From an uncultured Candidatus Saccharibacteria bacterium (GTDB lineage Bacteria; Patescibacteriota; Minisyncoccia; Phycocordibacterales; UBA2100), in contig CAYNQE010000001.1 in assembly GCA_964399345.1 (NCBI GenBank), positions 17,060-81,059 of the forward strand: DNA of 64,000 bases. The letters run 5' to 3'. Positions 1 through 64,000 of this stretch are shown piece by piece. Within the stretch, counting starts at the first letter, position 1. The number at the start of each line of letters is the position of its first letter. The notes under the pieces are model-generated. The model was given only the letters and a program-made list of their open reading frames with translations. It was not told the DNA's origin and ran no database searches. Both the position numbers and the translations under genes were made by a program.

Positions 1-4
1 AGGA

Positions 5-652
5 GTGAATTTATCAACAAGTACAATAGGAGTAGTGGGAGCTGCTGGTTCAATTGGCTCTATATCAGCAGAAATACTTGCTGATTCTGGAGCACGTAAT
101 CTTTTGTTAATAGATTTGGATAGAAAAAAGGAATTAGTTTTAGAACTGAAAGATAGATTGGAAAAACAATATTCTGGAATAAATATTGATTGCAGTACAG
201 ATATGGATCTCTTAAAAGATGCGGTGGGAATAATAACCGCTACTAACACACCTGAAGCACTTTTGAAAAACCATCATATATCTACTGGGACAATAATTGT
301 TGACGATGCGCAGCCTAGTGATATATCGGAAGAACTTTATGAACGAGATGATATTTTAATTCTTGAAGCTGGAGCTGTTCACACCCCTGGGATTTCCAGT
401 AACTTTAATATGGGTCTAGCCAATCCAAATGATAATTTCTGTTGTTTAGCGGAAGTTCTTATTCTAGCGTCCAATAAACATACTCATAACTTCGTTATAA
501 ACCGGGCTAAGATGGAGGACATAGAGCATATAAGAAAAGGTGGGGAGGCTTTAGGATTTGAAGTATCACAGCCACAAAACGAACGGGGATTATTATCAAA
601 ACAAAAGATTGATTCTGTGCTTAAATTACTACATACACGTCTCTCTTCATGA
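5..652 (+). CDS. NAD(P)-binding Rossmann-fold oxidoreductase-like protein. The 5' end is probably truncated, because the GTG start overlaps an AGGAG motif at the window edge.
   Basis: Glycine-rich dinucleotide-binding motif VVGAAGSIGS near the N-terminus. No closer family assignment was possible by eye. Confidence 0.35.
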   Translation: MNLSTSTIGVVGAAGSIGSISAEILADSGARNLLLIDLDRKKELVLELKDRLEKQYSGINIDCSTDMDLLKDAVGIITATNTPEALLKNHHISTGTIIVDDAQPSDISEELYERDDILILEAGAVHTPGISSNFNMGLANPNDNFCCLAEVLILASNKHTHNFVINRAKMEDIEHIRKGGEALGFEVSQPQNERGLLSKQKIDSVLKLLHTRLSS

Positions 653-2271
653 ATTTAGAACTTGATACAATAAACATACTTATAGCGATAGCTGCAACCA
701 CAAACCTACTTTACGGGTTTCTCGTGTACAAGAGAAACAAAAAATCTGCCAGTAATTTAGCATTTTTCTTTTTAGCTGTTGCTATGAGCACCTGGGGAAT
801 TGCGATGATTGTTTTCCGAAGCGCTGGAACAGTTGAGTTAGCATTACACGCAGCAAAGTGGCTTTACACGGCAGCCGCTGCAATACCTATTCTATTTGTT
901 CTTTTTTCACTTTTGTTTCCAAAGGACGAATACAGCTTATCTAAATTTCAAACTCTTCTTCTCGCTATTCCGAGCGCACTGATTATTGGAATGATTTTTC
1001 TGCCCAATGTTTTTATTAAATTTGTAAACCTAAGTGCGTCTCCCGAAAATATAATTATCTTTAATCCGTCTCTCCACCTAATATATGCCATATACGTGTC
1101 TGGGATTTTCTTAATAAGTTATCTTATTTTCCTACGCAAATACAGAATGAGCGACGGAGTGCAGCGCGCTCAAATTATTTATATATTACTGGGGGCAATG
1201 GTTCCCACCTTTATAGGTTTAATAACAAATCTTATCTTTCCTCTCTTTGGAGAATTCCGCTGGAACTGGATGGGTCAAATTAGTATAGCCGTAACGGCCG
1301 GAGTAATAACATACGGAATCTTTCGACATAAGATATTTAACATACGAGTTATTGGAGCCGAAATGCTTATCTTCATATTATGGTTAATAGCACTTCTTAG
1401 AATTATCCTTTCTGAATCTCAAACTGCAGTAGTCTTTAATATTTCAGCATTTATTGCGATTTTAGTCGTTGGGCTACTATTGATACGAAGTGTTAACAGA
1501 GAAGTAGATACCAGAGAAAAACTTGAAGTACTAACCGGTGAATTAAAGCACGCAAACACCAGACTTAAAGAACTAGACCGTCAAAAGTCTGAATTCCTTT
1601 CAATTGCAACTCATCAATTACGAGGACCGCTAGCTGGAATACGAGGACACCTTTCACTTGTAATAGACGGCTCATACGGAGAAATTTCAAAAAAAGCACA
1701 TGAGATAATCGTAAAGATATTTGAATCAAGTGGAATGCTAGCCCAAACCATCAATGATTTCCTAAACGTATCCCGGATTGAACAGGGAAGTATGCAGTAT
1801 GACAAGAAGAAATTTCAAGCAAGCGAACTCGTTAAAGATATTGTTGAAGAACTTCAGCCAATGGCAACGGACCGCGGCCTTGAACTAACTTTTGTTAATA
1901 AGTGTGAAGAGGGTAGTACCATACACGCAGACTACGCAAAGATTCGCCACATCTTCTTTAACCTTATTGATAATGCAATTAAGTACACAGAAGAAGGTTG
2001 GGTTAAGGTTGAAATAACTTCAGATAGCAGCGTTCATATTGAAGTTAAAGATAGCGGTGTAGGAATTGCCCCTAACGAAATACATGGGTTGTTCGAAAAA
2101 TTTGTTCGTGCCAGGGACGCTTCCGGAATTAATGTAAACGGAACGGGACTTGGCCTTTACGTGGCTCGCCAAATGGTTGAGGCCCACAAGGGAAAAATTT
2201 GGGCTGAATCAGAGGGGAAAGGAAAGGGTTCTACCTTTATTGTAGAGATACCTGCTTCCCAAAGCGCTTAA
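649..2271 (+). CDS. Membrane sensor histidine kinase with a multi-TM N-terminus, HisKA and HATPase_c domains.
   Basis: H-box LSIATHQLRGPLAGIRGHL. N-box NLIDNAIKYT. G-boxes DSGVGI and GTGLGLYVARQMVEAHKG. About seven predicted TM helices in the first 280 aa. Confidence 0.8.
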   Translation: MNLELDTINILIAIAATTNLLYGFLVYKRNKKSASNLAFFFLAVAMSTWGIAMIVFRSAGTVELALHAAKWLYTAAAAIPILFVLFSLLFPKDEYSLSKFQTLLLAIPSALIIGMIFLPNVFIKFVNLSASPENIIIFNPSLHLIYAIYVSGIFLISYLIFLRKYRMSDGVQRAQIIYILLGAMVPTFIGLITNLIFPLFGEFRWNWMGQISIAVTAGVITYGIFRHKIFNIRVIGAEMLIFILWLIALLRIILSESQTAVVFNISAFIAILVVGLLLIRSVNREVDTREKLEVLTGELKHANTRLKELDRQKSEFLSIATHQLRGPLAGIRGHLSLVIDGSYGEISKKAHEIIVKIFESSGMLAQTINDFLNVSRIEQGSMQYDKKKFQASELVKDIVEELQPMATDRGLELTFVNKCEEGSTIHADYAKIRHIFFNLIDNAIKYTEEGWVKVEITSDSSVHIEVKDSGVGIAPNEIHGLFEKFVRARDASGINVNGTGLGLYVARQMVEAHKGKIWAESEGKGKGSTFIVEIPASQSA

Positions 2272-2293
2272 ACATTGATACTATTGGCTGAAT

Positions 2294-3238
2294 ATGACTG
2301 AAAAACAACGTCTGCTAACCGGATTACAACCTTCTGGAACATTACACATTGGAAATTACTTTGGCGCTCTTAAGCCCTTTGTAGATATGTACGAAAACTA
2401 TGACAGTCACCTAATGGTTGTTGATTACCACGCCCTTACAACTATTCGAAACCCTGAAGAACTGCGTTCTAATACCATAAATATTGTTAAGGACTACGTT
2501 GCAGCAGGAGTTGATCCTGAGAAAGTAATATTGTTTAGACAATCAGACGTACAAGAGCACACCGAGCTATCTTGGATTTTCCAATGCCTGGTGAGTGTTC
2601 CATTTTTAATGCAGTCACACTCCTACAAGGACAAAGTTGCCAAAGGACTTGAGGCAAACGCCGGTTTGTTTAGTTATCCAATGCTTATGGCAGCGGACAT
2701 TCTTCTCTACGATACAAAAGTTGTTCCAGTGGGGGAGGATCAACGACAACACATTGAATATGCAAGAGAGGCCGCAAATAAGTTCAATAATGCATTCGGA
2801 GAAACATTCACCCCACCCCAGGAAAATATTATTGAAGGAGTTGGAACTGTTCCAGGAGTTGATGGTAAAAAGATGAGTAAAAGCTATAACAACACCATTC
2901 CACTTTTCGGCAGCAAGGAAGAAATAGAAAGTGCTGTTATGAGTATCGTTACAGATTCTGATGGGGAAGTTCCTGAAAATGTATACGCCATACACAAATT
3001 ACTTAGAAGCGAGGAAGATCTTAAGGTTATCTACGAAGAAAATAAAGGACAGTACGGAGAACTTAAAAAGATTTTAATTGAAGATTTAGAAAACTTAATC
3101 GCCCCAATGAGAGAAAGACGAGAACAAATTACTGACGAAGACGTAAGGGCTATACTCGAAAGTGGTGCGCAAAAAGCAAGAGAAAGGGCTCAGGAAAAAA
3201 TGATTGATGTTAAAAAGAAAATCGGAGTAACACTATAA
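2294..3238 (+). CDS. trpS: Tryptophan--tRNA ligase
   Basis: Class I HIGH-type motif TLHIGNYFGA, the KMSKS motif (KKMSKS), and about 314 aa, typical of TrpRS. Confidence 0.85.
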   Translation: MTEKQRLLTGLQPSGTLHIGNYFGALKPFVDMYENYDSHLMVVDYHALTTIRNPEELRSNTINIVKDYVAAGVDPEKVILFRQSDVQEHTELSWIFQCLVSVPFLMQSHSYKDKVAKGLEANAGLFSYPMLMAADILLYDTKVVPVGEDQRQHIEYAREAANKFNNAFGETFTPPQENIIEGVGTVPGVDGKKMSKSYNNTIPLFGSKEEIESAVMSIVTDSDGEVPENVYAIHKLLRSEEDLKVIYEENKGQYGELKKILIEDLENLIAPMRERREQITDEDVRAILESGAQKARERAQEKMIDVKKKIGVTL

Positions 3239-3240
3239 AC

Positions 3241-4545
3241 ATGGAACGAACAATAATTTCAGACTTAACTAAAAAGAAAGGGGAGAAGGTACACATCGCA
3301 GGATGGGTAGATGTTCGTCGTGATCATGGGAAACTTACCTTCCTAGTTATCCGAGACCGTAGTGGAGTGGTTCAAGGTGTTGTCAAAGGAGATCTTACTG
3401 ACGAGACTAAAGACATACGAGAGCAATGGGTGGTAAGTATTCAAGGCACCGTAAACGAACGACCTGAGAGTATGATTAAGGACGAGCAAAACGGTGATGT
3501 TGAATTACTTGTCGAAGAAGTGCAAATTCTCTCAGAAGCTGATGAAATGCCTTTCGACTTAGATTCAGAATTAAATATAGATACATACTTAGACAACCTT
3601 CCACTAACACTACGTTCACAAAAAGCATTAGATGTATTCACAGTTCAAGCAACCATTACCGCGGCATTCCGTGAGTTCCTAACAAACGAGGGATTCAAAG
3701 AATACCAGTCACCTGCACTTGTAGGAGGAGACGCAGAAGGAGGAGCATCTGCCTTTAAAGTCGACTATTACAAAGATAAGTTAGCGTTTCTAGCAACTAG
3801 CCCTCAATTGTATAAGCAGATAATGGTAGGAACCTACGAGAGAGTGTTCAGTATTGGAAAAGTTTTTAGAGGAGAAGATCACGCAACTTCACGACACCTT
3901 TCAGAATATTCCTCCTTGGACTTTGAGATGGGCTTTATTGAAGATCACGAAGACGTTATGGAGATGACTCAAGCTGTTCACTCACATATCGCAAAGACTA
4001 TAGCTGAAAGACATCCCGACATACTTAAGAGAATGGAAGTTGAAATCCCATTAACTCCAGAAAAGTTTCCAGTAGTTACACTTAAGGAAGCACTGGAGAT
4101 TGTTGGAGCTGATGTTAACGAGCCAGATCTTGAACCTGAACACGAACGACAACTATGTGCTTGGGCTAAAGAGAATCATAAGTCTGACTATATCTTTGTT
4201 ACTCACTACCCTGTATCAAAGCGTCCTTTCTATACATACGAAGATGAAGATGCGCCAGGCACAACAAAAGGCTTTGATCTTCTTTTCCGAGGACTTGAGA
4301 TAACAACAGGAGGTCAAAGAATACACGACCATGATACTTTAGTTGAGAAGATAAAAGAGAAGGGAATGAACCCAGAACTATTCTCGTTCTATCTTCAAGC
4401 ATTTAAATTTGGAATGCCTCCTCACGGTGGTACAGGAAACGGACTAGAGCGTCTAACTCAACTTATGCTTGGACTAAAGAATGTGCGAGAAGCTACTTTA
4501 TTCCCACGTGACATGAACCGAATAGATAATCAGTTGAGTGAATAG
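3241..4545 (+). CDS. aspS: Aspartate--tRNA ligase, archaeal/type-2 form (class IIb)
   Basis: Class II motifs FRGEDHATSRHLSEY and GGQRIHD. C-terminal IKEKGMNPELFSFYLQAFKFGMPPHGGTGNGLERL closely matches archaeal-type AspRS. Length 434 aa. Confidence 0.75.
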   Translation: MERTIISDLTKKKGEKVHIAGWVDVRRDHGKLTFLVIRDRSGVVQGVVKGDLTDETKDIREQWVVSIQGTVNERPESMIKDEQNGDVELLVEEVQILSEADEMPFDLDSELNIDTYLDNLPLTLRSQKALDVFTVQATITAAFREFLTNEGFKEYQSPALVGGDAEGGASAFKVDYYKDKLAFLATSPQLYKQIMVGTYERVFSIGKVFRGEDHATSRHLSEYSSLDFEMGFIEDHEDVMEMTQAVHSHIAKTIAERHPDILKRMEVEIPLTPEKFPVVTLKEALEIVGADVNEPDLEPEHERQLCAWAKENHKSDYIFVTHYPVSKRPFYTYEDEDAPGTTKGFDLLFRGLEITTGGQRIHDHDTLVEKIKEKGMNPELFSFYLQAFKFGMPPHGGTGNGLERLTQLMLGLKNVREATLFPRDMNRIDNQLSE

Positions 4546-5262
4546 ATGTCTGACTTTACTCTAGAGCTAGAAGGTTTCCGAGGCCCACTTGGGCTTCTTC
4601 TTGATTTAATTGAAAGAGAGAAGCTTCGTATAAATGACGTGTCTCTTGCTAAAGTTTCTGACGACTACATTGAATACATTCAAGACAGGGAAGCAATTCC
4701 ACTTTCGCAAACCTCTCAGTTTGTTGTTGTAGCCTCTACTTTGCTGTTAATAAAGTCTCGCTCACTACTTCCGTCTCTTGAACTCTCAGAAGAGGAAGAC
4801 GAAGATATTAGAGATTTAGAAAATCGTCTAAAGATGTATAAGAAAGTAAGAAGAGCGACTAAGTTAATCAAAAACCGTTGGGGCAAGAAATTGTTTCTTC
4901 CAACATTTAAGCCAACGGAAATAAAATTCTCACCAGGGGGTGATGTAAAAAAAGAAAACTTGCACATTTCTTTAAAAGGCGCACTGGATGCTCTTCCTTC
5001 CTTTGACAAGGCACCTACTGCAAAGGTTAGTAAAGAAGTCTCTCTGGAGGAGATGATTGAAGATCTAACAGAGAGAATACGCTCAGCTACAACTTCCTCT
5101 TTTAATAAGATTACTGAGAAAGCTAGTAAAATAGAGGGTATTGTTAACTTTTTAGCTTTACTTGAACTAGTAAAGCGTGGGACACTAAGTGTGACCCAGG
5201 AGAAACATTTTTCTGACATTGATTTTGATAACGAGGAAGTAGACACACCACATTATGGATAG
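4546..5262 (+). CDS. scpA: Segregation and condensation protein A (kleisin)
   Basis: N-terminal LELEGFRGPLGLLLDLIEREKL, characteristic of ScpA. It is immediately followed by scpB with a 4-nt overlap. Confidence 0.75.
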   Translation: MSDFTLELEGFRGPLGLLLDLIEREKLRINDVSLAKVSDDYIEYIQDREAIPLSQTSQFVVVASTLLLIKSRSLLPSLELSEEEDEDIRDLENRLKMYKKVRRATKLIKNRWGKKLFLPTFKPTEIKFSPGGDVKKENLHISLKGALDALPSFDKAPTAKVSKEVSLEEMIEDLTERIRSATTSSFNKITEKASKIEGIVNFLALLELVKRGTLSVTQEKHFSDIDFDNEEVDTPHYG

Positions 5263-5776
5263 AAACGCACAAAAACTACAAGCACTACTGTATTCAAACG
5301 GGGGCGAGATGAAAAAGGCAGAAATAGCTTCGCTTATGGAATTAACCAAGGAAGAGGTGGAGGTTGCAATTGAAAATCTAAAATCCCACCCTCAGGGTAT
5401 TGAAATATTAGAAACTCTTGAACACGTGTCACTACGGACCTCTCAAAAATATTCCGAGTTTATTACACAAACACAAAAGAAGGACAGTGAGAAAGATGTT
5501 GGTACTGCAGGACTAGAGGTTCTTTCCATAGTCTTATACAAAAATGGAGCCTCTCGAAGTGAAATAGATTACATACGTGGAGTTAATTCTAGTGCAACGC
5601 TTAGACAGTTAATTCTACGAGGACTGCTCGAAAGATCCAAGAGCGAATCTGACTCCCGAGCCTGGGAATACAAAGTGACACCCGAATTATTAAGTCATGT
5701 AGGGGTTTCTATGGTACACGAACTCCCAGAGTATGAGACAATGAAAGAATCTCTCCAAAAAAATTATGACGACTAA
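5255..5776 (+). CDS. scpB: Segregation and condensation protein B
   Basis: Winged-helix ScpB-like N-terminus (QALLYSNGGEMKKAEIASLMEL) and operon position after scpA. Confidence 0.7.
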   Translation: MDRNAQKLQALLYSNGGEMKKAEIASLMELTKEEVEVAIENLKSHPQGIEILETLEHVSLRTSQKYSEFITQTQKKDSEKDVGTAGLEVLSIVLYKNGASRSEIDYIRGVNSSATLRQLILRGLLERSKSESDSRAWEYKVTPELLSHVGVSMVHELPEYETMKESLQKNYDD

Positions 5777-6656
5777 AAACATCCCCTTAGCATACATGGC
5801 AATCATTTCACTTTTCGGTACTACCGGGCTTGTTTTTGCTACATTAAATAGCGAAGCACAACCTGAGCTTCAAATGGCTAGTGCCTCAACTGCATTGGAA
5901 ACTCAAAAGGAAGTTGAAATTGAAGCGCAAGCCGCATATGTATATGACATGGTGGAAGGCATGGTACTTTATGAAAAAAGCGGAACTGTACAACTTCCGT
6001 TAGCATCTATAACCAAAGTTGCAGTAGCCACCTTGGCAAGACAGTTCCTGGACATGAATGAGTCAATCACTTTCACTCCGAGGGATTTAAGTACCGAGGG
6101 CGATTCCGGATTTAAAGACGGGGAAACATGGAATACTGAAAACCTGCTGGAATTCACACTGATGACTTCTTCAAACGACGGAGCAACAGCCCTTGGAAGG
6201 AAATTAGAGGAGTCTACTGATGTGGATATAGTTACACTTTTAAATATCCAAGCAGAGACATTGGAATTAAACCAAACCTATTTTACAAACCCCACGGGTC
6301 TTGATAATAGCGAACTATATAGCGGCTCTTACGGATCTGCTAAAGATGTAACACAACTGCTTTCCTATGCGTATAAAACCGCTCCAGAAATTTTCTTTTC
6401 AACATCTCAAGAGACTCAGATATTTAAGAACTCAATTGGGGAAATTTATGAAGCGAAAAATACAAACCAGGCAATAGGGGAACTCCCTGGATTGGTTTTT
6501 GGTAAAACCGGATTCACAGATCTTGCAGGAGGAAATCTTGGTGTAGTTGTAGAAACCGAACCAGGACACGCATATATAATAGTTGTATTAGGCTCAAGCG
6601 TGGACGGAAGATTTGATGACATTGTTAAACTTTATAAAACAGTATTATGGAATTAG
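5766..6656 (+). CDS. D-alanyl-D-alanine carboxypeptidase (serine-type, PBP5/6 family)
   Basis: SxxK motif SITK and SxN motif SSND, with an N-terminal signal/TM segment. Confidence 0.7.
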   Translation: MTTKNIPLAYMAIISLFGTTGLVFATLNSEAQPELQMASASTALETQKEVEIEAQAAYVYDMVEGMVLYEKSGTVQLPLASITKVAVATLARQFLDMNESITFTPRDLSTEGDSGFKDGETWNTENLLEFTLMTSSNDGATALGRKLEESTDVDIVTLLNIQAETLELNQTYFTNPTGLDNSELYSGSYGSAKDVTQLLSYAYKTAPEIFFSTSQETQIFKNSIGEIYEAKNTNQAIGELPGLVFGKTGFTDLAGGNLGVVVETEPGHAYIIVVLGSSVDGRFDDIVKLYKTVLWN

Positions 6657-7705
6657 ATAACTTAATCAAAGTAATGATGCCAGCAGTAATTGCCTTTACT
6701 GTAGGTATTGGAATAACCCCGACAATTTCACATTACTTATATAAATACCGAGCTTGGAAAAAAGAAGGTGGAAAAACAGCCATGGACGGCAGTACTGCTG
6801 AAGTATTTAATTCATTACATAAAGAGAAAGAAAGAGAGGCTCCACGAATGGGAGGTTTGGTAATAATATTTAGTGCACTAATAACTATTCTTGGAATTTC
6901 ATTGGTTGCCTATATTTTCCCAAATGATTCTACTTCAAAATTAGATTTCTTCTCTCGGAGTCAAACCTGGATACCCGTTATGACATTATTCGCAGGAGCG
7001 CTAGTTGGATTTATCGACGACTTCTTAGAAATAAAAAGAAGGGGAGGACTTTCCCTAAGAAGGCGCCTACTTTTTGTACTCACACTTTCCTTTCTGATAG
7101 GTTGGTGGTTCCACAATAAGTTGGATATTACTTCTATAGGAATACCGTTTGATGATTCACTTGAAATAGGATGGCTTGTGATTCCTTTGTTTATGCTTAT
7201 TTCTCTTTCTATTTACGCAAGTGGAACAATTGACGGAATAGACGGTCTTTCAGGAGGAGTATTTGCAATGATTTTTTCAGCGTACTCTTTAATTGCCCTT
7301 GTTCAAGATCAAATAAACTTAGCTGCCTTTTCTGCAATGATTGTTGGTGCAATTCTTGCCTTCTTATGGTTTAACGTTCCGCCGGCACGATTTTATATGA
7401 CTGAGACTGGATCAATGGCACTCACTCTAACTCTCGCAACAATCGCCTTTATGACAGACTCACTAGGAGGAGGGATCGGAATTGCAGCACTGCCAATAAT
7501 TGGCTTCCTTCTTGTTGCAACAGTTGCAACAACTATTGCTCAATTACTTTCAAAAAAATTCCTCGGAAGAAAACTTCTTCGCGTTGCACCCCTTCATCAT
7601 CACTTTGAAGCAATTGGGTGGCCTTCTACTAAAGTTGTCATGAGGTACTGGATTCTAGGTGCTATGTTTGCTTTCTTTGGTGTGATTTTTGCACTCATTG
7701 GATAA
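6647..7705 (+). CDS. mraY: Phospho-N-acetylmuramoyl-pentapeptide transferase
   Basis: Polytopic membrane protein with GFIDDFLEIKRR and GTIDGIDGLSGG motifs. Sits in the dcw context before ftsW and murG. Confidence 0.85.
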   Translation: MELDNLIKVMMPAVIAFTVGIGITPTISHYLYKYRAWKKEGGKTAMDGSTAEVFNSLHKEKEREAPRMGGLVIIFSALITILGISLVAYIFPNDSTSKLDFFSRSQTWIPVMTLFAGALVGFIDDFLEIKRRGGLSLRRRLLFVLTLSFLIGWWFHNKLDITSIGIPFDDSLEIGWLVIPLFMLISLSIYASGTIDGIDGLSGGVFAMIFSAYSLIALVQDQINLAAFSAMIVGAILAFLWFNVPPARFYMTETGSMALTLTLATIAFMTDSLGGGIGIAALPIIGFLLVATVATTIAQLLSKKFLGRKLLRVAPLHHHFEAIGWPSTKVVMRYWILGAMFAFFGVIFALIG

Positions 7706-8808
7706 TGAGGGGAGTGGGAAACAAAATTGACCGACCTCTGGCTATAATTATTGCTCTACTAGTAGTAGTGGGGTTTTTTCTTTTCTCTTCTGCATCTTTG
7801 GGATTGTTAGCAAAGGAAGGTGCTAGGTTTTCATCTCTAGTTTTTAGCCAACTTGTTCTCGGGATATTCTTTGGAACAGCTGCCTTGGTATTGATGAGTA
7901 GAGTTCATTATAGATTTCTCAAACAATACTCGCTGTATCTTTTTGTTGCTTCTATCTTGTTAACCATAGCTGTTTTTATACCCGGACTTGGTTTTTCAGC
8001 AGGAGGGGCTACAAGATGGCTTTCTCTTGGCCCATTATCAGTTCAACCTGCAGAAATCTTAAAGTTGGGAACTGTTCTGTATCTATCAGCGTACCTTGCT
8101 AGTAACAGAGTACACTTGGGAAAGTACAAGAACGGTCTTCTTGCCTTTATTTTAATTCTCGCTGTGCCTTCACTAGTTCTATTATTACAACCCGACACAA
8201 GTACTCTAGTTGTGATAGTGGCGACAGCTGGTGGAATGTTTTTCGCAGCCGGTGCAAAGTGGAGAGACTTAGGAATACTCTTCCTAATTGCAATAATTGC
8301 GTTAGGTGCCTTAATTGCAGTGCGCCCTTACGTATTAGATCGTATTACTACTTTTATAAACCCCTCGGCTGACCAGCTTGGTTCTGGATACCAGATTAAG
8401 CAATCTCTCATTGCTGTTGGCTCAGGGAAGATGGCAGGACGCGGCTTTGGTCAAAGTGTCCAAAAATTTGGATACTTGCCTGAGCCAACGGGGGACTCAG
8501 TCTTTGCCGTTGCCGCTGAAGAATTTGGATTTGCTGGAGCTGTTTTGATAATAGGTCTTTTTGTTGCATTAGTGGTTCGCTCCTTCTGGGTTGCAGTAAG
8601 AGCGCCTGATTATTTTGGTGGACTAGTCGTTATAGGTATTACCCTTCTTATCGCAATTCAAGCTCTTGTAAATATATCTTCAATGCTTGGGGTTATTCCA
8701 CTTACGGGACTTCCATTGCCGTTTATAAGTCACGGTGGAACCGCCATGTTTGTTATGTTGGTTGGGGTTGGAATTATTCTTAACGTGTCGCGTTACGCAA
8801 AGTCGTAA
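7705..8808 (+). CDS. ftsW: SEDS-family peptidoglycan glycosyltransferase FtsW/RodA
   Basis: Ten-TM protein with C-terminal PFISHGGTAMF and the conserved GYQIKQSL region. Lies between mraY and murG. Confidence 0.8.
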   Translation: MRGVGNKIDRPLAIIIALLVVVGFFLFSSASLGLLAKEGARFSSLVFSQLVLGIFFGTAALVLMSRVHYRFLKQYSLYLFVASILLTIAVFIPGLGFSAGGATRWLSLGPLSVQPAEILKLGTVLYLSAYLASNRVHLGKYKNGLLAFILILAVPSLVLLLQPDTSTLVVIVATAGGMFFAAGAKWRDLGILFLIAIIALGALIAVRPYVLDRITTFINPSADQLGSGYQIKQSLIAVGSGKMAGRGFGQSVQKFGYLPEPTGDSVFAVAAEEFGFAGAVLIIGLFVALVVRSFWVAVRAPDYFGGLVVIGITLLIAIQALVNISSMLGVIPLTGLPLPFISHGGTAMFVMLVGVGIILNVSRYAKS

Positions 8809-9963
8809 TTGCGATATACTAGGTGTATGAAAATCGTTTTTACAGGTGCTGGTACCGGTGGTCATTTCTACCCTCTAATTGCAGTGGCAGAGGAAATTCA
8901 CAATATCGTAGAAGAAGACAGACTACTTACCCCTGAACTTTTTTACATTGCTCCTCACTTGTTAGACAGTGATGCTCTTGCTGAGCAAAATATTACTTGG
9001 AAAAAAAGCAGTGCGGGTAAGGTTCGCCGCTACTTTTCTATACGTAATGTATTTGATGTTTTTAAAACTCTCTTCGGAACTGTTCAGGCAACAATTCAAT
9101 TGTTCTTTTTATATCCTGACGTTGTCTTTAGTAAAGGAGGCTACGCGAGTGTTCCAACTACAATTGCAGCAAGAATTTTAAATATTCCTGTAATCATTCA
9201 CGAATCAGACGCACATCCGGGAAAAGCAAACCTACTTGCCTCTAAGTGGGCAAAGGCTGTAGCTATTTCATTTCCTGGAGTACGAGAGTATTTTAAAAAT
9301 GTAGATGACTCTAAAATCGCGTTAGTAGGAAATCCTATAAGGCGAGCGCTCTTTAGGCCTGCAAGTGAAGGTGCCCACTCTTTTCTTAAACTCGACTCTA
9401 TAAAACCAACTATTCTGATCCTTGGTGGATCACAAGGTGCTACTTCGATTAACTCTGTGATATTAGACGCACTACCTGAACTTCTAGAGAAATACCAAGT
9501 GATTCATCAAACAGGAAAAGAAAATCTGGAAACAATTGAGGGTCTTGCTCGAGTTATCCTAAAAGATCACCCCCACAAGGGTAACTATAAAGTATTTGGG
9601 TACTTAAATACTTTGGCCACAAGAATGTCTGCTGGAGTTGCGTCCATTGTTGTTATGCGAGCAGGCGCCGGGCATATATTTGAAACAGCAGCCTGGGGGA
9701 TACCTTCAATTGTTATTCCAATTCCTGAGGAGTTCTCCCACGACCAAACCAGAAACGCTTTTGCCTACGCAAGAGACGGGGCTGCAGTTGTGCTAAAGCA
9801 AAAGAATTTAAGTGAAAATCTACTAGTTGCAGAAATTGGGAGAATACTTGGAAGCCAAGAAATCCAAGATGATATGAGGAAGGCGGCTTTAGAATTTTCA
9901 CGCCCTGATGCGGCTAAAAAATTAGCTCACATGATTATAAAAACAGCACTTGAACATGAATAA
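8809..9963 (+). CDS. murG: UDP-N-acetylglucosamine--N-acetylmuramyl-(pentapeptide) pyrophosphoryl-undecaprenol N-acetylglucosamine transferase. The real start may be the internal MKIVF at 8827.
   Basis: KIVFTGAGTGGHFYPLIAVAEE N-terminal glycosyltransferase-28 motif. Confidence 0.85.
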   Translation: MRYTRCMKIVFTGAGTGGHFYPLIAVAEEIHNIVEEDRLLTPELFYIAPHLLDSDALAEQNITWKKSSAGKVRRYFSIRNVFDVFKTLFGTVQATIQLFFLYPDVVFSKGGYASVPTTIAARILNIPVIIHESDAHPGKANLLASKWAKAVAISFPGVREYFKNVDDSKIALVGNPIRRALFRPASEGAHSFLKLDSIKPTILILGGSQGATSINSVILDALPELLEKYQVIHQTGKENLETIEGLARVILKDHPHKGNYKVFGYLNTLATRMSAGVASIVVMRAGAGHIFETAAWGIPSIVIPIPEEFSHDQTRNAFAYARDGAAVVLKQKNLSENLLVAEIGRILGSQEIQDDMRKAALEFSRPDAAKKLAHMIIKTALEHE

Positions 9964-11272
9964 AATAATTACACGCTTTCCGCCTTCACCAACTGGAAGT
10001 CTACATATTGGAAATATAAGGACGCTTCTTTTTAACTACCTGTTCACTCGCCATAACGAGGGAGAAATCGTTATGCGTTTTGAAGATACTGATCTTGAGC
10101 GAAGTGATCAAAAACACGAGGAAGTAGCCTTAAATGCTCTAGCGTCTCTAGGACTAGATTTTGACAGCGGACCGTTTCGACAATCAGAAAGAACTGAAAA
10201 ATATATTGCGGCGTTAAATACATTAATTGAAAATGGAAATGCATATGTAGCTGAAGAATCAGAAGGGGAGCCAGGTAAGAATGTTATACGATTTAAAAAC
10301 CCAAACAAAGAATTAACATTTACTGACCTCATCCGCGGAGAGATAACGATCGACACAACAGACTTCGGTGATTTTGTTATAGCTCGTTCTGCTGATAATC
10401 CAATCTATCACTTAACTGTTGTCGTTGACGATATGGAGGGCGAGATCACTCATGTCATTCGCGGAGAAGATCATATAACTTCAACACCCAGACAAATACT
10501 TCTAATAGATGCACTCGGAGGGGAAGCACCGCAGTACGCACACCTTCCCCTAATTGTTGGAAGTGATAAAAAGAAACTAGGGAAGAGGCACGGTGCTGTA
10601 ACATATCAGGAATTTAAAGATCTTGGATATATTCCCGCAGGGATCCTAAACTATCTTGCACTCTTAGGTTGGAACCCTGGAGATGAGCGAGAATTTTTTA
10701 CCAAAGACGAATTAATAGGGGAGTTCTCTATTGAAAGAGTGAATAATTCACCTGCAATGTTTTCCTATGAAAAACTAGACTCAATTAATAAACACCACTT
10801 GTTGGAACTTCCAATGGAAGAGTACACAAGTACGGTAAAGGAATTTCTACAGAACGAGAAAATAGAGAACCACCCGAACTTCGCCTTACTTATAGAAGGC
10901 GTAATACGAGAAAGATTACACAAATTCTCAGAAGTTATTGAGATGAATAAGACAGGAGAATTTGACTGGCTACTTAATGCACCTGCTATTAATCCCGAAG
11001 ATCTCAAATGGAAAGATTCTCCTGCAGAAACAACTAAAGGACACCTACAATACACTGCTAAAACACTCCTAGAGGCCTCAAAATGGGATCCTACGAGTAT
11101 AAAAGAAGAAATATGGCCCTATGCTGATGAGAACGGTAGGGGTGACGTTTTAGGACCTTTACGGTTTGCGCTTTCTGGAGCAAAACGATCTCCAGATCCG
11201 TTTATGCTTGCTGCAATTCTTGGAAAAGAAGAGACTGTTAGTCGTCTTAAAACAGCAGTTGATTTACTCTAG
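9950..11272 (+). CDS. gltX: Glutamate--tRNA ligase
   Basis: PSPTGSLHIGNIRT (HIGH) and KLGKRHG (KMSKS variant). The GluRS catalytic core is recognisable. Confidence 0.85.
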   Translation: MNMNKIITRFPPSPTGSLHIGNIRTLLFNYLFTRHNEGEIVMRFEDTDLERSDQKHEEVALNALASLGLDFDSGPFRQSERTEKYIAALNTLIENGNAYVAEESEGEPGKNVIRFKNPNKELTFTDLIRGEITIDTTDFGDFVIARSADNPIYHLTVVVDDMEGEITHVIRGEDHITSTPRQILLIDALGGEAPQYAHLPLIVGSDKKKLGKRHGAVTYQEFKDLGYIPAGILNYLALLGWNPGDEREFFTKDELIGEFSIERVNNSPAMFSYEKLDSINKHHLLELPMEEYTSTVKEFLQNEKIENHPNFALLIEGVIRERLHKFSEVIEMNKTGEFDWLLNAPAINPEDLKWKDSPAETTKGHLQYTAKTLLEASKWDPTSIKEEIWPYADENGRGDVLGPLRFALSGAKRSPDPFMLAAILGKEETVSRLKTAVDLL

Positions 11273-11274
11273 CC

Positions 11275-12540
11275 ATGAAAATCTTAACTGGATTTTTGAC
11301 TATTCTTTTGCTCACTCCAGGAGTGTTGAACGCACAGAGTGCAAGTGAGATTCGAGATAAGATAGACAATCAACAAACTGAAATTTCTGAAATTGAAGAG
11401 GAGATTAAGAAGTATGAAGCTCAATTAACTGAAATTAGTAGAGAGAAGAACACTCTTCAAGGGGCTGTTCAAGAATTAGATGTTTCAAGAAAAAAAGTTG
11501 GAGCGAACATATCTATTACCCAAAGGCAGATCAATACAACAAGCTCCAGCATTGAAGAAATGACTTATGATATTAATATTAAGGAAGAATTAATTGCAGG
11601 AAACCAAAAAGCATTAGCCGAAACAATAAGAAGGATAAACGAAACGGAAAGTGATTCTTTTGTTGAGATTATTTTAAATAGTAATGATATTTCCAATCTC
11701 TGGAGTGACGTTGAAACTCTTCAACAATTCCAAGTAGTAGTTAGAGGAGAAGTTACAGTACTAACTGCTCAAAGAAAATCTCTTGAGGCTGCAAGAGAGA
11801 CAAAGGAAATTCAACAAGGTAAATTAGTCTCTCAGAAAACAGATCTTTCAACTCAGAAGCGTTCTCTAGATATAAACAGACAAGCAAAGAACTCCCTTCT
11901 AAAGGAAACCAAAAACAGAGAATCAACCTATCAGGAACTTATAGCCGAAAAGAAAAAGGCTAAGGAAGAATTTGAAGCTCAGCTGAAAAGTTTTGAATCT
12001 GAACTGCAATATATCTTAGATCCATCTAGCATACCGCCTGCAGGGAAGGGGGTACTGAGCTGGCCATTAGATAAAGTAAGGATCACTCAATACTTTGGAA
12101 ATACAAAGTTTGCCAGCTCAGGTGCGTACAACGGAAGCGGACACAACGGGATGGATTTTGGTACGCCGATAGGGACGCCTGTTAAAGCAGCACTTTCCGG
12201 AAATATTAAAGCAACAGGGAATACCGATGCTTTCCGTGGATGTTACTCGTACGGAAAATGGATACTTGTTGAGCACGTAAACGGATTAGCTACTCTATAC
12301 GCACACCTTTCAGATATCAGTGTTAGCCCAGGTGATGCCGTTGGTACTGGCCGAGTTATCGGATACTCAGGTAACACCGGATTCTCAACAGGACCTCACC
12401 TTCATTTTACTCTTTATGCAAACGACGCAGTGCAAGTTGTGCGTCTTGGTGACATAAAGGCAAGGACAGGGTGTGCTGATGCGAAAGTGCCTGTTGCCTC
12501 ATGGAGTGGTTATCTAAATCCTCTAAATTACTTGAATTAG
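11275..12540 (+). CDS. Secreted M23-family metallopeptidase (EnvC-like murein endopeptidase) with an N-terminal coiled-coil
   Basis: Signal peptide, then a long coiled-coil. C-terminal LytM domain with HNGMDFG and GPHLHF zinc motifs. Confidence 0.85.
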   Translation: MKILTGFLTILLLTPGVLNAQSASEIRDKIDNQQTEISEIEEEIKKYEAQLTEISREKNTLQGAVQELDVSRKKVGANISITQRQINTTSSSIEEMTYDINIKEELIAGNQKALAETIRRINETESDSFVEIILNSNDISNLWSDVETLQQFQVVVRGEVTVLTAQRKSLEAARETKEIQQGKLVSQKTDLSTQKRSLDINRQAKNSLLKETKNRESTYQELIAEKKKAKEEFEAQLKSFESELQYILDPSSIPPAGKGVLSWPLDKVRITQYFGNTKFASSGAYNGSGHNGMDFGTPIGTPVKAALSGNIKATGNTDAFRGCYSYGKWILVEHVNGLATLYAHLSDISVSPGDAVGTGRVIGYSGNTGFSTGPHLHFTLYANDAVQVVRLGDIKARTGCADAKVPVASWSGYLNPLNYLN

Positions 12541-12836
12541 CTCCTTCTCACTCTCCTTTACTTGGTACACTAGTACCAAAAAGTTTAATGTCGCACAATA
12601 TATATAGGGTATTGAGGACGGGGTAGAGCAGGGTGATTAACTTAATTTTAACGAGATCCGTCAAAAGACTGAGAAATTAAAATTTATACATATACGTGCA
12701 AAAAGTAACTAGATAAAAAAATAAAAAATATTTGAAGGGTTAGAAGAAGGCTGAGATTTATATATGTGTTTACTAAGCTGTATTAGTTGTATATTATGTC
12801 GCAAAAGATATATTGTGCGAACTAAAGTAATCCAAT

Positions 12837-13385
12837 CTACACTTCTTCCCTTCCTAGTCGAGAATTGGTCCATTTTCTATTTTGCGAGCTTTTAAATTTA
12901 GACGACTGTTCCTGTATTTCCTGTATACGTGCTAAATCTTCTTTGCTCCACACTACCTTTTGGAAACCCATACTCCCCTTCACTATATTCACTGATCCTC
13001 TTATCTTCTTGTACTTAAGCAAGATACTTACTGCTTCAGCCCAAAGTTTAAAATCTCGCTTCTTTTTACCGAAAAGTTTATTTTTTCTGAAGAATGGTAT
13101 TATCGTATCCTGTAATTCAAATAGATCGGTCACCTGGTAACGTACCGACTTATTATTCTTGGTGAAGCTAATTTCGCCCACTTCAAATCGTTTTTTAAAT
13201 TCCTCAAGAATTTTAAAGTCATCCGCTCTTAGACTAATGGCAAAAATAGCCTTCCAGCTATAATAAACTGCCTTTGAGGCTCTCTCATGCCTAACATCTC
13301 TGCGTACAGATAATCCAAAACATCCCTCTCCATCTGTAAAACCAGATATATAGTCGTCTGAAATTGAAGTTTTTCTATTCACCAC
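12837..13385 (-). CDS. Free-standing single-motif LAGLIDADG homing endonuclease
   Basis: Canonical LAGLIDADG helix YISGFTDGEGCFGLSV near the N-terminus. At 182 aa it fits the homodimeric class. It sits in an AT-rich intergenic island. Confidence 0.8.
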   Translation of the reverse strand: MVNRKTSISDDYISGFTDGEGCFGLSVRRDVRHERASKAVYYSWKAIFAISLRADDFKILEEFKKRFEVGEISFTKNNKSVRYQVTDLFELQDTIIPFFRKNKLFGKKKRDFKLWAEAVSILLKYKKIRGSVNIVKGSMGFQKVVWSKEDLARIQEIQEQSSKFKSSQNRKWTNSRLGREEV

Positions 13386-13433
13386 CTAATAGTATATGCT
13401 GAGGTAGTGTCGCACAAGGGTCCGGTGTGTACA

Positions 13434-14201
13434 CTACTTCCCGAACTTCTCAAACGCTCTTAATACTTCAATAGGCATCGCAAACACTACTGTGTTGCTC
13501 TGATCTGAAGAAAGATCGTTCAGTGACTGCAATGTTCTAAGGTGTAGTGCACCGGGTGCTGCTGAGAGAGTGTTAGCAGCCTTTGCCATATTATCAGCTG
13601 AGATTACCTCACCTTCAGCCTTAATGATAACTGAGCGTTTCTCACGTTCAGCTTCAGCCTGTTTTGCAATTGTTCGCTCCATGTTATCAGGGAGGATAAT
13701 ATCTTTAAGCTCAACGTTTTGAACCTTAATCCCCCAGTCATCACTAGCAACATCAACTACTGATCGAATTTTTTCTGAAATCTTCTCTCTTCCTGAGAGA
13801 AGTTCATCAAGTTCAACTTCACCAACAGCATTACGCATAGTTGTTTGTGCTAACTGACTTACAGCAAAGAAGAAATCTTCAACTTTTAAAATAGCGTTGC
13901 CTGCATCACTTACCTTGTAGTATATAACGGCGTTAACTCCAACTGCGATGTTGTCTTTGGTAATGGCCTGTTGTTGAGGAACATCAACTGCTTTTGTTCG
14001 CATATCTACCTTCAACATTTTCTGAAACACAGGAATTACTATTCTCCATCCTGGTTCTCGCATTCCGGTAAACTTACCCATTGTAAACATAACCCCTCGT
14101 TCGTATTGGTTAACTTGTCGTAGTACTGCAACTGCAATACCGATAGCTAAAGGTAAAATTGTAAAAAATCCCATAAATATTATATTAATTATTAACTCCA
14201 A
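13434..14201 (-). CDS. SPFH/band-7 (stomatin/prohibitin-like) membrane protein
   Basis: N-terminal TM anchor followed by an SPFH domain (ITKDNIAVGVNAVIYYKV, AEREKRSVIIKAEGE). Confidence 0.8.
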   Translation of the reverse strand: MELIINIIFMGFFTILPLAIGIAVAVLRQVNQYERGVMFTMGKFTGMREPGWRIVIPVFQKMLKVDMRTKAVDVPQQQAITKDNIAVGVNAVIYYKVSDAGNAILKVEDFFFAVSQLAQTTMRNAVGEVELDELLSGREKISEKIRSVVDVASDDWGIKVQNVELKDIILPDNMERTIAKQAEAEREKRSVIIKAEGEVISADNMAKAANTLSAAPGALHLRTLQSLNDLSSDQSNTVVFAMPIEVLRAFEKFGK

Positions 14202-14785
14202 GGAACATCAAATTGTTCAAACTCCGGAAGCAACTTCTCATTATACAGCAACCTGTTTATCACTTCAGCGTGCGAAAGCGCACCTGTGAGAGCATTGTGA
14301 GGATGCGGCTCTTCCGGTATTCCGCAATAGTTTAACACCTCATCTAAATTTAGTGCACTTCTTTTGTGTTCAACATCAACTGGTGGTGTCTCCCCTCTTT
14401 TAATCATGTGCATCCATGCAAGTGAGTGACTATCGATAGTTCGATATGCAAAAGTGTAATTTAATCCAGCACGTTCACATGCTGCTCGTACGTAGTCTCT
14501 ATCAAAAGAAACGTTCTGTCCTCCGAAAGTCTTATCTTCAAGAGATTCACTCCAGGCGATAAACTTTTTTATCAACTCTTCTTCAGTTTGTTTTGTTGGA
14601 TCTGTAATTTCCTCTTTTGTAAATCCATTTACTTCAAGTGCACCATCCATTATGTGTGCTCCATCCCATATACGACACTCTTCGTAAAATCGATTTTCTG
14701 GGCTCTTTAAATCAAGTGCACCAATACTTACAATTGAGTGCTTTTCGTAATCTGTGCCTGAGGCTTCTATATCTAGTATTAACAT
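14192..14785 (-). CDS. DEDDh 3'-5' exonuclease (DnaQ/epsilon-like)
   Basis: Exo I motif LILDIEASG and a C-terminal H-x4-D motif (HNALTGALSHAEV). Confidence 0.7.
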   Translation of the reverse strand: MLILDIEASGTDYEKHSIVSIGALDLKSPENRFYEECRIWDGAHIMDGALEVNGFTKEEITDPTKQTEEELIKKFIAWSESLEDKTFGGQNVSFDRDYVRAACERAGLNYTFAYRTIDSHSLAWMHMIKRGETPPVDVEHKRSALNLDEVLNYCGIPEEPHPHNALTGALSHAEVINRLLYNEKLLPEFEQFDVPWS

Positions 14786-14802
14786 TTGGGCATTATATCA
14801 TT

Positions 14803-15174
14803 TTACTTCAACCCCTTACAATTCCCCGCCGGCTCGTAACCAGCTTTTCTAGCCCCGTCGATACTCTTAAACCACACCTTATTCACCTCGCTCATTCTAG
14901 TTGCGCCCGAACACCACGGAAAATGATACTTACTCCCCTTTCTTGAGGCCACCACTAGTCCACCCATACTAATTGGATCAACCTCATTCATTGCTTGTTC
15001 AAACATTCTGATGGCTGGCCGTTTCTCTTCCATCATGGAGAGTCTTCCTAATCCAAAAGCCCCTAATCCAACTAATATTAGTATGAGCACTATAAAGACA
15101 TCCTGCCCCATTTTGGGGGTATTGCCCTTGATTTGAGTGCCTCGTTCGCGTATACTTTTCCACCAGTTCCTCAT
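14803..15174 (-). CDS. Membrane-anchored protein with an Ada-like metal-binding domain. An alternative start at 15111 (MGQDVFIV) is possible.
   Basis: TM anchor followed by YHFPWCSGATRMSEVNKVWFKSIDGARKAGYEPAGNC, resembling the Ada N-terminal Zn-binding fold. Confidence 0.4.
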   Translation of the reverse strand: MRNWWKSIRERGTQIKGNTPKMGQDVFIVLILILVGLGAFGLGRLSMMEEKRPAIRMFEQAMNEVDPISMGGLVVASRKGSKYHFPWCSGATRMSEVNKVWFKSIDGARKAGYEPAGNCKGLK

Positions 15175-15196
15175 TGGGAACTATTTTAACTGATAT

Positions 15197-15469
15197 ATGG
15201 CACATAGAAAAGCCGGAGGTTCGGCAAAAAACCTACGAGATTCAAACCCAAAATATCTGGGTACTAAACTAGCAGACGGTTCAGCAGCAAAAACCGGGTC
15301 TATTATCGTACGTCAGCGCGGAACAAAGATTATGGCAGGAAAGAATGTTGGGGTAGGAAAAGATCACACACTGTTTGCACTTACAGACGGACTAGTAAAA
15401 TTTAGAGAAAAAAGAAAGACTAACTTCACCGGAGTTACGGTAAAGAAAAAAGTAGTAGACGTTCTATAG
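15197..15469 (+). CDS. rpmA: 50S ribosomal protein L27
   Basis: [16 protein letters not shown]...[12 protein letters not shown]...GKDHTLFAL is the conserved L27 signature. Confidence 0.9.
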
Positions 15470-15472
15470 AGA

Positions 15473-15498
15473 AACCGCACAAATCGTGCGGTTTTTTT
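15473..15498 (+). terminator. Rho-independent terminator after rpmA
   Basis: Hairpin ccgcac-aaatc-gtgcgg followed by a run of 7 T. Confidence 0.7.
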
Positions 15499-15560
15499 AT
15501 TTATCTGCTAAACTCAGATTAGCCGCACCTTCGTGTGTGATAACAATCTGGAGAATTCCA

Positions 15561-15656
15561 ATGTTCAAGAAGAAACGAATGTGGATACCCATATCAATGT
15601 TTGCAGTCGCAATCACGCTGAGCGTCCTTGCACACAAATATGGTATAACACCCTAA
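15561..15656 (+). CDS. Candidate 31-aa small hydrophobic peptide (MFKKKRMWIPISMFAVAITLSVLAHKYGITP)
   Basis: GGAG 8 nt upstream of the ATG. Basic N-terminus plus a single TM helix. Sits between a terminator and the next gene. Confidence 0.3.
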   Translation: MFKKKRMWIPISMFAVAITLSVLAHKYGITP

Positions 15657-15663
15657 AAATCAC

Positions 15664-15694
15664 ACAAAAAGGCGCCCTAACCGGCGCCCTTTTG
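15664..15694 (-). terminator. Rho-independent terminator after rplI (bidirectional hairpin)
   Basis: ggcgcc-ctaacc-ggcgcc hairpin with a T-run on the minus strand. Confidence 0.65.
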
Positions 15695-15696
15695 TA

Positions 15697-16119
15697 TTAG
15701 TTGGCTTCAATCTTTATAGTCGCCTTCTCTCCCGATATTTCTACTGTATGTTCTCCAAGTTCTTTAATTGGTGAGTCTATAACAATTGCACTAGCATCAA
15801 CTGCAACTCCCGTATCTTTCTTTAGTTGCTCTGCTATAACTTCTGCACTTATTGCTTCAAAGAGATGCTCTTTCTCATTTGAGTTTGCCTTGATAACAAG
15901 AGTTTCAATTTTTGCTAATCCTTCTTGTAGTGCTTCTTTAGAAGCTTCAACTTGGGCCTCTTGAGCTCCTGCTCTCTTTTCTAATTGTGCAATTTTTGAA
16001 TCAGTAGCTGCCTCTGCCCTACCTTGTCCTATTAGAAATTGTGCGTAGCCATTTGCTACTTCTGCGATTGTATTCTTTTGTCCAACTTTTGCTGTGTCTT
16101 TAAGTAAAATAACTTTCAT
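15697..16119 (-). CDS. rplI: 50S ribosomal protein L9
   Basis: MKVILLKDTAKVGQKNTIAEVANGYA is the N-terminal domain signature of L9. Confidence 0.85.
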   Translation of the reverse strand: MKVILLKDTAKVGQKNTIAEVANGYAQFLIGQGRAEAATDSKIAQLEKRAGAQEAQVEASKEALQEGLAKIETLVIKANSNEKEHLFEAISAEVIAEQLKKDTGVAVDASAIVIDSPIKELGEHTVEISGEKATIKIEAN

Positions 16120-16160
16120 ATTTTTGAAATTAATTGAGTCTGTATATTACTTAGAATTAA

Positions 16161-17396
16161 CTACTCTAGCAAGTATTCAACTGCCCTTTCTAAGGTGTAA
16201 TCTGTATCGTCGTCTTCATCTATCTCTTCAGGAAACTCTACTTCAATATCTGGGTCAATTCCCTCTTTTGTTATAAATACATCTCCTGCAAGTAGCCAAC
16301 GAGCAACCGTTACCTTTAGAGAGGTTTCTGAAGTAATATCCAAGACTTCCTGCACTGATCCCTTTCCAAAACTACGGGTTCCAATTAGTGTGGCCACGCC
16401 ATGCTCTTTCAAAGATCCTGCAAGGATTTCAGACGCTGATGCTGAACCTCTATCCATTAAGATTACTAACTCCCCTTCAAAAATATCGTACCCCCTACTT
16501 CTGTGGATTTTATTCTCTCCATTTCCGCCGTAATCTTCAGTAACTACTATTTTTCCTGTCGGCAAGAACCAACTGGCCATATCAGTGGCTGCTGAAAGAT
16601 ATCCTCCTGGGTTGCCTCGAAGATCAATAATCAATTTATCGTAGCCTGTTTCAACAAATTCCATAAGTGCTTGCCTGAAAAGCTCCGAAGACTTCGCTGA
16701 AAAATTCGATAGCTCTATAACAAATATTCCATCGTCTCTTTTGTAAGTTTCTATCGTTGGTATTTGAATTGTGTCTCTTGTAACAGTAATATCGAGAAGC
16801 TCACCCTCACCTTCTCGTACAATGGTAAATATAACGTCTGTTCCCTTCTTTCCTCTAATTAATTGAACTGCAGTACCTATGCTCATATCCTTGGTATTCG
16901 TATCGTCAATTTTAACAATTTTGTCAGCACTTTTAATACCCGATGTAAACGCAGGGGTTCCCTTTAGAGGAGATACGACTGTTAGTATTCTGTCGCGAAT
17001 AGCAATCTCCATTCCAACTCCTTCAAAGCTTCCACTAATATCTGCATTAAACACTTCAGCCTGAGAAGGCGGTAGGAAAACTGTGTACGGGTCTCCCATA
17101 GACTCCGCGAGCCCGCTAATTAATCCCCAAACTTGATCCTCTCTTATATCTTTTTTTGTAGTAGTTGCAGTAGTAGTTGCGTAGGCGTCAACAAATTTAT
17201 CATCTAAGAGTCCCCACGCTTTCCATAACGGAGTCAAATTAGTATCTACAGGCTGCTCAGTTGCAACAGACCCCGCAGCAAAAGCAGAGAATCCATACTT
17301 ATTTAACTTATCGTTTACTACGCCCTTTCCTCCAAGAATAGCTCCTGTAGAAAATGCGATTACTATAACTAATGCTATTGAGAGATTTCTTAACAT
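16161..17396 (-). CDS. ctpA: Carboxyl-terminal processing protease (S41 family) with a PDZ domain
   Basis: LRGNPGGYLSAATDMAS matches the S41 catalytic region. Signal peptide and PDZ-like segment present. Confidence 0.8.
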   Translation of the reverse strand: MLRNLSIALVIVIAFSTGAILGGKGVVNDKLNKYGFSAFAAGSVATEQPVDTNLTPLWKAWGLLDDKFVDAYATTTATTTKKDIREDQVWGLISGLAESMGDPYTVFLPPSQAEVFNADISGSFEGVGMEIAIRDRILTVVSPLKGTPAFTSGIKSADKIVKIDDTNTKDMSIGTAVQLIRGKKGTDVIFTIVREGEGELLDITVTRDTIQIPTIETYKRDDGIFVIELSNFSAKSSELFRQALMEFVETGYDKLIIDLRGNPGGYLSAATDMASWFLPTGKIVVTEDYGGNGENKIHRSRGYDIFEGELVILMDRGSASASEILAGSLKEHGVATLIGTRSFGKGSVQEVLDITSETSLKVTVARWLLAGDVFITKEGIDPDIEVEFPEEIDEDDDTDYTLERAVEYLLE

Positions 17397-17472
17397 TTGG
17401 ACATTATGACATGGACACGGTTATACACGCTAGTAGACCAACTGTATTTATCTATGCTCTATACTGTAGGTA

Positions 17473-18393
17473 ATGCTTCATAGACACGAATACAAAGATT
17501 TAATCTGGATTGATCTGGAGTCCCCCAGTATTATGGACGTTAAGTCTATAGTGGAGGAATTTAAAATAGATCAAATAGTTGCAGACGAGCTTCTCTCGCC
17601 TACTCTAAGGCCTCATACGGATAAGTATGATGGGTTTCTATATTTAGTTTTACATTTTCCGACTCTTAGTCACCCGGAGAACTCACTAGGACACCTTGAA
17701 CATGAAGTTGATTTTATAATCGGAAAGGATTTTATAATAACAACACGCTACCAAGAACTAGAATCGTTTGAAGACTTTAGAAAAGTATTCGAAGTTAACG
17801 CAAGTCTAGATGATGATCATTTAACTGATAACCCCTTTGATATCTTCTTGCTACTCACAAGACGCTTATACAAGACGGTAGAAAATGAAATTAATATTGT
17901 TAGAGAGACTCTTGAACACATTGAAAGTGAGGTCTTCAAGGGGCGAGAGAAAGAAATGGTTGTTTCCCTATCTAAAACAGGACGCGATATTTTAAACTTA
18001 AAACAAGCACTGGACCCACATCAAGAAGTCTTGAGTTCTCTAAGAGAGTTAACTGTAGAGTTTGCCGGAAGCGAATACGCAACCCGAGTGAAAGCAATTG
18101 AGAACATGTACTACCGTTCTCGTAAGCACATAACCAGAATATGGCAGACCTTGACTGAACTTCGCGAAACAAATAACTCATTGCTTTCAACAAAGCAAAA
18201 TGAAGTTATGAAGGTTTTCACCATACTAGCCTTTGTTACCTTCCCATTATCTCTTGTTGCCTCTATATTTGGAATGAACACAGAAAACATTCCTTTTGTT
18301 GGACAAGAACACGATTTTTGGATTGTTATAGGAATGATGCTCTTTGCAACATTCTTTATGTTCCTGTTCTTTAAACGGAAGGGGTGGTTGTAG
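17473..18393 (+). CDS. corA: CorA-family Mg2+/Co2+ transporter
   Basis: Two C-terminal TM helices with FGMNTENIP, a GMN-motif variant. Cytoplasmic alpha/beta N-terminal domain. Confidence 0.8.
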   Translation: MLHRHEYKDLIWIDLESPSIMDVKSIVEEFKIDQIVADELLSPTLRPHTDKYDGFLYLVLHFPTLSHPENSLGHLEHEVDFIIGKDFIITTRYQELESFEDFRKVFEVNASLDDDHLTDNPFDIFLLLTRRLYKTVENEINIVRETLEHIESEVFKGREKEMVVSLSKTGRDILNLKQALDPHQEVLSSLRELTVEFAGSEYATRVKAIENMYYRSRKHITRIWQTLTELRETNNSLLSTKQNEVMKVFTILAFVTFPLSLVASIFGMNTENIPFVGQEHDFWIVIGMMLFATFFMFLFFKRKGWL

Positions 18394-18406
18394 TATACTA
18401 AGGCAA

Positions 18407-19825
18407 ATGCCAATTCATTTTTACAACACTCTATCTAAAGAAAAGGAGGTTTTCACGCCACTCAAGGAAGAAGTACGGATGTACAGTTGTGGCCCCACAG
18501 TATATGAAAGAGCACATATCGGAAATATGCGTTCCTACCTTCTCTCTGACTTAGTTCGAAGAACATTAGAATACAACGGATACAACGTAAAGCAGGTTAT
18601 AAATATAACTGATGTTGGCCACCTTACTGGAGATAACGAAGGTGATGCTGACACAGGAGAAGACAGACAAGAAAAGGCCGCGAAACTTAGCGGAGAATCA
18701 GCACAAGACATTGCTGAGAAATATACTTCCCTCTTTAAAGAAGACATTAAAAAATTGAATCTTAAAACCGAAGGTACTCAATTTCCAAAAGCCACAGATT
18801 ACATTGCAGAACAAATTGCCATGGTGGAAACCCTAATGGAAATTGGTCATGCGTATAAAATAGATGATGGAATATACTTTGATACTTCTGTATTTAAAAA
18901 CTACGGACAGCTCGGGGGCATCGATACCCAAGAACTAGAAGAAGGCGCACGAGTTGAAAAAAATGAACAAAAGAAAAATCCCTCAGACTTTGCATTGTGG
19001 AAATTCTCTCAGGAAAAACGACAGCAAGAATGGGAGTCTCCGTGGGGAGTAGGGTTTCCAGGTTGGCACATAGAATGTTCTGCAATGAGTCGTGCACTCT
19101 TAGGAAGACAAGTAGATATACATACTGGAGGAATTGATCACATACCTATTCATCACAATAATGAAATTGCTCAAAGTGAATCCATAAATAAAAAGAAGTT
19201 TGTTAACTACTGGATGCACAATGCTTTCATAAATATAGAGGGAAGAAGAATGGGAAAATCCCTTGGAAACCTCCTTACATTGGATCAAATAATAGATCGT
19301 GGTTTCTCCCCCCTGTCCTATCGGTACTGGCTAATGACCGCACACTACAAAACGCCCGTAAACTTCACCTGGGATGCATTGGAGGGCTCACACACAGCAC
19401 TAAAGAAGCTTCATAGGTATTTTGTTGATGAGCTTAGCCTAAAGAGTGGAGAGATAGATTCTAGCTATAAGGAAAAGTTTAACGGTTATATAAATGACGA
19501 TTTAGACACACCAAAGGCAATCGCACTTCTGTGGTCACTTGTTAAAGACGACTCCATTACTCCAGAGAATAAAAGAGCGACTCTATTAAACTTTGATACT
19601 GTTTTGGGCTTGGGATTAAGTGAATCGGATAAATCTCTGGATAAACTACTTCACGGCACAGCTGCAAAATTAGAAGTTCCTGAAGAAATACAAGAACTCA
19701 TAGTTGAAAGAGAAGAGGCACGTGAGTCAAAGGATTTTGAAAAGGCTGACTCACTTCGCGACTTAATTGAAAAGGCTGGTTACAAAATTGAGGATTCAGA
19801 AGAGGGTCCGGAGCTTTCTAAATAG
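18407..19825 (+). CDS. cysS: Cysteine--tRNA ligase. Start set at the ATG at 18407. The ORF-track start at 18344 would overlap corA.
   Basis: MYSCGPTVYERAHIGNMRSYL (HIGH), CPWGVGFPGWHIEC zinc site, KMGKSLGN (KMSKS). Confidence 0.9.
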   Translation: MPIHFYNTLSKEKEVFTPLKEEVRMYSCGPTVYERAHIGNMRSYLLSDLVRRTLEYNGYNVKQVINITDVGHLTGDNEGDADTGEDRQEKAAKLSGESAQDIAEKYTSLFKEDIKKLNLKTEGTQFPKATDYIAEQIAMVETLMEIGHAYKIDDGIYFDTSVFKNYGQLGGIDTQELEEGARVEKNEQKKNPSDFALWKFSQEKRQQEWESPWGVGFPGWHIECSAMSRALLGRQVDIHTGGIDHIPIHHNNEIAQSESINKKKFVNYWMHNAFINIEGRRMGKSLGNLLTLDQIIDRGFSPLSYRYWLMTAHYKTPVNFTWDALEGSHTALKKLHRYFVDELSLKSGEIDSSYKEKFNGYINDDLDTPKAIALLWSLVKDDSITPENKRATLLNFDTVLGLGLSESDKSLDKLLHGTAAKLEVPEEIQELIVEREEARESKDFEKADSLRDLIEKAGYKIEDSEEGPELSK

Positions 19826-19900
19826 ATATCCCCCTCTTGTCCGACATATTCACATGTGTCCTAAAGTACGCTCCATTAAATGTCATGGTAAAATCTTTCT

Positions 19901-21268
19901 ATGAGCGATACTCGTGTACCACCACAAGATTTAGATGCTGAACGCGCACTTCTTGGTGCAATTATGTTAAAGCCTAATGCAATGTACGACATTGCAGACA
20001 TGGTAAATTCAGATTCCTTTTACGCTAAAAAACATGGAGACATATTTGAAAGCATGCTTTCCCTTTTCAATAAGGGAGAGCCAATAGATCTTGTTACTCT
20101 TTCAGGAAAATTAAAGTCGCTAAAACAACTTGAACAAATTGGAGGGCGTGCCTTTCTTTCGGAACTCGCTGATTCTGCGCCAGCTGCAACAAATGCCACT
20201 CATTACGCACAAGTAGTAAAAGCAAAACAGATTCACAGAGAACTTATCTCTGCTGCAGATCATATTGGAGAACTTGGATACAAGGAAGATTCCGAAATTG
20301 ACAAGTTGCTTGATGAGGCACAATCAACTGTGTTCCAAATTGCCAACTCCTCTACACTACAAAAGTTTGTTTCCATTGGAGATGAACTTAAAGATGCTTG
20401 GAAAAGACTAGAGACTCTTCAGGAGAACAAAGATGAAATCCGAGGAATTCACACCGGGTTTAAAGATTTGGATAATATTCTAGCTGGGTTCCAAAAGTCT
20501 GATTTAGTAATATTAGCTGCTCGTCCTTCTGTTGGTAAAACAACACTTGCAATGGATATTGCACGTCAAACCGCAATCGCACATGGAAACGCCGTAGGAA
20601 TATTTTCTCTAGAAATGTCATCACAACAGTTAACTGATCGTATGTTAGCCTCTGAGTCCAAAGTAGACTCGTGGAAATTGCGAACTGGGCGGCTTTCATC
20701 AGACGATGAGTATGACAGGCTACGTAACGGAATGGACAGACTCTCAGCTGCTCCAATATATATTGATGATAAATCGGAAAGAACAGTTCTTCAAATGCGT
20801 TCCATTGCAAGACGACTAAAAGCTGAGAAAGGACTCTCACTTATAATAGTCGATTATCTTCAGCTGATTGTGCCAGGTGCTACTCGCCAATCAGACTCTA
20901 TGGTTCAACAAATTACAGAAATCTCCCGATCCCTAAAGGGAATGGCAAGAGAGCTAGATGTTCCGGTTCTTGCACTTTCACAGCTTTCTCGTGCAGTTGA
21001 ACAACGTGGTGGTACACCTAGATTATCTGACCTTAGAGATTCAGGATCAATCGAACAAGACGCCGATGTTGTTATGTTCATACACCGTGATGATCGCACT
21101 AACGAAAACTCCGACAGACCAAATATTGCAGACATTATGATTGAAAAACACCGTAACGGCCCTGTTGGGCGTATTGAGCTATATTTCGATGAGAAGCAAG
21201 CAACATTTAATCCTGTCTCAAAGACAGACTTTGGAGACTTCGCGGAAGCCTCTGAGGAAGAATTCTAA
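19901..21268 (+). CDS. dnaB: Replicative DNA helicase
   Basis: DnaB N-terminal domain (ERALLGAIML). Walker A ARPSVGKTT. RecA-like core with the H4 motif DSGSIEQDAD. Confidence 0.9.
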   Translation: MSDTRVPPQDLDAERALLGAIMLKPNAMYDIADMVNSDSFYAKKHGDIFESMLSLFNKGEPIDLVTLSGKLKSLKQLEQIGGRAFLSELADSAPAATNATHYAQVVKAKQIHRELISAADHIGELGYKEDSEIDKLLDEAQSTVFQIANSSTLQKFVSIGDELKDAWKRLETLQENKDEIRGIHTGFKDLDNILAGFQKSDLVILAARPSVGKTTLAMDIARQTAIAHGNAVGIFSLEMSSQQLTDRMLASESKVDSWKLRTGRLSSDDEYDRLRNGMDRLSAAPIYIDDKSERTVLQMRSIARRLKAEKGLSLIIVDYLQLIVPGATRQSDSMVQQITEISRSLKGMARELDVPVLALSQLSRAVEQRGGTPRLSDLRDSGSIEQDADVVMFIHRDDRTNENSDRPNIADIMIEKHRNGPVGRIELYFDEKQATFNPVSKTDFGDFAEASEEEF

Positions 21269-21270
21269 TT

Positions 21271-21864
21271 ATGACTGAACTGGATAAGTTAACAGAATTG
21301 TTTATGAAGTTCCCAGGAATCGGACCGCGCCAGGCGCGGAGGTTTGTTTTCTTCCTATTACGACAAGATGCCGGCTACAGAAATACATTGGCTAAGGCAA
21401 TAACTGAAGTGGCGTCTACCATAAAGCAATGTGAGAGTTGCCTGCGATATTCAACACTCTTGGAAGCTAAGTGTAAGATTTGTTCTGACTCTAGTAGAGA
21501 GAAGGATCAGTTAATGATCGTTGAAAAAGACACCGATATAGATCAAATGGAAAAGAGTGATTCCTACAAAGGAATGTACTTTGTTCTTGGTGGAGTAATG
21601 TCATTAACCGGAAAGAAAAATTACATGAGAGAGAAAGAACTTTCTGAATATTTTAAAAAGAATAAGTTGAAAGAAATAATTTTAGCGCTTTCAACTACAA
21701 CTGACGGTGAATATTCTACTCAATATCTTTTTGATAAAATTAAAGATTCTGAAACTCTTAAAGGTGTTAAAACAACAATCCTAGGAAGGGGTCTCTCGAC
21801 GGGTTCTGAACTTGAGTACGCTGACGCCGCGACTCTGTCTCAAGCGTTGAAAAATAGGGCGTAG
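21271..21864 (+). CDS. recR: Recombination protein RecR
   Basis: HhH N-terminus LTELFMKFPGIGPRQARRFVFFLL and C4 zinc finger CESC...CKIC. Confidence 0.8.
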   Translation: MTELDKLTELFMKFPGIGPRQARRFVFFLLRQDAGYRNTLAKAITEVASTIKQCESCLRYSTLLEAKCKICSDSSREKDQLMIVEKDTDIDQMEKSDSYKGMYFVLGGVMSLTGKKNYMREKELSEYFKKNKLKEIILALSTTTDGEYSTQYLFDKIKDSETLKGVKTTILGRGLSTGSELEYADAATLSQALKNRA

Positions 21865-21873
21865 TTTTGTATA

Positions 21874-22221
21874 GTGGGCAAAGCAGTTCAAACAATGGGG
21901 GTTAAAATGGAACTACTTTCACTAATCGCATTGATAGGTATTTTCGGATTTGATGGATATCACGCCGTAGCAACAAGCGCAAATCGAGTTCGCACAAAAA
22001 GATTTGGGGTTAAAGAACACGGCTTCGCCAGTGCTTTAACTACAATATTAATTATTCTAGCCGTTGCATCTATCTTTCCTGAAATAAGATCATTCTCTAT
22101 AATCGCTCTGCTATCAATGTACGCAGGGGTTGAGATAGCCGACAAACGTATACCGCGACACATCTCCACTAATAAAAAAGGCGCCTCCTTGGGGCGCCTT
22201 TCCATATCTAAACCTTTGTAA
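21874..22221 (+). CDS. Hypothetical small membrane protein. The 3' end runs through a terminator hairpin, so the true stop is uncertain.
   Basis: Three predicted TM segments. No recognisable motifs. Confidence 0.3.
   Translation: MGKAVQTMGVKMELLSLIALIGIFGFDGYHAVATSANRVRTKRFGVKEHGFASALTTILIILAVASIFPEIRSFSIIALLSMYAGVEIADKRIPRHISTNKKGASLGRLSISKPL
22176..22203 (-). terminator. Rho-independent terminator after rplU
   Basis: aaggcgcc-tccttgg-ggcgcctt hairpin followed by a TTTTTTATT run on the minus strand. Confidence 0.65.
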
Positions 22222-22609
22222 TCTTCACTCTCGTGTAAGGTTGTCTGTGTCCTTTGTTTTTAAAGTATCGGCTCTTTGCGCGGAATCTGATAACTGAAAT
22301 CTTTTTGTCTCGTCCTTCTTGAATAAATTCAGCCATTACCTTTGCTCCCTTAACTGTTGGCTCTCCTACCTTTGTTTCTTTTCCGTTGTCAGTAAGAAGC
22401 ACTTCTTCAAATTCAATCTTTGCTCCTTCTTTCTTCTCTCCTCCTAGTAGTTCTATGTTAAGAAAGTCACCTTCTCGTACAATGTATTGTTTACCTCCTG
22501 TTGCAATAACAGCAAAACCGCTCTCCTTTTTAGCAGGAGCTTTTTTTACTGCAGCTTTCTTAGCAGGTGTCTTTTTTGCTGTTACTTTCTTTTCAGCCAT
22601 AAGTCCCAA
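22208..22609 (-). CDS. rplU: 50S ribosomal protein L21 with a Lys/Ala-rich N-terminal extension
   Basis: FAVIATGGKQYIVREGDF...FRAKSRYFKNKGHRQPYTRVKI is the L21 core. Confidence 0.85.
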   Translation of the reverse strand: MGLMAEKKVTAKKTPAKKAAVKKAPAKKESGFAVIATGGKQYIVREGDFLNIELLGGEKKEGAKIEFEEVLLTDNGKETKVGEPTVKGAKVMAEFIQEGRDKKISVIRFRAKSRYFKNKGHRQPYTRVKITKV

Positions 22610-22641
22610 TATATTAATGATTTGTCACGAAAAAGCAAGGT

Positions 22642-23658
22642 CTACCCCTGCTTTTCAGGCTTTTCAATCTCAAGTAAGTCTACCCCGCTAGATTCTCCCG
22701 TGATGCGTAAAACATCTTTATCTATCTTATTTAATTCCTTATACCCTGCATTGTAGTGATTTACCGTAGTTGCCAGCTGGTTTCCTAGTTTTGTGTAATA
22801 GTCTTCGTACCTATTTAAGTGTGAAGATAGCTTACTAACATTCTTTAATATGTCTTGTGCTTTTTCCTCTATTTCCATTGCTTTTAGACCCTGAAGGACT
22901 GTTTGTAGATATGCTAGGAAAGACGTTGGAGACACTATTATCACCTTCTGTTGGCTTGCAGCGCGCTGTATGAGGGATTCATCGTCGGCTCCAACCTTGT
23001 TTGTTATCAAGTCATAATATATCCCCTCGCTAGGGATAAACATAAAGGCAAAGTCCACTGTTCCCTCTTCTGGTTTTATATATTTTGCAGTTTCCTGTAT
23101 TCGTAACTTTAAATCATTAACAAAAGTTTTCTCAAACGCTGCTTTTTCGTCTTTTCCTGAGGCAATCATTCTGTTGTAATTCTCAAGAGAGAACTTTGAA
23201 TCAATAGGAATTATCTTATCTTTAACACGAACGATGGCGTCCACTATTTCTCCATCTGAAAAACTATACTGCATTTTGTAACTCTCAGGAGAAAGAACGT
23301 TTTGCAAAACAGTTTCAAGATAATATTCACCTAGAACTCCTCTTTGTTTTGGATTTTGTAATACGTCTTGAAGTTTTTGTAGTTGTTCAGCAAATCCTAC
23401 AACCTGTTTGTTAGTTTCTCCAAGTTCCGTTAAGTGTTTCGTTACATCTTGAACAATTCTGCTGGATTCTTTTAATTGCTGGTGAACTGAGTCGTTAATT
23501 TGTTTTGTACTGTCCCCTATCTTTGTATCAAAAGAAGTACGTAGATTCTGAATTTCTTTTTGAAGAAAATCTACTTGAGAGCCGCCTCTAACTAATTTAA
23601 CGATGTACGCCATCGCAATTAAGTTGAACGCGAGAATTACTATTATCCAGATCGTCAT
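22642..23658 (-). CDS. rmuC: RmuC-family DNA recombination protein
   Basis: N-terminal TM, a long coiled-coil, then a C-terminal RmuC-like region. Confidence 0.5.
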   Translation of the reverse strand: MTIWIIVILAFNLIAMAYIVKLVRGGSQVDFLQKEIQNLRTSFDTKIGDSTKQINDSVHQQLKESSRIVQDVTKHLTELGETNKQVVGFAEQLQKLQDVLQNPKQRGVLGEYYLETVLQNVLSPESYKMQYSFSDGEIVDAIVRVKDKIIPIDSKFSLENYNRMIASGKDEKAAFEKTFVNDLKLRIQETAKYIKPEEGTVDFAFMFIPSEGIYYDLITNKVGADDESLIQRAASQQKVIIVSPTSFLAYLQTVLQGLKAMEIEEKAQDILKNVSKLSSHLNRYEDYYTKLGNQLATTVNHYNAGYKELNKIDKDVLRITGESSGVDLLEIEKPEKQG

Positions 23659-23673
23659 AGAATAATTATACTC

Positions 23674-26325
23674 CTATTTCCTATTCAAAAACACTTTCGC
23701 AATTTCAACCACAATTAGATTCAATAACCCAAGAAGAACTATAATAAATATTTCATTAAACGAAAGACTTGTTAGTGACAGTAGCTTTTTTAAAGGCTCG
23801 AAGGTAAGAGTGAGTATCAATAAACCAAAACTTGCAAACAAAGCGGCAATTAAATATAGATTTGAAAGAAGAGGTATTCTCCAGATTGGTCTTGATAGGT
23901 CTTTAAAGGAGAAAGTGTAGAACATTGCATCTATTGAAAGGGCTGCAAACATAATGGTTCGAACTTTCTCGATTGGAACACCACCCCAAAGCAGAAGGAA
24001 GAAAAGTCCAAGCAAGAATACTCCCGTAATCGCGCTAACCAGGAAGATAAACCATTGAACTTTTCCTGTTAAAACACTTCCAATTCCTAGTTTTGCTGGC
24101 TTCTTTTTCATGGAGCCCTTTTCTGCTGGTTCAAATGCAAAAGGAAAGCTCATAAAACCTTCTTCAATTATATTTGCCCAAAGAATTTGGGTTGGTAGAA
24201 GTGGAAGAGGTGCGCCAAAAGCAAAAGATCCACCAATTACAATTACTTCACTAAAGCTAGTTGATAAAAGATAGGTAACAATCTTCTTTAAGTTTGCAAC
24301 TATCCTTCTGCCTTCTGCAATTGCAGCCGTTATCACAGAGAAACTATTCCCTATTAGTATTAAGTCTGACGCTTCTTTGGCTACTTCAGTACCACTTCCG
24401 ACTGCTATTCCAATGTCAGCTGCGGCAAGTGCCGGGGCGTCGTTTACTCCGTCTCCGGTCATTGCAACCACCTCCCCACTGTTGCGTAATAATCTGGTAA
24501 CTCTTAATTTCTGCTCGGGTAATACTCTTGCAACAATATTATGTTCCATTAATGCCTTTAGCAATTGCTCGTCGTCGAGTTTTTCTATAGCAGCCCCAGT
24601 GAGAACAGGGGCATTTTTTCTAATGTCTATCCCTACCTCAAATGCTATTGCTCTTGCAGTTTCCGGATAGTCCCCTGTTAACATAACAACTCGAGCACCT
24701 GCACCAGATGCAATTTGAATTGCTTCCTTAACGTCGGGGCGAACGGCATCAGCAAAGGCTAATAATCCAACAAAAACAAAATTACCCTCTTCTGGGTTTT
24801 TGACATTTTCTGGAACAGAGTCTCCATTAGTCTTAACGTAGGCAACGGCCGTAAAGCGCATGCCACTTGCGGAAATCTCTGATTGTAGTTTTGAAAACTT
24901 CTCTCTAACTTCTTTTGTTAACTCTTTTTCAGAATTATCGTCAAAATATTTATTAGAAAGAGCTAACATGTGCTCAGGAGAACCTGAAATATATATCCTG
25001 TTCCCTTTATCGGGACAATTGTTTAAAGAAATGGCGTAGCGTCTGCTCGGTTCAAACTGAACAAAGTCTAATCGATTATACCCATTTAGAAAAAGATCGC
25101 TCTGTGAGAGACCTGCAGTTAGTCCGGCCTCCACTATTGCCTTTTCTATAGGCCGCCCGTGAACTTGTAGTTTTCCAGCCTCCTCTTTATCTTCTTCAAC
25201 AAAAGCATCAGATGAGAGAACCGCCATCCTAAGAAGCTCTTTATTATCTGAAGCTGCTGTAGTGTCGTTCGATTCAATTCCATAGTGGGTATACAATCCA
25301 CGCATTATCATTCTTCCTTGGGTTAATGTTCCAGTTTTGTCTGTAAGAATAGTTGTAGTTGAACCAAGAGTTTCTGCTGCAAGCAGGTTTTTAACTAGCC
25401 CACCTTTTTTTAGAATTGCCTCCATCCCAATTGCCAAAACAATTGTAACAGCCGCAGGAAGTCCTGCGGGCATTGCAGCAACTGCAACTGCAATTGAAAG
25501 TAGCAACATTGATACAAGTGACTCACCTCGAAGAAGGCCTAGTGCTAGTATTCCAATCAAAGCAACCCCGATAACTAAAATCAAAAATCTAGCAATTCTT
25601 CTTATACTCTTCTGTAGTGGAGTAGCAGTTACCCCAGCCTCATTAGTATCTTTGGCAACCTGTCCAAATCGCGCATTAGCCGCGGTGGCTACCACAACTC
25701 CTAGTCCACTTCCTTGTGAGAGAAGTGTGCCCATCCACACCATATTCTTTTGCTCTCCAAGAGGAAGCGCTCTTCCAAATGGTTGTGCAATTTTTTCTAC
25801 TGGTATCCACTCTCCAGTTAGAGAGGACTCGTCTACGGATAAACTATTTACCTCCAACAATCGAATATCAGCAGGAACTGCAGATCCTCCGGCAAGGTAC
25901 ACAATATCCCCTGGAACCAATTCACTTGAAGGTAACACCTGCTGCTTTCCATTGCGGATAACGGTGGTGTTTTTTTCTTGAGATTTTTCAAGTGCATCAA
26001 ATACTCTCGAGGCTTTTCCTTCCTGCAAAAGTCCCACGGTAAGGTTTATTACCAACGCAAATCCAATAACAATAGAGTCTAGATATTCCCCAAGTGCAAT
26101 CGTTGCAATCCCTGCAACTATCAAAACTAACGACAGTGGACTTTTTAGAAGCCTAAATAATCTTTCTAGGAATATAAAACCGTCTGCTTTGGGAAGAATA
26201 TTCGGCCCATACTCCTGCGTAAGAGAATTAACCTGCTCTTGGTTTAGCCCACTTGCCCTATCTGTATTTAATATAGTTAAAAGCTTTTCTTCAGCAAAAC
26301 TGTGCCACATACCCTTGGTATTCAT
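23674..26325 (-). CDS. Cation-transporting P-type ATPase (type II, Ca2+/Mg2+-like)
   Basis: DKTGTLT phosphorylation motif, TGDGVNDAPAL hinge motif, ten TM helices, 883 aa. Confidence 0.9.
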   Translation of the reverse strand: MNTKGMWHSFAEEKLLTILNTDRASGLNQEQVNSLTQEYGPNILPKADGFIFLERLFRLLKSPLSLVLIVAGIATIALGEYLDSIVIGFALVINLTVGLLQEGKASRVFDALEKSQEKNTTVIRNGKQQVLPSSELVPGDIVYLAGGSAVPADIRLLEVNSLSVDESSLTGEWIPVEKIAQPFGRALPLGEQKNMVWMGTLLSQGSGLGVVVATAANARFGQVAKDTNEAGVTATPLQKSIRRIARFLILVIGVALIGILALGLLRGESLVSMLLLSIAVAVAAMPAGLPAAVTIVLAIGMEAILKKGGLVKNLLAAETLGSTTTILTDKTGTLTQGRMIMRGLYTHYGIESNDTTAASDNKELLRMAVLSSDAFVEEDKEEAGKLQVHGRPIEKAIVEAGLTAGLSQSDLFLNGYNRLDFVQFEPSRRYAISLNNCPDKGNRIYISGSPEHMLALSNKYFDDNSEKELTKEVREKFSKLQSEISASGMRFTAVAYVKTNGDSVPENVKNPEEGNFVFVGLLAFADAVRPDVKEAIQIASGAGARVVMLTGDYPETARAIAFEVGIDIRKNAPVLTGAAIEKLDDEQLLKALMEHNIVARVLPEQKLRVTRLLRNSGEVVAMTGDGVNDAPALAAADIGIAVGSGTEVAKEASDLILIGNSFSVITAAIAEGRRIVANLKKIVTYLLSTSFSEVIVIGGSFAFGAPLPLLPTQILWANIIEEGFMSFPFAFEPAEKGSMKKKPAKLGIGSVLTGKVQWFIFLVSAITGVFLLGLFFLLLWGGVPIEKVRTIMFAALSIDAMFYTFSFKDLSRPIWRIPLLSNLYLIAALFASFGLLILTLTFEPLKKLLSLTSLSFNEIFIIVLLGLLNLIVVEIAKVFLNRK

Positions 26326-26370
26326 ATTGAATATATTGTAACAGAGTAAACAATGATATATTGTTCACAT

Positions 26371-26820
26371 ATGTTACATCAACAACTTAAAGAGAAAATG
26401 GTCGCAGCCCTTAAGGCGCGCGAAGAAGTTGCACTTACTACCCTAAGAGGAATACTTGGTGCAATTACTAATGAACTAGTAGCTCAAAGACGAAAGCCTG
26501 ACGAAATGCTAGAGGATGACGGAGTTCTCTCTGTTATTAAACGCGCAGTTAAACAAAGAAAAGATTCAATTGAGCAATTCGAAAAAGGAGGCCGTGACGA
26601 TCTTGCTTCAAGAGAAAAGGAAGAACTCGCTATTTTGGAAGAATACCTGCCCTCTCAAGCCTCACGGGAGGAAATAGAAGCGGTGGTTGTAAAAGTTATC
26701 GAATCCCTAGGAGAAGTTGATCCAAGTAAGATGGGAATAGTAGTGGGAGCCGCCATGAAAGAACTGGCCGGAAGTGCAGATGGAGCTATTGTAAAAGAAA
26801 TTGTTGCAGAAAAGATCTAG
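26371..26820 (+). CDS. GatB/YqeY-domain protein
   Basis: YqeY family features including a C-terminal GatB-like helical domain. Start taken at the second ATG. The ORF track extends to 26353. Confidence 0.7.
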   Translation: MLHQQLKEKMVAALKAREEVALTTLRGILGAITNELVAQRRKPDEMLEDDGVLSVIKRAVKQRKDSIEQFEKGGRDDLASREKEELAILEEYLPSQASREEIEAVVVKVIESLGEVDPSKMGIVVGAAMKELAGSADGAIVKEIVAEKI

Positions 26821-28022
26821 CGTACCTGAACCTTCTTATTTAGAACAAGCATAAATAAGGCAACCGTTGCCGCAAGAACAAATGCCACTCGTATATCAAA
26901 GTATGAGAGAAGTGTCGCTATGATCAAAACCATAACGATTCTCCCTATGGCAAGTGACATCTCCTTAAGTGCTGTGTATTCATCTACGTAGCGTCCATTG
27001 TCTGCTGCTTGTTCATAAGTAGTAGCATCAAAGGAAAGACCATTAACTGTTCTCCCGAAGTTGTGATAACTATCAGCTGCAAACACTTGAAGCGGAGTTT
27101 GTACAAATAATTTAGATACCCACCCGGTTGTTGCCATTACTACTCCAACAACAAGTATCTTTCTCTCACTCCAGGAATCAAACAATTTTCCAACTATAAC
27201 TCTTAGAATAATCACTACTATAATTGTAAGAGATGTTATTACACCCAGTGCTGTAAATCTCTCGTCCAGAAGCGCGAAGATATAGATTGGCCAGAAAAGA
27301 GTAATCGCTACACCTTGTGCTCCATTTGCAGAGTGCGCTAAAAACAATGGACGATTTCTACGGTCAAACAAATGCATAAAAGTTTCTATGTAGCTCCAAC
27401 TGAATGTCTCGTATGTATTACTCATAAACCACAATGGGGCCATAGAAATAATCATTATTACTATTGAAAACGCAAATACTAAAGAAAATCCACCAGAAGT
27501 AATCATCACTCCACCGATCAGAGGAACCAAAACCAAAATGACACTTGCTATGTTTCGTAGAATAGCTAATTGCCTTCCCCTCATATGTTCGTCTAGTGCG
27601 TTTGAGAAATCTACATGATACGGAATCCAGTAAAATGCCTTGTAAATGGATGCAAAAAGAATGTATGCGATTGTCGCGTAAACTGGATTATGTGGAAACA
27701 AATATAGCGATACAACTGCCAATGTAACAAATAGAATACCTAAGATTATCATTACCTTAGTTCCTAGTACCCCAAGAAGCCTTGCGCTTAATGGCGTCAG
27801 TAAAAGTTGAGTACTGAAGATCACGAGATAAATCGCTATAACAACTTGGAGGTCGTAACCGAATTCAACATAAAAGAAAATCGGAAGAAATACCCCGAGT
27901 ACCCCAAAAGCTATTCTCATTAGTGTACGGCTCGCGTATAAGGTAACTAAATCTTGAGAAAAGTGAGCTTTCTTGTAAAGTCCGTGCACTACTTTCTGTG
28001 CTTTTTCTTGAAGATCGTCCAT
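26817..28022 (-). CDS. Polytopic membrane protein, putative MFS-like transporter
   Basis: About 12 predicted TM helices. No canonical MFS signature was seen. Confidence 0.4.
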   Translation of the reverse strand: MDDLQEKAQKVVHGLYKKAHFSQDLVTLYASRTLMRIAFGVLGVFLPIFFYVEFGYDLQVVIAIYLVIFSTQLLLTPLSARLLGVLGTKVMIILGILFVTLAVVSLYLFPHNPVYATIAYILFASIYKAFYWIPYHVDFSNALDEHMRGRQLAILRNIASVILVLVPLIGGVMITSGGFSLVFAFSIVIMIISMAPLWFMSNTYETFSWSYIETFMHLFDRRNRPLFLAHSANGAQGVAITLFWPIYIFALLDERFTALGVITSLTIIVVIILRVIVGKLFDSWSERKILVVGVVMATTGWVSKLFVQTPLQVFAADSYHNFGRTVNGLSFDATTYEQAADNGRYVDEYTALKEMSLAIGRIVMVLIIATLLSYFDIRVAFVLAATVALFMLVLNKKVQVR

Positions 28023-28073
28023 GTTAACTAATTATAACGCACACTGGTGCGATATCTTTAGCAATTCACATCT

Positions 28074-28661
28074 CTAAAGCTTCCCCACCAAATCAAGAGT
28101 GGGTCGTATCGTGTCATCTCCAGGAGACCAGTTTGCAGGGCAAACCTTACCGTCATTTTCTGCTACAAATTTAGATGCTTGAACTTTTCTTAAAGTTTCC
28201 TTGGCATTTCTACCAATACTGTTGTCGTTAATTTCAGCACCCTTAATTACTCCTTCTGGATCAATTATAAAAGTACCTCTGCGTGCAACTCCCGTTTCGA
28301 GAATATGTACTCCAAAAGCGTGAGTGAGTTCGTGAGTTGGGTCCGCTGCCATTGGATATTCAATCTTCCCTATTGTAGAAGACGCGTCATGCCAAGCCTT
28401 ATGTACGAATACAGTATCAGTTGATACAGAAACAATTTCAGCACCTTCTTTCTGAAAAGACTCATAAAGTTCTGACATATCTTCGAGTTCTGTAGGACAA
28501 ACAAATGTAAAATCTGCAGGATAGAAGAAAAGTACTAACCATTTCCCTTTTAGCTCATCCATCCCCATCTTCTTTATTCTTTTCTCATGAAAAGCTTCGA
28601 ATTCAAAGTTTGGCACTGTATCTCCCACGCTAAGTGGTAAAAATTCATCTAAATTGTCCAT
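28074..28661 (-). CDS. Peroxiredoxin (AhpC/TSA family)
   Basis: FYPADFTFVCPTELED is the peroxidatic Cys motif. Confidence 0.85.
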   Translation of the reverse strand: MDNLDEFLPLSVGDTVPNFEFEAFHEKRIKKMGMDELKGKWLVLFFYPADFTFVCPTELEDMSELYESFQKEGAEIVSVSTDTVFVHKAWHDASSTIGKIEYPMAADPTHELTHAFGVHILETGVARRGTFIIDPEGVIKGAEINDNSIGRNAKETLRKVQASKFVAENDGKVCPANWSPGDDTIRPTLDLVGKL

Positions 28662-28701
28662 ATGTATTGTTTGTTAAGTATAACGGCTATATAGTATCAC
28701 A

Positions 28702-29577
28702 ATGGAAAAAGTAATAGTTATTGTAGGAACTAACGCCTCAGGTAAAAGTTCTCTTGCAATACGTTTAGCAAAAAAATACAACGGAGAAGTAATTTCTGCT
28801 GATTCCCGCCAGGTATACAAAGGATTAGATATAGGAACTGGTAAGGTTACCGAAGAAGAGATGGGAGGGATTAAACATCACCTTCTAGATGTCTCTGAAG
28901 TTAGTAATCGCTACACTGCAGCAAACTTCGCACGAGACGGTCAAATTGCGATACAAGAAATTGTTAAAAAAGGAAAAGTTCCGATTATTGCCGGTGGAAC
29001 TGGTTTCTATATCCAGGCACTATTAAATCCAAATGTATTGGCTTCAATCCCGCCTAACGAGAACTTAAGAAAAGAGCTGGAGAAGAAGACTGAGAAAGAA
29101 CTCTTAGAACAATTGAAAGAAATTGACGAAGAACGAGCTCTCAAACTTAGCGAGCAAGTTAATAAAAGAAGACTGGTTCGTGCAGTTGAAGTTGCGCTAA
29201 CTTCTCCCGAGATGTTTGAAACTACTACCTCAACAGAATATGAAGTTCTTTGGATCGGAATACATTGGAGCAAGGAAGATCTTGAGGCGCGAATTAAAGA
29301 GAGAACGAACCTACGTATTGAGCAAGGAATGATTGAGGAGGCAAAAAATCTAAATACCTCATTTGAAAGAATGCGAGAGCTTGGACTAGAGTACAAACAC
29401 CTTGCTGATTACCTAGAAGAGAAAATAACAAAAGAAGAATTGGTTGAAAATATTAATATTGGAGACAGACAATATGCCAAAAGGCAACGTACGTGGTTTA
29501 AACGTAACGAATCAATAAACTGGTTTGAGAATGGCGAACTTCAAAAAGCAGGTAAACTTGTAGAGGAGTTTTTATAA
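28702..29577 (+). CDS. miaA: tRNA dimethylallyltransferase
   Basis: P-loop VGTNASGKSS. ISADSRQVYKGLDIGTGK matches MiaA. Confidence 0.85.
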   Translation: MEKVIVIVGTNASGKSSLAIRLAKKYNGEVISADSRQVYKGLDIGTGKVTEEEMGGIKHHLLDVSEVSNRYTAANFARDGQIAIQEIVKKGKVPIIAGGTGFYIQALLNPNVLASIPPNENLRKELEKKTEKELLEQLKEIDEERALKLSEQVNKRRLVRAVEVALTSPEMFETTTSTEYEVLWIGIHWSKEDLEARIKERTNLRIEQGMIEEAKNLNTSFERMRELGLEYKHLADYLEEKITKEELVENINIGDRQYAKRQRTWFKRNESINWFENGELQKAGKLVEEFL

Positions 29578-29584
29578 TGACCGG

Positions 29585-29655
29585 CGGGCCCACCAGGACT
29601 CGAACCTGGAACGTTGGTTTTGGAAACCAAAATTTTGCCTTTAAACTATAGGCCC
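29585..29655 (-). tRNA. tRNA-Trp (anticodon CCA)
   Basis: Manual fold gives a 71-nt cloverleaf. Acceptor GGGCCTA pairs with TGGGCCC. Anticodon stem TTGGT/ACCAA with loop TTCCAAA. T-arm CCAGG-TTCGAGT-CCTGG. Confidence 0.8.
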
Positions 29656-30093
29656 GTATTTATTCATTGTCTCGCGGGCAATTGCCTGCACCTCACGAGC
29701 TACAATAACATCATAATACCTTATTGAAACACATCCTTGATAATTGTCCCTAGTGCGTGGCCCATGATTCGACTTTATAAATGGCTTTATGAATCTAGAC
29801 ACTGGTATATTAGTTATTTTTGCCCAAAAACGCAATTGTTTTTTAATGTCATGATATGCATGTAGCTGAACAGAGACTCGCAACTTAGTTTCGTCTATCT
29901 CAAAATTGTCCCTTAGTAGCTTTAAAAATAAGGAAACCAACTTGGGATCAGGATTAACAAATTGCAACTCCCCGTCACTAAGTGACTTCGAACCCTCACA
30001 CCAATGAAGCATTGCACATAGAACTTTCCCATACGAATTAGACATTGTTACAGAATTTAATACCAGGTACGCTTTTTCCTTTGCATCCTGCAA
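29641..30093 (-). CDS. LAGLIDADG-type endonuclease domain ('LHWCEG' variant). It looks like the C-terminal part of a disrupted HTH-endonuclease gene, paralogous to 31090-31698.
   Basis: AMLHWCEGSK and C-terminal IRYYD align with MLYWAEGYD and IRYHD of the 202-aa paralog. The motif resembles the I-DmoI second LAGLIDADG helix (GLYVAEGD). The 3' end overlaps tRNA-Trp by 15 nt. Confidence 0.5.
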   Translation of the reverse strand: MQDAKEKAYLVLNSVTMSNSYGKVLCAMLHWCEGSKSLSDGELQFVNPDPKLVSLFLKLLRDNFEIDETKLRVSVQLHAYHDIKKQLRFWAKITNIPVSRFIKPFIKSNHGPRTRDNYQGCVSIRYYDVIVAREVQAIARETMNKYGPIV

Positions 30094-30164
30094 TCTTTTA
30101 CTTGTTCTTTGTCGAAGTATTCTCTGCGAAGAAAGCTGCCCGAGCGTGTATAAACTTTTTAACC

Positions 30165-30308
30165 TTAACTTGCTTTCTTATTTAATACAATGTTATTGCA
30201 CCACAGAGAGGCAGTGCCTTTAGAAACGCTCAATAGTTCACTTATCTCCTTTAGAGAATAGCCTTTTCTTCTTAAGATAAGTGCTTGTTGTTTTTCCTTG
30301 AATTTCAT
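30165..30308 (-). pseudogene. Detached 47-aa HTH fragment. It corresponds to the N-terminal HTH of the intact paralog and is separated from the nuclease domain by two stop codons and a frameshift.
   Basis: MKFKEKQQALILRRKGYSLKEISELLSVSKGTASLW parallels LYSKQGYSMQKIATRFAVSIDAV in the 202-aa paralog. TAA and then TAA stops precede the downstream ATG. Confidence 0.4.
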
Positions 30309-30390
30309 ATCGAACCCCTATCTGGAGTTATATTATACCATATTTAGGATATTCCTAGAAAAGAAAAAGAGTCGCTTTTGCGACTCTTTT

Positions 30391-30552
30391 TCTACTTCTT
30401 CACTTCCTTGTGAGTCTTCTGAGCCCGGCACCACTTACAAAACTTCTTTAGCTCAAGTTTGTCGAGGTTTTCTCCTTTTATTCTACGTGTAGTCCAGTAA
30501 TTCGTACGCTTACAATCTGAACACGCTAATTTTTTTAATTTGTCTTGACTCA
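30391..30552 (-). CDS. rpmG: 50S ribosomal protein L33 (53 aa; not in the ORF track)
   Basis: Translation MSQDKLKKLACSDCKRTNYWTTRRIKGENLDKLELKKFCKWCRAQKTHKEVKK has the L33 CxxC...CxxC zinc ribbon and its consensus. Confidence 0.8.
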
Positions 30553-30567
30553 TATGTAGCGCATAGA

Positions 30568-30948
30568 TTAAACAATTGAGCGCACTATGTCAACAGATAC
30601 TCCTCTTTCACTAAAGCCCTCCCCTGTTAAAGTCTTTAATAGCGTATCAATTAAGAGCCAGGCAACGAGAAGAATGATCAACCCGATAACAACGGAGCCA
30701 AATATCCCCTTTCCTTTAGCTATTTTGTCTGTACTTCCGCCACCTGAAAAGAAAAGCCAACCAGCGTAGGCAAACATCACAGCGGAGATTATAATCCCTA
30801 GTCCTATCATGAAAGTAAGTAGGTTCTGCCCTATTTTTATTAAATCATCAAAACCACAGTTATCTGTACATGGAACTAGCTGCGCCAAAACTATTGTGGG
30901 TAAAATTAATACTACTCCTAAACTTAGAAATATAAGGTGCTTTTGCAT
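30568..30948 (-). CDS. Small secreted two-TM protein, T4SS-pilin-like (TrbC/VirB2-like). Orphan paralog of the 43.8-45.5 kb array.
   Basis: Signal peptide followed by two hydrophobic helices. Similar architecture to the five tandem genes downstream of the DGR. Confidence 0.4.
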   Translation of the reverse strand: MQKHLIFLSLGVVLILPTIVLAQLVPCTDNCGFDDLIKIGQNLLTFMIGLGIIISAVMFAYAGWLFFSGGGSTDKIAKGKGIFGSVVIGLIILLVAWLLIDTLLKTLTGEGFSERGVSVDIVRSIV

Positions 30949-31000
30949 GGTTTAATAGTAACACCTATCCTTGATTAAAGATGGGCATTGTGTGTATTTG

Positions 31001-31084
31001 TGCGCCGAGCAGGATTTGAACCTGCGTAGACATAATGTCGTTGGATTTACAGTCCAATGCCTTTGACCACTCAGCCATCGACGC
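31001..31084 (-). tRNA. tRNA-Tyr (anticodon GTA)
   Basis: 84-nt cloverleaf. Acceptor GCGTCGA/TCGGCGC. Anticodon loop CTGTAAA. Long variable arm. T-arm CAGG-TTCAAAT-CCTG. Confidence 0.8.
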
Positions 31085-31089
31085 ATAAT

Positions 31090-31698
31090 CTAAGTACAAT
31101 ACTTAGACTTGTAGGATTCTATCAGATTACGCACATCGAGCAACATTTTTTTGTCGTGATACCGTATATGTACCAACCCAAACTTCATTACCCTACCATC
31201 TTTTCTATAATCCTCTCTAACGTAAGGTTTAACAAATTGATCCAGTGGTACATTTAAGCACTTACTCCAAAATTTCTTTATTAACTCTACGTCTTGATTT
31301 GAATAACAGTAGATTACTGGCCTAAACTTGGCTTCTTCTAAAATGTACCTACTTCGTAGAAAGGAGATAAACAGTTTAGCCATCGCCGGATCACTGTTTG
31401 CAAAATCAATACCTGTTGCCTTTTCGGTATCATACCCTTCGGCCCAGTACAGCATAGCCCCCATTGATTGCAGATTTCTATTTACTCCTTTCCTAAGTTT
31501 GAATGAAGGTCTTTTCTGATCAAAAGTCACTTTGCGAGCCTCCTTTAAGCTACGTCTTGGTACTTTATGTTTCCTCATAAAATAAACTACAGCATCTATT
31601 GATACAGCAAATCGTGTGGCAATCTTTTGCATAGAATACCCTTGTTTAGAATACAAACGTTTAACTAATTCTAGATCTCTTTTATGTATAGCAGACAC
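31090..31698 (-). CDS. HTH-LAGLIDADG ('LYWAEG' variant) homing-endonuclease-like protein, intact copy
   Basis: N-terminal HTH (YSMQKIATRFAVSIDAV). The core SMGAMLYWAEGYDTEK resembles an LAGLIDADG helix. Ends 6 nt from tRNA-Tyr. Confidence 0.55.
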   Translation of the reverse strand: MSAIHKRDLELVKRLYSKQGYSMQKIATRFAVSIDAVVYFMRKHKVPRRSLKEARKVTFDQKRPSFKLRKGVNRNLQSMGAMLYWAEGYDTEKATGIDFANSDPAMAKLFISFLRSRYILEEAKFRPVIYCYSNQDVELIKKFWSKCLNVPLDQFVKPYVREDYRKDGRVMKFGLVHIRYHDKKMLLDVRNLIESYKSKYCT

Positions 31699-31770
31699 CT
31701 AAATATAGTAGCAATTCTACTATTAAGAACAAGAACAACTATACACAGACCTTATTGACTTGATACATAA

Positions 31771-34443
31771 CTACGCTGCCACTGCTCTCCTAACCCTCTT
31801 CTTCCTTACACTTTTTTTAGTTGAATCAAATTTGAAGTTTCCGTCTTTAACGCTCACTTTTACAGAGCCTCCCTCCACCATCCCCTCTCGCACCATCATG
31901 TTAGCAATAGGTGTAAGAATATTATTTTGAATAAGTCTTTTTAGTGGTCTTGCGCCGTATTGTGGGTTGTATCCTTCTTTTGCAATATGATTTATAGCGG
32001 TAGTAGAAAGACTTAGCTTAATGTTTTTCTGAAGCAGTCTCTTCTGTACTATCTCTACCTGCATATTTACAATTTTCTTAATCGCTTTTTCTGAAAGTAT
32101 GTCAAAGAGAATTATTTCATCTAATCGGTTTAAAAATTCCGGACGGAAGAAATCTCTTAGGGATTTCATTACCTTGTCTTTGCTGTGGTCGTATTGTGCA
32201 TTTTCCCCTTGATCGTCGGTGAATCCTAATCTGCTCATCTTATCTATATGCTCTGAACCTAAGTTACTTGTCATTATTACAATAGTGTTTTTGAAGTTTA
32301 CAATTCTTCCTTTAGAATCAGTTAACCTTCCGTTATCTAGAACTTGAAGTAATACATTTAAAGCCTCAGGGTGTGCCTTTTCTATTTCATCAAACAGAAC
32401 TACAGAGTATGGGCGATGCCTTATTTTCTCTGTTAAAGATCCCCCGTCATCGTGCCCAACATACCCAGGAGGAGATCCAATCATCTTTGAAACTGAATGT
32501 CTTTCCATAAACTCAGACATATCTACTCGTATCATTGCGTTTTCATCATCGAATATAAACTCGGCGAGAGCCTTGGTTAGCTCCGTCTTTCCAACTCCTG
32601 TTGGCCCTAATAGCAAAAAGGACCCTATCGGTCGCTCAGGATCTGCTATACCAACTCGTGAGCGTTTTACGGCGTTTGAGACCTTAAGAAGCGCGTCGTC
32701 CTGCCCTACTATACGAGCTTTAAGAACCTCTTCCATTCTAGAGAGTTTCTCAATTTCATCTTCAAGCATCCTCTTAACAGGAACGCCCGTCCAACGACTA
32801 ACAACGTCTGCAATATCTTCTTCTGTAATTTCTTCTTTTAAAATTCTACGAGAACTTTGTAGTTTCTTTAGTCTAAGAGATTTTGTTTTAAGCTCCTTCT
32901 CTAGTTCAGGAATTTGTCCGTACCTTATTTCAGCAGCACTTGAGAGATCGGCAATTGACTCAGCAGCCTCGGCCACAAGTCTCATTTCTTCTAATTCTTT
33001 TTTGGTTTCCTTAATGCTGTCTAAGGTTTCCTTTTCATTTTTCCATTTAACTTCCAACTCTCTCGTTCCTTCTTTTAGCTCTGCTATTTCTTTCTCAACA
33101 GTTTTTGCCCTTACTCTAGCCCCTTTCTCCCCTTCCTTAATATCTTTTTTTAGAGCTTCGAGCTCAATTTCAAAACGCATGATCTTTCTGTGAGCTTCCT
33201 CTAGCTTAGGAGGCTTGTTCTCAAGAGAAATACGCAGTGCAGAGGAGGCCTCATCTATTAGATCAACCGCCTTGTCTGGTAGGTGTCTCTCTGTTAAATA
33301 TCTACTGCTTAATTCAACTGAAGACACTATTGCCTCATCAGTTATTCTAACTCCGTGATAAAGCTCGTACTTTTCTTTTAATCCTCGCATAATTGCAATA
33401 GCGTCTTCAAGCGATGGCTCATTTACATGAACCGGCTGAAAGCGTCTCGTTAGTGCCGGATCTCTTTCAATGTGTTTTTGATATTCATTTAAAGTCGTGG
33501 CGCCAATCACCCTCATGTCCCCTCTTGCAAGTACTGGTTTAAGCATGTTCGATGCATCCATTGAACCCTCGGCTGAACCTGTTCCAACAATTGTATGAAT
33601 TTCGTCGATAAACAATATTATCTGTCCTTCTGAGCGTTCTATTTCTTTCATTATTGCCTTAAGGCGCTCTTCAAACTCCCCTCTAAATTTAGTTCCTGCA
33701 ATTAAAAGCCCGAGATCTAGAGAAACTAGGTTTTTGTCCTTAAGAGACTCGGGCACATCGCCACTCGCCATCCTTTGTGCAAGACCTTCGGAGATTGCAG
33801 TTTTCCCAACTCCGGCCTCCCCGATTAATATTGGGTTATTCTTTGTTCTACGAGAAAGTATTTGAATTACTCTTGTTATCTCAGTATCTCTTCCTATAAC
33901 TGGATCCAGCTTGTTTTCTCTTGCCTGCTCCGTAAGACTTTGCGTAAATTTAGCAATAGCACGATTTTGTTTTGGAGATTCGATGTCAGTAATTTTTCCA
34001 TCCTTTATATCTTCATAAACCCCAACAACCTCTTCCTTGTCCACTCTAAAACGCGCCAAGATCTCTGCAGAATTTCCTGGGTTGTCCAATATCGAAAGAA
34101 GTAAATGTTCTGTGGAGACAAATTGATCTCCAAATATATCGGCTGTCTTTGGTGCTCCTTCTTGTAGGATTTGTGCTAACTCAGGAGTTAAATATAACTG
34201 GTACGAAGTGGACATACTGGCACTTGCCGTAGTTCCATCTAGTGCTTCAATCAAAGAATCCGAAAAGTGCAGTGTGTCAATCTCTAGTCGATCAAGTATT
34301 GAAAGTGTCATACTCTCATCCTGTAGAAGAAGAGATGCTAATAGATGCAGCGGACTAACATGAGACTGCCCTCTTTCTATCGCTAACTGATGCGCTTTAT
34401 GAACAGCCTCCTTGGCTTTAGTTGTAAAATTGTTAAAAGGCAT
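31771..34443 (-). CDS. clpB: ATP-dependent chaperone ClpB
   Basis: Clp N-domain, two AAA+ modules ([10 protein letters not shown] and [10 protein letters not shown]) and a long coiled-coil middle domain. 890 aa. Confidence 0.9.
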
Positions 34444-34445
34444 AT

Positions 34446-35237
34446 TTAGTTTTCAATTACTTCCTCCTCTTTTTCTTCTGGGGCTACGGCCTGGGCAAAT
34501 GCGACTATAATTGGTGCGAAAGAAGCAGGACCCATCTCTCTAGATATTCCAGTACTTATTCCTATAACTTCGCCATCTACGCTAATTAGTGGAGCACCTG
34601 GTGCTATTTTAGTACCATTAATACTCGTGTCTATAAATCCACTTCCTCCTAGGCTAGTAACTATTCCCTGAGTTATACTTCCGCCCCCAACGAATGCTAC
34701 TGTTGTTTGCCCTAAGTGCAGTGGAGTTTCTAAAGGAACCACTTCCTCTACTCCTATTCTTTCCGCCTCAACTTGCAGTAGTGCAATTCCTCTTGCTCCC
34801 CCCTCATATTTTATGCTAACAGGTAGAAATTCCTCCCCGCCTACATCAATTCCATAGACGACATCTTTCCTTAAGGCTGAAGCATCCATTGCTAGAGTTC
34901 CTTTACTGTCTATAAATACCCCAAGAGATACAAATGCTCCATCGAAGTTTCTAACCACGCTTACAATCTTTGATTTATTATCAGCAATTGCAGCTGCAAT
35001 TAAATCAGCTTCTTTCACTATAATTGTTCTCTCCGTTGTAACGACTGTAGCTTGTTGTGCAGCAGGAGACACTGTCTCTACTGTTCTTTCAACTACGCGT
35101 TGAACTACTCTTGTTACATCAGTTGGGGCCTCTTCAATTAAAGCCACAGTCACTATCCCTGTTGCAATGGATGTCACAAACGAAACAAGCATCGTTAAAA
35201 GTACAATTTGTGACTTATTTAGTTCTTCAAGATTCAT
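34446..35237 (-). CDS. Membrane-anchored protein with a degenerate trypsin-like (HtrA-like) fold lacking the catalytic His and Ser
   Basis: [23 protein letters not shown] sits where GSGFII..G.ILTNNHVV would be. [18 protein letters not shown] sits where GNSGGPLVN.GEVIGINT would be. Confidence 0.35.
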
Positions 35238-35273
35238 ATTTCTAATAGTATATCAGTAGAGACTATTCTCCAA

Positions 35274-36440
35274 CTATTTACCAAAATTCTGATACGTATT
35301 AACTGCTTCCACTATTTTCTCTACTATTAAATCTACTTGATCTCCGTTGGTATCTCTTCCAAACGAAAGCCTCAGAGTGTTCTTAGAGCGCCAAACTTCA
35401 CCTCCTAGAGCTTTAACTACATGTGAGTAGGTTTTCTCTTCTCTTTCAAGACACGCGCTTTTTGTCGTTAGAGAGAGACCTCTTTGATCAAGAAACATGG
35501 ATACGTATTCTGAATCAATTTTTGGTATTGATATGTTTAATATATGAGGCGTCTGCTTTTTAGAATCTCCATTTATTATTACACCTTCTATTCTTTCAGT
35601 AAGTTTCTTTATTAAATCTTCTCGAATTAAATTTAATCTATCACCTTCACTATCTTTAAATTCTTTACACTCTTCAAACGCCTCAGCAAACCCGGCATAG
35701 AGTGCAACGTTTTCAGTTCCTGGCCTAAGACCGTTTTCCTGACTACCTCCTCTTAGTACTGGTGAGATCTTAACGTCCTTTGCAATATATAGTACACCCA
35801 CCCCTCTTGGTCCATACATCTTTCCTGAGTCCAAACTCATTAAATCAACACCCAACCCTTTGGGGATAAGTGACTGATACATTCCCTGGCATGCATCTAT
35901 ATGTAGAAGAATATTTTTCTCCTTTAAAATCTTCGATATTGCATGAATAGGCTGTACAACTCCAATCTCACTATTAACTAAGGCAATAGATACTAATACT
36001 GTGTTTTCTTCAATTGCATCCCTAACGGACTCAGCCCGTATTTGACCATGCTCATCTGGTTCAACACTGGTTATCTTTAAGCCTCTTTTTATCTGCGGTT
36101 GGAAAATATCAGTTACTGAAGGATGCTCTATTGAACTTACTACTACATGTACATCATTTAAATCAGTACCATTTTCTTCAAGATAATTAAGGTGTCCAAT
36201 TACGGCAAGATTATTGGCCTCAGTTCCCCCTGAAGTAAAGATCAATTCATTGGACTTAACTTCAAGGCATTTTGCTATTTTTGCCCTTGCATCATCTCGC
36301 ACTCTTGCGGCCTCAAGTCCTTCCGTATGAAGTGCCTGGGGATTTGCAAAAAACTTAGTTGCATTGATGTACGCTTCAAGCGCCCGTTTTGAAACTGGCG
36401 TTGAGGCTGCATAATCTAAAAAAATTCTTTTTTTGTCCAT
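35274..36440 (-). CDS. Cysteine desulfurase (class V aminotransferase, IscS/NifS-like)
   Basis: SGGTEANNLAV. PLP-lysine region SxHK-like SSIEHPSV...HIDACQG. 388 aa. Confidence 0.8.
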   Translation of the reverse strand: MDKKRIFLDYAASTPVSKRALEAYINATKFFANPQALHTEGLEAARVRDDARAKIAKCLEVKSNELIFTSGGTEANNLAVIGHLNYLEENGTDLNDVHVVVSSIEHPSVTDIFQPQIKRGLKITSVEPDEHGQIRAESVRDAIEENTVLVSIALVNSEIGVVQPIHAISKILKEKNILLHIDACQGMYQSLIPKGLGVDLMSLDSGKMYGPRGVGVLYIAKDVKISPVLRGGSQENGLRPGTENVALYAGFAEAFEECKEFKDSEGDRLNLIREDLIKKLTERIEGVIINGDSKKQTPHILNISIPKIDSEYVSMFLDQRGLSLTTKSACLEREEKTYSHVVKALGGEVWRSKNTLRLSFGRDTNGDQVDLIVEKIVEAVNTYQNFGK

Positions 36441-36489
36441 GTCAGTATTGTAGTTATAGTTTTGGATATGTCCATGTTACAATCGGCAA

Positions 36490-36954
36490 ATGTTAACACT
36501 ATTTCAACTAACTGTAGTCTCTGGTGGTGTTTTAGCCGTATTACTTCTTTGGAATATAGTACTAGAATGGAGGCTTCGAAGATTAATGCGCGGATCCAAC
36601 GGAAAAAATATGGAAGGTTTTATGGCATCAATCGCACGTGATTATCAAGACTTAAATGACTTTAAGCAATCGATAAAAGGTGAGATTCACAGTCTAGATA
36701 GTAGAATTGCTAAGAGCACCAGTAGTATAGGGCTCGTACGCTTTAATCCCTTTGCTGGAAGCGGAACAAGCAAACCCTCTTTTGCTGTTGCCTTCCTTTC
36801 TGAAAACGGAAATGGTGTTGTTATTTCAACCCTCCACGCTCATAACAGCGTAAGTATATTTAGTAAGGACATAGTGAATTTCAAGAGTGAAAAGGAACTC
36901 TCCCAGGAAGAGACGCAAGCACTTGAAAAAGCAAGCAATTCGTTGCATACTTGA
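36490..36954 (+). CDS. Hypothetical N-terminally anchored protein
   Basis: Single N-terminal TM. No motif assigned. Confidence 0.35.
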   Translation: MLTLFQLTVVSGGVLAVLLLWNIVLEWRLRRLMRGSNGKNMEGFMASIARDYQDLNDFKQSIKGEIHSLDSRIAKSTSSIGLVRFNPFAGSGTSKPSFAVAFLSENGNGVVISTLHAHNSVSIFSKDIVNFKSEKELSQEETQALEKASNSLHT

Positions 36955-36989
36955 CCAACTAAGTTGTAAGGTACTTACAAAGGCGCTAC

Positions 36990-38498
36990 TTGGCGCTTAC
37001 TTTTAATATGAGCACAGAAAATTCAACAATTCGACCACCTGTTATTGCTATTATGGGACACGTAGACCACGGAAAGTCTGCTCTTTTGGACTACATACGA
37101 AAAACTAATGTGGTTGACTCTGAGGCCGGTGGAATTACCCAGCATGTATCAGCCTATGAAGTTGAACACGAACACGAAGGAGTGGTTAAAAAGATTACCT
37201 TCCTAGATACTCCAGGACACGAAGCTTTTGCGAAAATACGTGCAAGAGGGGCAAGTGCTGCTGACATTGCTATTTTAATAGTATCTGCCGAAGAAGGAGT
37301 GAAGCCTCAGACACTGGATGCTCTTGGCGCTATTAAAAAGTCAGGGACTCCTTACGTTGTTGCGATAAACAAAATCGACAAACCAAACGCCGATATAAAT
37401 AAGACAAAATCTAGCCTGATCGAAAACGAAGTATATATTGAAGGTATGGGTGGAGATATTCCCTTCAACGAAATTTCAGCAAAAACTGGAGCTGGTGTTG
37501 ATGAGCTTCTGGACACACTTCTACTAGTTGCAGAACTAGAAGAGCTTAAAGGAGATGCTTCATTACCTGCAGAAGGAGTAGTAATTGAGGCAAACCGAGA
37601 TTCTAAAAAGGGAGTTGCAGCTACTCTAATTATTAAAAACGGTACCCTCTCCTCTGGAGAATTCATTGTTGCAGAAAATGCTATGGCTCCCGTTCGTATC
37701 TTTGAGGACTTTGAGGGTAACACTATAAAAGAGGCTTCTTTTTCTAGCCCTGTGCAGATAATTGGATTTGATTCTCTTCCAAGCGTAGGAAGTACCTTCA
37801 GATCATACGAGCGTAAAAAAGATGCAGAGCTTGCTCGTTCTAATGTTTCCTCAAGAAATGCCGTTGTGTCCTTAGATGAGCATGATGAGCGTGTTTTAAT
37901 ACCTCTTGTAATAAAAGCAGACACAACGGGAACTCTTGAGGCTATATCACACGAGATAGAAAAGTTGGGAAATGAGCGAATACTGATAAGTACAATGATT
38001 GAAGGAGTTGGAAACCTCTCAGAAGGTGACGTTCAAACCTCCCTTGCCTCATCAAACGATTCCCTGCTAATTGCGTTCAACGTTGACGTTGATCCGGCTG
38101 CAAAAGATGTCCTTATGCAGAATGAAAAAGAAGTGTATTCTTTTAATATCATCTATAAATTAAGTGAGTGGCTCTCTGAGATTATAAAGGAAAGAACTCC
38201 AAAGCGTGAAATGGAAGAGGATACTGGCGTTGCTAAAATACTTATGTACTTCTCCGCAATGAAGAACAAATATGTTGTTGGCGGAAAAGTTAAATCTGGA
38301 GTAGTTAAAAAAGGATCTAAGGTTCGAATCAAACGAGGGGGTGAGATAATTGGGGCTGGATCTATTCTAGGACTACAAAGCGGAAAGCAAGCAACTGAAT
38401 CAATAGAAAAGGACGGAGAGTTTGGTGCACAAATTGAAAGTGATGTTCAAATAGAAGTTGGAGATTCGATTGAAGCATACGAGTTGGTAATAAAATAA
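36990..38498 (+). CDS. infB: Translation initiation factor IF-2 (short form lacking the long N-terminal region)
   Basis: G-domain [27 protein letters not shown], and the C-terminal beta-barrel domains. Confidence 0.85.
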
Positions 38499-38499
38499 T

Positions 38500-38820
38500 A
38501 TGCAGGGACAAAGACAACAAAAAGTTTCCGAACAAATCGCACATCTTGCGGCAGACTTTCTTGGACGAGAGTCTAATAGAGAGTCTCTAATAACTGTCAC
38601 GCGCGCTACTATTTCTCCTGACCTTTCAAGGGCTACAATATATCTAACAGTTCTACCTGATACTTACCAAGATGCTGCACTGGACTTTGCAAAAAGAAAA
38701 AGGACTGAATTTAGAACTTTTGTTAAAAAACACACAGAATTGCGAAGACTTCCGTACTTTGAATTTGAGATAGATTACGGTGAAAAAAATAGACAACACT
38801 TAGACACGTTGCTAATATAA
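38500..38820 (+). CDS. rbfA: Ribosome-binding factor A
   Basis: KH-like RbfA core (ITVTRATISPDLSRATIYLTVL). Conserved infB-rbfA order. Confidence 0.8.
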   Translation: MQGQRQQKVSEQIAHLAADFLGRESNRESLITVTRATISPDLSRATIYLTVLPDTYQDAALDFAKRKRTEFRTFVKKHTELRRLPYFEFEIDYGEKNRQHLDTLLI

Positions 38821-38826
38821 GTGCCT

Positions 38827-38898
38827 GGCTCGGTGGCGAAGTAGAAACGCTGGGGTTTGCAAAACCTCCATGCGCGGGTGCGATTCCCGCCCGAGCCT
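38827..38898 (+). tRNA. tRNA-Cys (anticodon GCA)
   Basis: Acceptor GGCTCGG/CCGAGCC. Anticodon stem GGGGT/ACCTC with loop TTGCAAA. T-arm GCGGG-TGCGATT-CCCGC. 72 nt. Confidence 0.7.
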
Positions 38899-38946
38899 CC
38901 TTAGATGGTAGAGGTATTGCAAAACTATTCCTTGTCGTCCTCTATT

Positions 38947-38955
38947 TGGTATAAT
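38947..38955 (+). promoter_or_regulatory. Extended -10 element TGgTATAAT. It ends 6 nt before the HNH ATG, so the transcript may be leaderless.
   Basis: TGnTATAAT match at 38947-38955. No Shine-Dalgarno between it and the ATG at 38962. Confidence 0.35.
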
Positions 38956-38961
38956 AAATAA

Positions 38962-39477
38962 ATGACTCGACGATCTTGGTCCGAGAAGGACCTAGAAACT
39001 GCAGTTAATGCCTCAACTAGCGTAAGGCAGGTGCTGAGAAAGCTTAACTTAAGAGAAGCGGGTGGTAATTATGTTCAAATCCGTAAATATCTAGATGAGT
39101 TGAATATAGACTCCTCGCACTTTAGAGGCAGGGGTTGGGCGCGAGGCCTTAAAGGTATTGGTTCCCCCAGGATTCCTCTAAAGGAAATATTGGTTAAAAA
39201 TAGTTCTTTCCAAAGTCACAAATTGAAAAATCGCTTATTTAAGGAAAACATAAAGTTCAGGGCTTGCGAAATGTGTAAGTGGGCTGAAATTTCCGAGGAT
39301 GGTCGTCAACCTTTGGAGCTTGACCATATCAACGGGGACAGGCATGATAATCGTCTACCTAACCTAAGAATTTTGTGCCCAAATTGTCATAGCTTGCAGT
39401 CAACGCATCGGGGTAGAAATATTGGTAGATGCCGAGGTGGTGGAGTTGGTAGACACGAGAGGCTTAAAACCTCTTGA
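38962..39477 (+). CDS. HNH homing endonuclease
   Basis: CEMCKW...LELDHINGDRHDNRLPNLRILCPNCHS is a canonical HNH-Zn motif. The last 47 nt and the stop codon lie inside tRNA-Leu(UAA). Confidence 0.8.
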   Translation: MTRRSWSEKDLETAVNASTSVRQVLRKLNLREAGGNYVQIRKYLDELNIDSSHFRGRGWARGLKGIGSPRIPLKEILVKNSSFQSHKLKNRLFKENIKFRACEMCKWAEISEDGRQPLELDHINGDRHDNRLPNLRILCPNCHSLQSTHRGRNIGRCRGGGVGRHERLKTS

Positions 39478-39516
39478 CCGTTTTTGGTCGCGCGGGTTCG
39501 AATCCCGCCCTCGGCA
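39431..39516 (+). tRNA. tRNA-Leu (anticodon TAA)
   Basis: Acceptor GCCGAGG/CCTCGGC. Anticodon stem AGAGG/CCTCT with loop CTTAAAA. Long variable arm. T-loop GGTTCGAATCC. Confidence 0.8.
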
Positions 39517-39763
39517 CCGAAACACAATTAAGCGGTCTTTGACCGACTTCTGGACTGTCCCCGATATACTGTACACACCCAGCTCCGCTTAGAGAGTTGG
39601 CGCAGAATTGCCACGTGCTCTCGCCGTGGGGAGTCCGCCACCGCAGTGGCGGACAATGGACAGCACGCGGAGCGTTCCGCTTTGTTAAAGTTAATCGCTC
39701 CGCGATTGTTTCTCAAAAAAAGTTCGAGCAAATGATATAATCTCCGCACCAAAATAAAACCTG

Positions 39764-39836
39764 TCCGCCCTCTAGGGCTCGAACCTAGGACAATCTCCTT
39801 AAGAGGGAGCTACTCTACCAACTGAGTTAAGGGCGG
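39764..39836 (-). tRNA. tRNA-Lys (anticodon CTT)
   Basis: 73-nt cloverleaf on the minus strand. D-arm ACTC-AGTTGGTA-GAGT. Anticodon loop CTCTTAA. T-arm CTAGG-TTCGAGC-CCTAG. Confidence 0.75.
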
Positions 39837-39935
39837 AAGTACCACATTCTAGTCTAAATTGATCGGTCTTTCAATACTATAAGAGTTTTCCAGTATTGGT
39901 AGTCACAAACTACCTTAGTATGCTAAACTACTAAT

Positions 39936-40571
39936 ATGGCTAAGGCACACAAGAAGATTAACATGGCCTGGTCTCCAAAATTATCTTACGCAATAGGAAT
40001 AATAGCCTCTGATGGTAATTTGTCCCCTGATAGAAGGCATATAAACATAACATCAAAAGATCTCTCTATTGTTGAAAGTTGTAAAAGCGCACTAGAGATA
40101 GATAACAAAATAGGAAGGAAGAGCCGCGAACGTTCTTCCGAAAAGGAATATTATGTCCTTCAATTTGGAAGTGTATTGTTTTATCAATTCTTGCTTGACC
40201 TGGGACTTCACCCAAACAAATCAAAAACACTGAAAAAAGTAGACGTTCCTAATGAATATTTCTCACATTTTTTACGAGGACTTATGAATGGTGATGGAAC
40301 AATAACATCCTTTAAGCATCCTTATAGCAAACTACTTCAAACAAGAATATCTTTGGCATCTGCAAGTCCGGATTTTCTAATCTGGATACACGGTAAAATA
40401 CGAAAACTTGTAAATATTGAAGGTGGTTGGATATACAATGCAAAAAAGAAAAATATCTCCATGCTTACATTTGGCAAAAGAGACACTATACTAGTCTGCA
40501 AATTTATGTATAATAAATCGGCTACATACAAGCTTATGCGTAAATATGATTGCATAGAAAAGTATCTTTAA
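39936..40571 (+). CDS. Double-motif (monomeric) LAGLIDADG homing endonuclease
   Basis: Two LAGLIDADG helices, YAIGIIASDGNL and HFLRGLMNGDGTI, about 100 aa apart. 211 aa. It fills the tRNA-Lys/tRNA-Leu spacer exactly. Confidence 0.8.
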   Translation: MAKAHKKINMAWSPKLSYAIGIIASDGNLSPDRRHINITSKDLSIVESCKSALEIDNKIGRKSRERSSEKEYYVLQFGSVLFYQFLLDLGLHPNKSKTLKKVDVPNEYFSHFLRGLMNGDGTITSFKHPYSKLLQTRISLASASPDFLIWIHGKIRKLVNIEGGWIYNAKKKNISMLTFGKRDTILVCKFMYNKSATYKLMRKYDCIEKYL

Positions 40572-40574
40572 GTT

Positions 40575-40659
40575 GGGCGAGTGGTGAAATTGGTATACAC
40601 GCGTGGTTTAGGACCACGTTCCGCAAGGAGTGGAGGTTCAAGTCCTCTCTCGCCCACCA
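40575..40659 (+). tRNA. tRNA-Leu (anticodon TAG), CCA encoded
   Basis: Acceptor GGGCGAG/CTCGCCC. Anticodon stem CGTGG/CCACG with loop TTTAGGA. Long variable arm. Ends ACCA. Confidence 0.8.
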
Positions 40660-40667
40660 GAATAGAA

Positions 40668-40812
40668 CTTGTCCGCCTACGCACTGGACGTGTCGCCTCG
40701 TTCCACTCAGCAACCTAAATACAAACTCATTCCCTTTCAACTTTTTACGACTCCCCCAGACCCCCACCGCAGGGAAAAGGAAAGGTGAGGAAATGGTTTG
40801 TTTTTTGGTTTA
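40668..40812 (+). repeat. Repeat A: about 145 bp left-flank copy of an inverted repeat pair bracketing the DGR. Begins 9 nt after tRNA-Leu(UAG).
   Basis: The reverse complement of 43553-43690 aligns base-for-base with this segment at about 80% identity, for example cgcctacgca[c/t]tggac...gttccactc...acccccaccgc[a/g]ggg...ggaaatg. Confidence 0.7.
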
Positions 40813-40827
40813 CTACTACGTAGTTAA

Positions 40828-41826
40828 CTACTTATTTAAATGTGTAGAAAGGGAGCGCGTGTACTCTTTTAACTCATAAGCATCTCCATGTCCGAGTAGT
40901 CCCAAGTATGATTGTAAAGTCCATTGTTTGCCATCAACTTCACTAATTCTCTTTAACATTCTTCGTTTTGTTACACTGCGTAGTACACGGTGAGTCGGAA
41001 AGTGAACCCAACCTAGAAAGTCAACTCCTGAGGAGAATGTTTCAATGGAAGTCTTTCGTTTATGCAATTTAAGTTGTAACTCTTCTTTTAGAAACGCACC
41101 TATGCACCGATGTATTTCCAACAACTCTTGTCTGTCTCGCGAAAGAATCACAAAATCGTCAGCATAACGAATATAATATTTAGCTTTCAGTTTGTGTTTA
41201 ACAAACTTATCAAGCTCATTCATATATACATTAACAAAGAGTTGCGAAGTGAGGTTACCAAGTGGTAATCCTTTTCTTTTCTCACCAGAGCTGAAACTCC
41301 CAACAATCTCTTCTAAAAGCGAAATTATATCTTTGTCAGAAATGTGTTTCTTCAAAATATTCATTAAGATAGAGTGGCCAATGGAGGCAAAGAATTTTCG
41401 TATATCGCTTTTAAATACCCAAACTGTTTTCGTGTTGTTCTTTGAAACTTTGTTTACAAAACTGCGAAGCCGATCAATTGCTCTGTGTGTCCCTTTGTTG
41501 TTTCTGCAAGAATATGAGTCAGCGATGAACGTATTGTCAAAATATGGATAGAGTTGTCTATATATTGCATGGTGAAATAGTCTGTCTCGCACGCTTGCCT
41601 TATGAATATTTCTTGGTTTGGGATCGGAAATGTTAAAAGCTTCGTATCTACCGTGCTTGTATGTTTTGTTTTTTAAATCTTGGTGTAATGAAAGTATGTT
41701 ATCCATTAGATGTAATTGGAACTCCTGCACGTCCTTACGTTTTCGTTTACCGTTTAAGAATTCCTTCCACGCACCGAGGAGATTTTCTACACAGATGATA
41801 TCATTGTAGGTATGAACAAATTTCAT
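40828..41826 (-). CDS. DGR-type reverse transcriptase
   Basis: RT motifs KHGRYEAFNISDPKPRNIHKASVRDRLFHHAI (domains 1-2) and YIRYADDFVIL (YADD catalytic box). 332 aa with no maturase or endonuclease domain. A TR/VR pair lies adjacent. Confidence 0.85.
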   Translation of the reverse strand: MKFVHTYNDIICVENLLGAWKEFLNGKRKRKDVQEFQLHLMDNILSLHQDLKNKTYKHGRYEAFNISDPKPRNIHKASVRDRLFHHAIYRQLYPYFDNTFIADSYSCRNNKGTHRAIDRLRSFVNKVSKNNTKTVWVFKSDIRKFFASIGHSILMNILKKHISDKDIISLLEEIVGSFSSGEKRKGLPLGNLTSQLFVNVYMNELDKFVKHKLKAKYYIRYADDFVILSRDRQELLEIHRCIGAFLKEELQLKLHKRKTSIETFSSGVDFLGWVHFPTHRVLRSVTKRRMLKRISEVDGKQWTLQSYLGLLGHGDAYELKEYTRSLSTHLNK

Positions 41827-41890
41827 CCTCAGAATCCTACCCCCCCCCTCAGCGATTTCGCAATCAAAGCTAATTCCCGTTATATTAAAA

Positions 41891-42223
41891 CTGAAAGATG
41901 TATATAGACTATGGCAGGAATATCTTGTTCATTTTCCGAAACAAAATCGCTATACCTTAGGGAGCAAAATTGATGAAGTATTCTTGATTGCTATAGAGTA
42001 CTGTTTTCTTGCCAGCTACGCCCCAAGGGATACTAAAATTATTCATCTCAACCGCTGTATTTCGCGAGTTGACTTGCTCAAACTTCTTTTGCAACTAGCG
42101 TGGGAAATACAAGCTTTAGATACTAAAAAATATACAGTACTTAGTGAGCAACTACAGGAAGTTGGAAGAATGCTTGGTGGGTGGAGAAAGGGGTTGGAAG
42201 TTAAAAACTCCCCACAAAAGTGA
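41891..42223 (+). CDS. avd: Avd-like accessory variability determinant (four-helix-bundle family). It is on the strand opposite the RT. The start is uncertain, with no in-frame ATG. A TTG at 41984 or CTG at 41891 could serve.
   Basis: In-frame translation ...KDVYRLWQEYLVHFPKQNRYTLGSKIDEVFLIAIEY...LLKLLLQLAWEIQALDTKKYTVLSEQLQEVGRMLGGWRKGL matches Avd/'23S rRNA intervening sequence protein' family features (WQ...FPK.E.Y.LGSQI and ...EV.KML.GL). Confidence 0.5.
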   Translation: MKDVYRLWQEYLVHFPKQNRYTLGSKIDEVFLIAIEYCFLASYAPRDTKIIHLNRCISRVDLLKLLLQLAWEIQALDTKKYTVLSEQLQEVGRMLGGWRKGLEVKNSPQK

Positions 42224-42235
42224 GGAGAAATATGT

Positions 42236-42351
42236 GCAGTAGCTAAAGACACGGTTGCCAGCATTCCAGACATTGCCGTCAAGCGGATTCGCATTGAAGT
42301 TCCACTTGGAATCGTCGGAGTTCCAGTTCGCGTTGACCACGAAGCCTTCAC
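42236..42351 (-). repeat. DGR template repeat (TR), 116 bp
   Basis: Collinear with VR 42686-42801 and no indels. 13 of 14 internal mismatches lie at TR positions that are A on the minus (coding-sense) strand. Confidence 0.8.
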
Positions 42352-42607
42352 TCGTAATGTGACCAATACCATCTGTACCACCACCCATTGAATATTCTCT
42401 GGGCTGTATATTATTCAGGACGTTATAAATCCTTCAGTATCAATCACCAACTGCATTTATTTTTTCAGAGATACAACAGATATACTCTTGGAGAAACCAT
42501 AGTCTAACTCCAACTCTGACATTTGTTTTACCTAAAGCTTCTTGCCCGAGCCATAACCAGAACATAATAAAAACTTCGTTTTGCAGTATAGCAAAATCCC
42601 TTATGTG

Positions 42608-42648
42608 TAAAAATAGCCCCTCAAACGCTTGAAGCGTCAAAGGGGCTA
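42608..42648 (-). terminator. Rho-independent terminator for the DGR target transcript
   Basis: Nested hairpin agcccct...acgcttgaagcgt...aggggct followed by an ATTTTTA run on the minus strand. Confidence 0.5.
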
Positions 42649-42655
42649 AGGGACA

Positions 42656-42678
42656 AAGGACTGAAGGACTCAGTCCTT
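42656..42678 (-). promoter_or_regulatory. DGR VR-proximal hairpin (9-bp stem, 5-nt loop), 4 nt downstream of the target stop codon
   Basis: aaggactga-aggac-tcagtcctt is perfectly self-complementary. Its position relative to the VR matches the hairpin/cruciform that supports retrohoming in characterised DGRs. Confidence 0.6.
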
Positions 42679-42682
42679 AGGT

Positions 42683-43288
42683 TCAGCAGTTGCTAAAGAC
42701 ACGGCTGCCAGCAGGCCAGACAAAGCCGTCAAGCGGACTCGCACTGAAGTACCACTTGGAACCGTCGGAGTCCCAGATCGCGATGAACACGAAGCCTCCA
42801 CGGGGCTTGTTCACGTCAGGAACGAAGAAGAACAAGTTAGCAGCATAGTTTTCAACCAACAGGTCGCCTTCCGCTTCGCCACTTGGCTGTAGAGCAGTTA
42901 AACTGTCCATATGTGCCAGTAGAACCCTGATATCGCGATATATGGATTCAGGATATTCCTTCATAATATCCCACTCTCTCGTTTGAGTTTCCAGTTTGCG
43001 ATAGTGAGTCGCGATTTCAGGAACTGAAGCAATCGGTTTCGCCACCGGCAAAATTAGACTTGCCATATTCGGCGACGACCAACGTCCTTCTTTGCGAGTC
43101 TTGAAAGCGGTTTTTGGCACAAACTTTTTGGTTCGTGCCGGAATGACTGCCCCTTTCTTGAGTTCGCCCAGCTGAGAGACGGCCACAATTTTTGTCCGCC
43201 CAGCAAGCAATGCGTCAATACCCACCTCTCCACCGTGGATATTCCAGACTGCCTGTATTCGGTCGGGAGTTTTGTTAGCTTTTGACAT
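42683..43288 (-). CDS. DGR target (variable) protein, 201 aa, with a C-terminal CLec-like variable region and no signal peptide
   Basis: Carries the VR. C-terminal W..DGSKW.F.......DG.VW.AGSRV pattern. GC content is visibly higher than the flanking genes. Confidence 0.7.
   Translation of the reverse strand: MSKANKTPDRIQAVWNIHGGEVGIDALLAGRTKIVAVSQLGELKKGAVIPARTKKFVPKTAFKTRKEGRWSSPNMASLILPVAKPIASVPEIATHYRKLETQTREWDIMKEYPESIYRDIRVLLAHMDSLTALQPSGEAEGDLLVENYAANLFFFVPDVNKPRGGFVFIAIWDSDGSKWYFSASPLDGFVWPAGSRVFSNC
42686..42801 (-). repeat. DGR variable repeat (VR) at the 3' end of the target gene
   Basis: Same alignment as listed for the TR. The VR encodes the C-terminal ...FVFIAIWDSDGSKWYFSASPLDGFVWPAGSRVFSNC. 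The TR in the same frame reads Asn-rich ...VVNANWNSDDSKWNFNANPLDGNVWNAGNRVFSYC. Confidence 0.8.
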
Positions 43289-43552
43289 TGTCTTCTCCTT
43301 TATCCGTATAGGATATTAAGGTACACCTTTGCCCGTATAGAACAAAAGTACTAGACCGTGTGGTCTTAGCTACAAACAACCGAAATTTCGGTAACTTGTA
43401 GCTAGGACCAACAAATATTATGTAAATGAACTTCATGCATATTATACCACACTTCGTGGAGTATGCAAGACTAACTTCGCAAATCACGAAAAACAGAGAG
43501 CTCGTACGCTTTGCGTATAAGAGAACTGTTTTGTAGTGACGCAGCGAACCCG

Positions 43553-43690
43553 AAAAACAAACACATTTCCTTCTTTCTTCTTTCCCCGCGGTGGGGGTAT
43601 GGGGGAAGCCGTAAAAAATTGAAAGGAAATGTTTTGTTTTTTGGTCGCCGAGTGGAACAAGGCGGTAAGTCCAATGCGTAGGCGTATGTT
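43553..43690 (-). repeat. Repeat B: right-flank inverted copy of repeat A. It contains an internal 20-bp-arm palindrome (43559-43580 and 43625-43644).
   Basis: Same alignment as listed for repeat A. Arms cccgaaaaacaaacacatttcc and ggaaatgttttgttttttgg are near-perfect reverse complements. Confidence 0.7.
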
Positions 43691-43806
43691 TAGAGATGCC
43701 ACAGATTCGGCGCGTGAGATTAGTGTTTGCTTTGAAAATAGGTTCTACCTTGGTGAAATAGACGCACAAATAAGTAAAAACGCACCTTACAGGTGCGTTT
43801 TTACTT

Positions 43807-44040
43807 TTAGATTCCAAACGTACTTTTTATAATACCTAGTATTCCAAAGACGGACGCCATAATGAAGATCCCTAATACTCCATATATCATATGCTGAACC
43901 CCTTCAGATCTTTTATCAGGACTATTCATGTTCAGCAAAAAGATCACGAGACCCCAGGTGAACATAAAAACTCCGGCTGCGAATATAACTAGTATTAAAG
44001 GATTAATTATTGAATCAACAATTTTATCCATTACCTCCAT
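43807..44040 (-). CDS. Small two-TM secreted protein, T4SS-pilin-like. Tandem paralog 1 of 5.
   Basis: Two hydrophobic helices. Shares a conserved C-terminal stretch with the other four tandem paralogs (compare 44043-44387 and 44481-44798). Confidence 0.4.
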   Translation of the reverse strand: MEVMDKIVDSIINPLILVIFAAGVFMFTWGLVIFLLNMNSPDKRSEGVQHMIYGVLGIFIMASVFGILGIIKSTFGI

Positions 44041-44042
44041 GC

Positions 44043-44387
44043 CTATCTCCTAATTTCCTTAGGAACAATTGGGGCTGAGCCCGTTACCTCAAATGTCTCT
44101 TGTAGTATTCGAATAATTCCCCAGATACTTACCATAACGAATATCGCTATAATTCCCATAAACATTTGGTTTATGGCCTTTCCTTTTGCCTCTGAATCGT
44201 CAGACTTTAATATATAGCTAGCCAATCCCCAAAAGAAATATAAAACGGCAAGAGCCAAAATTATTGGGATGATTCCGTTTATAATACCGCTAATTGTGTT
44301 TAATGTATTTCCAAGAGTAACGGCGGATGCTGTTGTAGGCATCATTACTGCAACTCCGGTTAATATAAGTGCGTTTATTTTTTGCAT
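44043..44387 (-). CDS. Small two-TM secreted protein, T4SS-pilin-like. Tandem paralog 2 of 5.
   Basis: Signal peptide then two TM helices. Conserved ...VMVSIWGIIRILQ tail shared with paralog 3. Confidence 0.45.
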   Translation of the reverse strand: MQKINALILTGVAVMMPTTASAVTLGNTLNTISGIINGIIPIILALAVLYFFWGLASYILKSDDSEAKGKAINQMFMGIIAIFVMVSIWGIIRILQETFEVTGSAPIVPKEIRR

Positions 44388-44480
44388 TGTATGTTAATAA
44401 AACTAATAAAATACGTTTGAATGTACTTACCTATATGGTAGCACCGTTACTAGTAGATTTAATATATTTTGGGGATATCG

Positions 44481-44798
44481 TTAAAGACCACCAAAAAGAG
44501 TCGACTGAAGTATTCGGATGATTCCCCATATACTTACCATAACGAAAAGAATAATAACCCCCCAAACCATAGAATCCTTGAGCTCTTTTTTCTTCTCCGC
44601 AGAGTCTGCATCGTAATTAAATAGTCCTGAGGCTACTCTCCAGAAGAAGAACGCAAGAGCAAGGCTAAATAATGCAGTGGTTGCTAGATTAAGCATGTCC
44701 ACTGCCCAATACGAAAGTTCCTTAAATGTTTTTGCAGCAGCAAATGAGACCTCAAAACTTAAAAGGAAAGTTGCTACGATAAAAAAAAGATTTTTCAT
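44481..44798 (-). CDS. Small two-TM secreted protein, T4SS-pilin-like. Tandem paralog 3 of 5.
   Basis: Signal peptide then two TM helices. ...VMVSIWGIIRILQ tail. Confidence 0.45.
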   Translation of the reverse strand: MKNLFFIVATFLLSFEVSFAAAKTFKELSYWAVDMLNLATTALFSLALAFFFWRVASGLFNYDADSAEKKKELKDSMVWGVIILFVMVSIWGIIRILQSTLFGGL

Positions 44799-44799
44799 A

Positions 44800-45159
44800 T
44801 TAAACAGCTAGAATTGGATCAATCGTTCCCTTAATTAAAGTAGCTAAGGCAAACGCGCCAAGAAGTAATGCCACTCCTATAACTACCCATAAGAAGTTAC
44901 TTTTTGCCTCCCCAAGTTTATCTGAGTTTCCTCGTGCCATTACAAACAAAAATCCTGAATATACTATGAACAATACTGCTACTGGAAATAGTATTTGTGT
45001 AACCACATTCAAAAATGCTTCTGTGAAGCCAGCTACGGTATCTAGGCCGTTGCATAATGGGTTTTGAAACCCTTTTCCCCCTCCTCTGGAACAAGCGGCA
45101 GAAACAACTCCTGGAACGGACAAAAGAAACATAGATGTAGAGAACAATATTTTTTTCAT
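44800..45159 (-). CDS. Small two-TM secreted protein, T4SS-pilin-like. Tandem paralog 4 of 5.
   Basis: Signal peptide, Cys-containing segment, two TM helices. Confidence 0.4.
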   Translation of the reverse strand: MKKILFSTSMFLLSVPGVVSAACSRGGGKGFQNPLCNGLDTVAGFTEAFLNVVTQILFPVAVLFIVYSGFLFVMARGNSDKLGEAKSNFLWVVIGVALLLGAFALATLIKGTIDPILAV

Positions 45160-45171
45160 ATAAATATAATA

Positions 45172-45543
45172 TCACTTTTTATACAAAGCGTATAAAAGGA
45201 ATGCGGATATAACTACTAAAAGTGCTGACGAGGTTAATCCACTGAGCGTGTTGCCAACAAGTTGTGCTATCGCCCAAAGAGCTAAGAATACGGTTCCTCC
45301 TATTAACGTGGTGAGTGCCATTGATTTTGCTTTCGTAAGACCTGCGGGATTGCCTTGTGCTGAGACAAACAAAAACCCTGTCCACACTATTAACACTATT
45401 AATGCAGGAGTACCCACATAGATAACTCCATTAACGAAAGCTTCTAAGATTTCTCTTACAAATCTAAGGAGTAAAGGGTTTTCAAAAGTAGCAGCACTTA
45501 CTATCCCCGGTAGAAAAAGAACGGCTAAATATATTAATCTCAT
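45172..45543 (-). CDS. Small two-TM secreted protein, T4SS-pilin-like. Tandem paralog 5 of 5.
   Basis: Signal peptide and two TM helices, similar to paralog 4. Confidence 0.4.
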   Translation of the reverse strand: MRLIYLAVLFLPGIVSAATFENPLLLRFVREILEAFVNGVIYVGTPALIVLIVWTGFLFVSAQGNPAGLTKAKSMALTTLIGGTVFLALWAIAQLVGNTLSGLTSSALLVVISAFLLYALYKK

Positions 45544-46847
45544 TTAATTAAATTATTTAACTCCTGACTTGCTCTTCCAATAGAGTCAGACAACTTAGTA
45601 GCACCTGAGGTAACATCACCAACCATTCTTCTAAAGATCCTCGTTGTTTCTTCAGAATTTGGATCAAACCAAGCACGACTTAGTAGTGCTGCGTTGCGAA
45701 AGATTAAAAGTAGAGGATCATCCGGGGTTTTGCTTAACAGATCTCTTCTTGGCGACGCCGTTGAATTTATCTGTGCAAAAACCTCTGACGCCTCTCTTCC
45801 TGACATAAATTTAGCCATCTCCTCGCCCCCATAGGAGTTAACTGCAACTTTAGGTACCGCAAGGGCGTGTAGCTTGCCGTAGGTCATTACGCGCTTCTGC
45901 TCCCCTGTTCGTATTTGTGGTAGAGGTGCCACATCAAAATTCAAATGTGCATTCTTGGCTTGAATGGTTTTAACATCGCTGGCGTAACCTATGTAGATTG
46001 CCAATTTGCCTTGAGCAAAAGAATCCAGTGAGCTTGGAAGGGATCTATTCCAGGTATATACAGTTTTTACTGGGTTCGCAAATTCTGTAAAGAATCGTAA
46101 TGCGGTTTGAGTAGGGTTTATTTCGTTTGCTCCCTCTCTTACAGTCACATCAACATAGAGTCCTGACTCGTTGAAGCCAACTATGTCCCCTCCTGCCTGC
46201 ATTATTAGAGTGGAGATTATGTCCTTGGCGTGAGTTACGTTATCAAACTCTCCAAATGCAACTGTGGCAATTTCAATATTATTTGAATTATCTCTTTTGG
46301 TTATCCTCTCGGATAACAGAAAGAATTCATCCCAAAAACTTGGTGGTTGCGAGAAGCCGTTTTGTGCAAATATATCCCTGTTCCAATACATAACAAGTGA
46401 GTCCACAGAAAAAGGTAACCCTCGTATACCCTCACTACTTAAAAACATTTCTGCCTCTTCTATATATGTATCCTTATATTCCCTCTCAGGTATATCTTCA
46501 TAACTAAACTTAGAAACTTTATCCCAATGCCTTACAAGATTTGATTGATCTAGGATAAAAAGGTCAGGACCACTGCCGTCTGCAAGGGCTTCAGCCAACC
46601 TAGACTGGAAAACATCTGCCGGAATTTCCTCATAAAATACATTCTCTACCCTATTATCAATATCGTTTAGGGTTTGTAGATAGGTTTCCATAAGGTTTCT
46701 GTCAAAACTTCCCCACATTAAAACTTCTCCGATTGGCCTTTCTCCTTTTCCACCGGAAAATGTGGCGAAGGCAAAAACTGCCGCAATTATAAAAAAGGCG
46801 AATACTCCGAATACAATTGTTTGAAATGGGCTTTTTTTCTCTGGCAT
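45540..46847 (-). CDS. Extracellular solute-binding protein (ABC transporter family-1-like)
   Basis: N-terminal TM/signal anchor. Periplasmic binding-protein-like fold features (GSGPDLFILDQSNL, WDEFF). Confidence 0.6.
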   Translation of the reverse strand: MPEKKSPFQTIVFGVFAFFIIAAVFAFATFSGGKGERPIGEVLMWGSFDRNLMETYLQTLNDIDNRVENVFYEEIPADVFQSRLAEALADGSGPDLFILDQSNLVRHWDKVSKFSYEDIPEREYKDTYIEEAEMFLSSEGIRGLPFSVDSLVMYWNRDIFAQNGFSQPPSFWDEFFLLSERITKRDNSNNIEIATVAFGEFDNVTHAKDIISTLIMQAGGDIVGFNESGLYVDVTVREGANEINPTQTALRFFTEFANPVKTVYTWNRSLPSSLDSFAQGKLAIYIGYASDVKTIQAKNAHLNFDVAPLPQIRTGEQKRVMTYGKLHALAVPKVAVNSYGGEEMAKFMSGREASEVFAQINSTASPRRDLLSKTPDDPLLLIFRNAALLSRAWFDPNSEETTRIFRRMVGDVTSGATKLSDSIGRASQELNNLIK

Positions 46848-46851
46848 AAAA

Positions 46852-47583
46852 TTAAATTACTTCTTGTTCTACTGTTTTAGAAATAAATTCCTCTTCTTTT
46901 TCTTTTACTTCTGCCATGGTTTCTTCAATTCTCTCATCTCTTCTCATCTTTATATACAGTATTCCGTAATGGTGCTCTCCTGCATCAAAATCTCCCTTAA
47001 AAGCAAAGTTATTATCTGTGCAAATTAAATTCGCCTCCGACTGAGTTAATATGTTGCTTGCTCGCGGACCTAGTCCACCATAAGAGTCAGTCCAATCTAT
47101 TACCGCCAAAACTCCGCCCGGCTTTAAAACCCGCCAAGCTTCCTTTATTGTACCTATTTTATCACCTACTTGGAAAAGTGTGTTTGATAACAACACTCCA
47201 TCTAGTGTTTCGTCTCGAAGTCCAATTCCACGAGCTTCTTCAATATTTCCCCATACTATCTCGACATTATCTAAACCACTCTCTTCTGCGTGGTTTTCAA
47301 TTCTGGTTAGCAAATCTTTTTGAACGTCTACTGCGTAGACCTTCTTAACCATCTTTGATAACGCAAGCGTGTACACACCAGAGCCCGATCCAAAATCAGC
47401 AACTTCGTCTGTACTTTTAAAACCAAGTTCGCGAATATTCTTACTTGGATCTGAGAAAGTCGGTTTTGGCAATGATACGGGCTTTGCAGCAACTCCACCT
47501 TGAGAAATTTTTTTGTCTCCTTCAAGAACAATTGATGAAGTACCCCTCTGCCCATTAGTGGCTGTAGTGATTTTAGCGTCCAT
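46852..47583 (-). CDS. Class I SAM-dependent methyltransferase
   Basis: Motif I VADFGSGSGVYT and acidic post-I motif VYAVDV. Confidence 0.75.
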   Translation of the reverse strand: MDAKITTATNGQRGTSSIVLEGDKKISQGGVAAKPVSLPKPTFSDPSKNIRELGFKSTDEVADFGSGSGVYTLALSKMVKKVYAVDVQKDLLTRIENHAEESGLDNVEIVWGNIEEARGIGLRDETLDGVLLSNTLFQVGDKIGTIKEAWRVLKPGGVLAVIDWTDSYGGLGPRASNILTQSEANLICTDNNFAFKGDFDAGEHHYGILYIKMRRDERIEETMAEVKEKEEEFISKTVEQEVI

Positions 47584-47621
47584 GTACGACTATTATACCG
47601 TACGTAAGTGAGGAGAATCTG

Positions 47622-50090
47622 TTACTCCCCAACCTCTTCTTTTAATGTCACCATTGAAGCAATTGAATCTCCTGCTCGTAACTTCATTATTCTAACTCCT
47701 TGAGTTTGTCTTCCTTGAAGTTTCACTTCGTCTAGACTGGTTCGTATAACTTGCCCCTTCTTTGAAACAGCCACCAACTCCCCGCCTTCTCTCTCAATAA
47801 CCTCAGCTCCAATCACCTCCTTTGTCTTTGCTGTTATTTGAGATGTTTTTATTCCAGATCCTGCTCGTTTTTGTACCTTATACTCTCTCATTTGAGTTTT
47901 CTTTCCATACCCAGTTCCAGTTAGAACAAACAGAGCTTTTCCTTTTGAATCTTTTTCAACAATTCCGGCACCAATAACTTGATCATCCCCACTTAACTTT
48001 ATTCCTCGAACACCTGCTGCTGTTCTTCCCATTTCTCTGGCGTCTCCTTCTTTAAATCGTATTGCCTGTCCGTTTTTAGTTACAAGAACGATATCGTCTT
48101 CTTTGTTTAGGAAGTGTGCTGCTATCAATCTATCTTTTCCGTTAAGTTTTATCGCGATAAGTCCGCTTTGACGTACATCATGGAAGTGGGATGCTGATGT
48201 CTTTTTAATGGTTCCTTCTCTTGTAACCATAAGTAAAGATAGCTCATCTCCTTTCTTAGCATCTTTTGGCATTGGAAGAACAGAAGTAACATTCTCGTCT
48301 TGTTCTAATTGAAGGAAATTCATAATAGACTTTCCTTTTGTAGAACGCTTCCCTTCTGGTATTTCGTACATCTTTGTTTTGTACACCTTTCCTCCATCTG
48401 TGAAGAATAGTAAGTCAGAGTGTGCGCTTGCTGTTAAGAATGTCTTTACAACATCCTCCTCCTTCGTGTTCATGTCTATAACACCGACTCCGCCTCTTCT
48501 TTGCTGCCTGTATTCACTTGGGTTAGTTCGCTTAATGTAACCACCCTTAGTTAACACAAGAGCGTACTCATCATCTGCAATCACATCTTCCATAGAGAAG
48601 CTACCAATTCCCTGCTTCTTTATTTTAGTTCGTCTGTCGTCTCCTAATCTATCAGCTGCTTCCTTCAGTTCTTTCTTAATTAATGTTTTTAATTTTGCCT
48701 TACTCTTTAGAATTCCTTCTAATTCTTCGATTAGTTTCTTTAACTCGGCTAGTTCTTCATCAATTTTCTTTCTTTCTAGGTTAGCCAACTTTTGAAGTCG
48801 CATCTCAAGAATAGCAGTTGCCTGAATTTCTGAGAACTTAAACGTCTTCATTAATCCGGCGTGTGCTGTTGGAACATCCTTACTCTTCTTAATTAGAGCA
48901 ATTACTTTGTCTATATTGTCTAAGGCTTTCTTTAACCCTAACAGGATGTGTTCACGTGCTTTTGCCTTATCTAAATCAAATTGAGTTCGCCTTGTTATAA
49001 CCTCTATTCGGTGACCGATATATGATTCGATCATTGGTTTTAAAGAAAGTGTTTTAGGCACTCCGTCAACAATTGCTACCATGTTGTAATGGAAGGCTTC
49101 CTCTAGTTGAGTGTGTTTGTAGATATAGTTTAGTACTGACTGGGGGTGTGCTGTTCCTTTTAGATCAATTGCTATTCGTATGTCTGTTGTTGACTCATCT
49201 CTTAGACCTTTAATCCCCTCAAGTTTCTTTGCGTGGACTAAGTCTGCAATCTTTGTAATTAAGTTTGCTTTATTAACACGGTACGGAATAGATGAAATTA
49301 TAATCTGGAAAGCCCCTTTTTTTCCTTCCACAATCTCAGCTTCTCCGCGTACTACAACACCACCTCTTCCTGTGGCGTAGGCACTTGAAATATCTTTCTG
49401 ATTGTACGCAATACATCCTGTAGGAAAGTCTGGTCCCTTAACAAATTTTAGAAGGTCTTCTGTTGTACTCTTTGGGTTGTCTATAAGATGTAGTGTTGCA
49501 TCAGTTACCTCCCGCAAGTTGTGTGGAGGAATGTTTGTTGCCATACCTACGGCAATACCTAGCGTTCCATTTAACAGTAGGTTAGGAAGAGCTGCAGGTA
49601 ATACAACTGGTTCTTTCTCAGTATTATCGTAGTTTGCTCTAAAATCTACCGTGTCTTTGTTTAAATCTCTTAGTAGCTCAGATGCCATGTTAGAAGTTTT
49701 TGCCTCTGTATATCGCATTGCAGCAGCATTGTCTCCATCAATTGATCCAAAGTTACCTTGTCCTATAACAAGCGGATATCGCATAGTAAAATCCTGGGTA
49801 AGGTTAACCATCGAATCATAAACAGCTGTATCTCCATGTGGGTGGTACTTACCGATAACCTCACCTACAACTGTGGCTGACTTTCGTGTTTTTCCTCCCG
49901 GACCAAGGTTTAGTTTATTCATCGCGTAGAGAATACGTCGATGCACCGGCTTTAGACCATCTCTCACGTCTGGAAGCGCTCGTGAAGTTATTACAGTCAT
50001 GGCGTAGTTAATGTACGCCTCTCTCATTTCACCAGAAATTCCCTGCTTAATGATTCCTCTTATTGGTTCTTTGTTTTCTTTTTCTGCCAT
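47622..50090 (-). CDS. gyrA: DNA gyrase subunit A
   Basis: YAMTVITSRALPDVRDGLKPVHRRILYAM contains the active-site Tyr region. C-terminal beta-pinwheel repeats. 822 aa. Confidence 0.95.
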   Translation of the reverse strand: MAEKENKEPIRGIIKQGISGEMREAYINYAMTVITSRALPDVRDGLKPVHRRILYAMNKLNLGPGGKTRKSATVVGEVIGKYHPHGDTAVYDSMVNLTQDFTMRYPLVIGQGNFGSIDGDNAAAMRYTEAKTSNMASELLRDLNKDTVDFRANYDNTEKEPVVLPAALPNLLLNGTLGIAVGMATNIPPHNLREVTDATLHLIDNPKSTTEDLLKFVKGPDFPTGCIAYNQKDISSAYATGRGGVVVRGEAEIVEGKKGAFQIIISSIPYRVNKANLITKIADLVHAKKLEGIKGLRDESTTDIRIAIDLKGTAHPQSVLNYIYKHTQLEEAFHYNMVAIVDGVPKTLSLKPMIESYIGHRIEVITRRTQFDLDKAKAREHILLGLKKALDNIDKVIALIKKSKDVPTAHAGLMKTFKFSEIQATAILEMRLQKLANLERKKIDEELAELKKLIEELEGILKSKAKLKTLIKKELKEAADRLGDDRRTKIKKQGIGSFSMEDVIADDEYALVLTKGGYIKRTNPSEYRQQRRGGVGVIDMNTKEEDVVKTFLTASAHSDLLFFTDGGKVYKTKMYEIPEGKRSTKGKSIMNFLQLEQDENVTSVLPMPKDAKKGDELSLLMVTREGTIKKTSASHFHDVRQSGLIAIKLNGKDRLIAAHFLNKEDDIVLVTKNGQAIRFKEGDAREMGRTAAGVRGIKLSGDDQVIGAGIVEKDSKGKALFVLTGTGYGKKTQMREYKVQKRAGSGIKTSQITAKTKEVIGAEVIEREGGELVAVSKKGQVIRTSLDEVKLQGRQTQGVRIMKLRAGDSIASMVTLKEEVGE

Positions 50091-50091
50091 A

Positions 50092-50379
50092 TTATAAATC
50101 TGTGCTCGGTACTATATCATTTTCTTCTTCAAGTATCTGCCGTATTTGGTTGTACTGAGTACCAAATTCGTTTATTGCGTTATTTAATTCACTTTCTGCA
50201 TTCTTTAGTGCACTTGCACTTTGTTCTGGAACTGCAACGTATACATTATTATCTACGTCATTAAAAAAAGTTGCTCCCCAGAAAAGAAATAGTGCGAGGG
50301 CTGCAATACCCGCAGCAATTGCCGCAAACGCGATTCGCTCATCCTCTGGTCTTTCTCTCATGTCGTTTATAAATTTCAT
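50092..50379 (-). CDS. Hypothetical small membrane protein
   Basis: Single TM helix. Translationally coupled to the upstream gene by a 4-nt overlap. Confidence 0.35.
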   Translation of the reverse strand: MKFINDMRERPEDERIAFAAIAAGIAALALFLFWGATFFNDVDNNVYVAVPEQSASALKNAESELNNAINEFGTQYNQIRQILEEENDIVPSTDL

Positions 50380-51122
50380 GATTTAAGTACAACTGTTTCC
50401 CCCATTTTACCTTCAATATCTTTCTTTTTTATCGTTAGCTTTTCTACTGGCTTTAGATCTTCAACTCCGGCCTCCTTTAAATAGGACTTTAAAGAGTTAG
50501 AGGCCCCAATTCCATCATAGTGAACTGGAATTACTATCTTGGCCTCAAGGGCTACAGCCAAAGTGTGTGCCTCATTTGGATCCAACACTCCATCTCCTCC
50601 AATTGGTACAAATAGTACGTCCACGGAGTCCATGTCTTCAACTACCTTAAGGTTAGGTTTCTTGTCAGAGACAGCGCCTAGAAATAGTAGGTTAATTCCT
50701 TCTAATCTAACAGCGTAAGTTGTGTTTATCTTATCGTCTGCTGCTTCAGTTTGAAATCCCTTAACAAACACTCCTTGTATTTCATACTCCCCAGGACCAC
50801 TAACTACAAATAACTCTTTTCCACTTCTAGTAACTTCATCTACTCCGTTAAAATCATCATCGTTTAATGATACAAATGCTATATCTGCTCCGAAACGTGT
50901 TGGTGCTATTTTTGACTTTTTTGAAACTGGGTTAAACGCTAATGTTGTGTCCCCAAAACTTACTTTTATAAACTCTCCTTTATGGTGTGTAATTATCATG
51001 AATTCGTATACAAATCCGCACGTAAAATATGCGGAACTTACCTGTATTATAGCATATTTTAAGCGTAAACTTAATTGCTTTTTAAGCATAAAAGCGTATA
51101 GTGTACCTGCCCAAAAGGGCAT
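50376..51122 (-). CDS. Metallo-beta-lactamase-fold hydrolase (UPF0173-like)
   Basis: MBL-fold metal-binding segments (VDVLFVPIGGDG, VIPVHYD). Confidence 0.65.
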   Translation of the reverse strand: MPFWAGTLYAFMLKKQLSLRLKYAIIQVSSAYFTCGFVYEFMIITHHKGEFIKVSFGDTTLAFNPVSKKSKIAPTRFGADIAFVSLNDDDFNGVDEVTRSGKELFVVSGPGEYEIQGVFVKGFQTEAADDKINTTYAVRLEGINLLFLGAVSDKKPNLKVVEDMDSVDVLFVPIGGDGVLDPNEAHTLAVALEAKIVIPVHYDGIGASNSLKSYLKEAGVEDLKPVEKLTIKKKDIEGKMGETVVLKS

Positions 51123-51149
51123 TTATTAATTTAGCGAAGGTTAAACCTT

Positions 51150-52319
51150 TTGTACAAGAACCCTAACGAGACCACGGGTACGAAAGACACTTCACAATAT
51201 ATAATGGTAAAAGAAAAAGAAGAGGTTCAAGACGAACCTAAGAGTAAAAAGGATTCAGTAATGACTGAACTTCTAAATGAGGTTCCAGCGAGTCCTGCAA
51301 TTGGAGATTTAGTAGAAGGACTTGTTGTCGACATCGACAAGGGGCGAATTTACATTGACCTGTTCCCATTTGGTACAGGAATAATTTACGGGCGAGAATA
51401 TCTCTCAGCACGTGACATACTTAAAAACGTAAACCCAGGTGACACAGTTGCCGCAAAAGTTTCAGGAATTGAAAACCCTGATGGATACATCGAAGTATCA
51501 CTAAGAGAGGCGCGCCAAGCACTAGTTTGGGGTGAGGCGGAAGACGCTCTTAAAAACAAGACGCAACTTGAGCTTGCAGTTAAGGACGCAAACAAAGGTG
51601 GTCTTATCGTTGAATGGCAAGGAATTCAAGGATTCCTTCCAGCATCACAACTTGGAGTGGATAATTACCCACGAGTTCCTGATGGTGACAAAGACAAGAT
51701 CTTTGCAGAGCTAAAACAACTCGTAGACAAGAAACTTACTCTTCACGTGATCACAGCTGACGCCAAAGAGCAAAAGCTTATCTTTACAGAAAAAGGCATC
51801 AACTCAGAAGAAAAAGCTGAAATGGTTGAGAAGTACCGAGTAGGTGACGCACACGACGGAGAAATAACTGGTGCTACTGACTTTGGAGTATTTGTTAAAT
51901 TAGAAGACGGACTTGAAGGACTTGTTCACATTTCAGAAATGGACTGGGCACTTGTTGAAGATCCTAAGAGCAAGTACAAAGTTGGAGAAAAGGTTCGTGT
52001 TCAAGTTATTGAAGTTAAAGACGGAAAGGTTTCACTTTCTATCAAGGCTCTTATCGAAGATCCTTGGAAAGCAGCTTCTAAAAGCTTTGAGCAAGGAGAC
52101 AAGGTTAAAGCTGTTGTTATTAAATATAACAAGCACGGAGCATTGGCTTCCATTGCAGAAGGTGTAGCAGGATTAGTTCACGTATCTGAATTCGGAGGAA
52201 GTGAAGAACTTCGCGAAGAATTGAGTTTAGGAGGATTATATCCATTCACTATTACCCTCTTTGATCCGGAAGATCATAAGATGACGTTGTCCTTTAAGGA
52301 CGCACCTACAGAGGAATAA
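51150..52319 (+). CDS. rpsA: 30S ribosomal protein S1 (multi-S1-domain). The start may be the later MTELL.
   Basis: Four S1-like OB repeats (GDLVEGLVVDI..., GLIVEWQG..., GEITGATDFGVFVKL..., GDKVKAVVIKYN...). Confidence 0.75.
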   Translation: MYKNPNETTGTKDTSQYIMVKEKEEVQDEPKSKKDSVMTELLNEVPASPAIGDLVEGLVVDIDKGRIYIDLFPFGTGIIYGREYLSARDILKNVNPGDTVAAKVSGIENPDGYIEVSLREARQALVWGEAEDALKNKTQLELAVKDANKGGLIVEWQGIQGFLPASQLGVDNYPRVPDGDKDKIFAELKQLVDKKLTLHVITADAKEQKLIFTEKGINSEEKAEMVEKYRVGDAHDGEITGATDFGVFVKLEDGLEGLVHISEMDWALVEDPKSKYKVGEKVRVQVIEVKDGKVSLSIKALIEDPWKAASKSFEQGDKVKAVVIKYNKHGALASIAEGVAGLVHVSEFGGSEELREELSLGGLYPFTITLFDPEDHKMTLSFKDAPTEE

Positions 52320-52321
52320 CG

Positions 52322-52348
52322 AAAAGCCCGCCGAAAGGCGGGTTTTCT
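52322..52348 (+). terminator. Bidirectional rho-independent terminator between rpsA and pth
   Basis: cccgcc-gaaa-ggcggg hairpin with T-runs on both sides. Confidence 0.7.
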
Positions 52349-52916
52349 AATTAAACAAATTCATCGCCTTTTCTTTTCCGTCGACGATAACGCTCTCAAG
52401 CGCCTTGGTTGTTGTTTTAAATACTTCATTTAATTGCTCGGTTTCTTTCTTTGAAAAGTCTCCTAGAAGGAAGTCATAAACTTTTTTGTCTCCTGAGGGT
52501 TTCTTTATCTTTCCAGTTGGTGTTGTTGGTGCAACACCGATTCTTACCCTTACAAAGTCTTTTGTTTTCAGTGCCTTTATTATAGATTCAACTCCCTTGT
52601 GTCCCCCGGATCCTCTTCCGTATGCAAGTCGAATACTACCAAAAGGTAAATCGATATCGTCGTAAACTACGATCACGTTCTTTGCATCTTTAACTGAAGT
52701 ACCTGATTTATTCATAAAAGTGTTTGGAAGAAGGAGTGATACTTTGTGTTTACCAATCTCTCCTTTAGAAAGGTCGCTCTTTGTTTTACTATCAACTACA
52801 AAGCCTCCGAATTCTTTCTCTTCGTCAAAAGCCTCAACCGCAAGTCGTCCTGCGTTGTGTCGTGTGTTTATATATTCCTCTCCGGGATTACCTAGTCCTA
52901 CAATTATAAATTTCAT
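52347..52916 (-). CDS. pth: Peptidyl-tRNA hydrolase
   Basis: MKFIIVGLGNPGEEYINTRHNAGRLAV is the Pth N-terminal signature. Confidence 0.9.
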   Translation of the reverse strand: MKFIIVGLGNPGEEYINTRHNAGRLAVEAFDEEKEFGGFVVDSKTKSDLSKGEIGKHKVSLLLPNTFMNKSGTSVKDAKNVIVVYDDIDLPFGSIRLAYGRGSGGHKGVESIIKALKTKDFVRVRIGVAPTTPTGKIKKPSGDKKVYDFLLGDFSKKETEQLNEVFKTTTKALESVIVDGKEKAMNLFN

Positions 52917-52952
52917 TTAATTAGTGTACCTTTTTGTTGGAAAAATGAAAAA

Positions 52953-53594
52953 TTGATGTTTCGAGAACAGACTTATCTTTGCGTCAATACAAACGAGTGT
53001 AGTACAATGCTTTCCATGCCAGCTGATTCACATCAAGAACCTCACCCTCTAGATGGTAATCACCCTACTTCTCTTAAAAGTCTAATTCTCTTTGCGGTTA
53101 TCGTTATGGTTATAGTACTTCCTATACGATTGTTTATCGCAAAGCCTTTTATCGTTTCAGGAACTTCTATGTTCCCTACCTTTGATACTTGGCACTACCT
53201 TATCATCGATCAGATTAGTTACAGGTTTAACGAGCCTGAACGTGGTGATGTTATTGTCTTTCGTTTTCCTCAAGATCCATCACGCTTTTTTATTAAAAGA
53301 ATTATAGGCCTTCCAGGAGAGAGGGTTGTTCTCTCAGGAAACACTGTAACTATCTTTAATGACGAATCACCGGAAGGATTCGTTTTAGATGAACCATATG
53401 TTGATGACGAGCACCAAAAACCTTCGAATTCAGTTTCTAACCTAGGAGATAACGAATATTTTGTTCTGGGAGATAATCGCGCGGCATCTTCCGATTCAAG
53501 GTACTGGGGACCGTTGGAAGATAATAAGATAACCGGAAGAGCATACGTTCGACTCTTTCCTTTTAATAGTATAGGTACCTATCCAGGAAAATAA
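52953..53594 (+). CDS. lepB: Signal peptidase I
   Basis: Catalytic Ser box VSGTSMFPTF, Lys box, and GDNRAASSDSRYWGP box E. Confidence 0.85.
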   Translation: MMFREQTYLCVNTNECSTMLSMPADSHQEPHPLDGNHPTSLKSLILFAVIVMVIVLPIRLFIAKPFIVSGTSMFPTFDTWHYLIIDQISYRFNEPERGDVIVFRFPQDPSRFFIKRIIGLPGERVVLSGNTVTIFNDESPEGFVLDEPYVDDEHQKPSNSVSNLGDNEYFVLGDNRAASSDSRYWGPLEDNKITGRAYVRLFPFNSIGTYPGK

Positions 53595-53595
53595 T

Positions 53596-54741
53596 ATGTT
53601 AACAATTCAACAAACAAACTGTGCAAGCACAGGAGAACTTCTTGACCGAGCACTGGACACGATAGAATTCTATGGATTCAATCCCTTGGATAAGACCCTT
53701 AAAGACAAGAAGCCTGCAAAGGTGTTAAAGGTTCGCGCAAATGCCAACTTGGCGCTCCCTATTGAAAAAAAGTTATCCTCCCTAACTAAATCTTTCGTTT
53801 CTCACGGTTTTCATAGAGAGGATTTTCCTCATTTTGAATATCAGGTGGAAAGCGGGGCAAAAGTATCTTCGCTTTCATTACATGCAGTAGGAAGTAAGTC
53901 TTCTATTGCAGAGGCTATGCTTATCTCCACCCTAGAAAATATAGCTAGAGAAAGTGGCCTGCAAGGCTATGTTTTACATATCAATAGCATTGGTGACAAA
54001 GACTCTTCTGCTCGATATATTCGTGATTTAACTGCCTATCTACGAAATAATTTAAATGAGATGCCAGGCTATGCACGAGAGGATATGCAGGCAGGCAACC
54101 CCGTTAGAGCATTTTCAAAACTTTCTGAAAAACAAAATGAAATTGCAGGAGGTGCGCCTAATCCTATGGAGTATCTAAACGATGAAAGCAGGGCGCATCT
54201 GCGAACTGTTCTTGAATATGTTGAAAACATTGGAATTCCTTATGAATTAGACACATCAGTTCTAGGAAGTAATGATTGCTGGCAACACACAATATTTGAA
54301 TTAAGAATTCCTAACGAAAGTGGTGGAACAATAACAGTAGCCCGCGGTGGACGGCACGATTCTCTTGCATACAAGAGCTATCGAGTTGAAATGCCGGTTG
54401 TTAGTGTAATTATCGAACACGAAATACGAGGAAGGATTAAACCTAAAAGACGAGCAACTACAGATCCAAAATTCTTTTTTGCACAACTTGGCCCACAAGC
54501 TAAAATGAAAAGTTTTTCTGTTTTAGAATTACTTCGTAAGTCAGGAGTTCCTATTTCACAACAACTAGCGCTTGAAAGTATTGGTGCTCAACTTGAAAAA
54601 GTTACCACTCCGTATACCGTTATCATCGGCCACAAAGAAGCATTGGAGGAAACTGCAATTGTTCGTAATATGAATACCATGTCACAGGTAGTTGTTCCAC
54701 TATCAAACCTTTCTAGCTATTTGAAGAGATTGAAGGCTTAG
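53596..54741 (+). CDS. hisS: Histidine--tRNA ligase, divergent short form
   Basis: Class II motif 3 GGRHDSL (compare GGRYD.L). C-terminal anticodon-binding alpha/beta domain. N-terminal motif-1-like FYGFNPL. Confidence 0.55.
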   Translation: MLTIQQTNCASTGELLDRALDTIEFYGFNPLDKTLKDKKPAKVLKVRANANLALPIEKKLSSLTKSFVSHGFHREDFPHFEYQVESGAKVSSLSLHAVGSKSSIAEAMLISTLENIARESGLQGYVLHINSIGDKDSSARYIRDLTAYLRNNLNEMPGYAREDMQAGNPVRAFSKLSEKQNEIAGGAPNPMEYLNDESRAHLRTVLEYVENIGIPYELDTSVLGSNDCWQHTIFELRIPNESGGTITVARGGRHDSLAYKSYRVEMPVVSVIIEHEIRGRIKPKRRATTDPKFFFAQLGPQAKMKSFSVLELLRKSGVPISQQLALESIGAQLEKVTTPYTVIIGHKEALEETAIVRNMNTMSQVVVPLSNLSSYLKRLKA

Positions 54742-54807
54742 TTGACAAACCGCTAGTCTCATAGTACTATATATTTACAGTACATTTATATAACGGAGGT
54801 ACAAATC

Positions 54808-55236
54808 ATGATTTTTTCGCTGAAGACTACCCATGGAGTTTTGCGATTTTTCAATAATCGGAAAAACTTTGGTATTATCGATTCATCAATCGGTCCAATC
54901 TACCTACCAGGCAAAGTTCTGGACGGATCAAAGTTTTCATCCGTAGACACAGGTGATTCGATCACCGTTGGCTATGGGACAAGAGAAGATGGGAGCTTCT
55001 TCGTCACAGGAATAGACGCCATCACACAACCTCCCCGGATTCTCGGAACTATCAAATGGTTCAACTGGACTAAGGGCTATGGTTTTGTCGAAGTTGAGGG
55101 AGAAAAGGATGTGTTCCTTCCCAAAAGCATCCTGAAAAAATGTGGGCTTCAAGAAATTTATGACGGTGTCCCGGTTACATTGACTCACCGACCCTCGGAA
55201 CGTAACCCCATCTGCACAAGTATCGCAATGGTATGA
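54808..55236 (+). CDS. Protein with two cold-shock (CSD) domains
   Basis: GVLRFFNNRKNFGII and GTIKWFNWTKGYGFVEV are RNP1-like CSD motifs. Confidence 0.7.
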   Translation: MIFSLKTTHGVLRFFNNRKNFGIIDSSIGPIYLPGKVLDGSKFSSVDTGDSITVGYGTREDGSFFVTGIDAITQPPRILGTIKWFNWTKGYGFVEVEGEKDVFLPKSILKKCGLQEIYDGVPVTLTHRPSERNPICTSIAMV

Positions 55237-55281
55237 TCTTCCAAGCGCACACCTCTCGGGGTGTGCGCTTTGATTTTAAGG

Positions 55282-55680
55282 GGTTGACAGGTCTCTAACA
55301 CAATGATGTCTTACTTGAGTCTAATGCGATTCGCGCATTAGACTTTGAAACGACAACGGAGGAATCCATGTCAAAATTGTTCCCGGCCCCACGTGGGGCA
55401 CCCGTAAAAAGTTATGTTTAGTGCATCTCTTTTTTTCCACTTCTGCCGGACGGCCGCCGGTGCGATTCAACAGAATCGCGGCGCCTGCCCTGAGGATGGC
55501 AATGGGTTTTAATCGAAAGATATAAACCCAAGCCGTTTTAACGGATTTGCACAAGCAGTCCGTTACGACCTAAAACCATAAGGAGGACTGACCCCATGAG
55601 GAGAATAAACTCATCTTGGCGGCCATCAGCCGCCGGTGACAATTTCGCCCCGCATTCGTGCGGGGCGCTCTTTTTTATAT
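55282..55680 (+). ncRNA. Candidate structured noncoding RNA of unassigned family. GC-rich, ends in an intrinsic terminator (55645-55676).
   Basis: About 400 nt with no plausible ORF and multiple GC-rich hairpins (aatgcgattcgcgcatt, ggccccacgtggggc, gcgattcaacagaatcgc). Terminator cgccccgca-ttcg-tgcggggcg followed by TCTTTTTT. Confidence 0.3.
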
Positions 55681-55726
55681 ACACCCCTAGCACTCTAAGC
55701 CTACTTATGGTAAAGTTTCGCCACAT

Positions 55727-55987
55727 ATGGCAACAAATATAGAAATTGAAAAGACTGGAAACGAAAACACGGGCGCTGTTTTGCGTAAGTTTACGCAACG
55801 TATGCGAAGTGCTGGTATCGTTCAAAAAATGCGAAAGATTCGCTACACTGCGCGCCCTCTTTCAGACTCCACTCGACGAGGTAAAGCTCTACGAAAGATC
55901 CGAAGAAAGAGCGAATTTGAGCAACTAATTAAAGACGGAAAACTATCCGACTCTGTACGCGGAAAGCGCGTTAAATGGGGAAAGTAG
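55727..55987 (+). CDS. rpsU: 30S ribosomal protein S21
   Basis: LRKFTQRMRSAGIVQKMRKIRYTARPLSDSTRRGKALRKIRRK matches the S21 consensus (LRRFKR...G...E.RRR..Y.KP...R). Confidence 0.8.
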   Translation: MATNIEIEKTGNENTGAVLRKFTQRMRSAGIVQKMRKIRYTARPLSDSTRRGKALRKIRRKSEFEQLIKDGKLSDSVRGKRVKWGK

Positions 55988-56018
55988 ACGACGCACTAGC
56001 GTCGTTTATTTAATTACT

Positions 56019-56393
56019 ATGTTTGATATACGTAATACTACTAAAGTTAAACCTAAAATCTCTTTTGAAAAGATTAAGATTTCTGTTTTAGGTTCAAAAT
56101 ATGAACTCTCTCTTGTGCTAATGGGAGACACTCTTGCAACAAGACTAAACAAAGAACACAAAAAGAAAGACGGGCCAACTAACATATTATCCTTCCCGCT
56201 TTCAGAAACCGAAGGTGAAATCTTTTTAAATCTTCGTCGCGCACAAAGAGACGCTAAAAAATTCGACCACACAATTAAGGAACACATCGCCTTCCTCTTC
56301 ATCCACGGATGCCTTCACCTTAAAGGGTTAGCCCACGGAGAAAAAATGGAAAAAGAAGAGACTAGACTTTTAAAGAAATTTTCGCACAGTTAA
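56019..56393 (+). CDS. ybeY: Endoribonuclease YbeY
   Basis: Zinc motif HGCLHLKGLAH (H-x3-H-x5-H). Confidence 0.85.
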   Translation: MFDIRNTTKVKPKISFEKIKISVLGSKYELSLVLMGDTLATRLNKEHKKKDGPTNILSFPLSETEGEIFLNLRRAQRDAKKFDHTIKEHIAFLFIHGCLHLKGLAHGEKMEKEETRLLKKFSHS

Positions 56394-56433
56394 CCCATTT
56401 GAAAGCCTTCTTTTTGGAGGCTACAATGGGTGC

Positions 56434-57594
56434 ATGCGTAGTAAAAACACTATTGTCGGTATCGACATCGGAACGTACAACATAAAAGTTGTTATCACTC
56501 AAATTCAGAGTGACGGTACTCCCCCACATATAATTGGAACTGGTTCTGCAATTTCAAACGGAATGCGTCATGGATATATTGTAAGTAAGGTGGACGTTGT
56601 TGAAAGTATAAGACGCGCGATAAACCAGGCTCAAAAAGAAGCGGGTGTTAAGATTGAACGAGCCTACGTTTCTATCGGTGGAATTGGATTAGAAGATAAA
56701 TATTCTCACGGTGAGGCAATTGTTAGTCGCGCTAATTCAGAAGTTACTGAAATTGATACAGAAAATGCCTTAGCCGAATCAGAAGCACGGATCAGTCGTG
56801 AGTTAATGAATCACAAGATACTTCACGCAGTTCCTGTCTCCTACCTACTAGATGGTCAAAGAGTGTTAGGAAATCCTGTAGGAATGCATGGTTCTAAAAT
56901 TGAAGTTGAATCAATGTTCGTTACCGTTCTGGAGCAACACTTAAACGACCTTGTGAGTGCAATTGAAGCAGCTGGAGTTGAAACTATAGATATAATGGCA
57001 GCTCCCATTGCAGCGAGTCTTGTAACACTAACAAAGCAGCAAAAAATGGTTGGTTGTGTTCTTGCAAACGTTGGGGCAGAAACTGTCTCCGTTGTTGTTT
57101 TTGAAGAAAACACCCCAATTTCACTTAAGGTGTTCCCTACTGGATCTACTGATATTACGAATAATATTGCAATAGAGTTACGTGTTCCTCTTTCTGAGGC
57201 TGAGCAGTTAAAACGAGGTGCTGTAACAGGTACAAGTCTTCCAAGAAAAAAGCTCGAAGATATTGTTGCTGCAAAAACAAAACAAATGTTTATGCTAATT
57301 CAAGACCATTTGAAAAAGATTAACAGAGCAGGCCTACTTCCTGCTGGAATAATACTAACTGGAGGAGGATCTGGAATTGCAGACCTTGAGGCATATGCAA
57401 AAGCCGCACTTAAATTACCCAGTGAGACCGCAGGACTACGATTAGGAGAACAAAGACTGAAGGATGCCTCTTGGGCTGTAGCATATGGACTTTGTATATG
57501 GGGAGTCTCATCAGATTCAGACACGGTAGGTATTGAAAATGCACACGCTGCTGGTGCTAAATTCCTTTCGTGGTTTAAGCAGTTCTTGCCGTAG
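56434..57594 (+). CDS. ftsA: Cell division protein FtsA
   Basis: Actin-fold phosphate-1 motif IVGIDIGTYNIKVV. Immediately upstream of ftsZ. Confidence 0.85.
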   Translation: MRSKNTIVGIDIGTYNIKVVITQIQSDGTPPHIIGTGSAISNGMRHGYIVSKVDVVESIRRAINQAQKEAGVKIERAYVSIGGIGLEDKYSHGEAIVSRANSEVTEIDTENALAESEARISRELMNHKILHAVPVSYLLDGQRVLGNPVGMHGSKIEVESMFVTVLEQHLNDLVSAIEAAGVETIDIMAAPIAASLVTLTKQQKMVGCVLANVGAETVSVVVFEENTPISLKVFPTGSTDITNNIAIELRVPLSEAEQLKRGAVTGTSLPRKKLEDIVAAKTKQMFMLIQDHLKKINRAGLLPAGIILTGGGSGIADLEAYAKAALKLPSETAGLRLGEQRLKDASWAVAYGLCIWGVSSDSDTVGIENAHAAGAKFLSWFKQFLP

Positions 57595-57715
57595 GCTGTC
57601 AAACTTCCCTTTGCACTGCCAAATTGTTAATATGTATTCATTACACGACCTTTCTTGGTCTGTAGGTATTTGTTGCACTTTTTAGAAACTTACAGACACT
57701 TAAATTAAATAAATT

Positions 57716-58930
57716 ATGAAGCAGGTAAAGCCAGAAGTTGAAGCATTCGCTAGGATTAGAGTAGTAGGAGCAGGAGGGTCCGGAAACAATGCAGTTGATC
57801 ATATGATCCGCGCCAAAGTTCAAGGAGTTGATTTTATCGCAGTAAACACCGACGCCCAAGCACTACATCACTCTAAGGCTAAAAAGAAAATTCACATTGG
57901 TAAAAACCTTACCCGCGGATTAGGAACTGGAATGAATCCAGAATTAGGACGTCGGGCAGCTGAGGAAACTAAAGAAGAAATTCACGAAGCTCTAAAGGGC
58001 TCCGACATGGTGTTTGTTACAGGAGGAATGGGTGGAGGTACTGGAACGGGAGCAGCTCCAATCATCGCACAAATTGCTCGTGAGTCCGGTGCACTTACAA
58101 TTGGTATTGTTACAAAGCCATTTACCTTTGAAGGACAACAACGTGCTCGTCTTGCAAAAGAGGGATCAGAGAATCTTAAAAAAGAAGTTGATGCTCTTAT
58201 CACAATACCTAACGACCGACTGCTAACTACCGTGGACAAAGACACCGGGATAAAAGAAGCGTTTGCAATGTGTGACGACATTCTTAAACAAGCAGTTGAA
58301 GGAATTGCTGATCTAATTACAACTCCTGGAATCATCAACGTCGACTTTGCTGATATACGTGCCGTTATGGAGTCAGCTGGATCTGCATTAATGGGAATGG
58401 GAATAGCAGCAGGAGAAGGACGCGCCACAAAAGCAGCACACGAGGCTATACAGTCCCCTCTACTGGACGTTTCTATCTCAGGGGCAACCGGAGTACTGTT
58501 TGCAATTGCAGGTGGTGACGACCTATCTATGCTTGAAGTTCAGGAAGCGGCTCAGGCCATTACAGATTCAGTTGACCCTGACGCTAGAATAATATTTGGT
58601 GCAATTTCAGATGATTCTCTAAAGAAGGGAGAAATTAAGATTACTGTAATTGCTACAGGTTTCCCAGAAAGTAATAAGAACTCGACTGATATACGCAAAG
58701 CATCCTTCTTTGGAGGAAATCAAGAAAAACCTGAAGAAAAGGCAATTCCACCTAAAGAAGTTGAAGAAAAAGTTGTTGTTATAGAAAAGAAAGTAGAAGA
58801 AGAACCCATAGTTCCAATAATGAAAGAAGTTAAACGGGCTGAACCAGAAAAACCTAAAGTAAAAGAAGGAGAAGACGATGAAGACTGGGGTGCAATACCG
58901 TCATTCTTAAAACGTTCAAAATTAAAATAA
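57716..58930 (+). CDS. ftsZ: Cell division protein FtsZ
   Basis: Tubulin signature GGGTGTGAAPIIAQIA. NAVDHM. T7 loop region. Confidence 0.95.
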   Translation: MKQVKPEVEAFARIRVVGAGGSGNNAVDHMIRAKVQGVDFIAVNTDAQALHHSKAKKKIHIGKNLTRGLGTGMNPELGRRAAEETKEEIHEALKGSDMVFVTGGMGGGTGTGAAPIIAQIARESGALTIGIVTKPFTFEGQQRARLAKEGSENLKKEVDALITIPNDRLLTTVDKDTGIKEAFAMCDDILKQAVEGIADLITTPGIINVDFADIRAVMESAGSALMGMGIAAGEGRATKAAHEAIQSPLLDVSISGATGVLFAIAGGDDLSMLEVQEAAQAITDSVDPDARIIFGAISDDSLKKGEIKITVIATGFPESNKNSTDIRKASFFGGNQEKPEEKAIPPKEVEEKVVVIEKKVEEEPIVPIMKEVKRAEPEKPKVKEGEDDEDWGAIPSFLKRSKLK

Positions 58931-58951
58931 TTATCATTAGTTCTTTAAAGT

Positions 58952-59869
58952 ATGTACGACTTAACTATTATCGGAGGAGGACCAGCAGGAATCTCGGCTG
59001 GAATCTACTCTGCAAGAAAACAACTTAAGACACTCTTTCTAACCCAAGAATGGGGTGGGCAAAGTAATGTCTCAGAAGATATCCAAAACTGGATTGGCTT
59101 TCCCCACATTTCGGGTACGGATTTAGCAAAGAAGCTTGAAGAACATCTGCGAGAGTACGCAGGAGAAATTGTAGACATTGTAGCTCCTGCTAAAGTTACT
59201 TCTATTGTGAAAACTGAAAATGGTTTTAAAATTACTTCCGATAAGGGAGAAGAATATGAATCTAAAGCAGTATTTCTGTCCATGGGCTCTCACAGAAGAA
59301 GGCTTCCAGCAATTGGTGCTGATAAGTTTGAACATAAAGGACTAACATATTGTGCAACATGTGACGGACCACTCTTTTCTGGAAAGGATGTAGTTGTAGT
59401 TGGTGGTGGGAATGCCGGATTTGAAACTGCAGCACAACTTCTCGAATACACTAAGAGTGTTACCTTAATCCAGCGTAACGAAAAATTTTTGGCGGACGAA
59501 GTTACGATTGCAAAAGTTTCAAAAAATGAAAAGTTTACCGGCCTTACAAATGTTGAGATAACAGAAGTTTTGGGAGATGCGATGGTTTCTGGGATTAAAT
59601 ATAAAGATAAAATCACTGGTGAGGAAAAAGAAATGGAAGTTGGTGGAATATTTGTTGAAATAGGAATGGTTCCTAACACTGATATAGTTTCTGAACTAAT
59701 TGAATTAAACGAAAGAAAACATGTTGTTGTTGATCCTCTAACACAGAGAACTAGCGTGGAAGGAATTTGGGCAGCTGGTGATTGTACTGACGGAAAATAT
59801 CATCAAAACAATATCGCAGCAGGTGACGCCGTTAAGGCAGTTGAAAATATGCACGGATACTTGAGATAA
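58952..59869 (+). CDS. trxB: Thioredoxin-disulfide reductase
   Basis: FAD motif IIGGGPAGISAG, redox-active CATCDG, NADPH motif VVGGGNAGFE. Confidence 0.9.
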   Translation: MYDLTIIGGGPAGISAGIYSARKQLKTLFLTQEWGGQSNVSEDIQNWIGFPHISGTDLAKKLEEHLREYAGEIVDIVAPAKVTSIVKTENGFKITSDKGEEYESKAVFLSMGSHRRRLPAIGADKFEHKGLTYCATCDGPLFSGKDVVVVGGGNAGFETAAQLLEYTKSVTLIQRNEKFLADEVTIAKVSKNEKFTGLTNVEITEVLGDAMVSGIKYKDKITGEEKEMEVGGIFVEIGMVPNTDIVSELIELNERKHVVVDPLTQRTSVEGIWAAGDCTDGKYHQNNIAAGDAVKAVENMHGYLR

Positions 59870-60211
59870 GCGAAAGAGCGGTTCCCGAAGGCCCCGCTCA
59901 TTTAAGTTTCAAGAGTTTACTCTAAAAACAGTTTTCCTGGAGGAAAATCACCCATCCCCAAAGATTCTATATCGTCGTCGCCTTCCAACAACGGATACTC
60001 TGTATCCATTGTGAGCGTCGGACTTCTTTGATGTGTTTGAAAATCCGTTTCCAGCGGGTAGTTAAACTTCCCTTTCAAGCGCTCTACAGCTGCGCCCTTG
60101 TTTGGTTTCTGCCCCATGGCATCTATCCTTTTTATATTACGGAGAGAAACGTTAATGTCTCTCTTTCCCGTGTAAACATTTATACTCCCACTTCCCTTCT
60201 ATGTCAACACG

Positions 60212-60245
60212 CAAAAACCCGCAGCGAGTGCTGCGGGTTTTTGTC
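60212..60245 (-). terminator. Bidirectional rho-independent terminator
   Basis: cccgcagc-gagt-gctgcggg hairpin flanked by AAAAA and TTTTT. Confidence 0.7.
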
Positions 60246-60260
60246 TTCCTATTTATAGGA

Positions 60261-61079
60261 TTACGCTTCGTGTATAACAGCGTTTGAAACTGCTTTCTCA
60301 AAGTCGCCATTTAACGCTGAGATAAAATCTCCTCGTCTTGTGTATAGAAGTGTGAACGCTCCTAGTGCTACCGTTAGTAGTGCCAGTACATACAATACTT
60401 CACTTGTTCCTGTGTAAGGAACCTGATTTATTGCAACGTATGATGCAGTTACTGTAGGAAGAGTTGTCCCTGAAAACGTTGGTGCAATTATTCCTCCTAC
60501 TGGAATTACTGTTGCGCTACAATTTTTTGTAACTCCGTTTCCCCACTTTGCTGTCATTGTAAAAGTTTGTGGTACTCCGGTGTTAGGAATAACTCGATTT
60601 CCTGCGTCGGAAACGTTTCCGATTCCTCGATCAATTGATACGTCGGCACCGTGTGCTCTCCAAGATAGTACGGCTGTACCTCCTGCAACAACTGCATCTG
60701 GATTAACCCACATTGAACATGTTTGTCCGCTTGGTAGGAACATAGAATTGTTTCCAAACGAGTAGTTAGCTGTAGGTAGTGCTACTACGCTACAAGTATC
60801 TGTACCGTACTTCCCCGTTGCCTTTAAAACGTAAGTTGTAGGTGCACTTGGATAAACTACTACGGCGTCGGCTTTAGAAACGTTACCGATTCCACTGATG
60901 TTAACAGTGTGTGCGTTATTCACTTTCCAAGAAAGTGTTGTACCTCCATTATTTGTTGGCTGTACGATTGTGTTAAATACACAAGTTGGAGCTGAGGCTG
61001 CGTTTGTTGCAGCTGGAATTGCTCCGAGTGTAAGTGCTAAAGCTATTGTTATAGCAGAAGCGTATTTAATAATTGTCAT
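60261..61079 (-). CDS. Secreted/cell-surface protein with two tandem Ig-like repeats and a C-terminal hydrophobic anchor
   Basis: Signal peptide. Internal repeat (...LSWKVNNAHTVNISGIGNVS... versus ...LSWRAHGADVSIDRGIGNVS...). C-terminal TM followed by RRGD. Confidence 0.5.
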   Translation of the reverse strand: MTIIKYASAITIALALTLGAIPAATNAASAPTCVFNTIVQPTNNGGTTLSWKVNNAHTVNISGIGNVSKADAVVVYPSAPTTYVLKATGKYGTDTCSVVALPTANYSFGNNSMFLPSGQTCSMWVNPDAVVAGGTAVLSWRAHGADVSIDRGIGNVSDAGNRVIPNTGVPQTFTMTAKWGNGVTKNCSATVIPVGGIIAPTFSGTTLPTVTASYVAINQVPYTGTSEVLYVLALLTVALGAFTLLYTRRGDFISALNGDFEKAVSNAVIHEA

Positions 61080-61211
61080 GCGTTTATTTTTTAAATTAAT
61101 AAACTCCTTTCGGTTACGAAAAGAGCGTTCTTATACACGGGACAATACCACAGTAATGAGGTGTTTGTCAAGAGTAAAAAGAATCGTCGATACCCACCAC
61201 AGGTATCGACG

Positions 61212-61412
61212 TTATTCAGTATATCCCCTAAGATAGTCCCTTTTGGCTAAATAACCGAGTTCCTCGTAGCTCATTTCGAGCTCTTCCTCGATTTCATCCA
61301 TCTTAAGACGCGCACTCTTGTCACCTTGGGCCAATTTAATCATCAGCCTTCTGTGTTCAAGTATCAATTCGCGCTTATTTTTAACGGGATTTCCCATACT
61401 ATTTCCCTTCAT
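61212..61412 (-). CDS. Hypothetical small protein (66 aa)
   Basis: ORF with a downstream hairpin plus T-run terminator. Overlaps the upstream gene by 14 nt. Confidence 0.3.
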   Translation of the reverse strand: MKGNSMGNPVKNKRELILEHRRLMIKLAQGDKSARLKMDEIEEELEMSYEELGYLAKRDYLRGYTE

Positions 61413-61842
61413 GAGCAGATTCTAACAACTCAAATAATACCACGAAAGCGTAGGCTCCGCAAGAGGTGCGTGCAAGCTTCCCGTCAGACCCCAGAAAATC
61501 TTTTACCCAAGAATTGTCGATGTCTCTTTTACCCATATTTCTAGACAATATACCTATGCTGTCTATTAAGGCATTATGTAATTGTGTTCTAGCTAAATCT
61601 TCCTTATCCATCTCTTCCTTCCATACTTCTCTGCTAATCTCACCTGTCTTAAGCCTTGCGTTTAGAGCGTCCATTTCCCATACGTCTTGTACATATCTTT
61701 GGGAATATGAAAACACATCCTCTAAAAGAGATTCTAATACTTCGTCTCCTGAACACAGCTCTCTAAGATTCTCCGGGGAAATAAATTTTGATTTAATGCT
61801 GTCTGTTCTTTCTTGCTGTTTATGTAAAAACCCTTCATTCAT
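61399..61842 (-). CDS. Hypothetical protein (147 aa)
   Basis: ORF only. No motif recognised. Confidence 0.35.
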   Translation of the reverse strand: MNEGFLHKQQERTDSIKSKFISPENLRELCSGDEVLESLLEDVFSYSQRYVQDVWEMDALNARLKTGEISREVWKEEMDKEDLARTQLHNALIDSIGILSRNMGKRDIDNSWVKDFLGSDGKLARTSCGAYAFVVLFELLESAHEGK

Positions 61843-61865
61843 GTTTACTATTATAAACTATATTG

Positions 61866-61947
61866 CGGAGGAGAGAGGACTCGAACCTCCAAGCGCTTGC
61901 GCGCGACACTTTTCGAAAGTGCTCCGTTACCATTCTGGCACTCCTCC
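61866..61947 (-). tRNA. tRNA-Ser (anticodon CGA)
   Basis: Acceptor GGAGGAG/CTCCTCC. Anticodon stem GCACT/AGTGT with loop TTCGAAA. Long variable arm. T-loop GGTTCGAGTCC. Confidence 0.75.
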
Positions 61948-62002
61948 TTAAATGAGAGGATAGCATGTTCGCGGAAAGTATTGTAATATAGCGCCACACA
62001 AC

Positions 62003-62074
62003 GGTCCCATCGTCTAACGGTTAGGACACCAGGTTTTCATCCTGGAAATCGGGGTTCGATTCCCCGTGGGATCA
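62003..62074 (+). tRNA. tRNA-Glu (anticodon TTC)
   Basis: Acceptor GGTCCCA/TGGGATC. Anticodon stem CCAGG/CCTGG with loop TTTTCAT. T-loop GGTTCGATTCC. Confidence 0.8.
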
Positions 62075-62077
62075 CAA

Positions 62078-63226
62078 ATGAGAATATTAGCTATAGAAAC
62101 ATCTTTCGATGAGGCTGGTTTAGCCATTGTCGAATATTCGCAAGAAAGCGACTCAACAAATATTGAGGTTCTTTCTGATACCCTCTTCTCACAAGCAGAA
62201 GCACACGTTGAGTACGGTGGAGTGTATCCGTCTCTTGCAAAACAAGTCCACGCAAAGAATTTAACCTCTCTCTTCGCGCAAACCCTTAAAGACGCCGACC
62301 TACACAAGGAAGGTTCTTCTAACTTCCCTGAGGAAATTAAGGAAATCCTAAAAAGAGAACCTGAAATGTTTGAAGAGTTAAAAAAATTACTCTCAGAAAT
62401 TCAGAAACCAGAAATTGATAGAATTGCTATAACAAAAGGTCCTGGATTAGAGCCTGCTTTATGGGTGGGTATTTCTTTTGCAAAAGCGCTTTCTCTTGCG
62501 TGGGATATTCCTCTCTCACCAGTCAATCATATGGAAGGACATGTTGCAGCGGCACTAGCTAAAAAAACAGAAGAAGGGTTTCTAGTCACACCTCCTAACT
62601 CTCCTTCTCTTGCTCTTCTAATTTCCGGTGCCCACACTGAACTAGTTTTGATGAAAGAGTATTTACAATATGAAAGGATAGGATCAACTCGTGATGATGC
62701 GGTTGGTGAATCTTTTGACAAAACAGCTAGGCTCTTAGGACTTCCATATCCAGGAGGACCTAAAATTTCAAAACTTGCATCTTTAGCAAGAGAAGAAGGA
62801 TTAGATAACCCGTATACCCTTCCAAGGCCAATGATTAATTCTGATGATTACGATTTTTCACTTTCCGGACTTAAAACCGCTGTTAGAAACCTGGTTGAAG
62901 AAATTGGAGAACCTACTGAGGAGCAAAAGAAACAAATTGCTCGTGAGTTTGAAGATTCAGTTACTGAAGTCTTAATCTCAAAAACTAAAAAGGCAATTGA
63001 AGAATACGGTATACGCTCTTTAATAGTTAGTGGCGGAGTGGCTGCTAATTCATATATTAAAGAGAAGTTAAACGCTCTTACCAAAGAATATGAAAATGTA
63101 GACTTCTACATTCCTACTCCTGATCTTTCAACAGACAACGGCCGAATGATTGCTTTTGCAAGTGCAATAAAAGACTCTCCCATCGAAGAAAATGTTGTGG
63201 CAGAGGGTAATTTAAAGTTATACTAA
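62078..63226 (+). CDS. tsaD: tRNA N6-adenosine threonylcarbamoyltransferase (Kae1/TsaD family). Start moved to 62078 to clear tRNA-Glu.
   Basis: ILAIETSFDEAGLAIV N-terminus. Metal site VNHMEGH. GPGLEPAL-type loop. C-terminal SGGVAAN. Confidence 0.8.
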   Translation: MRILAIETSFDEAGLAIVEYSQESDSTNIEVLSDTLFSQAEAHVEYGGVYPSLAKQVHAKNLTSLFAQTLKDADLHKEGSSNFPEEIKEILKREPEMFEELKKLLSEIQKPEIDRIAITKGPGLEPALWVGISFAKALSLAWDIPLSPVNHMEGHVAAALAKKTEEGFLVTPPNSPSLALLISGAHTELVLMKEYLQYERIGSTRDDAVGESFDKTARLLGLPYPGGPKISKLASLAREEGLDNPYTLPRPMINSDDYDFSLSGLKTAVRNLVEEIGEPTEEQKKQIAREFEDSVTEVLISKTKKAIEEYGIRSLIVSGGVAANSYIKEKLNALTKEYENVDFYIPTPDLSTDNGRMIAFASAIKDSPIEENVVAEGNLKLY

Positions 63227-63231
63227 CTAAC

Positions 63232-64000
63232 ATGCAAGTGCCAGAGAAATTTTTACAACCCTACAACCCTCAAGAAAGTGAGGGTAAAATTTACAAAATG
63301 TGGGAGGAGTCCGGATACTTTAATCCTGACAATCTTCCGGGAGATAGGACAGAGCCATTTACAATAGTAATGCCACCGCCAAACGCTAACGGATCCCTAC
63401 ACGCCGGACACGGACTTGTTTTTGCAATTGAAGACACGATGATTCGATTTGAAAGAATGCGAGGAAAAAAGGCGTTGTGGTTGCCGGGAGCTGACCATGC
63501 TGGGTTTGAAACTCAAGTGGTGTATGAGAAGAAACTTCAAAAAGAAGGCCGTTCTCGTTTTCAAATGGAACAAAAAGAACTCTACGATGAAATTATGGAA
63601 TTCACTCTGGGTAATAAGTCATTTATGGAGAATCAGATACGCGAACTTGGCGCATCATGTGATTGGTCTCGCTCTCTTTTTACTCTCGACGAGAGTGTTA
63701 TAAAAACTGTCTACGATACCTTTGGACAATTAGAAAAAGACGACCTTCTCTACCGCGGATCTCGTATTGCTAACTGGTGTCCTAAACATCAAACTTCTCT
63801 TTCAAATCTAGAAACAAATCACGAAGAAAGAACTGGAAAGTTTTATTACTTCCAATATGGCCCTTTTGTTATTGGAACAGCACGTCCTGAAACAAAGTTT
63901 GGTGATAAGTATGTTGTTATGCACCCAGATGATGAGCGCTACAAAGAATACGAACATGGCCAAAAGATTGAATTAGAATGGATTAATGGACCTATAACGG
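63232..64000 (+). CDS. valS: Valine--tRNA ligase, 5' portion. Continues beyond the window.
   Basis: In-frame translation MQVPEKF...TIVMPPPNANGSLHAGHG (HIGH region) and GASCDWSRSLFTLDE (ValRS DWSR motif). No stop codon before position 64000. Confidence 0.85.
   Translation, partial: MQVPEKFLQPYNPQESEGKIYKMWEESGYFNPDNLPGDRTEPFTIVMPPPNANGSLHAGHGLVFAIEDTMIRFERMRGKKALWLPGADHAGFETQVVYEKKLQKEGRSRFQMEQKELYDEIMEFTLGNKSFMENQIRELGASCDWSRSLFTLDESVIKTVYDTFGQLEKDDLLYRGSRIANWCPKHQTSLSNLETNHEERTGKFYYFQYGPFVIGTARPETKFGDKYVVMHPDDERYKEYEHGQKIELEWINGPIT

Follow-up and report, generated by a model that had tools for sequence, protein, structure and literature searches.

Organization of the locus

The window analysed here, a stretch of 64,000 nucleotides from an uncultured Candidatus Saccharibacteria bacterium, carries at positions 40668-43690 a cassette of about 3 kb, with tRNA-Leu(tag) on one side and a pilin-like gene cluster in the neighbourhood. 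It comprises genes for a reverse transcriptase (RT), an accessory variability determinant (avd) and a small target protein, together with a template repeat (TR) and a variable repeat (VR), framed by the two arms of an inverted repeat. ARAGORN called a 'tmRNA*' at 40567-41163, but this call covers tRNA-Leu together with the 3' part of the RT gene, Rfam finds no tmRNA, and it was discarded as spurious. The features are, in order:

40674-40811, no strand: left arm of the inverted repeat, starting 15 nt after tRNA-Leu(tag), its inner end 17 nt from the RT stop codon
40828-41826, minus: reverse transcriptase of diversity-generating retroelement (DGR) type, 332 aa (RVT_1 9.8e-26, bRT 2.5e-45, motifs)
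41840-41849, no strand: C10/G10 homopolymer, in the 43 nt that separate avd and RT at their divergent starts
about 41870-42223, plus: avd (Pfam bAvd, NCBIfam DivGenRetAVD)
42198-42227, minus: hairpin CTCCTCAC-TTTT-GTGGGGAG followed by TTTTT, starting 8 nt past the TR
42236-42351, minus: TR, rich in Asn (AAY) codons (repeat search, alignment)
42585-42597, minus: extended -10 promoter-like box TTTTGCTATACT, just 3' of the target terminator
42606-42648, minus: intrinsic terminator of the target gene, with an interrupted stem of 15 bp and then AUUUUU (z = -7.0 for 42600-42700)
42634-42682, minus: array of 7-8-nt units GnnCCTTd, from stop codon to terminator (TRF period 8)
42656-42678, minus: hairpin 3' of the VR, stem AAGGACTGA/TCAGTCCTT of 9 bp without mismatch, loop of 5 nt (z = -4.1, DNA parameters)
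42683-43288, minus: target (variable protein) gene, 201 aa (ORF call, family search)
42686-42801, minus: VR, the last 38 codons of the target (repeat search, alignment)
43441-43468, minus: promoter-like site of the target, TTGCAT, 16-nt spacer, TGgTATAAT (by eye)
43547-43684, no strand: right arm, pairing with the left arm around the cassette

Reverse transcriptase

The presence at 40828-41826 of an RT with a YADD motif, as an earlier note on this DNA had proposed, is borne out by the open reading frame, the RVT_1 match and the motif itself. The sequence LGNLTSQ, together with YADD, aligns with IGSLTSQ and YMDD of the RT of Bordetella phage BPP-1 (bRT), and conforms to [LIV]GxxxSQ, which is diagnostic of DGR RTs. 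The top PDB match in a phmmer search is bRT (158 bits, E 2.5e-45, residues 9-310; chain 8UB7 was identified as BPP-1 bRT by tblastn), group II RTs reach at most 90 bits (E 2e-24 or weaker), and no bona fide retron RT is found among the PDB matches. The best-scoring NCBIfam model is that of the group II RT/maturase (TIGR04416), but at 157.9 bits against a cut-off of 300; the retron model NF038233 gives 62.2 bits against 235, and with every group II, retron and Drt model the RT stays far short of the curated cut-off. An Rfam scan revealed no intron RNA, retron RNA or msr/msd, either at the gathering threshold or at E <= 1. By sequence comparison, then, the RT appears to group with DGR RTs and not with group II or retron RTs, the affiliations that the earlier note had named as damaging to its proposal. 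No other RT is encoded in the 64-kb window, and no promoter of the RT gene was identified in the promoter scan.

Template and variable repeats

TR and VR are direct repeats of 116 nt each with 87% identity; repeat search and ORF calls place them, with the VR at the 3' end of the 201-aa gene, where the earlier note had put them. Aligned on the minus strand they differ at 15 positions, and at 13 of these a TR adenine is replaced in the VR by C, G or T. The other two are a G>T difference (TR 42337, position 15) and a T>A difference near the 3' boundary (TR 42241, position 111). Adenine accounts for 27 of the 116 TR bases, and differences are found at 13 of these as against 2 of the 89 non-A positions; the chance of 13 or more of the 15 mismatches landing on A is 3.8e-7 by the binomial and 2.9e-8 by the hypergeometric distribution. 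The adenine specificity read earlier from an alignment by eye is thereby upheld, and random divergence of the repeats is not what is seen. Translated in frame, the TR reads EGFVVNANWNSDDSKWNFNANPLDGNVWNAGNRVFSYC and the VR GGFVFIAIWDSDGSKWYFSASPLDGFVWPAGSRVFSNC, an Asn-rich template and its diversified counterpart, just as first described. All but one of the 27 TR adenines lie at codon position 1 or 2, and nine codons of the TR are AAY. Such an adenine-specific substitution pattern implies at least one mutagenic homing event in this lineage.

Beyond the last A-to-N difference, TR and VR share CCGTGTCTTTAGC[A/T]ACTGC, with a single T/A difference, and then diverge; their homology extends 5-6 nt further 3' than in most relatives from bacteria of the Candidate Phyla Radiation (CPR, or Patescibacteria). 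There is also a GC-richer segment, CTGGCA(G/A)CCGTGTC; in a DGR, an IMH would be expected at the 3' end of the VR and a non-identical IMH* at that of the TR. The TR also falls within an ORF of 78 aa, similar to the C-terminal part of the target and probably not a real gene. Within the 64-kb window, no VR-like copy of the TR was found beyond the one VR.

Target protein

A word-indexed homologue search returned the target alone, and it was an exhaustive HMMER search that placed it in an unannotated family of Patescibacteria proteins of about 200 aa. Members of this family at other loci, among them L004 and L006, also show A-biased TR/VR pairs. In the 201-aa target no transmembrane segment was found, and hhalign detected no relation between its family and five other target classes from sibling DGRs. 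The C-type-lectin (CLec) fold is the usual scaffold of DGR target proteins, on which, or on an FGE-like fold, the VR is displayed; for the C-terminus of this protein a CLec-like fold is no more than a candidate, which was counted against the DGR reading. The promoter-like site at 43441-43468 was omitted by the promoter scan because its -35 hexamer matches the consensus at only 3 of 6 positions.

The avd gene

The earlier note described a complete DGR, and every defining component is indeed present; it had overlooked, however, an avd gene encoded opposite to RT, TR and target, between TR and RT, so that the element is even more complete than was claimed. Its product scores 52.8 bits with Pfam bAvd, above the gathering cut-off of 40, and 69.8 bits with NCBIfam DivGenRetAVD, slightly under the equivalog cut-off of 80. 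The avd frame is uninterrupted and conserved in relatives, with no ATG, GTG or TTG upstream of the TTG at 41984. At its conserved N-terminus, a conserved Leu codon is CTA here (41870), with ATT next to it (41873); most of the 21 relatives read at codon level have TTG or CTG for this Leu. As no canonical start is present there, either a non-canonical start is used, possibly this ATT, or Avd is perhaps not made. Two relatives also lack a canonical codon at this position (CTC in L044, TTA in L072), and the clade may thus routinely use unusual initiation. The counterpart of the C10/G10 homopolymer is mostly C7-C9 in the relatives read in this way.

Sequence elements following VR and TR

The hairpin at 42656-42678 begins 4 nt past the TGA stop codon of the target gene and has no counterpart at the TR. 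In characterised DGRs, the corresponding hairpin has a GC-rich stem of 7-10 bp and a 4-nt GRNA loop, and is found in only about 34% of DGRs. The earlier likening to such hairpins holds for position and stem length. It fails for loop and composition, as a 5-nt loop GTCCT and a stem with 4 GC pairs of 9 (44%) do not match the published consensus. The hairpin is contained within the GnnCCTTd array, whose periodicity is significant in the window (p = 0.002) and in 38 of 44 related loci (p < 0.05). Both the hairpin tendency and the 7-8-nt array 3' of the VR recur in relatives, the array across the clade.

The hairpin that follows the TR overlaps the avd stop codon of the other strand. A hairpin is found at this place in all 44 related loci, nearly always with a T-tract next to it; stem sequences differ between loci, and compensatory changes are seen in four of five consensus pairs. 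This hairpin and its U-tract are probably both the terminator and a 3' structural element of the TR RNA. A box of the type TTTGnTAnAAT lies at the same place as the one at 42585-42597 in relatives (44 loci, by eye), and this box is predicted to be the likely promoter from which the TR is transcribed separately, as an RNA of about 380 nt.

Related loci

More than 550 RTs with 60-67% identity to the present one are found in Patescibacteria MAGs. Eighty loci with RTs in this identity range, the nearest relatives and set in TR/VR cassettes, were retrieved, all from MAGs and nearly all labelled as Patescibacteria or CPR lineages, and in almost all of them avd lies on the opposite strand just upstream of RT. 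For spacing, 41 of the loci with a detected TR/VR pair were used: the distance from the TR end to the RT reading frame is 264-506 nt, mostly 320-410 nt. Upstream of the TR, the VR usually follows at a distance of about 390-530 nt, and in two cases it is remote. TR/VR mismatches in these relatives occur almost exclusively at A.

Proposed mode of operation

All parts of a DGR are present and intact at this locus, and their anatomy is conserved in dozens of relatives. The locus is very probably a chromosomal DGR of the type typical of CPR bacteria, and as such an ordinary member of a class already very common in these organisms. Read on the minus strand, the system would run from target and VR through TR to RT, with avd on the opposite strand. 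The TR would be transcribed on this strand, probably as an RNA of its own bounded by the extended -10 box (about 42590) and the hairpin with its U-tract (42198-42227). RT, together with Avd, would reverse-transcribe this RNA with misincorporation opposite template adenines, and the resulting cDNA would replace the VR at the end of the target gene. Up to 16 codons, nine of them AAY, could be recoded in this way, giving about 2.6e15 possible proteins, with the TR itself unchanged. The recipient would probably be marked by the 3' end of the VR, the downstream hairpin and the periodic array, the last of which the TR lacks. Analogy with BPP-1 is the source from which the functions of RT and Avd, the priming of cDNA synthesis by RNA, the part of the downstream elements in target recognition and the transcription units are inferred.

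Alternative explanations

The 78-aa ORF around the TR, and the group II RT/maturase as top NCBIfam model, might suggest a plain gene-fragment duplication whose copies have diverged at random, with the RT of an unrelated retron or group II intron next to it by chance. This reading is nevertheless exceedingly improbable and was rejected: mismatches are biased to adenine (P about 3e-8), scores for group II (157.9 against 300), retron (62 against 235) and Drt models fall far under their cut-offs, the Rfam scan gave neither intron nor retron RNA, bRT leads the matches to solved structures by a wide margin, there is an avd gene, and dozens of relatives have the same anatomy. A related question is whether the DGR is still at work. 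In the ENA, Logan and JGI assemblies the locus matches the window with 100% identity, also within the VR; searching with the target and with two proteins from its neighbourhood gave only contigs identical to the window, and the protein cluster of the target has a single member. The element could be a relic that diversified its target in the past and is now inactive, for example through an untranslated Avd, with the VR as a frozen allele. One VR common to every available assembly, two non-adenine TR/VR differences, and an avd gene without canonical start, with CTA in place of the TTG or CTG of most relatives read, would be in keeping with this. Yet RT and avd frames are uninterrupted and strongly conserved, L044 and L072 likewise have no canonical avd start, non-A divergence amounts to just 2 of 89 positions, and all clade-typical cis elements are intact, so that we regard inactivity as unlikely.

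The inverted repeat raises a further question, which is compatible with the cassette being a DGR. Its arms align over 141 nt with 82% identity (E 2.6e-31), the left one consisting of a 45-nt outer non-palindromic part and a long hairpin of about 90 nt. They could be terminal repeats or insertion footprints of a mobile or recently inserted 3-kb unit, and have no part in DGR function. The arms enclose exactly the stretch from the target promoter to the RT stop codon. Some relatives have the cassette bracketed by direct duplications of host sequence of 33-93 nt, and in L072 the RT is fused to the duplicated 3' end of the upstream host gene. RTs of 60-67% identity are scattered over many CPR lineages, and the closest target homologue (57% identity) lies in other surroundings, where the available sequence shows no DGR. 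Against this, ORF and domain searches detected no transposase or integrase in the cassette, the outer arm ends show no target-site duplication on inspection by eye, no empty site was found, and no further copies of the arms were recovered from the window, from the 80 related loci (nhmmer) or from pattern scans of viral and JGI metagenome sequences. Moreover, each arm folds as an A-tract, a hairpin and a U-tract, and the arms could thus simply be bidirectional terminators; Rfam gave no match to them. On balance, recent insertion or mobility of this cassette seems distinctly unlikely.

Implications for DGRs of CPR bacteria

Returning to the preferred reading of the locus as a CPR-type DGR, a broader proposal in two parts may be formulated, although taken together we consider it tentative and rather improbable. 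DGR cassettes of this clade may be discrete insertable units, bracketed at the present locus by inverted repeats of 141 nt and in some relatives by host duplications of 33-93 nt. They may also rely on a pair of cis elements specific to the clade, which would replace the classical signal of GC-rich hairpin and GRNA loop. In this pair, the 7-8-nt GnnCCTTd array 3' of the VR may mark the recipient, and the covarying hairpin and U-tract 3' of the TR may serve a stand-alone TR RNA as its end or as a primer structure. No description of the bracketing repeats or of the pair was found in the DGR literature searched, to which Paul et al. 2017, the main paper on CPR DGRs, did not belong.

The locus adds one more CPR DGR to the thousands already catalogued. 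It is a clean and fully resolved example, in which parts, likely promoters and terminators, and cis elements all have coordinates, and the target belongs to a family of small proteins (about 200 aa) that is unannotated and confidently modelled, which makes the locus a practical candidate for reconstituting a DGR of the CPR type. The clade-wide features comprise the array following the VR, the hairpin and U-tract following the TR, an avd gene that lacks ATG, and the flanking of cassettes by duplications. Should they be functional, they would reveal how target recognition and spread are achieved in the most abundant lineage of DGRs.

Comparison with known systems

We know of no CPR-type DGR that has been characterised biochemically. 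Group II intron and retron RTs share the RVT_1 palm and fingers with the RT described here, but their systems, unlike this locus, lack the DGR features of [LIV]GxxxSQ motif, Avd partner and TR/VR pair. The closest resemblance is to the DGRs of CPR bacteria. The order TR-(avd)-RT defines architecture B3, which Wu et al. 2018 (PMC5758913) report for 90% of the CPR DGRs in their study, and is present here with TR (42351 to 42236, minus), avd (41870-42223, plus) and RT (41826 to 40828, minus). Gene order and strands are identical to those of B3 elements and of DGR clade 2 (Roux et al. 2021, PMC8144416). The host lineage is also common to both, as is a small target free of transmembrane or known domains, which is typical of CPR DGRs (PMC8144416). 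Nothing essential differs, the 141-nt inverted repeats and the CTA at the avd start being particular to this element.

The prototype DGR of BPP-1 (mtd, avd, TR, brt) has homologues of both RT and Avd here, and the two systems have in common adenine-specific mutagenesis, AAY codons in the TR, a VR at the 3' end of the target gene and a hairpin a few nucleotides downstream of the VR. In BPP-1, however, avd lies upstream of the TR and a 140-nt spacer separates TR and RT, whereas here avd lies between them on the opposite strand, the interval of about 370 nt being antisense avd. The TR is directly followed by a hairpin and U-tract, unlike that of BPP-1, and the hairpin following the VR has a GTCCT loop and 44% GC within a 7-8-nt array, as opposed to the GC-rich stem and GRNA tetraloop of the prototype. 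Finally, the element described here is chromosomal and its target small and apparently non-membrane, whereas the BPP-1 DGR resides on a phage and diversifies a tail-fibre protein of CLec type.

Adenine-specific differences between the two repeats

The segments at 42236-42351 and 42686-42801 form a direct repeat of 116 nt with 87% identity. Read on the minus strand, in the coding direction of the downstream gene, 13 of their 15 differences place A in the first copy and C, G or T in the second; the other two are a G>T change close to the 5′ edge and a T>A change 5 bases short of the 3′ end. The A-rich copy contains 27 adenines among its 116 bases, of which 26 lie at codon positions 1 or 2, including nine AAY codons. 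Because of this adenine-specific pattern and codon placement, we take 42236-42351 as the template repeat (TR) and the other copy as the variable repeat (VR) of a diversity-generating retroelement (DGR):

42686-42801, minus strand: VR, the last 38 codons of the 201-aa open reading frame at 42683-43288 (the target)

The 16 variable codons of the TR allow approximately 2.6×10^15 protein variants. An earlier note had described this pair from the sequence alone; its coordinates and counts hold, and the TR and VR translations it quoted are exact. It had also raised the alternative of a gene-fragment duplication with random divergence, which is hard to reconcile with the probability of at least 13 of 15 differences falling on TR adenines (3.8×10^-7, binomial; 2.9×10^-8, hypergeometric). 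Divergence amounts to 13/27 at A positions versus 2/89 elsewhere, and this low non-A divergence is compatible, at the sequence level, with a recent homing event. A window-wide check returned no second VR or reverse transcriptase (RT) gene.

The reverse transcriptase and an overlooked avd gene

The open reading frame at 40828-41826 (minus strand) matches Pfam RVT_1. In a search against all PDB sequences its best match was a 328-aa RT (8ub7 and related entries; E 2.5×10^-45, residues 9-310 aligned), which tblastn identified as the enzyme encoded by brt in the prototype DGR, that of Bordetella phage BPP-1. In this alignment LGNLTSQLFVNVY lies opposite IGSLTSQLFANVY, and YADD opposite YMDD. Group II intron RTs and PDB chains deposited as “retron-type” RTs matched at 2×10^-24 or weaker, and scores against the NCBIfam group II, retron, Drt and Abi models all fell far under their cut-offs, so that a grouping with retron or group II enzymes, another doubt voiced in the earlier note, finds no support. 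A promoter/terminator scan identified no promoter for the RT gene.

An open frame on the plus strand between TR and RT, ending at 42223 and overlooked in the earlier note, passes the Pfam bAvd model (52.8 bits, gathering score 40) and falls just short of the NCBIfam DivGenRetAVD equivalog (69.8, cut-off 80). As judged from its sequence, the element thus holds target-VR, TR, avd (accessory variability determinant) and RT, which strengthens the previous description of a complete DGR.

A scan of one genome per GTDB species yielded more than 550 relatives of the RT. The best 80, at 60-67% identity, are nearly all from metagenome-assembled genomes of Patescibacteria (the Candidate Phyla Radiation, CPR); lineages represented among the relatives include Paceibacterota, Kaiserbacteria, Saccharibacteria and Yanofskybacteria. 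In a scripted survey of these 80 loci, avd lay directly upstream of RT and on the opposite strand in essentially every locus with upstream sequence. At loci with a detected repeat pair, the TR ended 264-506 nt (mostly 320-410 nt) ahead of the RT reading frame. The VR typically lay a further 390-530 nt or so upstream of the TR, although two VRs were remote, and almost all mismatches were at TR adenines.

The avd gene of this clade lacks an ATG and is missed or shortened by gene callers. No ATG, GTG or TTG is present at the conserved N-terminus in the window (41855-41984, plus strand) or in many relatives. A conserved Leu codon, 20 codons ahead of an FPK motif, reads TTG or CTG in most of the 21 relatives compared at the codon level, a few of which have AGGAG ahead of it; the window has CTA at this place, with ATT next. 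Translation of avd may begin at a non-canonical codon, or no Avd may be produced; in favour of function is the reading frame, which is intact and highly conserved. The starts of avd and RT diverge from a gap of 43 nt that contains a C10/G10 homopolymer (41840-41849), mostly C7-C9 in the relatives compared at the codon level, which could be slippage-prone or part of the RT ribosome-binding region.

The target protein and its family

The 201-aa target has no sequence match in Pfam, NCBIfam or PDB, and its 19-residue Kyte-Doolittle mean peaks at 1.3 (usual membrane threshold, about 1.6). A word-indexed search for homologues returned the query alone; 121 relatives at E≤10^-3 emerged from an exhaustive HMMER scan covering 1.8 billion cluster representatives, almost all of 140-260 aa and most aligned over the greater part of the query. 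In profile searches these were unnamed “hypothetical proteins” of Patescibacteria without a Pfam domain. Their C-terminal consensus, VFAVxVxWxAxxRxWxVxAxxLxxxxWxAGxRxFSxN, interleaves invariant Trp, Gly and Arg with freely differing positions. Other genomes, among them L004, L006 and about 20 of the 80 RT loci, likewise carry family members that are DGR targets with A-biased TR/VR pairs. The closest homologue (L003, 716-1207; 57% identity, 163 aa) is flanked by a cold-shock gene and RNase R, and has no TR, avd or RT beside it on its 2.6-kb contig.

An AlphaFold2 model built with 31 family members was confident (pLDDT 82.8, pTM 0.75) and places the VR across the last three β-strands. Foldseek searches of this model against PDB and viral models gave no match, nor did a search of PDB sequences with the family profile, so that the label “C-type lectin (CLec)-like” attached to the target previously is unproven; the protein may have a strongly diverged CLec fold or a different one. 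Sibling DGRs, with near-identical machinery and RTs 60-67% identical, diversify at least five further target classes, at least six in all, mostly of about 150-270 aa with two of about 700 aa. These classes are mutually unalignable or weakly related, hhalign detected no relation between the window's target family and the others, and the only Pfam match among the sibling targets is a PcfJ-like 700-aa protein (L059).

Conserved elements following VR and TR

Comparison of 44 loci of the RT clade revealed a stereotyped intergenic anatomy, shared by the window. Past the VR, approximately 65 nt are made up of 7-8-nt units, GnnCCTTd, an array that in the window (42634-42682, minus strand) constitutes the target 3′ UTR. 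Autocorrelation reaches 0.38 at shifts 7-8, with 0.36 at shift 15, versus about 0.2 at shifts 3-5, and the frequency of TT[ATG]G is 4.5 per 65 nt compared to 0.4 in genes; the periodicity is present neither downstream of the TR nor within genes. It is significant in 38 of the 44 loci, whatever the target family (window p = 0.002), and TRF reports a period of 8 at 42638-42659. The DGR literature examined makes no mention of such an array (Paul et al. 2017 lies outside this comparison).

The perfect 9-bp hairpin that the earlier note placed 4 nt past the target stop codon is confirmed at 42656-42678, with a 5-nt loop, and is itself composed of array units. A short post-VR hairpin is common in the clade without being universal (mean z -1.5; z<-2 in 14 of 44 loci; window z -4.1). 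A strong intrinsic terminator follows hairpin and array (42606-42648), and past it lies an extended -10-like box, TTTGnTAnAAT (42585-42597 in the window), a putative promoter of a separate TR RNA. Directly 3′ of the TR a further hairpin is found in 44 of 44 loci, nearly always CTC..../....GAG followed by TTTTG/C, with stem interiors that vary among loci while pairing is kept (covariation):

42198-42227, minus strand: post-TR hairpin, CTCCTCAC-TTTT-GTGGGGAG-TTTTT, also reported by the terminator scan

This structure, which overlaps the avd stop codon on the opposite strand, probably terminates a stand-alone TR RNA and forms its structural end. Upstream of the target, a promoter-like site (TTGCAT, 16 nt, TGgTATAAT; 43441-43468) was recognized by eye, and the 5′ UTR contains a palindrome with 25-nt arms (43361-43410).

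By analogy with BPP-1, in which the spacer folds back on the TR 3′ end and supplies the priming adenosine (PMC6182149), the post-TR hairpin and U-tract would terminate the TR RNA and also place it on RT-Avd, where self-primed, adenine-mutagenic cDNA synthesis would follow; the VR 3′ end, hairpin and array would mark the recipient. The ENA, Logan and JGI assemblies of the locus are 100% identical to the window, and the 90% cluster of the target has one member.

Surroundings and bracketing repeats

The cassette lies between tRNA-Leu(tag) (40575-40659, plus strand) and a series of small minus-strand genes of TrbC/T4SS-pilin-like type; GC content is about 40% on either side and 45-46% across target and TR. 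Immediately upstream of the target, in the sense of transcription, are five small ORFs (43807-45543, minus strand), three with TrbC/T4SS-pilin Pfam matches and hydrophobic by eye, followed by a perfect 16-bp hairpin (43772-43806) that is probably a bidirectional terminator. Free-standing HNH and LAGLIDADG endonuclease-like ORFs (38962-39477 and 39936-40571) occur among five tRNA genes to the left of the DGR, the HNH frame running into tRNA-Leu(taa) (39431-39518). A permuted “tmRNA*” called by ARAGORN at 40567-41163, spanning tRNA-Leu and the RT 3′ end, is almost certainly a false positive, with no Rfam tmRNA match.

Inverted repeats of 141 nt (40674-40811 and 43547-43684; 82% identity, E 2.6×10^-31) bracket the cassette exactly; the span that they enclose starts just ahead of the target promoter and extends 17 nt beyond the RT stop codon. 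The limits previously given for the element match the ends of these repeats, which themselves had gone unmentioned. Each arm consists of a 45-nt non-palindromic outer part and a long, A-rich/U-rich hairpin of about 90 nt, and no further copies were found in the window, Rfam, the 80 related loci or pattern scans of viral and JGI sequences. The arms may be bidirectional terminators that insulate the cassette, footprints of an insertion, or a substrate for inversion. At one related locus (L009), a 189-nt inverted repeat of 99% identity surrounds two tandem DGRs.

In a few relatives, 33-93 nt of host sequence are directly duplicated on the two sides of the cassette:

L072, 3204-3252 and 5971-6019: flanking direct duplication
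L049, 3277-3365 and 5961-6047: flanking direct duplication
L043, 3357-3389 and 5982-6014: flanking direct duplication
L004, 4742-4783 and 7581-7622: flanking direct duplication

At L072 the reading frame of the RT extends into a second copy of the final 16 codons of the host gene upstream, a clear signature of insertion. This hints that DGR cassettes insert or move as units; neither a mobility mechanism nor an empty site was found for them.

Comparison with known DGRs

The window element is in itself of modest interest, and the parts that merit closer study are the cis elements common to the clade and the repeats that bracket the cassette. Its closest PDB relative is the BPP-1 enzyme, bRT; its post-VR hairpin is unlike the GC-rich stem with GRNA tetraloop of BPP-1-like DGRs (PMC3240598). 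Targets of CPR (clade 2) DGRs typically have no transmembrane or other recognisable domains (Roux et al. 2021, PMC8144416). [quoted passage not shown] (2018, PMC5758913) and is nearly absent elsewhere. The element is a textbook member of this CPR lineage, a kind of DGR that is well described and very abundant.

Follow-up and report, generated by a model that had tools for sequence, protein, structure and literature searches.

Long inverted repeats around a DGR cassette of the Patescibacteria recur at the boundaries of some related cassettes

The DGR cassette in the window (the whole stretch of 64 kb analysed here) is bracketed by two long inverted repeats, called arms A and B below, and homologous arms were found on both flanks of other DGR cassettes. 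The comparison of these loci shows that some DGR cassettes have this repeat as a conserved element at their boundaries. We consider it reasonably probable that the repeats of the window are decayed inverted end-repeats of about 240 nt, and that such end-repeats enclose the DGR module in a small family of integrative cassettes of Patescibacteria.

An inverted-repeat scan paired positions 40674-40811 of the forward strand with 43547-43684 of the reverse strand (138 nt, 72% complementary without gaps). When gaps were allowed, the two copies aligned over 141 nt with 82% identity (MAFFT and blastn, E = 1.3e-31), and their Smith-Waterman score was 80, compared with 8.5 +/- 1.3 for shuffled sequences. 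These values bear out the original prediction, which had described inverted repeats of about 80% identity (40668-40812 and 43553-43690) around the DGR. It had also placed a palindrome in copy B at 43559-43580 and 43625-43644; the palindrome is real, but its halves lie at 43553-43572 and 43623-43642 and are 85% complementary, and its AT-rich stem reaches about 28 bp. The extent of about 140 nt that had been proposed for the repeats holds for their inner part, but homologous arms show that copy B is about 222 nt long (to about 43768), that copy A is truncated and that a third arm exists.

Arm A (40668-40811, forward strand from its outer to its inner end) is a truncated b-type arm, which retains the inner ~140 nt and has lost the outer ~95 nt. 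The family profile matches it at profile positions 90-251 only, and covariance model R1 gives 73 bits at 40709-40812. Its order is the mid block CGCCTACGCACTGGAC, a degenerate small hairpin and the long AT-rich palindrome with a C-rich loop. Arm B (43547-43768, reverse strand when read inward) is a complete arm of the b type, aligned with the arms of loci L038, L036, L020, L108 and L093, and it corresponds to family profile positions 2-259 at 43769-43529 (E = 2.8e-46). Its outer end, ...GACGCACA, lies at 43768 and its outer block contains GGTAGAACCTATTTTC and CACGCGCCG; further inward follow the mid block ACGCCTACGCATTGGAC, a small hairpin and the long palindrome, again with a C-rich loop. An ORF of 180 aa (43275-43817) crosses arm B and is spurious, although public data list it as a gene. 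Searched against 1.84 billion protein representatives, it matched only itself and one spurious repetitive protein.

The sequence between the two arms has the features of a DGR, namely an RT of the DGR clade, a TR/VR pair with adenine bias and Avd. All of these parts were located there, as had been proposed, and no second RT, TR or VR was found within the 64 kb. The reverse transcriptase gene (40828-41826, reverse strand, PF00078) has its stop codon 17 nt from arm A, and its product has thousands of homologues among the DGR RTs of Patescibacteria. Avd (about 41891-42223, forward strand; PF22296 bAvd, 52.7 bits) is encoded antisense between TR and RT, with an uncertain start codon, as no in-frame ATG, GTG or TTG precedes 41984. 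TR (42236-42351, reverse strand) forms a direct repeat of 116 nt with VR (42686-42801), 87% identical, and 13 of the 15 mismatches fall at adenines of TR. VR is part of the target gene (42683-43288, reverse strand), which encodes a protein of 201 aa without a match in Pfam or PHROG. The target leader contains a palindrome of 50 nt (43361-43410, reverse strand), which belongs to the conserved core cassette and is kept in the closest relative, L001, at 4357-4406. A putative target promoter (43441-43468, reverse strand) consists of TTGCAT, a spacer of 16 nt and TATAAT with an upstream TG; it was read directly off the sequence and is conserved in L001, and a consensus promoter scan did not call it. 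It lies on the cassette side of arm B, downstream of that arm. On the whole, the DGR of the window still looks functional.

We then built a profile from copies A and B only and ran it on loci fetched by RT similarity. As a result, both flanks of other DGR cassettes were matched, in L038 (5319-5407 and 9223-9310, E = 2e-8), L040, L034, L036 and L020. Self-comparison of L038 gave two arms of 242 nt (5174-5415 and 9214-9455) that are 100% identical to each other. The bracketing repeats of L020 and L040 are 115-117 nt long and also 100% identical, with the contig starting inside the arm. L093, whose RT is 85% identical to that of L020, carries one arm, which lies downstream of the RT gene and comprises the outer block together with a diverged hairpin. 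L108 (RT 70% identical to that of the window) has a full arm at 5254-5532, which is 3.7 kb from the RT, points away from it and faces genes for Shedu, an HTH protein and an Eco57I-type methylase; no partner arm was found at this locus. In an NJ tree of the RTs, which is star-like and weakly resolved, the arm-bearing loci L038/L034/L040, L036 and L020 make up one clade, separate from the clade of the window and L001. If this poorly resolved tree is taken as it stands, arm-bearers in two clades need several losses of the arms or a transfer of arms between cassettes. The divergence of the arms approximately follows that of the RTs. Moreover, the arms form a gradient of decay, from perfect pairs in L038 and L020, through 82% identity with truncation in the window, to the inner ~20 nt in L001, and such a gradient fits an ageing mobile element.

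A modular layout is common to the arms of six lineages. From outside to inside, it comprises an end in ...CA, an outer block of ~130 nt, a small GC hairpin, an AT-rich palindrome of ~100 nt enclosing a conserved C-rich loop, and the motif TTCGC(T/C)AC, which lies innermost, at the edge of the cassette. The outer end reads CACCGCA in L038, CACTCGCA in L093, TCTGCACA in L036 and GGACACA in L020, beside the end of arm B given above. The outer block of the family contains GCTCGAACCYAYTTT, CACGCGCSG..GTGG and ACGTACGCATTSG; a derivation of its element GCTCGAACC from a tRNA T-arm was considered but found no support, since there is no complementary stem. The small GC hairpin co-varies among the arms (CGCGAG/CTCGCG, CCGCGC/GCGCGG and, in arm B, CGCC/GGCG), and compensatory changes maintain pairing in 7 of the 29 pairs of the long stem. 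The loop is asymmetric, and relative to the outer block and the cassette its orientation in L038, L036, L020 and L108 is flipped compared with the window. This strand assignment is robust, with 106 bits on one strand and 30 on the other. Both arms of one element share the same loop orientation, which indicates that they evolve in concert.

Such structured arms could also act as signals in RNA or transcription, for example as bidirectional terminators, insulators, a long-range processing stem or a structured accessory RNA, and the original prediction had named regulatory or terminator RNAs as its alternative. The compensatory changes in the stem and a T-rich run behind the long hairpin at the inner edge of each arm would suit this idea, as would the folding of copy B, which is more stable than that of shuffled sequences (z = -3.2). 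However, copy A has a degenerate, decayed stem (z = -0.7), and the terminator scan calls neither arm, the stem of the arm hairpin being AT-rich (22-28 bp) and closing a loop of ~50 nt. A covariance search of both copies against Rfam 15 matched no family at the gathering threshold and gave generic miRNA-type hairpin matches. A match of the L108 arm to RT-3 (18 bits, threshold 40.5) was treated as generic hairpin similarity. Furthermore, the flipped loop between the window and the L038/L020 lineage, the position of the target promoter on the inner side of arm B and the lack of arms in most related DGRs, the closest included, all speak against a role in RNA, which we regard as very unlikely.

The lack of arms in relatives was then followed locus by locus. 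The RT of L001 (P0002) has 82% amino-acid identity to that of the window, and this cassette, arranged as target, TR, antisense Avd and RT, sits between rpoD and the OTCase gene with no flanking inverted repeat. DNA homology between the two loci covers 43551-43361 and 42230-40808 of the window and stops at the inner edges of arms B and A; on either side, its limit coincides exactly with the inner base of the palindrome, and L001 retains only the inner ~20 nt of an arm. The repeat is likewise absent from two further members of the window clade, L095, whose cassette lies between ligA and gatCA, and L096, where it precedes a gene for an ECF sigma factor, and from about 20 other related cassettes with full flanks; the viral RT relatives L097-L105 have no arms. 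When 24 distinct related loci with enough flank were examined by a sensitive test, long bracketing repeats were found only in the arm-bearing lineages L038/L034/L040, L036 and L020. The arms are therefore not an intrinsic DGR element of the IMH or hairpin type. The closest relatives without arms (L001, L095 and L096) occupy different genomic contexts, which indicates that core cassettes relocate, or persist, without arms.

Nor are the arms specific to DGRs, since they occur away from a DGR in L108 and in a third arm of the window. This arm C (about 39519-39750, reverse strand) is a decayed b-type arm matched by the family profile with E = 4.7e-4; its outer 61 nt align with the L108 arm at 79% identity (blastn, E = 1.8e-9), and its statistical support covers 39664-39748 only. 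Two tRNA genes flank it: about 14 nt separate its outer end, TGCGGAGATT, from the 3' end of an inverted tRNA-Lys, and on the inner side it adjoins the 3' end of tRNA-Leu(UAA). We considered whether arms A and C are halves of one arm split by an inversion and ruled this out, because arm C has its own decayed inner part, including a homologue of the loop.

Lone arms of this kind bear on another explanation, in which the arms, or the palindrome module, are small independent repeats or a pre-existing fold-back site and the DGR landed between them or in the centre, so that the bracketing is secondary. It would account for the homology of L001 and the window stopping precisely at the inner base of the palindrome on both sides, for the single L108 arm facing defence genes instead of a DGR and for arm C standing alone. 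However, no empty fold-back (an arm and its inverted copy without cargo) was found, and besides the L108 arm and arm C no lone copy turned up in the remainder of the window or in ~0.8 Mb of loci from Patescibacteria. A single arm has no inverted ends of its own, at least three lineages have an inverted pair around the DGR, and the arms have diverged roughly in step with the RTs. We therefore hold a secondary landing to be quite unlikely. Wider searches returned no further copies. The arms had no blastn match in the phage and plasmid collections, and the arm pattern had none in viral contigs. Exact-pattern scans for the repeat core were empty in viral and metagenome collections and gave three chance matches (Streptomyces, Gemmiger and Oscillospiraceae) in species-representative genomes; these collections lack the source organism, and the empty viral and metagenome scans carry little weight.

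The locus itself was compared with the syntenic loci L009, L010 and L011, found via homologues of the neighbouring SBP (66-69% amino-acid identity). They carry, in this order, GyrA, methyltransferase, SBP, pilins, tRNA cluster, RbfA and IF2, and the DGR, the HNH gene, the LAGLIDADG gene and the arm are all absent from them. In L010 and L009, a terminator hairpin (AAAAACACC...GGTGTTTTT) follows tRNA-Leu(tag) after 6-8 nt, and the empty site of the window is represented by these distant syntenic relatives only. In the window, tRNA-Leu(UAG) (40575-40659, forward strand; ARAGORN and Rfam) has its 3' end at the left boundary of the insertion, and a perfect hairpin of 16 bp with a T run (43772-43806, forward strand; inverted-repeat scan) lies at the right one. 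This hairpin probably served tRNA-Leu(UAG) as its terminator before the insertion, and a convergent pilin gene shares it. As it resembles the terminator of L010 and L009, the unit at about 40660-43768 would lie between the tRNA and its terminator. These loci bear out the earlier proposal that the DGR arrived as an insertion. The claim of a discrete unit delimited by terminal inverted repeats also holds here, and homologous repeats delimit units elsewhere. Relatives without the DGR also lack the repeats, and the repeat does not behave as a REP-like element, with three copies in 64 kb, all at this locus, and copies only near DGRs in the ~0.8 Mb of other Patescibacteria loci.

The role of the tRNA is less general. 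Copy A had been placed 9 nt past the CCA of tRNA-Leu(UAG), and indeed the similarity starts 9-14 nt after it. The proposal that the tRNA 3' end served as a classical integration site was not borne out, since a direct-repeat att signature is lacking, the window has no integrase and the other family members are not adjacent to a tRNA. A direct repeat of the tRNA-Leu 3' end was not found at the side of arm B, where an inverted similarity of 14/22 positions (CACCA..TAGAAC) exists that other lineages lack. Tested as a trait of the family, tRNA adjacency was rejected because the arms outside the window adjoin no tRNA. L009 contains two extra partial 3' ends of tRNA-Leu(tag), and these identify the tRNA-Leu(UAG) site as an insertion hotspot.

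This neighbourhood is also prone to rearrangement, and the repeats could have arisen as a one-off inverted segmental duplication unrelated to mobility, for example by a staggered-break inversion in the tRNA cluster. The tRNA-Lys of the window is inverted relative to the relatives, L011 has its whole tRNA block inverted, and HNH and LAGLIDADG genes have been inserted at the window locus, all of which would be in keeping with such an event. It is contradicted by the homologous arms that bracket DGRs in unrelated contexts of other lineages, by the defined arm end common to these lineages and by the four-way relation of junctions described below, and we judge it extremely improbable.

The outer end of the arm could be fixed in the L038/L034 lineage. 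The cassettes of L034 and L038 are 99.4% identical up to ...CACCGCA and unrelated directly beyond it. On the viral contig L102, homologues of the left flank of L038 and of the right flank of L034 adjoin (E = 3.5e-11 and 2.7e-26), forming an empty site, GAGTGGCCCGCA|CTGGATACCGG (alignment form GAGTGGCCCGCA|CTGGATACCGGTTATCGG). The left junction of L038 reads GAGTGGCCCGCAG|AAACTGAC (alignment form GAGTGGCCCGCAG|AAACTGACTTCC), the right junction of L034 reads GTTCACCGCAG|CAAATACCGG (alignment form AATAGTTCACCGCAG|CAAATACCGGTTATCGG), and an internal junction of L038, in inverted orientation, reads GTTCACCGCAG|AAACTGAC (alignment form AATAGTTCACCGCAG|AAACTGACTTCC). By their sequences, the four junctions are related as attB (L102), attL, attR and attP, the attL-like and attR-like ones being taken from two different contigs and samples (L038 and L034), and such a four-way relation is the pattern of site-specific recombination. 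The junctions show the outer end of the arm to be the exact point of DNA exchange with the target site in L038 and L034. At its own right junction, L038 is joined to a third sequence, so that the arm end has exchanged partners at least three times.

In L038, the gene of a candidate enzyme directly adjoins the arm (5010->3415). It encodes a large serine recombinase, which carries the domains Resolvase, Recombinase and Zn_ribbon_recom and matches the integrase phrog_95. The inserted unit of this lineage, ~6 kb in length, consists of two modules. In the recombinase module, an arm pair of 140 nt (I2, 99% identical) surrounds the gene of the large serine recombinase; in the DGR module, the pair of 242 nt surrounds HTH, an ORF of 188 aa, target, TR, Avd and RT. 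We compared the I2 pair with the DGR arms, and a relationship in sequence was rejected. A single inverted duplication of an att region of ~380 bp accounts for both pairs of L038. The mobile unit had been envisaged as repeat, DGR and repeat; it is bounded as proposed, but the best-preserved member is larger and includes the serine-recombinase module. A tblastn search of the 64-kb window with the L038 enzyme found no recombinase or transposase, so that the window copy is tied to the serine recombinase via the homology of the arms only. The gene is likewise absent from L036, L020, L093 and L108 as far as their contigs reach. Neither a circular junction nor an alternative orientation was observed in the assemblies, and the DGR module has one orientation only in L004, L005, L034, L036 and L038. 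Contigs break inside the arms in L020, L036 and L040, which is compatible with inversion.

The same loci can be read in another way, with the arms as terminal inverted repeats of a non-autonomous cut-and-paste transposon that carries the DGR as cargo, its DDE transposase being located elsewhere and the serine recombinase being incidental. Terminal inverted repeats are indeed present, as in a MITE. Every inferred end finishes in TG...CA, near-identical copies occur with differing flanks, and the arms are long, like ends with several binding sites. The L038 arm contains three copies of the motif YG[CGT]GGTG[AG], all in direct orientation and one of them at its very tip. They recall multi-site transposase-binding ends, but the motif was noticed post hoc and its statistic is inflated by the kinship of the arms. 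A transposase gene was seen at none of the arm-bearing loci. In L038, L034 and the window, no direct repeat was found outside the arms, and a target-site duplication was not definable at the L038 or L034 junctions, where the only shared string, CCGCA(G), belongs to the arm ends. The copy number is low for a MITE, with three arms within 64 kb at one locus and none elsewhere in ~0.8 Mb of related loci. Furthermore, the attB/attL/attR/attP relation and the internal inverted junction are predicted by site-specific recombination and not by transposition. Taken together, a transposon is an unlikely source of the arms.

Under the preferred reading of an integrative cassette with inverted end-repeats, the recombinase of L038 would integrate and excise its unit by site-specific recombination at CCGCA(G), a mechanism of integration that we infer from the junction sequences. 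With inverted sites around the DGR module, the same enzyme, or homologous recombination, could flip the module; flipping would keep the arms identical and would account for the contig breaks inside them. In the window, integration of the cassette would have separated the 3' end of tRNA-Leu(UAG) from the terminator of this gene. Arm A would later have lost its outer part, perhaps along with a recombinase module, and the arms would then have drifted to their present 82% identity. The window cassette is probably immobile now. The att sites of serine recombinases are ~40-50 bp long, and most of the 240-nt arm (~200 nt beyond the att half-site, including the palindrome loop) therefore exceeds what this mechanism needs. 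Going further, the arms might mark a new type of small integrative element, split into a recombinase module and a DGR module through inverted duplication of its att region, with its own serine recombinase flipping each in a layout reminiscent of the yeast 2-micron plasmid, so that the DGR would be both mobilised and switched in orientation. We regard this extension as possible but doubtful. If it is true, the orientation relative to replication or to outside transcription could gate mutagenic retrohoming.

If the preferred reading is true, the arms point to one way in which DGRs move between genomes. For one vehicle of DGRs, the boundaries are then defined in sequence, together with an exchange point and a candidate for the enzyme, and the movement of DGRs in reduced genomes becomes testable. 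The arm profile also serves as a search handle for other cargo of the same elements, and the L108 arm, which faces a block of Shedu and restriction-modification genes, suggests that this cargo may include defence genes. For annotation, the arms carry a warning, as ORFs called across them are spurious.

Among known systems, large-serine-recombinase integrative elements (phage-type, TnpX/TndX/CcrAB) resemble the L038 unit. They have in common with it a recombinase that has Resolvase, Recombinase and Zn-ribbon domains and is encoded at the unit's edge, the attB/attL/attR/attP junctions with a short common core (L038/L034) and a cargo unrelated to movement; unlike them, the window copy has no recombinase. 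To our knowledge, such elements have been described neither with perfect inverted repeats of 140-240 nt nor with an internal inverted attP that gives two invertible modules. A second likeness is to the yeast 2-micron plasmid (FLP/FRT), the G segment of Mu (Gin) and the C segment of P1 (Cin), in which long identical inverted repeats with recombination sites separate two unique segments and the recombinase is their own. An arrangement of the 2-micron type predicts flip-flop isomers and keeps the repeats identical. However, the L038 element has a recombinase of a different family, is integrated in the chromosome and carries a DGR as cargo, and inversion is only predicted for it.

DGRs are unusually frequent in Patescibacteria, and their horizontal transfer has been inferred from RT trees and GC content, with the vehicle rarely defined. 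Stem-loop-forming inverted repeats of MITE-like or TIR elements and of composite transposons are present at DGR loci, and mobile elements have been implicated in moving and remodelling DGRs (Dore et al. 2024, PMC10907252). Those repeats match known IS ends and form arrays within the loci that take the place of DGR components, among them the RT gene and TR (PMC10907252), whereas the arms described here make up a single conserved pair of ~240 nt around an intact cassette, and an IS matching them was not found. The canonical DGR hairpin or cruciform is short and GC-rich, lies immediately 3' of VR/IMH and acts in retrohoming (Guo 2011, PMC3240598; Wu 2018, PMC5758913). The arms are likewise inverted repeats associated with DGRs, but they lie outside the whole cassette and are absent from most related DGRs. 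The DGR literature that we consulted (PMC5758913; Roux 2021, PMC8144416; PMC10907252; Paul & Eren 2022, PMC8867640) covers the GC-rich hairpin behind VR, IS/MITE arrays at DGR loci or horizontal transfer in general, and cassette-bounding inverted repeats or a recombinase-linked DGR unit are not described in it. Compared with known integrative elements, the present ones would thus differ in their DGR cargo and in their unusual long inverted end-repeats.

The tRNA cluster beside the DGR cassette was found to hold further inserted and rearranged DNA. A third end-repeat arm, arm C, which is decayed and belongs to the same family as arms A and B that bound the cassette, occupies 39519-39750 on the minus strand between tRNA-Leu(UAA) and tRNA-Lys, and the homologue of its loop has the orientation seen in L038, a DGR cassette with well-kept arms, which is opposite to that in arms A and B. 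The adjoining tRNA-Lys (39763-39836, minus strand) is inverted in the window; in the DGR-free syntenic relative L010 all four of the tRNAs run in one direction. Two free-standing endonuclease genes also lie between the tRNA genes, one of the HNH type (PF01844/PF13392; 38962-39477) and one of the LAGLIDADG type (PF14528; 39936-40571), both on the plus strand. Since these genes sit amid tRNA genes and neither has a counterpart in the syntenic relatives L010 and L011, the cluster gathers several kinds of mobile DNA.

Other layouts were observed at the DGR-free relatives. After the one complete tRNA-Leu(UAG) at L009 (13680-14144) come two partial repeats of the tRNA's 3' end, both with a terminator-like hairpin of their own, and a run of N separates the first two; this pattern looks like the scars of repeated integration at that tRNA. 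At L011 (13280-15261), the tRNAs as a block have the reverse orientation with respect to RbfA, and a multicopper-oxidase-like gene lies between tRNA-Lys and tRNA-Leu(UAG), which is further evidence for a rearrangement-prone locus.

Within the DGR unit, the Avd frame (41840-42223, plus strand) lacks any ATG, GTG or TTG start codon ahead of 41984, and homology to bAvd extends from about 41925; translation probably starts at a rare codon, either CTG at 41891 or ATA at 41882. Avd is antisense and placed between TR and RT here, an arrangement shared by the closest DGR relative L001, by L038, by the armless cassette L095 and by L108, a locus with a lone arm facing away from its RT. The leader of the target gene contains a near-perfect palindrome of 50 nt (TGGTCTTAGCTACAA...TTGTAGCTAGGACCA; 43361-43410), kept in both sequence and position in L001 (4357-4406); it might serve as an operator or fold as RNA. 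A 180-aa ORF on the minus strand (43275-43817) crosses arm B and this leader and is annotated as a gene in public data (L004). Among 1.84 billion protein representatives it has no homologues other than itself, and it is almost certainly spurious. The "tmRNA*" called by ARAGORN at 40567-41163 takes in tRNA-Leu and arm A and runs into the RT gene; it is a false positive triggered by the tRNA.

Five genes for small membrane proteins stand in tandem (43807-45543, minus strand) in the interval from the DGR unit to the SBP gene, an array that is kept in L009-L011. Two of its ORFs (43807-44040 and 44043-44387) match PF18895 (T4SS_pilin), and a third is so annotated in L004.

Just outside the lone arm of L108 is a non-coding stretch of 620 nt (4631-5254) with several GC-rich hairpins and the repeated motif GGGTGG(A)GGGATTCG; it gave no Rfam match above threshold.

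In L038, a second inverted repeat pair (3482-3621 and 5039-5178; 140 nt, 99% identical) surrounds the large serine recombinase gene. Because one arm overlaps the 3' end of the recombinase ORF while its partner precedes the start codon, flipping at this pair could switch recombinase expression. In L034, whose cassette is near-identical, the region 3404-7504 holds genes for an OLD-family ATPase/TOPRIM protein and a UvrD-like helicase directly outside the DGR arm, followed by a second serine recombinase fragment with 76% DNA identity to the recombinase of L102, a viral contig with an empty site; the ATPase and helicase genes form a Gabija-like pair.

Follow-up and report, generated by a model that had tools for sequence, protein, structure and literature searches.

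The window analysed here, a stretch of 64,000 nucleotides, harbours a diversity-generating retroelement (DGR) cassette of which the reverse transcriptase (RT), the template repeat (TR), the variable repeat (VR) and the target gene all lie on the minus strand, with an avd gene on the opposite strand; the coordinates agree in this respect with the preliminary description of the locus. The RT gene (40828..41826, minus strand) codes for a protein of 332 aa matching PF00078 (E 9.8e-26), with a YADD motif at residue 221, and the identical protein is encoded on two other assemblies. The TR, of 116 nt, occupies positions 42236..42351 (minus strand), and the corresponding VR (42686..42801, minus strand) is located at the 3' end of the target gene (42683..43288, minus strand), whose 201-aa product has no Pfam match. 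TR and VR differ at 15 of their 116 positions, 13 of these 15 being adenines in the TR, and all 13 A-to-N differences in the target VR fall on codon positions 1 or 2. The Avd reading frame is found on the plus strand at 41816..42223: it opens after a TGA at 41813-15, which forms its upstream boundary in translation, and extends over 135 codons to the TGA at 42221-23.

An unusual DGR architecture had been one of two explanations offered in the preliminary description for an avd gene reversed with respect to its RT, and the comparison with known DGRs does not uphold it. A reversed avd between TR and RT, written TR-(avd)-RT, is the published architecture B3, which, according to the passages on DGR architecture in Wu et al. 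(2018, NAR 46:11, PMC5758913), represents about 90% of the DGRs of candidate-phyla-radiation (CPR) bacteria. In the window, target/VR, TR, reversed avd and RT follow one another and are oriented exactly as in B3. Moreover, 149 of the 163 related loci that were fetched share the reversed avd, with the RT directly upstream on the opposite strand and the 5' ends of the two genes abutting or overlapping. Judged by this gene order, the orientation of avd in the window is the normal one for CPR DGRs. With regard to the beginning of the gene, a term search of the text of PMC5758913 returned no mention of start codons, and the sole passage containing 'frameshift' that it returned deals with TR/VR indels.

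The plus-strand frame 41816-42223 encodes a genuine Avd of the DGR. In the Pfam search it matched PF22296 (bAvd-like) with an E-value of 6.5e-14 and 52.8 bits, above the cutoff of 40 bits, and it matched the NCBIfam model NF033474 ('DGR protein Avd') with 69.8 bits, under the equivalog cutoff of 80 bits, so that a curated threshold is passed for Pfam only; in the NCBIfam alignment, Avd residues 21-125 face profile positions 2-104. The assignment to the Avd family that had been made from the letters of the sequence holds, whereas the Pfam entry then named for it does not: PF05635 yields only a weak match (E 0.049), and PF22296 is the correct family. The two peptides given earlier as the family match, WQEYLVHFPKQNRYTLGSKI and LSEQLQEVGRMLGGWRKGL, are both encoded by this frame. 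It is the sole Avd-like frame, since no second one was found anywhere in the 64-kb window, and no canonical avd occurs elsewhere among the frames of the window. The closest homologues all come from Patescibacteria/CPR MAGs and metagenomes, with at most 93% identity.

As a sequence-profile search of the PDB with the Avd frame gave no Avd match, a fold search was needed. The AlphaFold2 model, built on 38 homologues (pLDDT 87.7), predicts a four-helix bundle, with helices at residues 20-37 (H1, 41873-41926), 42-68 (H2, 41939-42019), 71-97 (H3, 42026-42106) and 103-130 (H4, 42122-42205), all on the plus strand, preceded by a disordered N-terminus (residues 1-19). The best PDB matches obtained with Foldseek were 2gsc, 4dwl and 8ub7, the last being a DGR ribonucleoprotein, and the comparison with 4dwl, the Avd of the Bordetella phage, gave a TM-score of 0.75/0.91 and an rmsd of 1.5 Å. 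The window Avd resembles that of Bordetella phage BPP-1 (4DWL, 8UB7; PF22296) in its Pfam family, in its four-helix-bundle fold and in the adjacency of its gene to a DGR RT and TR. However, the two proteins are only 15-17% identical in sequence, the window gene lies on the opposite strand, between TR and RT, and its product carries a Pro-rich, tract-encoded N-terminal extension that has no in-frame start as sequenced.

This missing start had been pointed out in the preliminary description, and the translation confirms it: ATG, GTG and TTG are all absent from the Avd frame between the stop at 41813 and a TTG at 41984. The latter is codon 57 and lies in the middle of helix 2, and initiation there would, as had been anticipated, delete helix 1, together with half of helix 2 in the model. 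A full-length Avd requires either a frameshift or a non-canonical start, in line with the earlier statement. An ATG that was not noted at that stage is present on the plus strand at 41812..41814, where it is the reverse complement of the RT codon His5 (CAT). This probable avd initiation codon is one base out of frame with Avd and, as sequenced, opens an ORF of only 31 codons, MNKFHPQNPTPPLSDFAIKANSRYIKTERCI, which starts with MNKFHPQNPTPPLSDF... and ends at 41907.

The reason for the missing start is found between this ATG and the Avd helices, where a C9 homopolymer (41840..41848; G9 on the RT strand), encoding PPP in the Avd frame, puts this frame one base off ATG 41812. It is the sole C or G run of eight or more in the window, the GC content of which is 40%. 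As the tract lies within the 5' coding region, a change in its length shifts the Avd frame, and a C8 or C11 tract would fuse ATG 41812 to it, giving a product of 136-137 aa that begins with MNKFHPQNPTPP(P)SAISQSKL..., otherwise written MNKFHPQNPTPP(P)SAISQSKLIPVILKLKD... This fused N-terminus is similar to those of three homologues called full-length (P0032, P0035 and P0020). In general, annotated full-length homologues begin with M...TPPP or M...LPPP, as exemplified by the N-termini MNTNFSHTPNSTPPPTIIQPKL and MNETHSHSSEATPPPTISQPKL of database entries. No good Shine-Dalgarno sequence precedes ATG 41812. An alternative genetic code, in which TGA would be read as Gly, was considered and rejected: TAG 41807 still closes the frame, and there is no start from 41807 to the tract.

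With regard to the possibility of a decaying avd, raised in the preliminary description, the pattern of substitutions speaks against it. Over the 45 codons that extend from the tract to TTG 41984, comparison with 16 relatives gave pS values of 0.63-0.95, which are saturated, and pN values of 0.09-0.18, a pattern identical to that of the C-terminal part of the gene and indicative of strong purifying selection. The frame contains no internal stops, and the RT, TR/VR and target gene are intact. On this evidence from codon usage and gene integrity, the avd of the window is not decaying. The selection is visible down to the four residues that follow the tract: in 30 non-redundant loci, Q-P-K-L is kept as amino acids while all synonymous codons are used, namely, four for Pro, both for Lys and six for Leu, and 20 of these 30 loci are without an in-frame ATG. 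As Q-P-K-L is maintained at the amino-acid level, translation includes these codons and has to enter from, or through, the tract. A downstream TTG or GTG was also examined as a general start and discarded, as TTG occurs at the Leu position in only 8 of the 30 loci and downstream TTG/GTG codons are not enriched in out-of-frame loci (60% vs 65%, p = 0.57).

A run of 7 to 14 C is present at the homologous position in 144 related loci, C9 being the commonest length, followed by C10. The comparison of start-codon usage with related avd genes, suggested at the outset, showed that the situation of the window is a frequent one: among 118 non-redundant loci, 41 have an in-frame ATG upstream of the tract, 5 an in-frame GTG or TTG, and 72 no canonical in-frame upstream start. 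In 27 of these 72 start-less loci, a stop lies at most 12 nt upstream of the tract, and in 29, as in the window, no canonical start is found within 45 nt downstream. Measured against the upstream ATG, 41 loci are in frame, while 42 would be brought into frame by the loss of one C, 24 by the gain of one and 8 by either change. From the tract onward, every locus has an open Avd frame. Across the sequences compared, the start-less avd is a family-wide feature tied to the conserved poly-C tract.

The relation between frame and tract length is not the same for short and long tracts. Of 25 loci with a short tract (C7-8) or none, 16 have the ATG in frame, whereas of 99 loci with C9 or longer 29 do and 70 do not, the in-frame share being about the one-third expected at random; the difference is significant by Fisher's test (p = 0.002), although this value overstates the independence of loci that are phylogenetically related. 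The in-frame loci with a short tract or none include L037, L077, L138/144 (tract-less) and L157 (C6), and exceptions, with a short tract and yet out of frame, are L067 (C5AC4) and L162 (C6). In two lineages another repeat takes the place of poly-C: L150 has (CT)11 (positions ~2460-2482) and is exactly one unit out of frame, and L077 has (AC)5 (~3486-3500). L046 carries two adjacent C7 runs with a T between them.

Differences in tract length are also observed between nearly identical sequences. L028 (C9) and L030 (C10) have 1400-nt flanks that are 100% identical, as do L147 (C14) and L151 (C12). L157, which has C6 and is in frame, aligns with the out-of-frame L154 group (C7) at 97.7% identity over 1.8 kb; this alignment contains a single gap, which fits the C6/C7 difference. 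Tract length differs as well in the pairs L108/L109 and L119/L120. It is uniform in 12 of 16 clusters, and also in the strain of the window, as seen in MAG consensus sequences, which hide heterogeneity of tract length within populations. For the window strain, C9 is found in all three assemblies, the two others (JGI and Logan) being 100% identical to the window over 3.9-4.5 kb, with an identical VR. Out-of-frame lengths are likewise stable across samples, L083-86 all having C10 and the six contigs of the L154 group all having C7.

Within such clusters, the differences between samples are concentrated in the VR. In the L154 group (C7), L154, L160 and L161 differ from L156 at 18-24 positions, 18-23 of them in the VR; L158 differs at 74 positions, with 34 in the VR, and L159 at a single position outside it. 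Between L028 (C9) and L030 (C10), 23 of 24 differences are in the VR. As these differences are mostly located in the VR, an out-of-frame consensus is compatible with a working DGR. The clusters that combine VR turnover with an out-of-frame tract, unlike the start-less window, also have a TTG soon after the tract, and their turnover is for this reason no proof of activity in strictly start-less loci such as the window.

From these features we can propose how the expression of avd might be controlled. Translation of avd would start at ATG 41812, which falls within the opening codons of the divergently oriented RT gene, and the poly-C tract, presumed to be hypermutable and situated between this ATG and the Avd helices, would encode a disordered Pro-rich linker. 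Slipped-strand mispairing would alter the length of the tract and thereby bring ATG 41812 in or out of the Avd frame, that is, cause phase variation; since the tract-encoded segment belongs to the disordered N-terminus, it should tolerate changes in length. The C9 of the window would correspond to a switch that is one C too long and OFF by one, from which C8 or C11 would restore an Avd of the length given above, and the in-frame product would carry a tract-spanning junction peptide, ...NPTPPSAISQSK. Avd proteins are characterised as pentamers with affinity for both the RT and the DGR RNA, and in the DGR of the Bordetella phage cDNA synthesis depends on Avd. If Avd is needed in the same way here, the tract would gate the hypermutation of the VR. 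Some leaky synthesis of Avd could also occur through slippage of RNA polymerase or of the ribosome on the C run.

We tentatively favour the reading according to which the window encodes a functional Avd of the CPR type (B3), with tract-dependent expression from ATG 41812 and phase variation at the DNA level as the primary mechanism, while giving it slightly less than even weight. Its three components, the start at ATG 41812, slippage within populations and switching of the DGR, are what we infer from the comparison of sequences. A broader proposal, held with somewhat more reserve, is that the tract, or the CT or AC repeat in its place, could be a selected contingency switch of Avd and of VR hypermutation across the CPR/Patescibacteria DGRs sampled. 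The identity of Avd and the B3 architecture are already known. A link between a DGR avd and a homopolymer or phase variation was not found in the searchable literature, outside which lies Paul et al. 2017, and the conserved but length-variable tract at the 5' end of avd, with its near-random frame, appears to be undescribed in that literature.

The proposed switch has its closest parallel in the poly-G/C contingency loci of Campylobacter, Neisseria, Helicobacter and Bordetella (PMC8355987, PMC5084427, PMC1891110), with which it shares a run of 7-14 G or C in the 5' coding region, an AT-rich genome, a length that varies, among relatives, between near-identical sequences, the existence of ON and OFF frames, and the replacement of the run by other repeats in certain lineages. 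It differs from them in that the gated gene would code for the cofactor of a targeted mutator instead of a surface or restriction-modification function, in that the tract is kept over a very deep divergence (Avd identity down to ~43%) and at the same time forms part of the 5' leader of the RT gene, which is divergent, and in that its switching is a proposal. A second parallel is provided by hifA/hifB of H. influenzae, where TA repeats in the shared 5' region alter promoter spacing. In both cases a simple repeat separates two divergently transcribed genes of one system; at the DGR locus, however, the repeat is inside the avd reading frame and the RT leader.

Among the other explanations, recoding at the level of expression deserves the most attention, although we consider it rather unlikely. 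ATG 41812 would then give a constitutive low output of Avd, irrespective of the frame of the DNA, either because RNA polymerase slips on C9/G9 or because the ribosome shifts +1 on CCC-CCC-C, with the tRNA-Pro re-pairing in any frame, and tract length would be nearly neutral. The near-uniform distribution of frames among long tracts (29 in, 70 out) is what this would produce, and the Avd frame, always open and under selection from the tract onward, agrees with it. So does the stability of out-of-frame lengths across samples of one species whose VRs differ: a stable state with slippage during expression accounts for these lengths at least as well as fast switching of the DNA. Nevertheless, a correction in both directions would be needed (minus one C in 42 loci, plus one in 24), which is atypical for programmed ribosomal frameshifting, and the (CT)11 and (AC)5 repeats at the tract site are ill suited to single-base slippage of a polymerase or ribosome. 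Of the features of programmed frameshifting or slippage, the slippery run is present, but the direction is variable, no stimulatory element was found, and there is no nearby stop in the 0 frame, the next one being 19 codons downstream. The composition of the run also speaks against it, elongation transcriptional slippage being documented mainly for runs of A or T, and not of C or G.

Initiation at a non-canonical codon of the Avd frame itself, with ATT 41855, ATT 41873, ATA 41882 and CTG 41891 as candidates, would make both ATG 41812 and the tract irrelevant. Near-cognate codons can initiate weakly, the NF033474 profile begins at residue 21, adjoining ATT 41873, and the Ile of 'KLIPV' is encoded by ATT, ATA or ATC in 26 of 30 close loci. 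We nonetheless regard this explanation as improbable: Q-P-K-L, upstream of the Ile, is selected as amino acids, which implies that translation begins earlier, and from the tract to the Q no near-cognate codon is conserved. The short-tract and tract-less loci with an in-frame ATG and the lack of a Shine-Dalgarno-like motif upstream also speak against it.

Just as improbable, in our opinion, is a recent inactivation, in which the avd of this strain has been silenced by the gain of one base in the tract, leaving a DGR that is currently dead, a situation that overlaps the OFF state of the proposed switch. Standard decoding of the window indeed yields no full-length Avd, and the three assemblies of the strain agree in both C9 and VR. 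However, no other lesion was found in avd, RT, TR, VR or the hairpin described below, and the tract is out of frame in ~60% of related species whose genes are intact, which is not compatible with a separate recent death in each of them. Finally, a sequencing or assembly error hiding a C8 tract in an ordinary gene is very improbable, for although homopolymers are error-prone and the identical-flank pairs that differ in the tract alone could be explained in this way, C9 is reproduced in the JGI and the independent Logan assemblies, and the out-of-frame state is found in about two thirds of the 118 loci, which come from many studies, a share far beyond any plausible rate of consensus error.

The tract must also be considered from the side of the RT gene, where it reads as a run of G. 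In the commonest arrangement, to which the window belongs, 13 nt separate the end of the G-run from the RT ATG. A role as Shine-Dalgarno sequence of the RT was rejected owing to this distance and to the presence, in many such loci, of a separate GGAG-like motif in between; in the window, GAGG directly precedes the RT ATG. The G-run is not simply a ribosome-binding site of the RT, then, and may act in the RT leader or in the DGR RNA. Conservation of the tract could accordingly serve RT expression or the DGR RNA instead of the switching of avd, or, under the broader contingency-switch proposal, RT expression might be linked to the switch through the G-run in its leader. The idea that the G-run pairs over a long range with the C-rich antisense of 'GGWRKG' was dropped as weak.

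Little is understood of how DGR mutagenesis is regulated, and large numbers of DGRs have been reported from CPR bacteria. If the synthesis of Avd depends on the length of a hypermutable tract, the activity of the DGR would be bistable within populations, a mutable switch thus controlling a mutator, and such bistability could explain how a costly mutator is mostly silent and yet available. There is also a practical consequence: out-of-frame tracts lead gene callers to truncate or miss avd, which was the case in ~60% of related loci, and surveys that demand an annotated Avd will for this reason under-count or misclassify CPR DGRs.

Several other features of the locus were recorded. The 5' ends of avd (ATG 41812) and RT (ATG 41826) overlap by 15 nt on opposite strands (41812-41826), with the result that the promoter of each gene must lie inside the other; a scan for promoter consensus sequences at avd/RT gave matches at chance level and was uninformative. 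Directly 3' of the TR on the minus strand, and straddling the avd stop, lies a hairpin (42208..42227), CUCCUCAC-UUUU-GUGGGGAG, followed by a U-run. It comprises 8-10 bp, 5'-UUUCUCC...GGAGUUUU-3', and is found at the same position in nearly all related loci (L001-L162), with compensatory changes in the inner stem. This hairpin may be an intrinsic terminator of the TR transcript or an Avd-binding stem-loop, of the kind described downstream of TRs by Handa et al. (bioRxiv 10.1101/2023.10.23.563531). Should it act as a terminator, the RT would have to be transcribed from a separate promoter located within the antisense of avd. In the event of read-through from the TR, ~400 nt of the TR-RT transcript would be complementary to the avd mRNA.

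The whole cassette is bracketed by an inverted repeat of 141 nt (82% identity), one arm of which (40674-40811) lies just past the RT stop, adjoining a tRNA-Leu gene (40575-40659), and the other (43547-43684) ~260 nt upstream of the target start. It is absent from all 160 related loci searched and could be the trace of cassette mobility or of a local duplication. The DGR is situated immediately downstream of the tRNA-Leu(UAG) gene, the last of a dense tRNA cluster (38827-40659) comprising Cys, Leu-UAA, Lys and Leu-UAG. Among these tRNAs are an HNH-type endonuclease-like ORF (38962-39477) and a LAGLIDADG-type ORF (39936-40571), the latter with a faint PF14528 match in the annotation of L163. ARAGORN additionally predicted a permuted 'tmRNA*' at 40567-41163, overlapping the tRNA-Leu and the 3' part of the RT gene; it is probably a false positive, Rfam indicating no tmRNA there. 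On the other side of the cassette, directly upstream of the target gene, five ORFs for small membrane proteins (77-123 aa) follow one another on the minus strand (43807-45543), and for several of them the annotation of the identical contig L163 gives T4SS-pilin or TrbC-like Pfam matches (PF18895, PF04956). The target protein diversified by the DGR may be part of a pilus or surface apparatus.

Follow-up and report, generated by a model that had tools for sequence, protein, structure and literature searches.

CPR bacteria are particularly rich in DGRs. The locus described here raises the question where a DGR variable protein without a classical export signal would act, and what its GC content and its neighbouring genes tell about its origin and its partners. 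It is part of a window of 64 kb, by which we mean the whole stretch of 64,000 nucleotides that was analysed. ORF 42683..43288(-), with MSKANKTPDRIQAVWNIHGG as the N-terminal start of its product, encodes exactly the 201-aa protein quoted in the original prediction. A corrected upstream start was checked for a signal peptide or a lipobox. Neither is possible, as the reading frame is closed by a stop 9 codons upstream of the ATG at 43288, with no other start in between, and therefore no N-terminal extension could add a signal peptide. The identical target protein was carried by four contigs, and no VR variants of the gene were found in other samples by a metagenome contig scan with the protein.

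The locus is an intact DGR of the CPR type with this ORF as its variable protein. All features are summarized in Table 1. Following the minus strand, the target with its variable repeat (VR) is succeeded by a 9-bp hairpin, a terminator-like hairpin, a spacer, the template repeat (TR), a hairpin with T-run, the avd gene on the opposite strand and the reverse transcriptase (RT) gene. Only one VR was found within the 64-kb window, and the TR is located 450 bp downstream of it. Comparing TR and VR, an identity of 87% was observed, and TR adenines accounted for 13 of the 15 mismatches. None of the nine AAY (Asn) codons of the TR was retained in the VR, where the corresponding codons specify I, I, D, Y, S, S, F, P and S, and the recoding of all TR adenines would permit a computed number of approximately 2.6e15 protein variants. 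For the 91-nt stretch carrying the 9-bp hairpin and the terminator a structure z of -6.4 was obtained. Besides its Pfam match, Avd matched NF033474 (NCBIfam DivGenRetAVD) with 1e-18 and 67.6 bits, just under its curated cutoff of 80 bits, and the PHROG "Avd protein of DGR". Its homology begins at approximately 41900, yet no ATG, GTG or TTG is found before 41984. The closest relatives of the RT sit in other DGR loci. [quoted passage not shown] The order in the window, TR-(avd, reverse strand)-RT, corresponds to this definition and is shared by approximately 30 related loci. As side observations, the TR contains a pseudo-ORF (42152..42388) which is called as a gene elsewhere, and a T-to-A difference was noticed near the 3' end of the repeat. 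The latter could be the IMH/IMH* difference.

Table 1. Positions of the DGR, of its target gene and of adjoining elements in the window.
Feature	Position	Strand	Remarks
RT gene	40828..41826	-	DGR reverse transcriptase, 332 aa; YADD and GNLTSQ motifs; phrog_1423 7e-110; RVT_1 9.8e-26
avd accessory gene	41888..42226	+	strand opposite to target, TR and RT; PF22296 (bAvd) 5.6e-14
Hairpin with T-run	42203..42227	-	directly past TR; overlies 3' end of avd
TR	42236..42351	-	29 adenines in 119 nt; 9 AAY codons
Intrinsic-terminator-like hairpin with U-run	42607..42648	-	would end the target transcript
Hairpin, 9-bp stem, 5-nt loop	42656..42678	-	5 nt past stop codon, the expected position of the DGR target-site hairpin
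VR	42686..42801	-	last 38 target codons, residues 164-201
Target (variable protein) gene	42683..43288	-	201 aa, 22.3 kDa, pI 9.3; no signal peptide, no TM segment
Shine-Dalgarno AAGGAG	43295..43300	-	six bases 5' of target ATG; read directly from the sequence
Long, nearly perfect hairpin	43356..43414	-	putative 5' leader of target gene; z = -6.0
Extended -10 element TGnTATAAT	~43436-43444	-	just upstream of the 43356..43414 hairpin; promoter inferred, sequence only
~140-nt repeat, left copy	40674..40811	+	82% identical, inverted; follows tRNA-Leu(tag) 40575-40659
~140-nt repeat, right copy	43547..43684	-	follows pilin operon
Five pilin genes	43807..45543	-	PF18895 T4SS_pilin; immediately upstream of target, same strand

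Relatives of the target were not found by a word-index homology search with the protein, which returned the query only, nor by a first scan of genome contigs with the single protein. An exhaustive phmmer search identified 121 representative clusters (E < 1e-3) of approximately 200 aa, many of them with full-length matches. The relatives obtained by profile search were unnamed or annotated as "hypothetical protein", came from Patescibacteria and carried no Pfam domains. For the target itself no Pfam, NCBIfam, PHROGs, PADLOC or PDB sequence-profile matches were obtained, and the same was true for 30 relatives. Scanning species-representative genomes, 85 stretches were confirmed as relatives and 80 loci were kept. 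They derived mostly from MAGs labelled Patescibacteria/CPR, with some labelled Bdellovibrionales, Opitutaceae or Gammaproteobacteria. Each genomic locus contained one family ORF, mostly with a length of roughly 165-260 aa. In 33 related loci the TR was found 300-350 nt downstream, followed in most of them by a reversed avd and the RT gene, and 83% of all mismatches in these 33 TR/VR pairs were located at TR adenines. Aligning the variable positions of the 33 pairs from the C-terminus was blurred by unequal tail lengths, and only the window's own pattern was used below. For approximately 50 family loci, neither an RT nor a TR was present within 8 kb. In two MAGs, remote paralogue VRs matched the TR of their own MAG with A-specific mismatches (17 of 19 at A for L014 TR/L015 VR, 23 of 29 for L047 TR/L045 VR), which makes these paralogues trans targets of one DGR. 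Clustering the neighbours within 4 kb of family members, RT and avd were the only recurrent ones. Taken from these sequence comparisons, the family presents itself as a sequence-orphan which is restricted to Patescibacteria and is cellular, not phage-borne.

C-type-lectin (CLec) folds are known for the DGR variable proteins Mtd of a Bordetella phage, TvpA of Treponema and the nanoarchaeal AvpA. The present target matched no Pfam family, and FGE-sulfatase and DUF1566, the classical CLec target families, did not appear among 30 family members even at E up to 1. An AlphaFold2 model of the target was built on 32 family sequences and reached a pLDDT of 85.9 and a pTM of 0.78. In the model, residues 41-201 form a single compact domain including the VR, and residues 1-40 are short helices of low confidence. 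A separate uncharacterised N-terminal domain of residues 1-150, as assumed in the original prediction, is not present; the model consists of one domain (41-201) and a leader of approximately 40 aa. The modelled elements are beta92-99, alpha105-111, alpha120-133, beta151-155, beta166-173, beta178-185 and beta196-199. Foldseek searches of the model against PDB and BFVD yielded nothing below E = 0.1. Among the structural matches, which were weak, C-type-lectin folds ranked best; the matches included invasin, intimin, SUMF2 (the FGE paralogue, 125 aligned residues), PorK, EgtB/OvoA, PvdO and many animal CTLDs. Judged from the model, residues 41-201 probably constitute a compact, divergent C-type-lectin-like domain, and this reading fits the expectation that uncharacterised VR-bearing CPR domains are new CLec variants (Roux et al., 2021, PMC8144416).

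In the model, the residues derived from the AAY codons occupy alternate positions of two C-terminal strands lying side by side (169/171/173; 180/182/184), and further ones (189/192/195) are placed in the loop that follows. The interleaved residues A170, W172, W179, F181 and A183 are identical in TR and VR. Across the family the scaffold residues W172, W179, W191 and R196 were kept, with W172 and W179 being nearly invariant. Within the predicted secondary structure, the alternation of variable residues on two strands is the pattern expected for one exposed binding face. The variable residues would thus form one exposed face, a programmable binding surface.

The N-terminal leader behaves differently from this core. 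In the window it follows the pattern MxKxNxTxDRIQAVWNxxGGExGxDxLLxG, which was also found on proteins with C-terminal parts unlike the family core (P0039, P0059, P0121). Conversely, at least 37 leader types without relation to each other were found on the family core. They are all short, hydrophilic and likely helical, and paralogues in one genome bear different leaders. A profile search with the leader alone returned two fragments. The exchangeable leader probably sets where the binder is used. That it docks the variable core to a partner is pure inference.

The export calls rest on Kyte-Doolittle hydrophobicity heuristics, for which exported and cytoplasmic controls were taken from the same window. 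The highest 19-residue mean anywhere in the target was 1.31. Within the first 40 aa the top 10-residue window reached 1.41, showing a hydrophilic N-terminus. By the same score the target was similar to the cytoplasmic controls (gyrA 1.19, IF2 1.43, RT 1.77) and far below the exported ones (2.2-3.2 for the five pilins, 3.1 for the solute-binding protein). A twin-arginine (RR) motif was sought in the target and found absent, as was a lipobox, because its sole Cys is the C-terminal residue. The absence of an N-terminal signal or TM segment, as claimed before, was therefore confirmed by these heuristics against local controls. Among the family members the median N-terminal hydrophobicity score was 1.27, and a clear N-terminal TM helix was found in one of 226 (P0035). 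In this protein, basic residues are placed after the TM helix, which by the positive-inside rule hints weakly, from one sequence, at a cytoplasmic position of its variable domain. The target is probably made as a soluble, leaderless cytoplasmic protein.

CPR bacteria have poorly known export systems. Paul et al. in 2017 reportedly put forward host attachment as a working hypothesis for CPR DGRs, implying a surface location. According to this mainstream hypothesis for CPR DGRs, the target would be a surface or extracellular adhesin which is exported by a non-classical route, has its leader read by a secretion or pilus system specific to CPR bacteria and attaches the cell to its host. A CPR review likewise links DGR targets to host attachment (PMC10221324), and in other cellular lineages DGR targets are mostly membrane-anchored or secreted binders (PMC8144416). 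A signal peptide, a TM segment or a recognisable domain is typically missing from the CPR targets themselves, and their status as real non-membrane-bound targets "remains to be established" (Roux et al., 2021, PMC8144416). In the present family, neither a clear TM anchor nor a hydrophobic stretch resembling a signal is seen at the N-terminus of 225 of 226 members, and the charge pattern of the remaining one, P0035, argues weakly against an exposed variable domain. The leaders, conserved yet swappable, could serve as export tags, and an array of five T4SS-type pilin genes adjoins the target here; however, a secretion or pilus gene was a conserved neighbour in none of 83 loci. We regard such an exported adhesin as clearly less likely than an action inside the cell, which we favour slightly. 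Intracellular action and non-classical export, the two options offered by the original prediction, stay the correct pair of alternatives, as no classical export signal is present and the homologues are not phage receptor-binding proteins.

The small-protein array, described before as lying downstream of the target and as its possible partner or conduit, deserves separate consideration. The genes are found at higher coordinates, which is upstream in the direction of target transcription. They encode T4SS-type pilins: three of the five score above the PF18895 gathering threshold of 26.6 bits and the other two reach 21-22 bits, one of the five also matches TrbC/VirB2, and all five have hydrophobic N-termini. 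The variable protein could act as a partner of the array, e.g. as a pilus tip adhesin or cargo, and the immediate vicinity of the operon on the same strand points in this direction. Between operon and target, however, the hairpin with T-run of the right repeat and a separate promoter-like element are located. Moreover, a pilin-like ORF was found in the flanks of none of 82 other family loci, and twenty other small 2-TM ORFs within 3 kb of family targets matched unrelated Pfam families. A partnership of pilins and target is therefore without comparative support, and we consider it very unlikely.

Signal peptides are likewise missing from phage DGR targets such as Mtd. If the target were a receptor-binding protein of a phage or prophage, virion assembly in the cytoplasm would explain the missing signal peptide. 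One family member was indeed found on an IMG/VR contig. This single match, compared to 85 genomic ones, is a stand-alone copy of 168 aa without RT. The flanks in the window consist of housekeeping genes (gyrA, IF2, tRNAs, solute-binding protein), no phage genes recur beside family members, the target matches no PHROG family, and the Foldseek search of its model against BFVD gave no viral structure. The homologues, checked for typical phage receptor-binding proteins, are not such proteins. That the target is a receptor-binding protein of a phage or prophage is the least probable of all readings considered here and is extremely unlikely.

The raised GC content had been taken as a sign of a horizontally acquired cassette. 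The observation as such was reproduced: with 0.503 versus 0.401 for the window (and not roughly 38%, as given before) the target shows the highest GC content of 67 non-overlapping ORFs (z = +4.0), its GC3 is 0.525 (z = +3.4, 67 window ORFs), and the flanking repeats are also raised (0.49 and 0.47). Its interpretation did not hold. The RT (0.365) and avd (0.386) genes of the cassette are at or below the genome GC. Analyzing the 80 loci, the part of the target outside the VR exceeded background ORFs by 0.079 in GC and by 0.20 in GC3 in 94% of the loci, and the VR part by 0.25 in GC3. RT and avd were approximately 0.05 and 0.04 GC under background. Within the target both A3 and T3 were depleted, and C3 was most enriched. 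The GC3 excess was level along the target gene and ended at the gene borders, with flanks 250 nt away at or below locus GC, and it was alike in family members with and without a nearby DGR. Across loci the target GC tracked the host GC (r = 0.61, slope 0.44). Being shared by the family and limited to the coding sequence, the GC3 excess provides no evidence for a recent import of the cassette. Candidate causes of the excess were also considered. Adenine avoidance was rejected, as T3 is depleted even more than A3, and so was a VR-centred conversion gradient, as the excess shows no slope from one end of the gene to the other. A codon bias linked to expression is improbable: the single gene checked that probably codes for a ribosomal protein (L9-like) ranks last in GC3 within the window.

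A recently acquired foreign DGR cassette would combine the high GC with the ~140-nt inverted repeats as its ends and an insertion beside tRNA-Leu. The target lies 10 GC points over the genome, a deviation exceeding the at least 5% used as a sign of transfer by Wu et al. (2018, PMC5758913), and the repeat brackets the cassette exactly, next to tRNA-Leu(tag). Against this stand the RT and avd genes, which are not GC-rich, the recurrence of the target-only excess in different species, including DGR-less loci, with background reached within 250 nt, and the dependence of target GC on host GC. In 23 other family DGR loci tested, neither a comparable inverted repeat nor a directly adjacent tRNA gene was found (0/23 for both). 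The repeats also allow another view. Reading into the cassette from outside are the tRNA-Leu gene (plus strand) and the pilin operon (minus strand). One repeat copy is located just downstream of each, and each copy holds a long hairpin with a T-run, so that an insulating terminator element fits at least as well as the ends of a mobile element. No further repeat copies were detected by a metagenome contig scan with a DNA pattern of the repeat core, and a search of Rfam over the cassette and the flanking repeat gave no family except tRNA-Leu. Recent acquisition of the cassette is judged unlikely, somewhat less so than the pilin partnership.

Our preferred reading, to which we assign a probability of roughly 0.6, is that of a CLec-like variable binder of a CPR B3 DGR, leaderless with respect to export and equipped with a swappable N-terminal leader, with high GC as a family trait and the pilin genes as chance neighbours. 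The last 38 target codons were rewritten from the TR by adenine-specific mutagenic retrohoming, and in other genomes one TR also serves remote paralogues. Residues 41-201 would present the variable residues on one exposed face as a binding surface, the leader would dock the core to a partner, and the protein would bind its ligands intracellularly or on the inner side of the envelope. The high GC would be a property of the gene family, and the pilin array would be adjacent by chance. Going one step further, the family might form a cytoplasmic antibody-like repertoire, in which one hypervariable domain is present in several paralogues with different "address" leaders and is re-randomised by a single TR/RT. 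This extension is tentative, and we would sooner doubt it than accept it. If it applied, genome-reduced CPR cells would gain programmable intracellular recognition, e.g. of phage or host molecules, and the GC3 excess (approximately +0.2 in approximately 80 species) would mark a constraint, e.g. in mRNA/cDNA handling or through biased gene conversion between paralogues.

The locus is a clean and complete example: it has a single target, both RT and avd are intact, the VR is recoded at every AAY codon, and housekeeping genes surround it. By itself it leaves prior knowledge unchanged, and the inferences of transfer from GC and of a pilin partner were not supported here. Added to the known class are a model of good confidence in which the C-type-lectin signal is weak, modular leaders, differently tagged trans targets sharing a TR and a GC3 excess limited to the gene. 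The exchangeable leaders are usable as bait, and the GC3 signature could help to find such targets.

Among known systems, DGR targets predicted to be cytoplasmic and fused to STAND/AAA NTPase domains were reportedly described by Vallota-Eastman et al. in 2020 for cyanobacteria and other multicellular bacteria. The targets of the categories b7/b10/g1 (Wu et al., 2018, PMC5758913) are a counterpart to these NTPase-fused cytoplasmic targets. Like the present target, the STAND/AAA NTPase-fused targets carry no export signal, and an intracellular sensing or binding role was proposed for them. In contrast, they are large multidomain signalling proteins, whereas the present target is a single domain of 22 kDa with a 40-aa leader and no NTPase. 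Much closer are the variable proteins of CPR/DPANN DGRs (Paul et al., 2017; CPR set of Wu et al., 2018; clade 2 of Roux et al., 2021), with which the target shares the Patescibacteria host group and the B3 layout. The CPR VR classes UVR1-6 are of unknown fold and without functional matches (Wu et al., 2018, PMC5758913). Small size, a C-terminal VR and the lack of a TM segment, a signal peptide and a recognisable domain are common to the target and the CPR/DPANN variable proteins, and nothing essential differs. The missing export signal is already published as a class property of CPR DGRs, of which the present locus is a further example.

The VRs (variable 3' ends of the target genes) of remote family paralogues fitted the single template repeat (TR) of their own MAG, with mismatches specific to adenine. 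This was observed for the paired loci L014/L015 and L047/L045, which within each pair are found in the same MAG but on separate contigs. These remote paralogues possess neither a local RT nor a local TR, and their N-terminal leaders, the swappable part in front of the family core, differ. A single DGR therefore acts on several targets that carry different tags. On the family core, at least 37 types of leader were found, several of them with an FLxRxNPF/W-like motif. The leader of the target from the window follows over ~35 aa the pattern MxKxNxTxDRIQAVWNxxGGExGxDxLLxG, which was also found N-terminally on three small proteins (P0039, P0059, P0121), where C-terminal parts other than the family core stand behind it.

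In the 80 related loci (L002-L084), GC3 of the non-VR part of the target gene exceeded that of background ORFs by 0.20 (94% of loci). The elevation was restricted to the target gene, both in the window (42683-43288) and in the 80 related loci. In the latter, the excess was even along the length of the gene, the flanks were back at background level within 250 nt, both A3 and T3 were depleted in the target genes, and the GC content of RT and avd was ~0.05 below background.

The cassette is bracketed by a ~140-nt inverted repeat with a long hairpin inside each copy. Only two copies were present in the window, no matching family was found in Rfam, and the repeat was absent from 23 related DGR loci. 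Downstream of a TGnTATAAT element (~43436-43444), where the 5' leader of the target gene is likely to lie, there is a nearly perfect hairpin, which could be a regulatory element. Coordinates are summarized in the following table.

Features in and around the DGR cassette (window coordinates)
Feature	Position	Strand	Remarks
~140-nt inverted repeat, two copies	40674-40811; 43547-43684		82% identical, GC 0.47-0.49
5' leader hairpin	43356-43414	-	25-nt arms, z = -6.0
Target leader	43169-43288		residues 1-40
avd	41888-42226	+	strand opposite to target, TR and RT
8-bp hairpin with T-run	42203-42227	-	directly 3' of TR, overlaps avd 3' end
Five small PF18895 T4SS_pilin genes	43807-45543	-	array
Solute-binding protein gene	45540-46847		transcriptionally upstream of pilin array
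HNH-endonuclease-like ORF	38962-39477		overlaps tRNA-Leu(taa), 39431-39518
LAGLIDADG ORF	39936-40571		ends 4 nt short of tRNA-Leu(tag), 40575

The reversed orientation of avd was kept in ~30 related loci. No ATG, GTG or TTG was found upstream of 41984, yet Avd homology begins at ~41900, and the gene may use a non-canonical start or may be truncated N-terminally. The TR RNA may end at the 8-bp hairpin instead of continuing via antisense avd into the RT, and this hairpin may be a bidirectional terminator. Public annotations list two ORFs as genes that are probably spurious, namely 42152-42388(-), which is the TR translated as a 78-aa protein (P0062), and 43275-43817(-), whose 180 aa traverse the right flanking repeat.

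The sole relative on a viral contig, L085 (IMGVR_UViG_3300048581_000019, 4771-5277), is a stand-alone 168-aa copy adjoining a GroEL-like gene, with neither RT nor avd nearby. Its family profile match stops at position 157, leaving the VR-equivalent region unmatched.

Elsewhere in the window, ~490 nt without ORF (55240-55726; GC ~0.49 versus 0.40) are flanked by a cold-shock-domain-like and an S21-like ORF. Rfam gave zero matches there, even with E up to 1; the stretch may be an unannotated structured RNA.

Among the neighbouring genes, one member of the pilin array also matched TrbC/VirB2 as well as an NCBIfam model described as ICE pilin-like. Next to the DGR there is a cluster of tRNA genes for Cys, Leu, Lys and Leu, and the positions of the HNH-like and LAGLIDADG ORFs relative to both tRNA-Leu genes indicate that homing-endonuclease-type genes are interleaved with this cluster.
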